IMG/VR virus record: IMGVR_UViG_3300010376_000084
Location: 1 to 36,643 of that record
Origin: a virus
Lineage: Duplodnaviria; Caudoviricetes
Length of the DNA: 36,643 nt
Reading direction: 5' to 3' (one strand)
The notes below the pieces were generated by a model. It was not told where the DNA came from. It did not search any database and saw only the letters and a program-made list of their open reading frames with translations. The translations under genes were made by a program, and so were the position numbers. This document shows positions 1-36,643 of the stretch, piece after piece (the stretch's first letter is position 1; each line of letters begins with the position of its first letter).

Positions 1-122
1 ACTCCATCTATGCTTTGAACCAGTAAATCCTGCTGGTTGATGAAATAATTAAGAAAAGGAAAAGTTGTAGTTGAACCATCTGCTAGATAGAGTTGAGATG
101 AAGTTATTGATGTTACACTCAT
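1..122 (-). CDS. Tail fibre protein, N-terminal part (runs off window edge)
   Basis: Own translation from ATG at 122: MSVTSITSSQLYLADGSTTTFPFLNYF..., resembling the T7 gp17-type fibre N-terminus (DGSTTTF). Start overlaps the stop of the upstream gene; position after internal virion genes fits. Confidence 0.75.
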   Translation of the reverse strand, partial: MSVTSITSSQLYLADGSTTTFPFLNYFINQQDLLVQSIDG

Positions 123-2524
123 TTGGTTCCCGTTGGTATTTCACCGGCATTCTCACCGGAATGTTCTGCTAATACCCGTGCCTTCCATACAGGGTCAATT
201 TCAACCGGGTCAGGATGAATGTGTCGAGCGGCATTTACATCAGCATGGATATCAGGATAATTCTTAAAAATCTGTGCTCTAGCTCGGTGAAAATATTGGC
301 TGTGAACATCATCTAATCTTTTCTTTTTAATAAAATCATCTTGATTCTGGTAACTTGGACTGTTTATAGTGTCCTCTAAAGCATCATGTTGATTGCGACC
401 ATAGCCATCAGTTACCTGATTACCCATCAACTGCCGCCATTCATCTTGGACTTGTGGAGTCAATGGTACTGTATCATCTCCACGTTTATAAATGAAGTTA
501 GGTACATCACGGTGAGCTATACCAAGACGATAATGCTCAATCTCCACCGGGTCTAGTTGTTGGTTTCGATAGATTGGTACTGGACTAAGTTCGTTATAAG
601 CACGAATAGGTGCGGATAATAAATCTCCAGCCGTACCAGCCGTTGGTGGATAGACTATCTCACCCCATTGGTCACGCTTATATGGCAAAGTAGCCGAATA
701 GAAGGGGATGTTTTGCTTCATCTCTTCTATTTGGGTCTGTGCCTGATGTTCTCCTGGTGATATTACATGGTCTAACATTCTAACTGGAGCAGGTAAGAAT
801 CCAGTTGATTCACGACCGAGAAACTCGGTGAGTGCTTTAGTATTACCACGAGCAATTCCATCAGAAGCATGAACCAGGTTAGTAAAGAATTCCATGTAAT
901 CATTGTTCTGAATTATCTCGGCTGATAGTTTGATTCCAGCCTGGGCTAATTTATGCTGAACATTAGGGTCATTGGTCATGTAATAGGTTTCCCAAGCATC
1001 AGCAACATGGGCTAAGGTATCACCAAATGGTCCCAGGTGATTGAATCCATAGGAGTGCTCACCCATACGCCATGAATTAGGTCGATGTCGATAAGGCCAA
1101 TACTGTCTACCTGGTCCTTGTGGTCCATTACCTACCAGGGTTCCGTTTGCTACATAATGACCTAAGACACCCCAGGTTAGTGAGCCGAGTGCCCACTTAG
1201 CCATTGCTATATCTTGTTCAACTGCATCAGCACCACGAACACCACGCCAAAATGCTCCTGTTATCGGAGCCAAAGGACTAAGAAATAATCCTTCGGTCAT
1301 TAGGTTAACTGGTGTACGGGTATAGGGTAAAGCAATTCTAAGAATAGGATTTACATTGGCAAAGCTGGACATTGCCTTGGTCAGCTTAGTAGTGTCAGTA
1401 AAAGTGTAGCTGTGCATTAGATGAGTTACACGGTCAAACATTGCATCAGACATATGTGCCATTTGGTGTTCAGAATACTGTGTAGCAAAATGGTCGATAG
1501 TTCCCCAGCTTTTAAGCCCCATTCGTTCAGCTTCAGATAAACCTTCCTGATAGGTAATCATTCGTGAAGCGGCACGAAAGGCCAGTGTTTTACTAAACTG
1601 GTCGATGGCGGTAATTGAACGACGGCCAAGTCCACCTAAGGCACCAAGATAACGAAAAGCACTGCTATAGAGCTGGTCTGGATACTGCTCCATAGCGAAT
1701 CCAGCATTCTTTTCAAACTGACCTAAAAACTCTTGTTGAAATACTGGCTCATCTTCCCACATGCTTCTAGCAAGATATTTAAAACCATCTTTCAAAGCCT
1801 CTTGTTGTCCACGTACAGAAGCAACTAAAGTATTAATACCAGCTCTAGTGCCATATTCCATACCGACCCCGATGGCACGAAATAGAGTTTGTACCTGAGC
1901 ATTCAAAGCGTCAGTAATAGCTTTAGATAGAACTATTCGAGGATTCAGTAACTGAGCATTAATCAATGCCATCTGTGGATTCTTTAAATGAAATACCGCT
2001 CTATCATACATACTAATTTTATCTTTTAACGCGTCTTCAGTTGATGCTTGGAGAATTTTCTTTGCAATAGACTCAGCTCTATCAGTAGCTTCCTGCATTG
2101 ATTTAATTGCATCACGTCTAATCTCTTTATTCTTTAGAGCCTTCCTAACTGCATCTATTGCATTTGGCTCTTCACCTTTAGCTAAATCTATCAGAGTTTC
2201 TATACTACCAACAGAACCTGCGGCACCACCTAACATGTTACCAGCAAAATCAGCAACATCTTGGATGGTTGGATGATTAGGAGCCAAAAATTCTGCTGAT
2301 TTCCTTAATAACCAACCACCAGCAGTTGCACCTACAGTAGTTCCTGGAAAAGCCATTAAGCTGTAAATGAATAACTGTTCGTTAAAGGACAGGGGTTTAG
2401 TAATAAATCCTTTAATACCTTGCTCTTGGTAAGCCTGAGATAAAGATTCATCTTCAGTCAAACCTTTACGCTGATTACTGGCTAATTCACTAGCTTGTAG
2501 GTAGTGGTCGTCAGCTTCACTCAT
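119..2524 (-). CDS. Large internal virion (ejection) protein
   Basis: 801 aa, last gene of the internal-virion block before the fibre; LPYTRTPVNL and RDQWGE-type motifs resemble large polyvalent podovirus virion proteins. Confidence 0.65.
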   Translation of the reverse strand: MSEADDHYLQASELASNQRKGLTEDESLSQAYQEQGIKGFITKPLSFNEQLFIYSLMAFPGTTVGATAGGWLLRKSAEFLAPNHPTIQDVADFAGNMLGGAAGSVGSIETLIDLAKGEEPNAIDAVRKALKNKEIRRDAIKSMQEATDRAESIAKKILQASTEDALKDKISMYDRAVFHLKNPQMALINAQLLNPRIVLSKAITDALNAQVQTLFRAIGVGMEYGTRAGINTLVASVRGQQEALKDGFKYLARSMWEDEPVFQQEFLGQFEKNAGFAMEQYPDQLYSSAFRYLGALGGLGRRSITAIDQFSKTLAFRAASRMITYQEGLSEAERMGLKSWGTIDHFATQYSEHQMAHMSDAMFDRVTHLMHSYTFTDTTKLTKAMSSFANVNPILRIALPYTRTPVNLMTEGLFLSPLAPITGAFWRGVRGADAVEQDIAMAKWALGSLTWGVLGHYVANGTLVGNGPQGPGRQYWPYRHRPNSWRMGEHSYGFNHLGPFGDTLAHVADAWETYYMTNDPNVQHKLAQAGIKLSAEIIQNNDYMEFFTNLVHASDGIARGNTKALTEFLGRESTGFLPAPVRMLDHVISPGEHQAQTQIEEMKQNIPFYSATLPYKRDQWGEIVYPPTAGTAGDLLSAPIRAYNELSPVPIYRNQQLDPVEIEHYRLGIAHRDVPNFIYKRGDDTVPLTPQVQDEWRQLMGNQVTDGYGRNQHDALEDTINSPSYQNQDDFIKKKRLDDVHSQYFHRARAQIFKNYPDIHADVNAARHIHPDPVEIDPVWKARVLAEHSGENAGEIPTGTK

Positions 2525-4347
2525 TTTAATTCATCTTCTTCAGTATAGCCTGGGGTCGGTTCGGCTCTCATCTCAGCTTCAGGTTCACCACCTACCATTG
2601 GTTTAATTTCAGCTCCACCACCTGCTGGTGCATTATGTATTTCAGTTGGTGCATTGTGGATATGAACTGTAGGGGTTATATGGACTGTTGGAACTGCTGT
2701 GGGTTCGTCGGATATTATTTTAGTGCCACCTGCACTTTCTATAGTAGGTGGTGCACTACCGTGTCCTAGATAACCTATTGGATGACCATCTATATATTCA
2801 CCTTTAAATCCTGGTGGTGTAGCGTATGCACCTGGAGTCGGTTCAGGTGCTGGAATTGGTTCGGCCGAAGGTGTTGGTCCAGTAGCTTCAGGTGTTGGCT
2901 TAGGTATTAGCTTAGGTGTTGGAGTTGTCGTTGGTGCAGTTGATTCCTTGGGTAGATATGGTTGAACCTTCTTCAGCATCTGTTTTATTTGTGGAGGTAT
3001 TGGTCGGCCACGACGAACAAATGCCTTAGCCATTGCATCAATATCAGGAGCAAAATGTTTATAGATAGACTGCAAACTGTCGTTTAGTATTTTATATTTC
3101 TCTGATATATCTTTAGCTGTTTTGAGCGATGCCTTTAATTCGTTCTCTGAATCAATATATAGCTGTTTATTTTCATCGTATGAAGTACCAAAGTCAGGGT
3201 CTAAAGTAGCAAATTCTTCTCGATATCTACTTGCTAGGTCAACGTCTTCTTTGCCGCTAACAGTGCCAAGCTCTTTCTTATATTGGTCAACTTCATTTTT
3301 AATCGCTGCCCTAGTTGTTGGAGTCATCGTAGCTGTATCTAGCTTATGAGCCTCCCAATCAGCTAAATCATGCAGGTTAGTAATTGTATGCATGTCAGCA
3401 ACAAAATTATCCACGATACCAGTATCAACCTCAGGGCTTGGTACAAAGCCTGATACCACTGTTTTAGCTTTCTCTGGTGAACCACCATTCTTAATAAATT
3501 GTTGAGGAGTCTGTTGACCTTTTACCAGTCTATCATAATTTTGAGCTTGTCTTTGGGTATATTCCTGATTACCCTTCATTAATACCTGGTTTTGATAATG
3601 CAGTAATTTCTCATTTAAATTCTGCAACTCTTGCGGGTGTAAACCAGAGTTCTCCGGTGTTAAATTCATTAAAGCTTGTTCAGACTGTAAATTAGGATTA
3701 ACTGGATGAGTAGCCTGTTCAAGTAAATAATTAGCCTGTTCTAATTTAGTGTCGTGCAGGAAAGTAGTTTTAGCAAGTGCTGCTTCATTAGGAGAGATTA
3801 ACCCCGACTGAGCTTCACGGTCAATTGCATCCAATCCATTCTTTAACAGGGCATGGCTTTCGGCATCTGATTTAGCTAAAGCAGCAGTCTTGCTGAGATT
3901 TTTAAGGTAAGCCTTAAAATCAGCCGCATGTTGGTGAGTTAGGTCAGTAACACCCTTCAAGTAGTATTGACGCTTATAGTGTGAAGCAGCTACTCCAATA
4001 GTTTTAGCTACTGTTGGAGACATACCTGGATATTGTTTATTCAATCCATCGACAATACTATTAACACCCTCTGTATACATCCGACTTCGAGTCGGTATAT
4101 CTTGGATATTGATAAGATTAGTTTCTAAAGCATCAACCTGGTTCGCGAAATCTAACTGAGCCTGGTCTCCAGCTAACGATTCACGTTGTTTCATAATAGC
4201 AGCTAACAACGTGCTAGCTCGATGTAACGTAGCATCAGTCTGTTGGGCAGACCGCTGTATTTCTTCCTGTACCGGAGTAGAGGATGGAAACGACGGAGAG
4301 GGACCAACGAATTGTCGGTGCTCAGGAGCTATTTCAAGTTCAGCCAC
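2521..4347 (-). CDS. Internal virion (ejection) protein with Pro/Thr-rich C-terminus
   Basis: 608 aa, helical and Gln-rich; synteny equivalent to T7 gp15; PTP/PEP low-complexity tail. Confidence 0.55.
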   Translation of the reverse strand: MAELEIAPEHRQFVGPSPSFPSSTPVQEEIQRSAQQTDATLHRASTLLAAIMKQRESLAGDQAQLDFANQVDALETNLINIQDIPTRSRMYTEGVNSIVDGLNKQYPGMSPTVAKTIGVAASHYKRQYYLKGVTDLTHQHAADFKAYLKNLSKTAALAKSDAESHALLKNGLDAIDREAQSGLISPNEAALAKTTFLHDTKLEQANYLLEQATHPVNPNLQSEQALMNLTPENSGLHPQELQNLNEKLLHYQNQVLMKGNQEYTQRQAQNYDRLVKGQQTPQQFIKNGGSPEKAKTVVSGFVPSPEVDTGIVDNFVADMHTITNLHDLADWEAHKLDTATMTPTTRAAIKNEVDQYKKELGTVSGKEDVDLASRYREEFATLDPDFGTSYDENKQLYIDSENELKASLKTAKDISEKYKILNDSLQSIYKHFAPDIDAMAKAFVRRGRPIPPQIKQMLKKVQPYLPKESTAPTTTPTPKLIPKPTPEATGPTPSAEPIPAPEPTPGAYATPPGFKGEYIDGHPIGYLGHGSAPPTIESAGGTKIISDEPTAVPTVHITPTVHIHNAPTEIHNAPAGGGAEIKPMVGGEPEAEMRAEPTPGYTEEDELK

Positions 4348-4907
4348 TAGGGATTACCAGGGGTTAAACCATATGAATTAGTTCTAGAATGCAAAGCCCA
4401 GGCATCAATGCCAGATGAAATTGCTCCGGTGGTTCCAGTAACAATTGCACCCATAGTTGCTGCTTGAGCTTCTTGCTGAGCTTCACCTACATCAATCTGC
4501 CCTTGATAATAAAGGTTAGTTGACTGTATGTTAGCCGCATACTTGGCATACATATCATTCAACCGAGCTTCATCAACCGAAGTAGCTTCTACAGTAGCAG
4601 GTGAACCTTCTTCAGTTATACCTGAAGCACCTGTACCTGCTCTCATTGAAGATATAATATGTGCTGCTTTGTAATCTTGTTCAGCTATCTGTGCTCCAGC
4701 TTGTTGTTGAACCTGTTGAGCTTGGATAGTTAAAGCTCCAGCCTGTCGGCCAGCTACTTCTTTAGCAAATTGACCTTGATTATATTGGGCAAGTCCCTGA
4801 ATTACTGATGCTGCTGTACCTAATCCAAACGTACCACCAGCCATTACGGTTGAAGCTGATGGCGTAACTTTTGATAAGGCTGTTGATAATACCGTTAAAA
4901 ATGACAT
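4347..4907 (-). CDS. Internal virion protein (T7 gp14-like)
   Basis: 186 aa Ala/Gly/Gln-rich with GASGI..EGSP motif typical of this family; synteny. Confidence 0.65.
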   Translation of the reverse strand: MSFLTVLSTALSKVTPSASTVMAGGTFGLGTAASVIQGLAQYNQGQFAKEVAGRQAGALTIQAQQVQQQAGAQIAEQDYKAAHIISSMRAGTGASGITEEGSPATVEATSVDEARLNDMYAKYAANIQSTNLYYQGQIDVGEAQQEAQAATMGAIVTGTTGAISSGIDAWALHSRTNSYGLTPGNP

Positions 4908-5323
4908 TATTTCACCAGTGCATAGAGATAGTAATCCGATTTATCTGGACCATATTTCCGTAGCATACCTTCACGCTGAAATCCAAGATACTGAATGAAG
5001 TCAATATCAACTATTCTCTTGGAGCTAATTGTAGCCTGAATTCTATGAGCAGATAGCTCTTTAAATCGCTGTTTAATAAACCTTACCATTTGAATTTTAT
5101 GTTGATAAGCTATATCCGATGATTTAACGGCTAACCAGGCTTCAAATACACCTGACCAATATCGTCTAAAGCCACCACAGCCTAATACGAAAAAATTACC
5201 GTTAGTAGCAGTCCAGGATAATGATTCATCTATATCATCGATAAAGGGAACTTCAAATTTAACCACAGCATCTTTATCTATTACCTGGAACAAGTCTCCC
5301 TTAAGATACTGTCTAAATGTCAT
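4907..5323 (-). CDS. GNAT-fold acetyltransferase-like protein (T7 gp13 position)
   Basis: HRIQATI...YLGFQREGMLRKYG GNAT-like C-terminus; directly downstream of tail tubular B. Confidence 0.7.
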   Translation of the reverse strand: MTFRQYLKGDLFQVIDKDAVVKFEVPFIDDIDESLSWTATNGNFFVLGCGGFRRYWSGVFEAWLAVKSSDIAYQHKIQMVRFIKQRFKELSAHRIQATISSKRIVDIDFIQYLGFQREGMLRKYGPDKSDYYLYALVK

Positions 5324-7725
5324 ACTTCACCGACTTCAATTGGTCCAAATACCCCTAAGATGTGTGCTGGTAATGGGTAGGACTGCACCAATACTATTCG
5401 TCCATCACGGTCAAAACCCAAGTTATTCACTTGTACGTCACCAGTTACAGCGGGATTACCAACCATTAACGTTGTATCTAGATTCATGAAATATACTTCT
5501 TGACCATTGATAAACAAGCCTACAGTGTAGTATAACCTAGCCCATAACTTCAGCCACCGTTTATACAGTCCCTGGATTGTAGCTCGTGGCTCAGGTCTAG
5601 TTGTCACAGCAGTTGAGGTATAGGCTAAGCCTAATTGAACAACTTTACCTGTTAAACCTGGCGGAAATGTATAGATACCAGTCCCTGACATAGTTATGGT
5701 AGGTAACACCATACCGTCCACTGTTCCTGTCACTGGTCTACCAGTTAAATAGCCAAAGCCAGAAACACTAGATACAGGACTGCTAAATGAATTATACAGT
5801 CCACAATCAACATTCATGTAACTGGTCAATATTTCAATCGACCAGCGAGTAGCTGATTCTCGTTGCCGCTGTACCAATAACCAAGTTTCATCAGTTGTAC
5901 CTTGATTAACTGTTATAGTAGCCGCACTAATTACTTTGTCGTTAGTGTCGGTTCCAGTTTGGTGTCGATGCCATGCCCACACATCGTTATCTTTGTCATA
6001 GGTCAAACCAATCAAGTCACCAGCTAAATCAACAAACCAAAGAATCTTGAATGGTCGTTTCTGATAGGTAAACTCTTTAAAGCCAACATCAGCTATGAAA
6101 GAGTTAAGTACATTCAAGTCACGGCTACCGAATGAACTAGTAACAGCATTAAAAGCAAACTGGTAAGCATTCAGCTTAGCTTTCTGAATAAAGATTAAAT
6201 CATTATCTACCAATAATGGTTGAATGGATGCTACGCCGTAGCTTGATTGAGTAATGACGTTAATGTTCTGTGGAGTGATAGGAGCACCGGAACTAATAAT
6301 CTGTTGACCAGCTCCACCATTGATGATATATTCGTTCTCAACTCCACCCGCTACAATACTGCCTTGAAACACCGTCATCCAATGAATATGTTCAAAAGTG
6401 CCACTGTTAATAGTAAATCTGACTCCCTCATCAGCTAAGGAGCCAAGAGCGAAATTTTCATAATCACCAACATTGCTACCCCATACAGTATTGGGATTAC
6501 TTCCCATCGTGCCAGCAAAATATAATCTATCACCATATAGAGTTACCGCATGAGGATAGTTACCTGGACCAAAGGCCGAAGCTTCTAACCACCAACTACC
6601 AGGTGGTGCCGGAGCAACTAAAGGATTACCCCAGGCATTTTGCTCAGTGACAGTAGTTATATTTATTATATTAACATTGACCGTAGTTGAATTAAGGACA
6701 TTGACTATTTGTGCATAGCCGCCATCAAAGTTGACAAATAACCCATTGTCAATTTGGCGAAAGGCATCAGTGAATCCATCGTTATACTGTACGTCTACAT
6801 ACGCGGAACCTGTACTACGCTGCCAGGAATGGTCAGTTGGATGTGCCGTGGTACTGCGTACTTGGAATCCGCCACCAAAACCTTGTGGTCCTCTACCTGA
6901 CCAAAGATTTTTAGGTGGAGTTCCTGTACCATCGAAACTACCTGGTGAAAAGAAAGCATTAGGTCCACCACGTAAGAACCAACTACCATGAGCATAACTA
7001 GTAGTATCAAAAGCACTAGTTACAGTAGTGACTACCTGAGTGTGTAATGTAGCTCCGGTGCCCCCATCAGTTGCAGTAGTATCACTTGGACCATAGCCGT
7101 TAATGAAGCCAATACCAGTACCAGCTATGACAGCTTTACCTATATCACCATCAATAAATACAGGACTACTAGCTGTAACTATATCTCCGCCGGTTATTGT
7201 AATATTAGCTCCCTTGGCAGTACCCACGTCTTGGTCAGCCTGGATAGCTGGCGGTGAGTAAAAAGTTAATGGGATATATTGCCAATTGGTATCAGATAAT
7301 CTGACCAGCTTAGCTGGCGGATGATTCGGATGGCACAGGTACATAGTGCTGTAGTTCTGTACATAATGAATATCCCATAATTCAGAAGTAGCGTAAGGTG
7401 TACCTACTTGATAAGGCACATTTGGTGGTGGCGCTGGTAACTGGATTTGTCCATCATTGAAATAGAACTGAATTAAATTATTACCGAATTCAAGAATATA
7501 TTTGGCAGTTGCACTGAAGGAAAAAGGAATAAGTCTATCAGGTCCAGTCGTATCGATAATATATCGAGTACCCCAACGTTTCTGAATTCCACCTTCAACA
7601 CGAACAAAGAAATTAATAATAGATTCACAGCCATTGTGGTACTTAGCCATATCAGACCTTCCCAATAGGAAAGGACTGATTTCACCACCTGTGAAACTAT
7701 TCCGTATTAATTCAGTTTTAGGCAT
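5320..7725 (-). CDS. Tail tubular protein B / nozzle (T7 gp12, P22 gp10-like)
   Basis: N-terminal SFTGGEISP..GR.D...Y, GGIQKRWGT, RLIPFSFS and AWHRH motifs; 801 aa. Confidence 0.9.
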   Translation of the reverse strand: MPKTELIRNSFTGGEISPFLLGRSDMAKYHNGCESIINFFVRVEGGIQKRWGTRYIIDTTGPDRLIPFSFSATAKYILEFGNNLIQFYFNDGQIQLPAPPPNVPYQVGTPYATSELWDIHYVQNYSTMYLCHPNHPPAKLVRLSDTNWQYIPLTFYSPPAIQADQDVGTAKGANITITGGDIVTASSPVFIDGDIGKAVIAGTGIGFINGYGPSDTTATDGGTGATLHTQVVTTVTSAFDTTSYAHGSWFLRGGPNAFFSPGSFDGTGTPPKNLWSGRGPQGFGGGFQVRSTTAHPTDHSWQRSTGSAYVDVQYNDGFTDAFRQIDNGLFVNFDGGYAQIVNVLNSTTVNVNIINITTVTEQNAWGNPLVAPAPPGSWWLEASAFGPGNYPHAVTLYGDRLYFAGTMGSNPNTVWGSNVGDYENFALGSLADEGVRFTINSGTFEHIHWMTVFQGSIVAGGVENEYIINGGAGQQIISSGAPITPQNINVITQSSYGVASIQPLLVDNDLIFIQKAKLNAYQFAFNAVTSSFGSRDLNVLNSFIADVGFKEFTYQKRPFKILWFVDLAGDLIGLTYDKDNDVWAWHRHQTGTDTNDKVISAATITVNQGTTDETWLLVQRQRESATRWSIEILTSYMNVDCGLYNSFSSPVSSVSGFGYLTGRPVTGTVDGMVLPTITMSGTGIYTFPPGLTGKVVQLGLAYTSTAVTTRPEPRATIQGLYKRWLKLWARLYYTVGLFINGQEVYFMNLDTTLMVGNPAVTGDVQVNNLGFDRDGRIVLVQSYPLPAHILGVFGPIEVGEV

Positions 7726-8516
7726 CAGTAACCTTCAATTGTGACCCCGATATATCCGTAACGCACTGAATTAAGGTCAGAATCCCAAAATGGGTCAGGC
7801 CAATTCTCAATACCGTTAAGTGAAGCTGCATCTTTCATTATGTCATCATATTCAGTTTTAGCCATTTGGTACGCTTGCATCAGGCCAGTAATGCCAAAGG
7901 CCATTTCCTTCATTAACTTAAATACGAAAGCTTGACGAAAAGTAGTATCCCAACGGTCAGGGTCAGTAATTCGACTGATATATTCCAAGCCAACAGTAAC
8001 AGGAGAACCAATAGTACCTTGAGTTGGCACATTGTCTGAACCATTACTGTTAGATGGTTCCAGTCCCAATAATACTCCAACAGTAGATGGTGGTACTGCA
8101 TCAGTATAAATTCGCCTACCGACAATTCTCCAATGGGCATCTTTAGGTGAGAATCGAAATACACGAATACAGTCAATCGGTAACTGATAGGCATGACTAT
8201 AAGTTACTAAGCCAGGTCCATCACTTGCCGTTGGAATAATATCCATATTCAAAGGTACATCAGTCAACGATGCCAAAGCTGACCATGAACGAGCAAAATT
8301 CCACGGTTGCCGACGTAACAGGTCGTCACGACTTCGATTATATGATGCTTGTAGAATTAAACCAGTACCAGAATTTTGACCAAATGCAGTAATTGGTGTC
8401 TGCCCTAACTGGATTAAAGCAGTATTGACTATATCAATATCAGTCTCAGCAATCCTAGTGCCTTCAGAACCACTGATTTGACCTGGATAATGTGGTGGAG
8501 GAAATCCAGCACCCAT
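7725..8516 (-). CDS. Tail tubular protein A / adaptor (T7 gp11-like)
   Basis: DIVNTALIQLG...I, PWNFA and YQLP.DC.RV motifs. Confidence 0.88.
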   Translation of the reverse strand: MGAGFPPPHYPGQISGSEGTRIAETDIDIVNTALIQLGQTPITAFGQNSGTGLILQASYNRSRDDLLRRQPWNFARSWSALASLTDVPLNMDIIPTASDGPGLVTYSHAYQLPIDCIRVFRFSPKDAHWRIVGRRIYTDAVPPSTVGVLLGLEPSNSNGSDNVPTQGTIGSPVTVGLEYISRITDPDRWDTTFRQAFVFKLMKEMAFGITGLMQAYQMAKTEYDDIMKDAASLNGIENWPDPFWDSDLNSVRYGYIGVTIEGY

Positions 8517-8527
8517 AAATTATCCTT

Positions 8528-8587
8528 TAGGGAAGAAGAAAGTTTGCACGAGTTAGAGATGGAATAACTCTTCTTTCTCCTTCCCTA
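8528..8587 (-). terminator. Long stem-loop after the capsid/decoration genes (terminator, attenuator or RNase III-type site)
   Basis: On the mRNA strand TAGGGAAGGAGAAAG pairs with CTTTCTTCTTCCCTA (15 bp, one G-U), with an inner GAGTTA/TAACTC stem; no poly-U tail. Confidence 0.5.
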
Positions 8588-8617
8588 GTGTGGGGAATGC
8601 GGTGAATCCGCTACGGA

Positions 8618-8671
8618 CTAATAACGTGCGTGACGACCACCACGTTTACGTCCGCGTTTATTGCGCTCCAT
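8618..8671 (-). CDS. Arg-rich micropeptide MERNKRGRKRGGRHARY (17 aa)
   Basis: AAGGAGG Shine-Dalgarno 7 nt before ATG; lies in the capsid operon; absent from the ORF track. Confidence 0.55.
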   Translation of the reverse strand: MERNKRGRKRGGRHARY

Positions 8672-8724
8672 AGGTCTGCCTCCTTTTTAGATTTTCTTGC
8701 CGGACCACATAACAGCAAGAATGA

Positions 8725-9288
8725 TTAATTACCTTCTTCAACTACCATGATGAAACCTGTTAAGGTTGCACCAGCAGCAGGTGTACCGCCAGCCACAGTA
8801 GCTGTAATCCAGATTTTATCTGAACCAAACATCGGAATCAAGTTACCAGTAGTCTGGTCGCCAAGTGGGTCAGCACCAACCTGTTCGGTCATGTTGGTGT
8901 CAAGGTCATAACTACCAGCCGCCGCTACTGAAGTAGCAGCCTTATAATGCACTGCATCGGTATTAGCTGCATTGTTCTTATCTAACTTGCCGACTGAAAG
9001 AGTCAAACCAGCCGTCCAAGCATTAAAATATAGCCGACCGAAATAAATTCTCTCAGTAGGATTTAGCCAGGCTAATACTAACGTATCACCCGCAGCCATT
9101 ACACCAGAAGCACCGCCAGGTAGTGGGTTTAAAGCTGCATTTTCTACCGTAAAGCGGTAGACTTTAAAGATGCCACGAACTTCAGTTGCACGTGGAAATA
9201 CTGGACCGCCAGCTATACCAGCAGTCGCAGTACCACCAAGTACACCAGAATAAATCGTGTTGATTTGGTCACTAATCCAGCTTGGCAT
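8725..9288 (-). CDS. Capsid decoration/cement-like protein
   Basis: 187 aa, beta-rich, immediately downstream of the major capsid gene. Confidence 0.6.
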   Translation of the reverse strand: MPSWISDQINTIYSGVLGGTATAGIAGGPVFPRATEVRGIFKVYRFTVENAALNPLPGGASGVMAAGDTLVLAWLNPTERIYFGRLYFNAWTAGLTLSVGKLDKNNAANTDAVHYKAATSVAAAGSYDLDTNMTEQVGADPLGDQTTGNLIPMFGSDKIWITATVAGGTPAAGATLTGFIMVVEEGN

Positions 9289-9290
9289 GA

Positions 9291-10283
9291 TTACACCTCC
9301 GCCACTGGAGCCACGACGACTTTAGGCTCTTCAATTCGAGTAGCACCCATAACCATTTCCATATAGATTTGGGTAGAGAAAGACATATCGGGTCGTTTCG
9401 CTATCTCAGTCAATACATCTTCCTGGAGTGCATAACCAATACCTGCTCGTGCCCAAGCAACTACCATACGATTACCAGCAGTCGATACACCACCAATTGG
9501 TGCATAGGTAATACCTAGTGCTGATGCAGTATTAACTACAGGGATACGATTGGACATAATAAACTTAAATCCCATGTAGGTATCAACTGCACCTTCAGCC
9601 AATGCCTTAACCGTGTTGTAGTCTGCACTGGTTACTTGAACAAAGGTCAATAGATTCTTTAGGTTAGCTGGACTAACCAAGATGAATCGTTCCTCATCAG
9701 GGTCAACATCTTGAGCATCAAACAGATACTTAATCTGTCGTAACCTTTGTGGTGATAAGGTTGAAGCATCATTAGTGCCACCAGTTGGACCATTATTGAT
9801 GGTCAAATCGTTGGCAATGGCTGTGTTAGCCACATACTGGCCAGTGGTTAACGGTCCACCAGTGGACGGCAAAGTTACACCAGTAGCACCGTCAGGTCCA
9901 CTAAGGGCAGTACCAAACATCGCTGCGATAATAATATCGTCAGTTACCCGACCAAAAGCATTTTGGGCAGCAATAGCATACTCAGATTCAGGATTGATTA
10001 GAATCTTTAGCTTATCGTCATTATCGACTAAATCACCCCACTGATAGGTGTTCATTGACACCCTACGTCTAGAGTGAGGAGTCGAAATGAGTGGAGTAGG
10101 AGAATGACGGGACTGTTTAACTTGAACCGCAGTCGCACCGATTCTTTCGTAATAGTAATTTAGTCCAACGATATTAGGCGTAGTACGAACTGTCGAACGT
10201 AAGCGACTACCTTTCTGTTGAGAAAGGTGTATAACGTTATTCCTATATTGTTGAACGAATGCCTGAGTAATCGTGAAGGACAC
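9291..10283 (-). CDS. Major capsid protein
   Basis: ITQAFVQQY, LSQQKGSRLR, TPHSRRRV, VTSADYNTVKAL..G.VDTYMGFKFI and GATRIEE motifs of BPP-1/pelagiphage-type capsids; GGAGG RBS. Confidence 0.93.
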   Translation of the reverse strand: MSFTITQAFVQQYRNNVIHLSQQKGSRLRSTVRTTPNIVGLNYYYERIGATAVQVKQSRHSPTPLISTPHSRRRVSMNTYQWGDLVDNDDKLKILINPESEYAIAAQNAFGRVTDDIIIAAMFGTALSGPDGATGVTLPSTGGPLTTGQYVANTAIANDLTINNGPTGGTNDASTLSPQRLRQIKYLFDAQDVDPDEERFILVSPANLKNLLTFVQVTSADYNTVKALAEGAVDTYMGFKFIMSNRIPVVNTASALGITYAPIGGVSTAGNRMVVAWARAGIGYALQEDVLTEIAKRPDMSFSTQIYMEMVMGATRIEEPKVVVAPVAEV

Positions 10284-10297
10284 ATTGACCTCCGGTA

Positions 10298-10378
10298 ATG
10301 TCCTATCACGGCTTTGTCCCTTTCAGGAGCCATAGGTTAAAGCGATTAAGTCAAACGGTCCCCGCCTCAGGTTCTCCG
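10298..10378 (-). promoter_or_regulatory. Structured capsid mRNA leader (two bulged hairpins)
   Basis: CGG-AGAA-CC..GG-GGA-CCG and GGC-TCC-TGAAAG-GGA-CAAA-GCC upstream of the capsid RBS. Confidence 0.35.
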
Positions 10379-10525
10379 TTTCTTCTTCTTTTTACCATGC
10401 TTGACTAATCGAGCAAACTTAGCGTCTTTATTTTCTTTCGCGTAGAATACGGATTTACCCTTTGAGGAGCCGTACTCCTGGATAAAAGCATTTAAAATAC
10501 TTTGACCAGTCCCTGAAAGTGGCAT
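10367..10525 (-). CDS. Small basic phage protein (52 aa)
   Basis: Own translation MPLSGTGQSILNAFIQEYGSSKGKSVFYAKENK...KKKKKRRT; resembles a recurrent small phage family (MPL..G..I....YG..KG.SVFYA). Confidence 0.7.
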   Translation of the reverse strand: MPLSGTGQSILNAFIQEYGSSKGKSVFYAKENKDAKFARLVKHGKKKKKRRT

Positions 10526-10528
10526 AAA

Positions 10529-10696
10529 TCACTCATGCTTAGGATGCGATTGCTTCGGCACTGAGATTACTCCCGATGCAGTTTGTGCAACTACTACTCC
10601 GGCACGTTTTACTTCGGCATGTCCACAATAAGGACACTGGTATAGATTTGAACCCCACAAAATAGATAAACGATTACAAATAGTACACTTCATCAT
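10529..10696 (-). CDS. Zinc-ribbon mini protein (55 aa)
   Basis: Own translation MMKCTICNRL...YQCPYCGH...; two CxxC; start overlaps upstream stop (ATGA). Confidence 0.65.
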   Translation of the reverse strand: MMKCTICNRLSILWGSNLYQCPYCGHAEVKRAGVVVAQTASGVISVPKQSHPKHE

Positions 10697-10797
10697 GGCT
10701 CACCGTTCATCACTTGAACTGAAACTACTGGTCCACCAGGATTCATCACATTAGCCTGTAACAATGCTTGATAGCCACAATAGGGGCAATAATACAT
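10693..10797 (-). CDS. CxxC mini protein (34 aa)
   Basis: Own translation MYYCPYCGYQALLQANVMNPGGPVVSVQVMNGEP; GGAG upstream; stop coupled to the next ORF. Confidence 0.5.
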   Translation of the reverse strand: MYYCPYCGYQALLQANVMNPGGPVVSVQVMNGEP

Positions 10798-10801
10798 GCT
10801 A

Positions 10802-11002
10802 CTACTCCCGAGTTGCAGCATGGGTCGATTGCATTGCGTGCAGTTCACTTTTCATTACTCCCACATTTGGCGTTGTATCAATATTAGCTGCTGGTGCCCA
10901 ATTACGAGCACCACAGTAATTACAGCCATAAAACTGTGCAGGGTCATTCAACAGAGTCATTTGAGTGCCACAATAATAGCAGTACCAAGTTACCGCAGCC
11001 AT
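10802..11002 (-). CDS. Zinc-ribbon mini protein (66 aa)
   Basis: Start revised to ATG 11002 (AGGAG RBS): MAAVTWYCYYCG...GCNYCG; two CxxC. Confidence 0.65.
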   Translation of the reverse strand: MAAVTWYCYYCGTQMTLLNDPAQFYGCNYCGARNWAPAANIDTTPNVGVMKSELHAMQSTHAATRE

Positions 11003-11010
11003 AGTTACTC

Positions 11011-11196
11011 CTAAAAATTTGCAGTATATGAGCCTGGAACCGGCAAATTTGTTATTCGCCGATAAAATTGATGACCACAGTTCATACATTGATAGAGTGC
11101 ATTAGCAGTTACGGTGTTATTTACTGCTGTATTGAGCAGGTTACAATTAAAACTCAAACACATGTCACAAATATAGGTGAGTGTTACCGTAGCCAC
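11011..11196 (-). CDS. Zinc-ribbon mini protein (61 aa)
   Basis: YICDMC...YQCMNCGHQF; starts 2 nt after the scaffold stop. Confidence 0.65.
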   Translation of the reverse strand: MATVTLTYICDMCLSFNCNLLNTAVNNTVTANALYQCMNCGHQFYRRITNLPVPGSYTANF

Positions 11197-11198
11197 GA

Positions 11199-11960
11199 TT
11201 ATTCCTCTGGATAAGCTAAAGCATAAAGTCGAGCCATCTCTTCAACCGCGTCTTTATGCCGTATGTCACCTTCCTTGAAATATGGACCAGTAGTATCAGC
11301 CATTATTTCACGAATTCTTTTAGCCGCTGTATCTCGGTCTCCAGCTTCTTTTCTTGACTGTTCATCAACGAAGTTGTCTTCTCCGAGACGGTTTGACAAG
11401 TCGTGAAAGAATCTAAGGACAGTAGGGTTATCGTCATTGCCGGTCGATTCGAGCCATTTGACGAATGGATGGTCACGTTGATAATTAACCAACATAGCCA
11501 CAGTTTTATGTGCCCTATCTCGGTTGGTATCATAGCGAAATCCCCATTCGGATTTCAAATCATTCAGTTCACTAGCACGTAACTTCTGCTGGGATTCAAA
11601 TATACCTTGAGACTGCTGTAAACCCCAGTTAATCATCTGGTTGAACTGCTTCTGGTTCAACCCCATATCGTGAGCAAACTTCTGGATGTTCCCTTTAAAC
11701 TCATCATCCAGTTGGTATTCTTTAGGTAAGTCAGGTAACTTATATTCGGGTTTCTCCGGTCTGCCCCAATGCTTATAATAACTATTCCACGATTCCGTAT
11801 CTGAATCGTCTTTTGGTACTCGACCAGTAGAAGAAACAAACTTCTCCATGTCAATGTAGGATTTAACCAAACCACCTACATCTTTAAATCTGGTCAAAGA
11901 CTCATTAGCCTGAAGTTCAGGTGGTAATGATGCTCTCCAATCACCATTATTATCCGCCAT
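11199..11960 (-). CDS. Capsid scaffolding/assembly protein
   Basis: WRASLP.EL, F.DV..L.KSY, GRPEKPEY and LKSEWG motifs; lies between portal and capsid. Confidence 0.85.
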   Translation of the reverse strand: MADNNGDWRASLPPELQANESLTRFKDVGGLVKSYIDMEKFVSSTGRVPKDDSDTESWNSYYKHWGRPEKPEYKLPDLPKEYQLDDEFKGNIQKFAHDMGLNQKQFNQMINWGLQQSQGIFESQQKLRASELNDLKSEWGFRYDTNRDRAHKTVAMLVNYQRDHPFVKWLESTGNDDNPTVLRFFHDLSNRLGEDNFVDEQSRKEAGDRDTAAKRIREIMADTTGPYFKEGDIRHKDAVEEMARLYALAYPEE

Positions 11961-12192
11961 TTCTACTCCTCTGGTTCAGTTCAAACTCTTCAATCTTGCT
12001 CAAAATATAGACGATAACTTCTCTCGCACCAACATTCAAAAGAATGTTAGTATTATCAAAACTTCTAGTCATAAATGTAGCACGATAAAATTTACTTTCT
12101 AAATCCTTTAGTACCATTTGGCCTTGTGGAGAAGTCTTAAAGGCCGAATAATAATTTGCCAATAAAATTTCATATTCATCCACACCATTCAT
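11950..12192 (-). CDS. Small conserved phage protein (BPP-1 Bbp19-like)
   Basis: F..SPQGQMVLKDL and G.REV..YI motifs; between portal and scaffold. Confidence 0.7.
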   Translation of the reverse strand: MNGVDEYEILLANYYSAFKTSPQGQMVLKDLESKFYRATFMTRSFDNTNILLNVGAREVIVYILSKIEEFELNQRSRNGG

Positions 12193-12386
12193 TGGCTAAT
12201 AATCTCATCAATCATCTTATGAATAGCATCTAAATCTTCCATAAATTTACTATGCTGTTCAAAAGGAATAGGAATTGATGGTACAGCTAGTAGAGCTTTG
12301 AGAAAGTCGTTATGGGCTTTTAACATTACCACTACTAGTTTAATATCATCTGACATTTGTTTCCGCGTTTCTTTAGGCTCTGCCAC
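12189..12386 (-). CDS. Hypothetical protein
   Basis: 65 aa, overlaps both neighbours, AGGAG upstream. Confidence 0.55.
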   Translation of the reverse strand: MAEPKETRKQMSDDIKLVVVMLKAHNDFLKALLAVPSIPIPFEQHSKFMEDLDAIHKMIDEIISQ

Positions 12387-14061
12387 CTTGTGCTCCTCCT
12401 TGCAATTGTTCTAGTGGACTGCCTGATTGAGGCTTTTGACTAATTGAACGAACTGCTGGAGACAGGTTCTTAGCTCCCTGAGTAACTTGCATAGCCTCTT
12501 GGTTCTGTTTTTCCTGCTCCATCGCTTGCTGTTTTTGTTGACGAATTACATCCAACTGTTTAGCATCTCGGATAATATCTGAAGGAATACCAAGCACTGA
12601 AGCACGGTAACGAGCAAGCTCATCAAAATCAATCACATCGATTACATCAGGATGGAGTTTAGCGATTGGCTCTAAACCCTGAATAAATTGGTCAGTGGCA
12701 GTTAAATCAGAGCTTCGTTGTGCTCGTGCAAGTGGACCTTCATATTGGATACGAAGTCCGAGTGGTTTCGTTCTAAGCGCTTGAACCAACGCTCCAGGTA
12801 GCGGGTTAAATAACCCTGCTCGGTACATAATCTTGAAAGTACGGTCAATAAGCGGAGTTGCAAATTCAGTATCAATCCGTCCCAAAGTAGGACCAAGCAC
12901 CCGCTGCATAGTTTCATATCTAACATTAACCTCAGTTGCAGTCATTTGCGGTCCAGTTTGTAGTTGCAACTGGTCGATATAATACATACCATGTATTGAC
13001 TGCTTCAATTCCTCTTTCTTTAGATTGACTACTTCATATTTACCTGTAGTATCAATTGGGAACAATGATTCACGACCAGACTTTAACATGGTGATACCAC
13101 CAGGAATCATTCGAGCTGGACCAATTACTTCACCACTAACCACTCCTAACGGTGGGTCAACATTCTTTGCCAAATTCCTCAATTCCATCTCTACAATTTT
13201 ATTGAGTGTCCTAATATCCGGCAATGCAGTGTGACTTGGTCCCCGTCCGTAAGTTTCATCGGCATATTTTGTCCATCGTGGCACCATAAAAGGAAATTCA
13301 TAATAACCCTTGGTAGAAAGGATGGTGCGGGTTTTATTGAGTATGTATGTGGATTCCCATCGATAATCTTGGTTATTTCCACTTTGTTTAGGTACAACAG
13401 CATGAATTACTTCCCACAGTTCATCTGGCTTTGGACACTCTACCACTTCTTGTGGAATCGTTGACGGCCATTTTGCCTTAATTGCATGGGTGGACATTGG
13501 AATCGTCCTAAATACCGTGTCAACTCGGTTGTCTGGTCCTTCAGCAACAACGAATTTTTGAATTGAGACTGAGCTAAATCTAAGTCCACCCCACCAGCCT
13601 TTTTCTTTAGCTTCTTCTTCATATAAACATCCAGTACCAAAGCAACACATATCTATGTAAAGTTCATGACCTTCTGCATTAAAATTAGATTTATTAATTT
13701 CAATTCGCATTCGATTATTTACTGCATCAAGCCAAGTTCGCACTGCATAATCTTTTTGTAAATCTTCATCAATTATTTCAAGAGCAAACTACTTAGTAAA
13801 ACTAGGAGTGAGAGTCCCGTGAATAGCACTAGCCAGAAGCTCCATATCGTGTGGTGCAGTGGAATCAAATAAGCGCTGAGTACGCTTGTAACCAGGAATA
13901 CGCTGTACAGCAATAGAGTTCTTTCGTGGTAAGATATAATCGGCAAGCTCCTGCCACTCCATCCACCAAATTTGCTGTACTCCAAGTAATTGGGTATATT
14001 GATACAGCAAATCTTGTATGCGTTCTTCTTCTACTGCCATTCCTTCAGCACTCTTTGACAC
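12373..14061 (-). CDS. Portal / head-tail connector protein, interrupted by one in-frame TAG at 13789-13791
   Basis: ORFs 13789..14061 and 12373..13743 share a frame: ...TLTPSFTK*FALEIIDEDLQKDYAVRTWLD. Portal motifs WQELADYILP, FDSTA, YGRGP and MTATEV; 562 codons joined. Confidence 0.9.
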
Positions 14062-14071
14062 TGGTTACGAA

Positions 14072-14314
14072 CTAATCTTGTCCTTCTGCTCTCAGTTTAT
14101 CTTTATCATCGTAAACTGATTTACCACCATCATAAGCTTGAATAACTTTACCTAATCTCATTGTTGCATCTTCAACATGTCTTAGTGCCAGTTGTATATT
14201 TGCATGAATTTCTTCAACTGCACCAGCATCAATATGATGATGCAACTGCTTAATTTGTGGCTCTAAACTTTTTAACAGTAATCTAAGTCTAGAACACTCT
14301 TGATCCAGTTTCAT
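14072..14314 (-). CDS. Hypothetical protein
   Basis: 80 aa, overlapping operon neighbour; RHVEDATMRLGK motif. Confidence 0.6.
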   Translation of the reverse strand: MKLDQECSRLRLLLKSLEPQIKQLHHHIDAGAVEEIHANIQLALRHVEDATMRLGKVIQAYDGGKSVYDDKDKLRAEGQD

Positions 14315-14538
14315 TTATCGTCCCCGCTAGTAATTTCACCTACTGCCTTTGGACCAGCGGAGCCGGTGGTTGTATTGACCATACAATCTCTAGCAGGCTT
14401 AGGCGTGCTCGACGCAGTTTCGCCTCCACTTGCATGCCCAACTCGTGCTGGTCCAGAGACAGTAGATTTCATACCTGATTCAGTACCAGGGTTGTAATAA
14501 TGGTCACTGTAATGTTGTCCGTCTTGCTTACGTTCCAT
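14311..14538 (-). CDS. Hypothetical protein
   Basis: 75 aa, AGGAG RBS, in operon. Confidence 0.55.
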   Translation of the reverse strand: MERKQDGQHYSDHYYNPGTESGMKSTVSGPARVGHASGGETASSTPKPARDCMVNTTTGSAGPKAVGEITSGDDK

Positions 14539-14541
14539 GAT

Positions 14542-14748
14542 TTATTCTCCTGTACGTGTCTTAGTACCAGTCATCTTGCTGCTTATTGAAGTACCCGAAG
14601 ACGGTTTATAGCCAAACATAGCTGCAACTAAGCCTTGTCTCCTACCAAGTTGACTCAGTTCTGAGTTCAACAGAGTATTCTGCACAGGAGCTGGTGGCGG
14701 TGGCAGTGGTGGAACGGGAATCCTTGGCTTACTAAATAATATGCCCAT
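14542..14748 (-). CDS. Small Pro-rich pre-portal virion protein
   Basis: MG.LFSKP..P.PP.PPPP N-terminus typical of podovirus genes upstream of the portal. Confidence 0.6.
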   Translation of the reverse strand: MGILFSKPRIPVPPLPPPPAPVQNTLLNSELSQLGRRQGLVAAMFGYKPSSGTSISSKMTGTKTRTGE

Positions 14749-14749
14749 A

Positions 14750-15742
14750 TTATAAAACTGCTGCCCAGTGTCCTTGAGTGTAAGTTACAGTAACTCCGCT
14801 ACTACCCCCAGTAACAGGGTTGCTCGCTGGTGTGCCATCAGTAGCATAAGCCATACTGCCGTTTTTCTTAGCTATCCACTGATTATAATGTGCAGCTAGT
14901 CGTGCAGTTGACAAAGATGAATTATATACGGCAAATTCATCGAGTGAGCCTAAGAAGCCACCATTAAGTCCAGAATTACAAAACAAGGTCAGTGCTGTAG
15001 TAGACGGTGTTAAAGTGAATGTATTTCGAGTAACAACCTGCTCCACTCCATCAATATAGATGTGAGAGTCAGCACCGTTCTTGGTCATCTGAAATAGATG
15101 CCAATTGGTATCAGTGTAAGTGCTTGTGGTCTGTAGGAACGTACCTACACCAGCAGCCGTGCATTGAATTATATTAGCCGCAGCAAACTGTATCTGAATA
15201 GCACCTGTACCAGTGCCCTGTATGACTATTTGTGCAGTACTCAGAGTAACCCGCTTAAAGGCAAACTCAACCGTGATGATGTCACCAGCCGGTAACGATG
15301 CATTAGCTGCTACCACAGCTCTTGACGTAGCAGCAGTTTGAGTCATGGCACCGTTGCTATCATCAATAATGCTACCAGCTATATTATAGGTACCAGTAAA
15401 CGTAGCTGTCGCTGTATTACCGTTACCTGAACTATCGGCAAAGTTACCCGATGCCTCACCTAGCCGCCAATAGCCTGCTGGTGTATCAGATAATATCGTT
15501 TGTGAATAACTTGGTAACTGTGCTACGGTGTACTGCAACAGACCAGTGTTAGGTTGAATCGGAGACACTGGTACATATGGATAATTAGCCGGAATATCTA
15601 TCCAATATTGACCATTCCAATGAACCGTGCATAGCAGTACTCCACCACCAACTTCAATCACTCCAGGTGTGGCAGTCTTACTATCGGTGATATCATAAGA
15701 GTCACGTACCTTAGGTGAACCAGGTAATTGTGCAAATGTCAT
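14750..15742 (-). CDS. LamG/concanavalin A-like domain protein (putative adhesin/virion appendage)
   Basis: [20 protein letters not shown].....NG....YIDG and [13 protein letters not shown] motifs. Confidence 0.8.
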
Positions 15743-17262
15743 TGTGGTCGTGCTCCATCAATTACTGGAGGAATATTAGCCCCACTAGTCGGTGTATAAT
15801 CATAGGTGAATGCACCATTGCCAGTGACAATTTTATTCGTAATGTGATTATTAATCACCTGAGTTCCATTGCCACAGGCATTGGCATAGCAAAAGCCTTT
15901 AACAGTAACCATGCCATCTCCGGTAATATTGACCGCTTGAGCTAATCGTGGTCCACCATTTAATTCAATTCCATAAGCTTCAAAGTCTGTAGCATAATTT
16001 AAACTGATACCAATTCCCGTGCCAGGAGTTTGATTACTAGTCTCAAAATAGGTACCCAAATCAAGCACAGATTTACAAGGACCGGCAGCGGTCCCGTTGA
16101 CTTTAAGCCATACAGGTGTAGTCCCAGCAAAATCAACAATGGCACCACCAATGATTTGAAGAGATTGACTTCCACCTGATGAATTTTGATTGCATTCAAT
16201 ATCATAGCCAATCCCGTTCAGTCCGGTTAGGTGGTTGCCCAATATCCAAACATTATGAAATAATAAAGCATTCCACTGTTGATTGGTATCATCAACTAGG
16301 ATAGCGGTCTGGTTAGCTCCCCCTAGTGCAACACTAAGATTCTGAAAACTACCCTGTCCTTCGACTCCAGCTACCCATAGTACCGCTTTATTAACGGTCG
16401 CTCCACCAGCTCCAATATAGATACCTTGCACATCCATATTGGGTGTGCTAGTGTTGGTAATGCCCAAAGCTGAATTAGTAAAGCCTGACCATGACTCAAC
16501 CACAGCATCTAAGGTGCCCAACCTACCTGTAACTGAGCCACCATTTTGACTATTAGAGCCAATCACCGAACCTTTGTTAGCTACTACAATGCCTGCGGCT
16601 CCTTTACCAGTGCCAACGAACGAAACCTTGGCTCCAGGGTAGAGCATTAACTCTTGAGTTGCATTTGGTCCACCAACTCCGACAAACAGAGGAGTAGGAG
16701 AGGGATAGTTACCTGGGGTGGCAACAACAATACACGGCGTAGATGAAACCACGCCAAGTCTGATGTTAATCCAGCTACCTGTGCCATCGGCAGTGATTCC
16801 CAAGTAATTCGGGTTCCAGGCTGGATGAATGCCTGATGATGCAGTTCCAGCTGTTCTTCCAACTTCAATATTTCCATTGGTATCGGTTATCTGTGTGGTA
16901 CCAACACTAATCGACATCCCTGATGACCAGTTTTGGGCTGGACACTGCTTAAACGCTGCATGAAGCGGGTCAGTGGGGTTCGACTGGATAAACGGCTGAG
17001 CATAAATGAACTGTGGCAGGTTAGCCGAACCACCTCCGCTACCAGGTGGACCTGGTGGACCTGGTGGACCTGTACTCCCTTGAGGTCCAGGTGGTCCGGT
17101 GTTACCTTGTGGACCCTGTGGACCTACCGTTCCCTGTGGTCCCGTCATACCTGGTGGACCTTGAACTCCCTGTGGTCCCATCGGTCCCTGTTGAGCTAGC
17201 ACAGCTGTAGCTAGTATAAGTAATATGACAACCAGTAATAGGTATATCCGGCTAGATTTCAT
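15739..17262 (-). CDS. Collagen-repeat, beta-helix-like protein with N-terminal signal-peptide-like segment
   Basis: Start revised to ATG 17262 (GAGG RBS): [25 protein letters not shown], then about 16 Gly-X-Y triplets and a Gly/Asn/Thr-rich body. Confidence 0.75.
17046..17186 (-). repeat. 9-bp periodic collagen-coding repeat (GGTCCACCA-like)
   Basis: Encodes (GPP/GPQ)n. Confidence 0.8.
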
Positions 17263-18784
17263 CTGGCACCTCATCCTCCCTCACTACCCAGAGAGGTCTA
17301 GTAGTATATAGTTGACTGCCCGATTGGAATCTATCCAGCCGACCTTCAGTTAGTCCACGACCAATTTGGTCGATATATTGCGGAGTGACTCCTGGATACA
17401 TGAAATCATTGGCTGGTGAATGACTGGTATCCAGTGGATTGAAATCTCGCTGATATTCAGTAACCTGGAAGCGTTCATCAATTTCCGATTCCACCCCAAA
17501 AGCTAGGTATCTGAACGCATCCGCACCATGTGACCACTTATCGTGGACTGGATTGCGCTTGAAATCCAGTAATTTATTATTGAAATCCTTATGATAGTTG
17601 ATTAGGGCACGGATACCAAGGTCACATTTCACCTTGTCAAAATAGCACCGTGGCAGTATGGTCCTAGTATAATCAATGCCTTCAGCTACCGATAAACGTG
17701 GCGTAGTCTTAAAGTGTATCCCTAAATCTCGTGCTATCTCTCTTCTCGACCGTCCACTAGTAAACTCTCGGGTTTCAATATCATGTGGTGCATAATGATT
17801 ACTGTAGACATAGGGCTTGTCTTTGCAGATTTTAATATAGTGCTGCAAACCCTGACTGTTATTGATATAGTAATCAATCAGGAAGACTTCCCGCCCAACC
17901 TTTTGAGCAAACCATATGGCACACTGGTCGGCTATGCCTAAATCCCAGCCCGTGAATACTGCATACTTAGGGTCCCAGCTGACTTCGCGTATCCTGTTGG
18001 CTTGGTACAGTTCAGCTATTATTCGGCCATAATATGAACCTTCCCTGAAGCCGACAAAGCTACAGTAGTATTCCTGCTGCACCAAGTCCTCATCCATGCC
18101 GGATTTGCGCTCTTCATCCAGCATAGACTCCGATACGACGGGTTCAGGTGGAGTATTTGGTGCGAGTGCCTCTAGTTCCTCTTCACTGTCTCTTTTGGTA
18201 TCTTCGACCGTCTTGGTGCTTACGAACCACCCTTTAGCTCCGTGGGCTTTCTCCCATAGAGAGAATGCATGATTACGACCTCTAGGAGTAAAGATGAAAG
18301 CTGCCCAACCTTTATTTTCGGTGAGTATCGGTCGGATGAATTCCCAGGCTGAAGGAAATTGTAGGCTAAACTCTGAGTATACCACTCCGACTGGATTGGC
18401 TCCAACAATCCTGTCAACATGGTCTGAGCCTATCAAGCGGAAGATTGAGCCATTAACCAGCCCAATTTCCAACCTCTGGTCATTCTTGTACTCCACCAAC
18501 TGTTCAGGGAAGTGTTCGATAAATGGAAACCCTTCGTTGATACCTGAACCCATGCCCTCCCAGATGATTAATCGAGCCTGCTCGTAGGTTGGTAGTACAT
18601 ACCAATACATCCCGACCCTTTCCAGCATCCGGCAGATAGTGAAATTCAACCAGGTTTTATCTTTGCCACTTCTCCTATGCCAAACACTGATGAATCTCCT
18701 ATAGCCACGATTCCAGGCTTCAAATACTTCCCTTTGATAGCTTCGGGGAGTATATTCAAATGGAAGCTGTATAGTTATATCCAT
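17252..18784 (-). CDS. terL: Terminase large subunit
   Basis: Walker A-like [13 protein letters not shown] Walker B, FTPRG motif, QEYYCSF, nuclease WDLG and SHGADAFRY. Confidence 0.95.
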
Positions 18785-18833
18785 TAGTTATAAATACTTT
18801 GAAAACCAGGTATAACGATATTATATAACTCTT

Positions 18834-18980
18834 TCACCTTAATCGGTCTGCCAGTATAGCTAGCTTATTCTTATGTTCCAGGTATAGTGCTATTACTGCT
18901 AGAAGAAATCCACCTACACTAAACAACAGTGCCACATCACAGATGTCCAGGTTCCAGGCTAATAAATGAAGGATGGACAT
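18834..18980 (-). CDS. Small single-pass membrane protein (48 aa)
   Basis: Own translation MSILHLLAWNLDICDVALLFSVGGFLLAVIALYLEHKNKLAILADRLR; RBS weak. Confidence 0.4.
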   Translation of the reverse strand: MSILHLLAWNLDICDVALLFSVGGFLLAVIALYLEHKNKLAILADRLR

Positions 18981-19120
18981 AGGAATCTAACCAACTTAAA
19001 GTTCTCTTCCAGGTTTATTAGTCTGCATTAATAACGCTTTTAGCGTATTAATAATCAATTTAAAGATCTCTACCTTTAATTTGAGTTTGCTTTAATAACG
19101 TCGTAGACTCCAGTAATTTA

Positions 19121-19594
19121 TCAGAGCTTACGACCTTCGGTCGTAGCCTGACGCATGACCATCTCGTTATAGCTTTCCATTGCATCTCGACCCGCTTCAT
19201 CCACGTCTTCAGCTTCTATCTCTTCGATTTCGGCTGAGTCCAGGGTACGTGAGCGTGCATAGTCGGCTAGTTCAATTTTAAGTGTGATATTTTTATCCTG
19301 CTTAGCTTGGACTTCCAGGCTACGTACTTGCGGGTAGCCATATTTAGCTATCTCGCTGTGGGCTTTCAGTTTGATAGCTTCACTGTCAGATAGAAATGCT
19401 ATCTTGGCTATCTCGAACAATGGATTATAGTTGGTGAGATTGGGGTCCCAGGTATGTAGTTGGTCTTGCAGGGTGGACATCAGGTTGGTTAGTTGTTCGA
19501 CACCAAATTTGGTAATGTTGTAAGCATTATCGGTGCCGGTTTCCACCTGGGATTGTTCTTCCAGTAATAATTTAGCTAGTTTAGAGCGTGGCAT
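19121..19594 (-). CDS. Probable terminase small subunit
   Basis: 157 aa upstream of terL; YNP..IAKIA...IKLKAHSEIAKYGYPQVRS.E pattern seen in TerS-position proteins. Confidence 0.6.
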   Translation of the reverse strand: MPRSKLAKLLLEEQSQVETGTDNAYNITKFGVEQLTNLMSTLQDQLHTWDPNLTNYNPLFEIAKIAFLSDSEAIKLKAHSEIAKYGYPQVRSLEVQAKQDKNITLKIELADYARSRTLDSAEIEEIEAEDVDEAGRDAMESYNEMVMRQATTEGRKL

Positions 19595-19665
19595 GATTAT
19601 AATCCTAGATTCTTCAGGCTACTCGCCTTCAGAATGGTTCGATTTATTCTATCGAATAATCTTCC

Positions 19666-19735
19666 ACTTGACAGACGACATACATAGCTTCGCCCTCAGT
19701 AGCATATTGACAGGGCGATACAAATGTGTCAATAT
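19666..19735. promoter_or_regulatory. Divergent control region with ACTTGACA-box and 9-bp inverted repeat
   Basis: ACTTGACAGACGACATAC at 19666; ATATTGACA-N14-TGTCAATAT at 19704-19735, between divergent terS and HNH genes. Confidence 0.45.
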
Positions 19736-19770
19736 AGGTAGGAAATACAATTCTATAGGATGCAAGAATC

Positions 19771-20157
19771 ATGCCGCATGGAATGTCTGATTATGATTAT
19801 GGTAGAATGCGATATGCTGTTAGACTGGCAGTTAAAGAAGGCAGGTTAATAAAGCCTGTCAAGTGTCAAGTATGTAACCAGGTTAGGGTTTTATCTGGTC
19901 ATCATACTTCATATAGACCAGAGAATTGGCTTAATGTGATTTGGGTTTGCCATAGCTGTCATCGGACTGTTCACTGGCAAGAGGAAACTGAGAAGTTTGA
20001 ATTAGATGAGTTCTCTCGGATATCCAGGTTAGCTGCTGAAATTGATAAGTTTAAAGCTAAACAGAGTACGACTAAGAAAAAAGAGATGAAACAGTCTAAG
20101 GTTCAAGCTGAGACGCAGGTGCTGGTTAGAAGGTTACTGAATAAAGAATTACTTTGA
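19771..20157 (+). CDS. HNH-type zinc-binding endonuclease-like protein
   Basis: CQVC...GHH.SY...LNVIWVCHSCHRTVH motif. Confidence 0.7.
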   Translation: MPHGMSDYDYGRMRYAVRLAVKEGRLIKPVKCQVCNQVRVLSGHHTSYRPENWLNVIWVCHSCHRTVHWQEETEKFELDEFSRISRLAAEIDKFKAKQSTTKKKEMKQSKVQAETQVLVRRLLNKELL

Positions 20158-20226
20158 TTCTGCTGGATGGGTGACTTTGGATTTTGGATGAGTGATGGGG
20201 GACGGATGGAAGTTATGTCTGAATTT

Positions 20227-20851
20227 TTGGCATGGAACTTGCATGTTTTTGGTGTACGGGCACGAATCCTGCAATAAGCATGCTACATGCCAACCCAAAA
20301 CGTTAACCCATATGGGTTAGCCGGCCGGCAAATGTCATGCCAAACTAAAATGCCGCATGGATACTACGTAATTACTGGCACGTGTCATGCTAGCTAGCAG
20401 TATCTATGCCATACTAGTTTTCATTTTGCAATTGGCACGATGCTTGATTTACAATTTGGCCTAGCTTGCATACAGCTAGCCGGCTAATTGCAAGCACCAT
20501 GCCAAGAGAAAATAAGCAGTTGGCACGATTCTTGCATAGGATGATGTCTGGCACGATTCTTGCTAATATAGCAATAAGTGTACCATCAAAGTGTACACCA
20601 AGGGCGCCTCGAAAAAGTGTAGTACTATGCAAGCGTGCCAAGTGTTCCTTATGTCGCTGCATGTCGCTGCATGTCGCGCGGTGTAACCACCTGTTACCAC
20701 TGCAAGGTTCATGCCCACCTTTAAGACGCATCTGGGCGTTATCACACATCGTGCCAACGAAAATCGCCCTTGTAAGTGTGGGAAGGTGCATAAATCGTGC
20801 CACCAAGATAAATCAATGAGTATAAGGCTTATTTTCGGCATGGATAATGCA
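20227..20851. repeat. Array of sigma-54 (RpoN) -24/-12 consensus sites
   Basis: 13 GG-N10-GC sites resembling YTGGCAYR-N4-TTGCW on both strands, e.g. TTGGCACGATTCTTGCA (20520) and CTGGCACGATTCTTGCT (20548); three more with GA at -12. Confidence 0.85.
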
Positions 20852-21142
20852 GTATCACAGGTAACGGGGGGAACATTGATAGCGTTTTTTTATAGGTCAC
20901 TTTTCCTACAGCCTGTTTACTACAGGCTTTGCGCCCTCGGCAGTATGTCATATGTCAAGTAGAAAACTTCTTTTTAGACTTCTTTATAGGCTTATCTAAC
21001 GCCTCTGGGAGGTTTAATAAGTCTAATTTACTCATTCGATAGTACCTGTCTAACCTAATTCGCCTCTTAGTACGCCTCTTACCACCACGCATATCAATGT
21101 GAAAATCTTCAGGCAGACCCTTTCTAAGTTTCATACTTGTTC

Positions 21143-21439
21143 CTACAGGCTAAGGTAATGTCGCCAAAGAATTTGAGGATTAGCATATACCCGATCATTA
21201 CTAGATTCAGCGATTTCCCTGTCCTTGGAGCCGTTGAAGAACCAAACTTTGCGATATCTTTCCTTGACCCAGGGATAATTAGAATCGAGCAGAAGTTCGA
21301 CATCTACTAGCCTGAATACGGCCAATAGGCCGTCTGCTGGGAGGATGCAAGGAACAGTAGCTCGTTCCTCAATCCACCAACCTTTCTTGATTTCTAGACT
21401 GGTTCTGAAATCATTGTTAAGCTTCATAACCTGATTCAC
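21143..21439 (-). CDS. Hypothetical protein
   Basis: 98 aa, co-oriented with the DGQHR operon, purine-rich RBS. Confidence 0.55.
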   Translation of the reverse strand: MNQVMKLNNDFRTSLEIKKGWWIEERATVPCILPADGLLAVFRLVDVELLLDSNYPWVKERYRKVWFFNGSKDREIAESSNDRVYANPQILWRHYLSL

Positions 21440-21465
21440 TCCTACCTTACAAACACAAAAAGTTA

Positions 21466-21505
21466 AACTCGACTAGCTAACCTGTGCCGGCTAACTAGTC
21501 GAGTT
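21466..21505 (-). terminator. Probable intrinsic terminator downstream of the DGQHR gene
   Basis: mRNA strand: AACTCGACTAG-TTAGCC / GGTTAG-CTAGTCGAGTT stem followed by TAACTTTTTG. Confidence 0.65.
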
Positions 21506-21555
21506 ATTATTGACTATCGACTAACTATTCGACTAGCTAGTCTAACTCTCCGCCA

Positions 21556-23289
21556 TCAGTCATCCGCCATCATATCATCCTCACCACCTACTGAATCTCC
21601 ACGGAGACGCTTAGCTTCACGCAACAGCAAAGTTCCCATCCACCGCACCGTAGTGATTTTATTCTCTACTTTACCAGCACTATTCACTACTGGAGCAGGC
21701 TTGCCATCTACCGTACTATCAGTCCACAACTCATCGTCAACACTCCAGCCTTCACTTTGACTCATTGACACCATTAACCGTTCGACCGTCGCAACTATAC
21801 CTGAATAGTCCTGCTCATCTTTCTTCTTACGGTCAACCTCAGCAACTAAAGCGTCAATCATCCTACCCATACCTTTATAAAACACTGAATTATAGCAGAC
21901 ATACCGGCCAGCTACTTCACTGTACTTACTGCCAGCTATCAACTCTCTGATTCTAGGTAGGTTATAGATTACGGTACTAACCAACTGACCGACTTCTTCC
22001 AGTTCTAGCTTACGTTCACTGAAAGCATTGACTAGGCTAGTCATACCTTTCTCTGGTTGAATCATACTAGCTAGGTTAGTCAAAGTAACTGGTTTACTCT
22101 CGGTCTTCTTAGGAGTGATACCCTCTAAGTTAACCAGAGTCTCTAGGCCAGTATGACCGTCACCAAATTGTGAGGTGGTCAGTCCAGCACAGTACTTGGC
22201 TAACACTGTAGCTTTATCAACATGGTCATACAGTGTCGCTATCGCTTTGCTTACTTTCCTAGGCGTCTTGTTGATATCCGAAAACAGTTGCTGTCTAGTC
22301 TCTAAATCGTCTGGCGATATCGCTACGATAACTACCGGCATACTCTCAGCTCGCAGGCTAGCCTCTTTGTTATCGTGTTCAACAATCTGTCGTTCTACTA
22401 ACCGGATATCACGGTTACGGTCTTCTTCAGTCTCACCATCAGCTTTAAAAATTGGCGTAGACTGTAGTCGATTCATTTCAGCGTTAAGAGCGATACGCTG
22501 AACATTAAGCATTTCCTCCAGTGCTCGTTTAATTCCTGCCAGTCTATGCTGTCCATCAATCGCCAGTATTGAGCTAGCACTAAGCTCAACCTGGTGGCTA
22601 CCATTAGCACTTGCCTTAGCTTTCTCTACTAGGCTGTCGTGCAGTTCGACTCTACTCGGCACACAGATTAATGGTGGGAAGTAGTGTAGTGGACTATCTA
22701 CCAGGTATCGAGCGATATCTCGCACCCTATCACTGTCTAGCTGCCGTTGGAAACGCTCAAGGAATGATTTCTCTTTAAGCTGCTTTTCGGACAGTGGCTT
22801 ACCGTCTTCAGTGGAATATAAGCTTCTCTCAAAGCCGGCATAGCCAATCAGGTCAACCAAATTCATATTGACCACAAAGCTATCAGTCTGTCCCATGTGA
22901 GAGTGAACCATAGTAAACTGCCTAGGTTCAACCAGCTTACTACCAGTCGAACCATTACCAGCACTCTTAGTACCGTCCGCTTTACTAACCGGCTTACTCT
23001 CGTCAGCCTTGGCTTGTTCAGCCTGCTTCATAGCCTCTATCACTTGAGCGGATGACTGAGCATTCTTTAGACGGTCCATCATCGCACTAGCCCGCGTTTC
23101 GGTAGTTTCCGGCATATTAGTCTCCTGTTTTCCTGTTGTCTCTGCTATACCATTACCTATCACTGGCAATGTTGCACTCTGCTGTTTATCAGCTAGCAGC
23201 TTAGCCTCTTTAGCCTCCAAGGCTGCTTTAGCATCGATTTTAGCCTGTATGATTTCCTTCACTGAAGGATAAATCCTAGTATCTGGCAT
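21556..23289 (-). CDS. DGQHR-domain / DndB-like protein (ParB/Srx superfamily)
   Basis: FQRQLD..RV..IARYL, FPPL, IDGQHR, RQQLFSDIN and LYDH motifs; alternative start at 23115 with AGGAG RBS. Confidence 0.85.
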   Translation of the reverse strand: MPDTRIYPSVKEIIQAKIDAKAALEAKEAKLLADKQQSATLPVIGNGIAETTGKQETNMPETTETRASAMMDRLKNAQSSAQVIEAMKQAEQAKADESKPVSKADGTKSAGNGSTGSKLVEPRQFTMVHSHMGQTDSFVVNMNLVDLIGYAGFERSLYSTEDGKPLSEKQLKEKSFLERFQRQLDSDRVRDIARYLVDSPLHYFPPLICVPSRVELHDSLVEKAKASANGSHQVELSASSILAIDGQHRLAGIKRALEEMLNVQRIALNAEMNRLQSTPIFKADGETEEDRNRDIRLVERQIVEHDNKEASLRAESMPVVIVAISPDDLETRQQLFSDINKTPRKVSKAIATLYDHVDKATVLAKYCAGLTTSQFGDGHTGLETLVNLEGITPKKTESKPVTLTNLASMIQPEKGMTSLVNAFSERKLELEEVGQLVSTVIYNLPRIRELIAGSKYSEVAGRYVCYNSVFYKGMGRMIDALVAEVDRKKKDEQDYSGIVATVERLMVSMSQSEGWSVDDELWTDSTVDGKPAPVVNSAGKVENKITTVRWMGTLLLREAKRLRGDSVGGEDDMMADD

Positions 23290-23333
23290 GATGGCTTATA
23301 ATTCCTAATTCCTAATTCCTGTATTGGGAGTAT

Positions 23334-23362
23334 GGTTAGCACCTTGTAACAGGATGCTAACC
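23334..23362 (-). promoter_or_regulatory. Hairpin upstream of the DGQHR gene
   Basis: GGTTAGCA...TGCTAACC inverted repeat. Confidence 0.4.
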
Positions 23363-23370
23363 TAAATCTC

Positions 23371-23649
23371 CTATTCGCAAGGGTGACGGTCGTCTGAAGG
23401 ATGACGTTCACGACACACACTACACACTGGATAGCCGGTCAGGCCGTAATCGTCAATTGCTTCTCGGGTAGCCTCTAACCGTGTTCTCCGGTCATAGTTC
23501 ATGTGCAAACGGCAGCTTATACAGAGAAAGACATAGCCATCACTGCTATCAACTACCGCATCACAGCCGCAATCGAATTCGTACACTACTGAATTCTTCT
23601 GTTGGCTACGCTCTTTAACTGTTAGATGTATCTCACTACTCATTGTCAT
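23371..23649 (-). CDS. Cys/His-rich hypothetical protein
   Basis: 92 aa; CGC, CxxC and CSVCRERH..DDRHPCE; AGGAG RBS. Confidence 0.65.
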   Translation of the reverse strand: MTMSSEIHLTVKERSQQKNSVVYEFDCGCDAVVDSSDGYVFLCISCRLHMNYDRRTRLEATREAIDDYGLTGYPVCSVCRERHPSDDRHPCE

Positions 23650-23655
23650 AATCTC

Positions 23656-23943
23656 CTAATTCCTATTAGGCCGTGAATAATCGAAACACAGGTACTGGAT
23701 TAACCTGATTATGTCGCATGGCTGAATGGTCCGTTTAGTGTCATTTTCAAATATGCCAATAGATGGACCGTGTAGATGTTGGCCATGACATTCAGGAAAA
23801 TCGTCCTCAAACACTACAATAAAGGTGTTGTCAAGTTTATACCAGTTACCGCTAACCTGACTCCAACGTTCAGGACGTTCACTGGTAGCGGACGCACCAA
23901 ATGTTTTAGTAATAAGTACTCCTAAAACTTCTCTAGTAGTCAT
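23656..23943 (-). CDS. Hypothetical protein
   Basis: 95 aa in the leftward operon. Confidence 0.5.
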   Translation of the reverse strand: MTTREVLGVLITKTFGASATSERPERWSQVSGNWYKLDNTFIVVFEDDFPECHGQHLHGPSIGIFENDTKRTIQPCDIIRLIQYLCFDYSRPNRN

Positions 23944-23964
23944 GAATTATCACAGTAATCCCTA

Positions 23965-23981
23965 TTGGCACGATTCTTGCA
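23965..23981 (+). promoter_or_regulatory. Sigma-54 consensus site
   Basis: TTGGCACGATTCTTGCA; 20 bp identical to 20520-20539. Confidence 0.7.
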
Positions 23982-24334
23982 TAGACTACACAAGTTCGCG
24001 CGCTGTTACAGAGTTAATCTATAAGGTTCTACCAATCCTATTTGTATCCTCCAGTGGATTCATCCGTGTTCGCATGTTCAACGTTAGGCCATGCAGAGCC
24101 TAGTTAGCTGTTACCGATAGCGTATCCTACCGGCTGATTGTCCATTACTATGTATACGGCTTTGTTGCGGTAATGCGCTAGTGCTTCTACTATGCGGCTT
24201 TCCATAAGGTATGGTCAGTAAGTATCCACACCGTACTCTTGACGCATTTCAGGCACGTCCAACAAAGCTAGGATAAGGTTAATCGATAGGCGCGGTATCT
24301 CCTGTTTCGTTGTTTGCAATCAGACACTATGTAT

Positions 24335-24351
24335 TGCATACCGCGTACCAT
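24335..24351 (-). promoter_or_regulatory. Sigma-54-like site facing the leftward operon
   Basis: ATGGTACGCGGTATGCA (GG-N10-GC); similar ATGGTACGGAATATGCA at 24565-24581 (-). Confidence 0.5.
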
Positions 24352-24691
24352 AGCCTATTGGGCGTTAGGTTGAGCTATTGGACGCTATAACTCCAGCCTG
24401 GTCGCGCATTATGCGAAATGTGTCTTATAAGTTGCGAATACATCTGATAGACTAGCCTAGCATCTATAAAATGCGAATGCGTCTATTAGCTCACCATAGC
24501 ACTATATAGCGAATTATTCGCAATCAAAGAACGTGCCAGTTCTCATTATGAGAATGGACGGCAATGCATATTCCGTACCATTGCAATTTGCAATCCTACC
24601 AAACGCTTGCTTGCTAACCGCTACCGTCATTCGGTCAGTGGCTAAACGTCTATTAGCGTCTTATAGATCATTTCACCGTTTGCTCACCGTC

Positions 24692-24785
24692 TGTTCGCTT
24701 TTCATTCGCTTTTGGTCGGTTTTGATTTGAAAAAGGTGCCAGTGTTCGCTTTAGTTTCGCTTTTGGTCAGAGTTGGTTTGAAAAA
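24692..24785. repeat. Imperfect 43-bp direct repeat (2 copies)
   Basis: TGTTCGCTTT..TTCGCTTTTGGTC..TTG.TTTGAAAAA at 24692-24734 and 24743-24785. Confidence 0.75.
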
Positions 24786-24833
24786 ACGTTTCGACTATGT
24801 AAAATTTACATGGTTGATTGTAAAGATTACCTA

Positions 24834-24863
24834 TTGACAACATTTTTACAATTATGTTAAAAT
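24834..24863 (+). promoter_or_regulatory. Sigma-70-type promoter for the rightward replication operon
   Basis: TTGACA (24834), 18-bp spacer ending TGn, then TAAAAT (24858). Confidence 0.6.
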
Positions 24864-24988
24864 GCTCACGGCATTGTTTACTTGACATATGACAGGGCGC
24901 AGCTTTCGCAAAATGCGAAAACAAAAACAGATTTCAAATGTATGATTTAGGAGATTCATTTTAGTCTAAAACTGGGAGATATTGAAAT

Positions 24989-25453
24989 ATGAAAACAATC
25001 ATCGAAAAGAAATCTGACCAGCTAGTGTGTGACTTCTGTGTCAATTACAAACGTAAGCCTGTTTGGTGGTATGCGGCTAAAGACGATGTGATGGAGTATA
25101 CCCCACCAGCTAAACCTGGTACGAGTAATGTGGTATTACAATCACATCCTAACTCGCCATCAACTATACTGGTTAAGACTACTGGTTCATTGAAATTAGA
25201 ATCAACTGGTGGCAAATGGGCAGCTTGTGATAGATGTAAAATCTGTATTGATGCTAAGAAGCTGCATTTACTAGCCTATATTTCAACTAAACAGTTTATT
25301 ATAAATCATAATGTACAAATATTTAATGAAAGAGATATAGAAATGATTAAACAACGGATATTTAATGTTCAACAGGCATTTTGGAGGAATTACGACGGTC
25401 AACCGGCTCAGAGGATTGAGGAGAAAGACTTTAGTGGAGGAAGTTCTGATTGA
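24989..25453 (+). CDS. Zinc-binding hypothetical protein
   Basis: CDFC and WAACDRC motifs; GGGAG RBS. Confidence 0.7.
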   Translation: MKTIIEKKSDQLVCDFCVNYKRKPVWWYAAKDDVMEYTPPAKPGTSNVVLQSHPNSPSTILVKTTGSLKLESTGGKWAACDRCKICIDAKKLHLLAYISTKQFIINHNVQIFNERDIEMIKQRIFNVQQAFWRNYDGQPAQRIEEKDFSGGSSD

Positions 25454-25598
25454 CTTGCGGTCTCGTGTAGAGTTTATCAGAGAGCAGGTACTAGAAATTA
25501 TGAATTGTAGGAGGTTCACTAACGAATGCAGTGAGTGTGCGGGTCATTTAGCTATTGTTTATATTCAGTTATGCCAGGTATATAAGGAGATTACATGA
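25434..25598 (+). CDS. Hypothetical protein
   Basis: Start revised to GTG 25434 after GAGGAG; ends overlapping the next ATG. Confidence 0.45.
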   Translation: MEEVLIDLRSRVEFIREQVLEIMNCRRFTNECSECAGHLAIVYIQLCQVYKEIT

Positions 25599-25774
25599 AA
25601 AGAATGTCATTTGAACAGTGGAAAGAAATTGTTAATTATCAGATTAGGATTCTAACCAAACAATTATTTGATTCAACTACTTTACCAGATATTGATTATT
25701 TTTCTCTTTATAGCCAACAGACTACGCCGAAACAGGCAGCTAAGCTGGCTATTCGTAACGCATTGGAGTCATAG
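25595..25774 (+). CDS. Small phage protein (59 aa)
   Basis: Own translation MKRMSFEQWKEIVN...LPDIDY...TPKQAA; AAGGAG RBS. Confidence 0.7.
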   Translation: MKRMSFEQWKEIVNYQIRILTKQLFDSTTLPDIDYFSLYSQQTTPKQAAKLAIRNALES

Positions 25775-25776
25775 TC

Positions 25777-26073
25777 ATGCTTGAACAGGATGCTTTGAGA
25801 TATTATTTCAAGCAAACCAAAGTGATTGAACGCAAGCCAGTTAAAGTGGCTGCTGGACACTTCGTCTTGATATTCAGGCATAATGGAGACATCCTGTTTC
25901 ATGCTCAATCTGTGATTACGCTATGCCATATAGCTCAACCGGATGTGTTTGATAAGTTAACTTCATCCTCTATGCGGATGGCTTTTCCACGACATCAAAG
26001 GCTTATGTCGGATGGTTGTAACATGTCATTTAGGGCTTTGAAAGAAGATGAATTTTGGGAGATAGTAAAATGA
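25777..26073 (+). CDS. Hypothetical protein
   Basis: 98 aa, tightly packed in operon. Confidence 0.55.
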   Translation: MLEQDALRYYFKQTKVIERKPVKVAAGHFVLIFRHNGDILFHAQSVITLCHIAQPDVFDKLTSSSMRMAFPRHQRLMSDGCNMSFRALKEDEFWEIVK

Positions 26074-26354
26074 ATTGGAAGAAGGGCTTAGTGATAGCTT
26101 CAGTAGGTTGGTATTTGATGATGCCTTTTGATAAATCAAATGGATATTATCTTAATCTTCGTATGCCTATCAGCCAATGGCAGCAATGGGGAATATTTGA
26201 CCATGCTGTAGAATGTGATATGGAGGCTACAGAAATGAGAAAAACCGAAGTTAAAATATATGAAGATAAACCTACTAATAATAATAGAAGAATAATGGAT
26301 GTTGTAGAAGAAGGTTTATGTATAGCTTCTGATGACCCACGGTTAGCCAAGTGA
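26055..26354 (+). CDS. Small exported/membrane-anchored protein (GWYLM...CIASDDPRL family)
   Basis: Hydrophobic N-terminus, two Cys, terminal DDPRL; likely start ATG 26070. Confidence 0.7.
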   Translation: MGDSKMNWKKGLVIASVGWYLMMPFDKSNGYYLNLRMPISQWQQWGIFDHAVECDMEATEMRKTEVKIYEDKPTNNNRRIMDVVEEGLCIASDDPRLAK

Positions 26355-26722
26355 AACCTGAAACAATATTTAGTCATAATTTAGTTAACGAGTTTCGATT
26401 ACAGTTAGATGAGGATTCTCAACTATGTCGAATGGAATCTAATTATACCCAACAGGGTATTCCTGATATATATATCTGTTACCAGGGTGTATCGTGTTGG
26501 GTCGAGACCAAAGTAGATGATTATCCATTGAGTTCACTGCAAATATCATGGCATCGGCAGCACCGTCGTGCTGGTGGCATGGTGTTTACGGTGACTCAGG
26601 AAATAATTAAAGGAGGGAATAAGTATAGCTTAGAATATGATGGTATGGTATGGTTTTTTGATAGTCTAGTTGGTGTGGTAGGAACCGTTATCTACATGAT
26701 AGAGGAGACGAAACATGCCTAG
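26351..26722 (+). CDS. VRR-NUC / PD-(D/E)XK nuclease (resolvase-like)
   Basis: GIPDI...WVETK...LS.LQI.WH....AGG motif. Confidence 0.85.
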   Translation: MKPETIFSHNLVNEFRLQLDEDSQLCRMESNYTQQGIPDIYICYQGVSCWVETKVDDYPLSSLQISWHRQHRRAGGMVFTVTQEIIKGGNKYSLEYDGMVWFFDSLVGVVGTVIYMIEETKHA

Positions 26723-26957
26723 GTTTAGAAATCTATTTGATTATTCAACTAGCGAAGAAACCCACCGTCCTAACGAGACGTTGATTGATATTCCAGTTAC
26801 TGATTCGGTTAAGGTAATTACCTTGCACTTTGAGTATAGTGGAACGGTACAAATTCGTAAGCTCGAGACGAATAATGGTAACGCTTCTGATTGGGAAGTA
26901 ATTACCAGTTTCGATAACGTCAAGAAAATGAAGAATAGTTTGCCTTATGCCAGGTGA
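26715..26957 (+). CDS. Hypothetical protein
   Basis: 80 aa, GAGGAG RBS. Confidence 0.6.
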   Translation: MPRFRNLFDYSTSEETHRPNETLIDIPVTDSVKVITLHFEYSGTVQIRKLETNNGNASDWEVITSFDNVKKMKNSLPYAR

Positions 26958-27531
26958 ACATTCCGATACTTTAGACTTAGGAATTATTGATAGAAAAAGT
27001 AGAACAATGCCACCTTATATTAAAGAATTAGAGCAGTTAGCACAGCAGCATCGTGAAGCCTTGGCTAAAATTAAACAGTTAGAGACTGAATTAGCCGAGA
27101 TTAAGTCTAAACGTTATGAACTAGAACGTATTACGATACCTGATGCCATGTTGGAATTAGGCTTCAGTTCAGTAGAGTTGTCGAGTGGAGGTTCAATAAA
27201 AGTATCGAATAAATATGAGGCTCGCTTGGCTAAAATGCCGGATGGCAAAACTATTGACGCCAAACGGACAGAGTTATTCTATGAATGGCTGCAAACACAT
27301 GGATTTGCTGGGCTGGTCCAGTCCATGTTTGCCGTCTGGACTCGTGACCCAGCGGTAGTAATGTTCCTCAAACAGGCTTGTGAGGTAAATGGAATTGGTT
27401 ACGAATATACCCACAAGGACATTCACTGGAAGACTCTAGAGTCGTGGTTCAAAGAGCAGTCTGAGGCTAATACACCGTTACCTTTGGAACTGTTCCAGAA
27501 CTGGATTGGCCGTGTAGCCGCAGTTAAGTAG
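26947..27531 (+). CDS. Conserved phage replication-module protein
   Basis: Coiled coil, then IPDAM.ELG..S.EL..G, WL..HG..GL and IH.KTL..W.KE motifs of the gene often found before the SSB. Confidence 0.65.
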   Translation: MPGEHSDTLDLGIIDRKSRTMPPYIKELEQLAQQHREALAKIKQLETELAEIKSKRYELERITIPDAMLELGFSSVELSSGGSIKVSNKYEARLAKMPDGKTIDAKRTELFYEWLQTHGFAGLVQSMFAVWTRDPAVVMFLKQACEVNGIGYEYTHKDIHWKTLESWFKEQSEANTPLPLELFQNWIGRVAAVK

Positions 27532-27540
27532 GAGATTGAA

Positions 27541-27705
27541 ATGACTAGAGATGACTTAATTTTAGGTGTTGAAACTTATCGAGATATGTGGATAAAGCAA
27601 CTCATAGAAAATAATGAGTTAGGATTTGATGACCCATATGTCGATAATATTAATAGTACACTGAATAACCTTGTTAAATTTATTGAGGAGCATTATGATG
27701 ACTAG
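27541..27705 (+). CDS. Hypothetical protein (54 aa)
   Basis: Own translation MTRDDLILGVETYRDMW...; AGGAG RBS. Confidence 0.6.
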   Translation: MTRDDLILGVETYRDMWIKQLIENNELGFDDPYVDNINSTLNNLVKFIEEHYDD

Positions 27706-28102
27706 AGATGAAGCATTGACAGATTGGTATGATTGTCAGCGTCAGATTGAACAGTTGATGGAGAAGGCAATTAATTTAAAGAAGATTATATTCAGTGAAG
27801 TAGGAGTACCTCAGCGAGCCATACCTAAATCGGACCGTATGCAGGGTAATGTTAGGTCTAATTCTGCCGGTAAAGGTAAGACTCAACAAATTGTGGTTAG
27901 AGTAATGTCTGAACACGGTGGTAAGATGCGAGTTAAAGAGATAGCCACACTAGCTGAGATTACTACCAATTGTGTTTATTCAGCCGTGAGTAAGTTAGTT
28001 GAATTAGGAGTAGTCCATAAAGAAAAAGATAAAGAAAATATAGGTCAAACAATATATTCATTAGCTGTTTATCGTGATAGAAGTGAATTAAATCACCTTT
28101 AA
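27695..28102 (+). CDS. Winged helix-turn-helix DNA-binding protein
   Basis: MRVKEIATLAEITTNCVYSAVSKLVELGVV wHTH; start revised to ATG 27695 (GAGGAG RBS). Confidence 0.7.
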   Translation: MMTRDEALTDWYDCQRQIEQLMEKAINLKKIIFSEVGVPQRAIPKSDRMQGNVRSNSAGKGKTQQIVVRVMSEHGGKMRVKEIATLAEITTNCVYSAVSKLVELGVVHKEKDKENIGQTIYSLAVYRDRSELNHL

Positions 28103-28107
28103 CCCCT

Positions 28108-28147
28108 AACTGATTCTAGGCAATCTGCGGGCTGCTTAGTATCAGTT
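28108..28147 (+). promoter_or_regulatory. Stem-loop upstream of the probable SSB gene
   Basis: AACTGAT-T-CTAGGCA / TGCTTAG-T-ATCAGTT. Confidence 0.4.
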
Positions 28148-28178
28148 TGCTTGGCAGCCTTCAGACTAGGAGAGGAAC

Positions 28179-28898
28179 ATGGTAGACGAGAAGAAAGAAA
28201 TAGAGTTTGAAGTTAATGTCGGACAGGGTATGGAAGAACTTGGTTCACAAGACTTCCAGATGCCTTTACTTAGTATCTTACAAGCTAACAGTCCCGAACT
28301 GCAAGAGGGTAATGAGAAGTACAATTCTGAAGCCCGACCAGGTAGAATCTTTTCGGCTAAATCAGGTATTTGTTACCGCGAAGTTCACTTGATTCCAATT
28401 CGTATGAAGGTTAGAAATGTTGAATGGAAGCCACGTGAAGCTGGCGGTGGTAAGATAGCTGATTACGGTGTAACTAATACACCTAAAGACATTCATCAAG
28501 ATGCTGCTACTGGTAGATTGTTTCGGTCTAATGGTAATCAGATTGTTCAGACTTATTATTACCTGTGCATGTTACAAGAAGAAGCCTGGGATAAGGTTAT
28601 TCTTTCACTTAAGTCTACGCAAAATAAACAGGCTAGACGTTGGAATACTATTATGCAGGCTCAAAAGCTGGTGATGTATTCCTATATCTATAAACTTTCA
28701 GTAATCAGTCAGAATAATCCTAAAGGTACTTGGTATGGTTGGAAGGTTGATTGGGATTCTCAACTAACCGACCTTCAGCTATATAACCAGGCTAAAGAAG
28801 CTCATCAGGCAATGATAGACTTCTTACCTAAACAAATGATTGATTTCCTTGATAACGGAGGAAATGGTGATAGTGCTGGAAGTGAAGAAGTATTATAA
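28179..28898 (+). CDS. Probable single-stranded DNA-binding protein
   Basis: P.L.ILQ.NSP, EWKPR..GGG, LKSTQ.K.AR.WN and N.KG.WYGW motifs, acidic tail; precedes the primase. Confidence 0.65.
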   Translation: MVDEKKEIEFEVNVGQGMEELGSQDFQMPLLSILQANSPELQEGNEKYNSEARPGRIFSAKSGICYREVHLIPIRMKVRNVEWKPREAGGGKIADYGVTNTPKDIHQDAATGRLFRSNGNQIVQTYYYLCMLQEEAWDKVILSLKSTQNKQARRWNTIMQAQKLVMYSYIYKLSVISQNNPKGTWYGWKVDWDSQLTDLQLYNQAKEAHQAMIDFLPKQMIDFLDNGGNGDSAGSEEVL

Positions 28899-28912
28899 GG
28901 TGGAGAGGGAAC

Positions 28913-30433
28913 GTGGCGGACATAAATCAAGCGACAATCATGCATCGGTTCTTTCAGGGTTCACAGTATGCTTACGGAGAGTTTACTGAAGAAGGACGAG
29001 AAGGTAAAAAGATAATTGGTCGATGTGCTACTTATCGTAACCAGGTTACTGATGAATTGTGGCTACGTCATCTCAACGGTACTTCACCGTCTATTGGTAT
29101 CATTCCAATCAGTGAAGGCAATGATTGTTTTTGGGGTGTTATTGATGTTGATGATTATGAGTTAGACCAAGGTGAGGTATTAGAACGGCTTAAATCTACT
29201 CCATTAGTAGCCTGTCGCAGTAAATCAGGTGGTTTATGGTTATTTATATTTTGTAAAGACCGGATACCAGCCAAGGTAATGCGAAGATATTTAGTTAATA
29301 TGAGTAGCTTTTTAGGTTTCGGTAATTGTGAGGTATTTCCTAAGCAGGAAAAGATAAACCCTAATCAAGGTGATGTAGGTAATTGGCTTAATATGCCATA
29401 CTTTGGCGAAAGGCGATGTGGAATTGTTTTTAATAATAAAGTGGAGGGTAAGGTGAACGAATTAAATTTATTTGACTTTATTAACTATGTTGAGGGTAAA
29501 CGTGTAGAAGCTAAGTTCTTTAATGAACCAGGCTCATTTGATTATGCAGCTAGTCCAATTGAACACGGACCACCATGCCTTCAGGTGATGAGTATCAATG
29601 GCTTCCCTGAACATACCAGGAATATTTCTCTATTCAATGTTGGTATTTATTGTAAGAAAGCTGACCCTGAAGAATGGCAAGATGTACTGCGTAAATATAA
29701 TAAACACTTATTTAGTAAACCACTATCGGATAAAGAAGTTGATGAAGTAATTAAGTCACTAAATAAGAAGGAGTACAATTATCAGTGTAATCAGGAACCC
29801 TTGGTATCATTCTGCAATGCTCCATTGTGTCGAACTAGGAAATTTGGCATATCTAATGCTAGTAGCTTACCAATCGTTAATTCAATTACCAAGATAGTTG
29901 GTGATGATGCTTTATGGGTACTAGATGTAGAAGGTGGTCGATTAGAGTTAACTACTGAAGAATTATACGACCCACGTAGATTCGGTGTTAAATGTCTTAA
30001 TAATCTTAATATTGTCTTACCTAAAATTAATATTGAACAATGGCAAGCATGGCTTCAAGCTCAGGTGAGTAAAGCGATTGAAGTTCGTGAAGAAAGTATG
30101 TTTACTTTGGATGAACTTAAAATGACCTTTACTTCATTCGTTACGACTCGTCTTACATCTAACCGTGATGATATTATGTTAAACCGTGTTTGGTATCATG
30201 AGGAAAGTCATTCGGTAAGATTTAAATTGGAAGCGTTCCTGAGTTATGTTCGATTTCGTAAGATAGAAGCAGCTAAGAATAAAATTGTATGGTTCCTGAA
30301 GAATCGTGGAGGAGCCACCAGTGTAAGTAAAACACTGGATAACAAGCGTTCTTATCGTTTTACCGCGGTTCATGTTGACGGTGAACTGGAAGAATTAATC
30401 AAAGAGAAACAGGCTAAGGAAGAGGTAGTGTAG
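28913..30433 (+). CDS. AEP-superfamily primase with PriCT-like domain
   Basis: HL.G...IGIIP, WGVIDVDDY (DxD), RSKSGG, EVFPKQ, GNWLNMPY, GPPCL, RN..LFN and PLSDKEV. Confidence 0.85.
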   Translation: MADINQATIMHRFFQGSQYAYGEFTEEGREGKKIIGRCATYRNQVTDELWLRHLNGTSPSIGIIPISEGNDCFWGVIDVDDYELDQGEVLERLKSTPLVACRSKSGGLWLFIFCKDRIPAKVMRRYLVNMSSFLGFGNCEVFPKQEKINPNQGDVGNWLNMPYFGERRCGIVFNNKVEGKVNELNLFDFINYVEGKRVEAKFFNEPGSFDYAASPIEHGPPCLQVMSINGFPEHTRNISLFNVGIYCKKADPEEWQDVLRKYNKHLFSKPLSDKEVDEVIKSLNKKEYNYQCNQEPLVSFCNAPLCRTRKFGISNASSLPIVNSITKIVGDDALWVLDVEGGRLELTTEELYDPRRFGVKCLNNLNIVLPKINIEQWQAWLQAQVSKAIEVREESMFTLDELKMTFTSFVTTRLTSNRDDIMLNRVWYHEESHSVRFKLEAFLSYVRFRKIEAAKNKIVWFLKNRGGATSVSKTLDNKRSYRFTAVHVDGELEELIKEKQAKEEVV

Positions 30434-30648
30434 TGGATGAATGGGATAAATTAATTAAAGAGGTACGTGAGAGAATTGACACTTTACAGGCACAATTAGT
30501 TGTACTTGAAAATGTCACTGATGAATTAAATGCATTATACAGTAGGATAAAGGAGTCAAGAAATGCGGCCGACATTGTTAATCGGAGCACCAGGCACCGG
30601 CAAGACTTACCGATTGGTACAAAAAATCCTCGAACTAAAACCAAGTAA
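30433..30648 (+). CDS. Small coiled-coil protein
   Basis: 71 aa with heptad pattern; coupled to the primase stop. Confidence 0.45.
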   Translation: MDEWDKLIKEVRERIDTLQAQLVVLENVTDELNALYSRIKESRNAADIVNRSTRHRQDLPIGTKNPRTKTK

Positions 30649-31711
30649 TTTTGCCTTAGTCTCATTTACTCGTCGGGCAGCTAACGAGGCTAAACAACGA
30701 CTCAAAGAATACTATCCCGAGAAAGATTTAAAGTGGGTTAGGACGATTCATTCAATGTGCTTTGAGTTGTTAGGACTAAAGGCTAACCAGGTATTGAAGC
30801 ACAGTGATTTACTTAGATATGGCAGTAAGTATGGTTATGAATTCACTTTTCGTAATTCATCTTTTGAAGATGGTCTGAGCTTTGGTTTGACTGAAGATGA
30901 TATTGAATATCGTAACCTAATGATTGCTAAATCTAAACTGAAAGAACCCGATATGTTTGAATCAGGTATGTTACGAAGCTATCTTCAGTTCAAGATTGAA
31001 GAAGGATTATTTGATTTCAATGACATGATTTATAATGTCATTCAGTCTACCATAATCCCACCTAAGTTTGACCTGTTATGCGTGGATGAGATTCAAGATT
31101 TGACTCCATTACAATTACAGTTTATATTTATGTTATTTCATCGTTCTACTAATACCATCTTTGCTGGTGATGGAGACCAGATGATATTTGAATGGGCAGG
31201 AGTAGACCGTAAAGAATATTTAGACTTGGAACAAGAATGTGATAAAGAAACACTACAGGTACAGTATAGAATACCACAAGATATATTTCAGTTGGCTCAA
31301 TGGCAGGTTCATCCTTCAATGACGTTGAGAGAATTACAGAGTAATATTGAGTATATTAACCAGTTGCCTGAATTTAATCCTGCTGAGTCTTATTTGGTAT
31401 TAGGTCGGAATAATTACCTGATTAAAGAATTGATGCGAGAATATGATGAAGTAGGTTTCAGTTGGACGTGGTTAAATCAAGACCAAAAGTGGAATGAACG
31501 AAACAAATTTAATATTTTAGCTTCAACGATTCACGGTGCAAAAGGGGCAGAAGCTGATAACGTGATTATACTTAGTGATGTATCTCCAGCGACTTATGAA
31601 CAAATCGACACTGATGCAGAAAGGAGAGTTTGGTATGTCGGACTTACTCGACCGAAGTCAAAACTCTACATTCTCGAGCCTCGAACAGAATTCTTCTATG
31701 AATTATCTTGA
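30563..31711 (+). CDS. Compact UvrD/Rep-like SF1 helicase
   Basis: GAPGTGKT, SFTRRAA, TIHS, VDEIQD, GDGDQ, TIHGAKGAEAD and YVGLTR motifs; AAGGAG RBS. Confidence 0.9.
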   Translation: MRPTLLIGAPGTGKTYRLVQKILELKPSNFALVSFTRRAANEAKQRLKEYYPEKDLKWVRTIHSMCFELLGLKANQVLKHSDLLRYGSKYGYEFTFRNSSFEDGLSFGLTEDDIEYRNLMIAKSKLKEPDMFESGMLRSYLQFKIEEGLFDFNDMIYNVIQSTIIPPKFDLLCVDEIQDLTPLQLQFIFMLFHRSTNTIFAGDGDQMIFEWAGVDRKEYLDLEQECDKETLQVQYRIPQDIFQLAQWQVHPSMTLRELQSNIEYINQLPEFNPAESYLVLGRNNYLIKELMREYDEVGFSWTWLNQDQKWNERNKFNILASTIHGAKGAEADNVIILSDVSPATYEQIDTDAERRVWYVGLTRPKSKLYILEPRTEFFYELS

Positions 31712-31982
31712 TGTAATATCTTTCTACGTGGTTGAGTATGAAGTTAAAGATAGTCGTTCAGTAAAGGTTCACGGTGAAATTTTGATTAATACTCAGATTC
31801 TTATCTATCTATTACGAACACGGTTTAATCTGACATTTAGGGAAATAGGAGAAGTAACACTTATTAGTCGTCAATGTGCTAATATTTATTACTATATTAT
31901 TTTAAGTAGTCGATATTATAGGGATGTAGCTGATACCCGTTGGAAGGAGCTATTTGATGCTAGGGCAATTCACCAGAACTGA
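31698..31982 (+). CDS. HTH protein (DnaA domain IV-like pattern)
   Basis: YLLR.RFNLTFREIGE..; start revised to ATG 31698. Confidence 0.5.
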   Translation: MNYLDVISFYVVEYEVKDSRSVKVHGEILINTQILIYLLRTRFNLTFREIGEVTLISRQCANIYYYIILSSRYYRDVADTRWKELFDARAIHQN

Positions 31983-33654
31983 CCAGGCTAAACGTATCGT
32001 AATTGATATCGAAACCTACGACCCGCTATTGTTAGATAAAGGTGTAAGTTATATTTATGACCTGGGATATATACTTGGTATTGGGATTAAGCTTGATAAT
32101 GAGCCAGCGCAGTATTATCCGCTTCGCCATCGCCGAGAAGTTAACTACGACAATGATGCAGTCCGTACTTATCTCCGCAGCATTCCTGCTACTGTGGATA
32201 TTGTATGCCATTACGCTCCTTACGATATCGGCTGGCTTAATCACAGTATGGGATTCAATCATGCCGGTAAGATACGTGATACACTTATCATGGCTCAGTT
32301 AGACCATAATACCAGTAGCTCATATAGTCTAGATTATTTATCTAAGACGATGGGATTAGGCATGAAAATTCCTATTGACCCTAAGAAGTTACCTGATTTA
32401 CCAATTAATACCGTGGCTCAGTATTGTTGTCAAGACGTAGAGTTAACAGCTAAACTAGATGACCGCTTAGCTACCCATCGTAATAGTGATGCAGCTAATA
32501 GAGAATTTGCTTTAATTCCAATCCTAGTCAAAATGAAGCATAAGGGAATTAGGATTAATGAAATACAATTAGGAGCGCTACAGGGAGAATTTACTCGTTT
32601 ATTAAATTATCAGTTAGGTTTATGTGGAATCGATGATATATGGGCTAATGCTAGGATAGTTGAGCTATTCAACCGGCTAGGTATAAGTTATCCACGTACT
32701 AAGCCTACCAAACGTCATACCAGTGGTTTTGCCTCCTTTCCTACTTGGTTCTTAGAATCGATAACCGACCCTAAGGTAATTGCATTACATACGGCAAGGA
32801 AATTACATCGGCTGATTAATACCTTTTGTGTTGGTATTAGGAATTATATCAAGAATGAAAGGATACATCCAGATTTCTTTAATGGTCGTAGTGAGTATGG
32901 TGGCACTATTACTGGTCGATTCAGTTCTGGTCATCCTAATGTTCAACAGATACCTCACCGAAGTTCTGAAGGTAATTTATTACGGTCTGCTTTTATACCT
33001 GATGATAGCAAAATACTAGTCAAGTTCGATTACAAACAACAAGAACCAATATTGATGCTGCATTACGCATCGAAACTTAATCTATCTGATATACAGAAGT
33101 GGAGAGATTTATATACTAGTCCTGACGCTGATTTCTACCAACCAATCCAAAATTCAATGAATATTGAACGCTTCCCAGCTAAGACTATTACCCTAGCTAC
33201 CTGCTATAATATGGGACCAGAAAAACTGTCTCGTATGATGCACATAGATATGAAGCAGTCAGTTCAATATTTAATGCAGTTTATAGACACAGTTAAGTGG
33301 TTGAAACCACTAAAGGACCATTGTTTAACTATAGCTAATGGTCGTGGTTGGATTAGAACCATAGGTGGTCGTCGATTACAGTTTAATCGTGCTAGTGCTA
33401 ATGATTCATTTAATCACCTGATTCAGGGTAGTGCGGCTGACCAAACTAAACAAGCTATGATTAATATACATGAGCAACTTGGCCTAGTGCCACTATTACA
33501 GGTGCATGATGAATTGTTGTATGAATTAACTGAAGACCAAATTAACCAGGAGGTTGACTTGGATATCCAGGTAATAATGGAGGATGCTTTTGAGCTAGAC
33601 TTTCCAGTACGGGTGGATATGAAACCAGGTTTAAACTGGATGCAGTGTGGATGA
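31954..33654 (+). CDS. polA: Family A DNA polymerase with 3'-5' exonuclease
   Basis: DIETYD exo I, TGRFSS..PNVQQIP, motif A DYKQQE, motif B AKTITL...Y, IQGSAAD, motif C VHDEL. Confidence 0.93.
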   Translation: MMLGQFTRTDQAKRIVIDIETYDPLLLDKGVSYIYDLGYILGIGIKLDNEPAQYYPLRHRREVNYDNDAVRTYLRSIPATVDIVCHYAPYDIGWLNHSMGFNHAGKIRDTLIMAQLDHNTSSSYSLDYLSKTMGLGMKIPIDPKKLPDLPINTVAQYCCQDVELTAKLDDRLATHRNSDAANREFALIPILVKMKHKGIRINEIQLGALQGEFTRLLNYQLGLCGIDDIWANARIVELFNRLGISYPRTKPTKRHTSGFASFPTWFLESITDPKVIALHTARKLHRLINTFCVGIRNYIKNERIHPDFFNGRSEYGGTITGRFSSGHPNVQQIPHRSSEGNLLRSAFIPDDSKILVKFDYKQQEPILMLHYASKLNLSDIQKWRDLYTSPDADFYQPIQNSMNIERFPAKTITLATCYNMGPEKLSRMMHIDMKQSVQYLMQFIDTVKWLKPLKDHCLTIANGRGWIRTIGGRRLQFNRASANDSFNHLIQGSAADQTKQAMINIHEQLGLVPLLQVHDELLYELTEDQINQEVDLDIQVIMEDAFELDFPVRVDMKPGLNWMQCG

Positions 33655-33827
33655 AAATTAAGATAGACGAAAGGAACCAAATGCCAGTACATCCTAAAGC
33701 TAAACTTACACCAGAACGATTATTTAAGAAGATGTCTAGTACTCCTAATCCCAATAATATGATAATTGGGTTTATTAAGCCAAAGAAGGAGAAGAAACAT
33801 GGTAAGAAAAATAAAGCATTTATCTAG
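33645..33827 (+). CDS. Small basic hypothetical protein
   Basis: 60 aa filling the operon gap. Confidence 0.4.
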   Translation: MWMKIKIDERNQMPVHPKAKLTPERLFKKMSSTPNPNNMIIGFIKPKKEKKHGKKNKAFI

Positions 33828-34041
33828 GCAAGTATCTTCAGTAGATGTGAAGAAATGGAGGAACATGACACAGCAAATGCTCAATAGAACAATTGCTTAT
33901 GGACCAGATGGGTTTACTAGATATTGTTTACGACAATGGGGTTACGTAATAGTTAAAACTCCAACTACAGCTGATTTATTAGCTTACGAACTTATGTCAA
34001 CTGAAGTTAAAAAGAAAAAGGAGATTAAAATTTCAATATGA
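33799..34041 (+). CDS. Hypothetical protein
   Basis: Start revised to ATG 33799 (AAGGAG RBS). Confidence 0.55.
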   Translation: MVRKIKHLSRQVSSVDVKKWRNMTQQMLNRTIAYGPDGFTRYCLRQWGYVIVKTPTTADLLAYELMSTEVKKKKEIKISI

Positions 34042-34238
34042 CTCTAACTGATGACCAGAATGAAGAATTAGAAGAGATGCTGGAATGCATCAACAATAAC
34101 CACGAGAAGCTTAACCAGTGGGAAAAAGATTTTGCTGATGATAATTACAAGCGTTGGCAGAAATATGGTAAAGAAACTTTTTTGAGTATGAAACAATGGG
34201 AAATCATAGTAAAAATATACGGCAGAGTCCAGGGATAA
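34038..34238 (+). CDS. Small phage protein
   Basis: L.QWEKDF...R..KYG....LS.KQW motif; GGAG RBS. Confidence 0.65.
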   Translation: MTLTDDQNEELEEMLECINNNHEKLNQWEKDFADDNYKRWQKYGKETFLSMKQWEIIVKIYGRVQG

Positions 34239-35638
34239 AGTTATATGACCACCAGTCCATGGTGTTTAATTTATCTAGGGATAAGCAGGTTTATGCTTTT
34301 TTCTTAGAGACTGGTACAGGTAAGACTATTCTGGCTTTGGAGTCAGCTAAGTATCTATACCAACAAAAAAAGATTAAAGCATTAATTATTACCGCTCCTA
34401 AGACGGTACTGAAACCAGTATGGGTCGATACATTATTTAAGTACTATATGGATGTAGATTTCAGACTTATTCAGTGGATTGGAGGTATTGGTCGAGAAGA
34501 TTCTACAATTATAGGTAGCTATCTGACCCAAGTAACCAAAACTCGATTATTAGTTTTTATCGCTAATATTGAAGCTTTCTCACATACCAAAATATATCAC
34601 CTTGCTCATCGAATATGTTCTATTTTGCCTACCGCATGGTTCATAGATGAATCCACTACAATTAAATCACCTCGAGCTAAACGAACTAAACAAATCCTAG
34701 CTCTTAGTCACTTAGCTAATTACAAAAGAATTCTCTCTGGTTTTCCAGTATTAAAGTCACCAGAAGATTTATATACTCAATTGGAATTTCTTAAATCAGG
34801 TATAACTGGACATAAATCATTTTATTCATTTCGTAATGAGTTCTGTATTACACGTAAACTAGATAATCGTGTAACTATTTCAATTGGACCTAAGAATATT
34901 GACAAACTACAGGCTTTGATTGAGCCATATTCCAGTCGAATATTAAAGAAGGACTGTCTAGATTTACCTGATAAAATTCATACCCGCCGCTATGTTGAAA
35001 TGACTGAAGAGCAGCAATTAATGTACCGACAAATGCGAGATGAAGGCTATGCACTAATTAAAGGTTCAGGTAAAGAAACTTTTGCTTCAACTATTTTAGT
35101 TCAATTAGAAAAACTTCACCAAATAGCTAATGGATTAATTATATCTGCTATGTCATTTGTTGATTGTAATAAATATTCAACTTTACTGGAAATATTACAA
35201 AATGAAATTGCTGATAGACAAGTTATTATCTGGTCCTGTTATATTGGCAATATTCGTATGCTAGAAAATTTATTATTAAGAGCTAAAATTCCTTTTGGTA
35301 TTATTTATGGCAAAGTTAATATGTCCGACCGTAATCGTGATATAGAACTATTCCACCAAGGTAAACTTCAAGTAATCGTGGCTCATCCAGCTACGGCACG
35401 TTTTGGTCTTACTTTAGCTGAAGCCTCTTATGCAATTTATTTTAATAATTCATTTAACCTGGAACATCGAATTCAATCCGAAGACCGATTACATCGTATC
35501 GGCCAGGTTAATAAAGCGACCTATATTGATTTAATCACTGAGAATACTATCGAAGACCGTATACTAACTAAACTCCAAGAGAAGCACAGCATTGGTGCAG
35601 CTATTTTAGGAGACGAATGGGAACAATGGTTTCATTAA
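34196..35638 (+). CDS. SNF2-family helicase
   Basis: ETGTGKT, IDEST.IK.P.AKRT, LSGFP, GLTL and QSEDRLHRIGQ motifs. Confidence 0.92.
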   Translation: MGNHSKNIRQSPGIKLYDHQSMVFNLSRDKQVYAFFLETGTGKTILALESAKYLYQQKKIKALIITAPKTVLKPVWVDTLFKYYMDVDFRLIQWIGGIGREDSTIIGSYLTQVTKTRLLVFIANIEAFSHTKIYHLAHRICSILPTAWFIDESTTIKSPRAKRTKQILALSHLANYKRILSGFPVLKSPEDLYTQLEFLKSGITGHKSFYSFRNEFCITRKLDNRVTISIGPKNIDKLQALIEPYSSRILKKDCLDLPDKIHTRRYVEMTEEQQLMYRQMRDEGYALIKGSGKETFASTILVQLEKLHQIANGLIISAMSFVDCNKYSTLLEILQNEIADRQVIIWSCYIGNIRMLENLLLRAKIPFGIIYGKVNMSDRNRDIELFHQGKLQVIVAHPATARFGLTLAEASYAIYFNNSFNLEHRIQSEDRLHRIGQVNKATYIDLITENTIEDRILTKLQEKHSIGAAILGDEWEQWFH

Positions 35639-36643
35639 CGACAGGACAGTTGAACGTAATTAGCTCCATCACAGTAGGCTAATCCATGATGAGTGCCACC
35701 ACTTGCTATGGTGGAACCAAAGGCACAGGCAGTAGAATTATCAGTTACTGCGCATAATGCACCTTCCTTATTGCAAGCTCCACCACCGCCAGTGATACCT
35801 GGACAATTAGCTACAGGAGTAGATGACATACTGAAAAACGGTGTAAAGGTAGTTTGGTCGCCGGAATTATTAAGATGAATACTGGTACCAGCTAATGCGA
35901 AAGTTCCACCACGATTATTTATAAATATATTCTTACCTGCTCCGCCGTCTTCAGTTATACCTTTAGAAGCAAAATTAGAAGATACAGTATTGAATATTGC
36001 TTGACTACCAGTCAAATGAATATCAGTAGACGATGCAGCATCAGCAAACCTGTTACCAGTGATAACATTACTGGTGCCATTAGCAGATGAACCATTTATC
36101 TGGATACCGTCATTAGTCATTGAGGTATTTTCAAAATGGAATCCTATAATAGAGCTATTCTGAATTCCAGCACCAAATATGAATCCAGCTAGTGTAGCAT
36201 TTTGAACTAAACCACCGAAAAAATTATTAGTGTCACCACTTGACTGCCAATTTACACATTGAGTATCAGTATTACATTCAAGATTATAGAAGTTATTTTG
36301 ATTAGATGGCAAAGTTGAAGCTACGATACCATTAGAACAACCTCTAGTACGTAAATCATAGAATCCACTATCTTCAGTGTTGTTCAGCTGAAGTCCAACA
36401 GCAAAATCAGCTATCAATATATTTTCTAGGTGACTAGCAGGAGTGCCAAAGCTACCTGGCTTACCCATAGCAATGCCGCTAGACACACCTGAGCCTGGTC
36501 CTAAAATCATTAAATCTCGTACAAAATAAGGTGCAGCCTGAGTAGCAGCTACACCTAAATCTATTCCATCTTGACCAGCAGTTTTTTGATAAATAACTGA
36601 ACCACAGTGATTATTTAGCGTAGGCCAACTGGATGGTCCAGTG
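35635..36643 (-). CDS. Tailspike/fibre-like beta-helix protein, C-terminal part (5' end outside window)
   Basis: Frame is open from 36642; Asn/Gly/Ser-rich beta-helix-like repeats and a Cys-containing C-terminal cap. Confidence 0.7.
   Translation of the reverse strand, partial: TGPSSWPTLNNHCGSVIYQKTAGQDGIDLGVAATQAAPYFVRDLMILGPGSGVSSGIAMGKPGSFGTPASHLENILIADFAVGLQLNNTEDSGFYDLRTRGCSNGIVASTLPSNQNNFYNLECNTDTQCVNWQSSGDTNNFFGGLVQNATLAGFIFGAGIQNSSIIGFHFENTSMTNDGIQINGSSANGTSNVITGNRFADAASSTDIHLTGSQAIFNTVSSNFASKGITEDGGAGKNIFINNRGGTFALAGTSIHLNNSGDQTTFTPFFSMSSTPVANCPGITGGGGACNKEGALCAVTDNSTACAFGSTIASGGTHHGLAYCDGANYVQLSCR

Follow-up and report, generated by a model that had tools for sequence, protein, structure and literature searches.

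The sigma-54 sites of bacteria are the closest described counterparts of the locus analysed here. The sites mapped by ChIP-seq in E. coli (PMC4591121) and those reported from Salmonella (PMC3844500) share with it, as far as the accessible parts of these sources go, the motif TGGCACR-N4-TTGCW, the fixed spacing and a near-consensus quality. However, bacterial sites stand singly or widely spaced, whereas the phage array packs 13 sites of both orientations into 625 bp, some of them as abutting head-to-head pairs, and is accompanied by no activator gene. According to the available text of PMC3844500, sigma-54 forms stable closed complexes that stay silent unless a bEBP acts, and some bEBPs lack a DNA-binding domain. 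In E. coli, most sigma-54 sites are described as inactive, RNAP-sigma54 bound within genes gave no roadblock repression, and the regulon includes pspA, pspG and rtcB (PMC4591121, in the sections available); the accessible part of PMC3861889 states that E. coli sigma-54 has no known anti-sigma factor. Because its promoter complexes are stable and silent, sigma-54 is the one sigma factor that a DNA array can hold without producing transcripts.

Decoys or inhibitors of a host sigma factor or holoenzyme are known in other forms, 6S RNA and T4 AsiA being examples. Xp10 P7 (the available part of PMC5053324) likewise removes or blocks a host sigma factor or holoenzyme, as the array would. These agents are RNA or protein, whereas the array is genomic double-stranded DNA, the dose of which scales with copy number. 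The sigma54-like promoter of phage YuA (Ceyssens 2008b, as cited in the accessible text of PMC10914365) is also a phage element said to engage host sigma-54, but it is a single active promoter, and the YuA genome contains neither an exact consensus site nor a cluster. A further parallel is the first-step-transfer region of T5 with its injection-stop signal, where genes likewise run toward the presumed left end and protein-binding repeats lie nearby, and the T5-like phage VCPH carries sites in its first-step-transfer region. Unlike in T5, however, the 577-aa gene near our array is not A1, and T5 itself has no site cluster. Our literature search, made mostly among open-access papers, returned no description of phage sigma-54 site arrays, a class to which we assign a putative function below.

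The window, that is, the whole stretch of 36,643 nucleotides that was analysed, stems from soil metagenomes and is the genome of a podovirus, with T7-like portal, tail and internal proteins, capsid and terminase large subunit (TerL) on the minus strand, and primase, helicases and a family A polymerase on the plus strand. The record is linear, lacks end repeats and is estimated to be 99% complete; contigs cross the array region at flat depth, and assembled contigs cannot reveal genome ends. Relatives by capsid and terminase infect proteobacteria, at identities of at most 43%. The sequence-only reading had seen neither a bEBP nor a phage RNA polymerase, and our searches agree: the bEBP domain PF00158 is absent from the genome, and no RNA polymerase was matched among the 51 proteins scanned. 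The features follow each other in the order TerL, probable terminase small subunit (TerS), HNH gene, array, a gap with a hairpin, and a leftward DGQHR operon, beyond which lie a second group of sites, a sigma-70-like promoter and the early genes (Table 1). The array had been described as having no adjacent genes, which is wrong, as 70 bp separate the array from the end of the HNH gene and 630 bp from the start of probable TerS, and the terminase operon lies downstream of it. The HNH gene is likely to be a recent insertion. For probable TerS, one atlas look-alike at 0.94 is named TerS, and a PHROG search gave no match. The 577-aa protein was considered as a homologue of T5 A1, which was ruled out, as it has no similarity to the A1 of VCPH and is a DndB/DGQHR protein. 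The portal gene (phrog_332; 12373-14061, minus strand) is split into ORFs of 90 aa and 456 aa, across which the DNA similarity to the related contig G001 is continuous, the split being a frameshift, an assembly error or a split gene.

Table 1. Coordinates of the sigma-54-type sites and of neighbouring features in the window.
Feature	Position	Strand	Remark
Terminase large subunit	17252..18784	-	
Probable terminase small subunit, 157 aa	19121..19594	-	Assigned from position and conservation
Outlying site aimed at probable TerS	19761..19777	-	HNH gene between site and array
HNH endonuclease gene	19771..20157	+	Missing from both relatives
Main array, 13 GG-N10-GC sigma-54-type sites	20227..20851	6 plus, 7 minus	
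Head-to-head pair, 5 bp between the two GC elements	20257..20293		Recurs in L259 and L240
Head-to-head pair, 6-bp core gap	20375..20412		
GA variants inside the array	20432, 20741	+, -	
Head-to-head pair, 7-bp core gap	20548..20586		20548 is a perfect site
17-bp terminator-like hairpin after the DGQHR gene	21466..21505	-	Splits the DGQHR operon from the array side
DndB/DGQHR-domain protein, 577 aa	21556..23289	-	29% identity in G001
Second, looser site group behind the early promoter	23965..24581		23965 perfect, identical in G001
Strong sigma-70-like promoter, TTGACA-18-TAAAAT, extended TG	24834..24863	+	Precedes early/replication genes

All 13 sites listed by the sequence-only reading are present at the coordinates and on the strands it gave, each with the exact GG-N10-GC spacing and with at least 10 of the 13 positions of the wider consensus YTGGCACR-N4-TTGCW matched (range 10-13). 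That consensus was taken from the same reading and from recall, and was checked by eye against Table 1 of PMC4591121, where the E. coli sigma-54 ChIP-seq motifs, again compared by eye, resemble the phage sites. The enrichment over shuffled controls is clear: region 20200-20870 holds 13 sites against a mean of 0.51 and a maximum of 4 in 1000 dinucleotide shuffles, and 11 sites against a mean of 0.12 when at least 11 matches are demanded. Sites scoring at least 11 number 11 in the 670 bp of the array region and 3 in the remaining 36 kb. The spacing is strict, GGCAY-Nx-TGC occurring 12 times in the array region with x=6 and zero times with x=4, 5 or 7-12. Two of the three variants with GA at -12 that had been proposed hold (Table 1), while the third, at 20585, is a weak minus-strand GG-N10-GA match (9/13, read by eye); near 20451 and 20627 the sequence reads as two seemingly decayed copies with shortened spacers. 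The element extends past the array, with further sites at 19761(-), 23965(+, perfect), 24335(-), 24523(-, a GA variant) and 24565(-). The orientation toward a gene that is expected of a sigma-54-dependent promoter fits the outlying 19761 site only; within the array the orientations are mixed, and no gene start lies within ~630 bp on the TerS side.

ORFs of 83-130 aa run across the array. Because Pfam gave no match for them and tblastn found no counterpart in two relatives, the array is taken to be non-coding, as originally supposed, and a coding repeat as its origin was ruled out for the same reasons. The array has no Rfam match at E up to 1, and its single-stranded fold has a z of -2.3 (20 shuffles), a value expected from motifs on opposite strands.

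Among close relatives, L239 is a 99.9% twin of the phage and not independent, and syntenic arrays, which the initial note had hoped to see in related phages, are found in two others: L259 (TerS 76%) has 7 and L240/G001 (TerL 76%, TerS 42%) has 10 mixed-orientation sites upstream of TerS. When the arrays of these relatives were compared with the window by blastn, 48 bp of the L259 array aligned and nothing of the G001 array, and aligning two arrays with MAFFT was not informative either. Judged by these comparisons, the array is kept by number and position and not by sequence, which favours the earlier view of selection on the motif over simple duplication. The phage, L259 and L240/G001 have one head-to-head pair in common, which has a 5-bp core gap. 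The last array site in each of the two relatives is aimed at TerS, and in both an 11-of-12 sigma-70-like promoter separates array and TerS, the window's own candidates for such a promoter being weak. Their contigs stop 30-280 bp past the outermost site. As both contigs break at short tandem repeats, the evidence at most suggests a genome end near 20900-21450. Farther out, no array was found in 13 more distant IMG/VR terminase relatives (some loci offering <1 kb of upstream DNA), and none of the 12 GenBank relatives has three or more clustered sites; one of them, MW202742, has two sites 0.5-0.7 kb before TerL. It should be noted that a stretch reading TCGCGC..TGT.ACAGA is also kept between 23965-24015 of the window and 2345-2395 of G001, ~15-30 bp downstream of the identical perfect site; it may be a minus-strand promoter, the start of which would overlap the sigma-54 site.

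Similar pairs of sites are common in viral genomes. Tandem TGGCAY-N5-TTGC pairs occur in ~1,400 IMG/VR stretches (estimated from 6/64 parts), against 114 stretches for control pairs with the spacer lengthened by one (N6). The control hits are coding repeats, because 109/123 of their periods are multiples of 3. Convergent pairs were found in ~850 and divergent pairs in ~550 viral stretches, and convergent pairs in ~410 stretches of 596 Gb of prokaryotic genomes; at least three sites surround 74/124 viral pair matches and 6/135 bacterial ones. The assignment to sigma-54 made by the earlier note gains from two positions that were not part of the search pattern, R-20 (0.93 in viral matches, n=707; 0.57 in bacterial, n=196; 0.33 in the +1-spacer control, n=116) and W-11 (0.85, 0.53 and 0.62 in the same sets), while Y-27 separates the sets weakly (0.74, 0.69 and 0.61). 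The array motif is of sigma-54 type, under selection and widespread.

From 160 long loci, the 49 with at least 4 sites and 4.5 kb were reduced to 31 non-redundant ones. Counting only ORFs of at least 130 aa, a terminase lies within 3 kb in 14/31 and a Gp88-type gene in 6/31; TerL is within 3 kb in 12/31 loci and points away from the array in 11 of these 12. DndB-like genes were matched in 4/35 array-bearing records, including the twin and a close relative, and in 0/22 others; with only 4 records, DGQHR was dropped as a general partner of arrays. DndB/DGQHR genes are seen in leftward early operons beside sigma-54 sites in the window (21556-23289, minus strand), in G001 (558-1964) and in phage SYP (OQ183418.1, 7671-9125). 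An array on IMG/VR contig L094 (215-1000) has 25 sites in 800 bp grouped in strand blocks, and its blastn search against cultured phages gave chance coding matches only; the same search with the VCPH region returned mostly T5-like relatives. In Leptospira contigs (L512-L581), a many-copy repeat holds two TGGCAY-N5-TTGC sites head to head, at the 4-bp gap that is commonest in viruses; from its sequence, it could be either a sigma-54 trap or a REP-like hairpin.

The geometry of the convergent pairs is constrained. In 111/142 unique viral pairs, 3-7 bp separate TTGC from GCAA, and in none do 0-2 bp, whereas the gaps of 110 bacterial convergent pairs are spread out, save for the Leptospira repeat at gap 4. 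When 96 viral loci were clustered, gap 4 was found in 31/61 groups, and a CAC site is partnered with a CAT site in 41/61 (30 expected, p=0.004). The spacers of paired sites have a complementarity of 0.28-0.30, against 0.33 +/- 0.03 for shuffled partners; this lack of resemblance beyond the shuffled level means that the pairs are neither hairpins nor inverted duplications of a simple kind, and selection for a hairpin or cruciform was ruled out. Almost without exception, tandem cores start 24 bp or more from each other, and divergent cores are separated by 5 bp or more. Sigma-54 itself contacts ~-30 to -10, a smaller footprint than that of the holoenzyme. This packing of cores would suit the footprint of sigma-54's own contacts better than that of the whole holoenzyme. 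Early melting at -12/-11 is reported to stabilise the sigma-54 closed complex (PMC3844500, in the part available), and in a gap-4 pair the -12/-11 positions of the two sites adjoin, which suggests that such a pair might share a melted bubble. However, paired sites are not richer in AT at -11/-10 than unpaired ones, and sequence alone therefore lends no support to a special bubble. Coding strands diverge from the pair in 16/33 loci with both sides scored.

With respect to other promoters, 168 sigma-70-like promoters have a sigma-54 site within 300 bp in 210 non-redundant loci. Arrays lie behind these outward-firing promoters: 139/168 have a site behind (62 in the same and 77 in the opposite orientation), 42 have one ahead and 17 an overlapping one, and the nearest sites behind, whatever their orientation, concentrate 30-70 bp from the -35 element. 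This placement follows partly from the layout of any divergent intergenic region. Direct occlusion of sigma-70 promoters was dropped as an explanation, given the overlap in only 17/168. Neither the sigma-54 DNA-binding domain (PF04552) nor the bEBP domain (PF00158) was matched in any of the 35 array-bearing records, 9 of which are at least 90% complete; the search controls were positive.

Cultured carriers infect Vibrio and Pseudomonas, both of which possess rpoN, and several of them have only 2-8 clustered sites. In vB_PpS_SYP, the first 12 kb holds 16/21 matches, and one match lies inside the 351-bp terminal repeat; in VCPH, 8/14 matches, including all 6 exact ones, are located between or near pre-early genes. 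Of five Pseudomonas phages with published TSS maps, PAK_P3 (NC_022970, L664) alone has exact sites: at 50798-50960, two perfect divergent sites lie 148 bp apart in a gene-free gap, behind the sigma-70 promoter P035, the first of the early promoter cluster. The TSS table in the supplement of PMC10914365, which covers one medium and is threshold-limited, calls none from 48439 to 51049, and Table S1 of PMC4309531 puts the terminal repeat at 62771-63516, ~12 kb from the pair. A PAK_P3 transcript 3' end at 50787, beside a site, was considered as the mark of a roadblock and dropped, as other reads reach 50872 and 50897.

Taken together, we regard it as probable that the array is a docking platform for host sigma-54 that does not fire. 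How such a platform would serve the phage is a more tentative matter, and the view that we prefer, a decoy that titrates host sigma-54 once the phage genome has been amplified, seems to us quite possible without being probable. Host sigma-54 would dock on the array sites; without an enhancer or bEBP the docked complexes would remain closed, and the untranscribed position would spare them eviction by elongating polymerase. With ~18 sites per genome and tens to hundreds of genome copies, the phage sites would outnumber those on the chromosome of an E. coli-like host, roughly 135, and would damp the sigma-54 regulon. The head-to-head pairs would juxtapose two -12/-11 early-melt positions across 3-7 AT-rich bases, an arrangement that would be more fitting for two sigma-54 molecules free of core, or for alternate occupancy, than for two simultaneously bound holoenzymes. 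The decoy, one of the options raised by the sequence-only reading, accounts for the number of sites, their turnover and mixed orientation, and the untranscribed place they occupy. It accounts poorly for the strictness of the head-to-head gap, for phages that carry few sites and for the gain to the phage. A plain sink needs neither a sharp gap nor a bias toward the terminase/early junction, 2-8 clustered sites are few for titration, and arrays are patchy among relatives, all of which count against it; the benefit of a decoy is also doubtful, as pspA, pspG and rtcB in the E. coli regulon could be of help to a phage. A bolder form, which we put forward as a rather doubtful possibility, holds that head-to-head -24/-12 pairs would be a widespread, undescribed phage cis-element, a shared AT-rich bubble of which traps sigma-54 cooperatively, giving a DNA-encoded anti-sigma scaled by copy number and perhaps a boundary at the phage end.

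Docked sigma-54 might instead act locally, in cis, as a boundary or counter-silencer behind strong sigma-70 promoters, as a local polymerase reservoir, or as a protective or ratcheting coat on terminal and first-injected DNA. Such a role needs few sites, and it would fit the clustering 30-70 bp behind -35 elements, the sites in the first 12 kb and terminal repeat of vB_PpS_SYP, those among the pre-early genes of VCPH, and the contigs of two relatives that stop shortly past the outermost site. We nevertheless think it somewhat unlikely: the PAK_P3 pair is far from the terminal repeat (PMC4309531, Table S1), T5 has no cluster, tandem repeats like those at both contig breaks also break assemblies, and E. 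coli showed no roadblock effect (PMC4591121, in the part available). The last point, together with sites that lie behind rather than ahead of sigma-70-like promoters, also weakens the roadblock between converging units that the sequence-only reading had offered. The coat on a genome end, another of its options, is a plausible candidate for this phage. A different view is that the sites are real sigma-54 promoters, the head-to-head pairs being bidirectional promoter modules where early and late genes diverge; they would be activated either by a host bEBP working from solution or by a phage activator that escaped recognition. The 19761 site does aim at TerS from 167 bp upstream, as do the last sites of the relatives, coding strands diverge from about half of the pairs scored (16/33), a DNA-binding domain is dispensable in some bEBPs (PMC3844500, in part), and P015 of YuA is annotated as sigma54-like (PMC10914365, in part). 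However, PF00158 was matched in none of the 35 records, a good sigma-70 promoter already stands between array and TerS in both relatives, the nearest site points toward TerL in 5 and away in 6 of the 11 loci with TerL pointing away, the perfect sites of PAK_P3 have no TSS called in the table of PMC10914365, and P015 as printed there is not close to the consensus. We consider such promoters unlikely, in line with the earlier judgement, based in part on mixed orientation, that 13 working promoters are not to be expected.

The place of the array beside terminase genes raises the further option of a packaging platform. Paused T7 polymerase and T4 gp55 mark or load terminase, and a stalled sigma-54 complex near the concatemer junction might do the same. 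The 11/12 loci in which TerL is transcribed away from an array within 3 kb, the place upstream of TerS that is kept in three relatives, and the two sites before TerL in MW202742 would fit this, but 17/31 loci have no terminase in the stretch examined (ORFs of at least 130 aa), the sites of SYP, VCPH and PAK_P3 are in early regions, and close terminase relatives package without an array, which makes a packaging role improbable. We judge equally improbable that the motif is read by something other than sigma-54, be it a phage protein, such as the terminase small subunit, the winged-helix ORF product of 27671-28102 or the DGQHR protein, or a DNA structure. The dyad geometry would fit a dimeric protein, and DndB-like genes were confined to array-bearing records (4/35, two being the twin and the close relative, against 0/22); nonetheless, the same 17-mer, including its unselected positions, is found in unrelated phages of 30-350 kb, and the DndB match is missing in 31/35 records, many of which are fragments. 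For a structure, paired spacers being no more complementary than shuffled partners (0.30 vs 0.33 +/- 0.03) means that there is no hairpin selection, and Rfam gave no match.

If the decoy that we prefer is real, hundreds of unrelated phages would manipulate a host sigma factor by DNA alone. It comes with a geometric prediction, a head-to-head gap of 3-7 bp with a peak at 4 and mostly CAC partnered with CAT, and with cultured systems of known host in PAK_P3, vB_PpS_SYP and VCPH. Arrays could also mark rpoN-positive hosts and the early/late junction in the genomes of uncultured phages.

Other repeated motifs in the window are of a different kind. The motif TTGACA-N3-GACA is present three times, at 19665(+), 20943-20966(-) and 24874-24894(+), two copies reading ACTTGACATATGACA and with no matching -10 box; these copies may serve as operator of a phage regulator, for instance the winged-helix ORF at 27671-28102. 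Just behind the early promoter, 24692-24785 holds two 43-bp direct repeats, 84% alike and ending in TTGAAAAA, and TTGAAAAA is found again at the same place in G001. Finally, an operator-like inverted repeat, ATATTGACA...TGTCAATAT, is located at 19702-19734, upstream of probable TerS.
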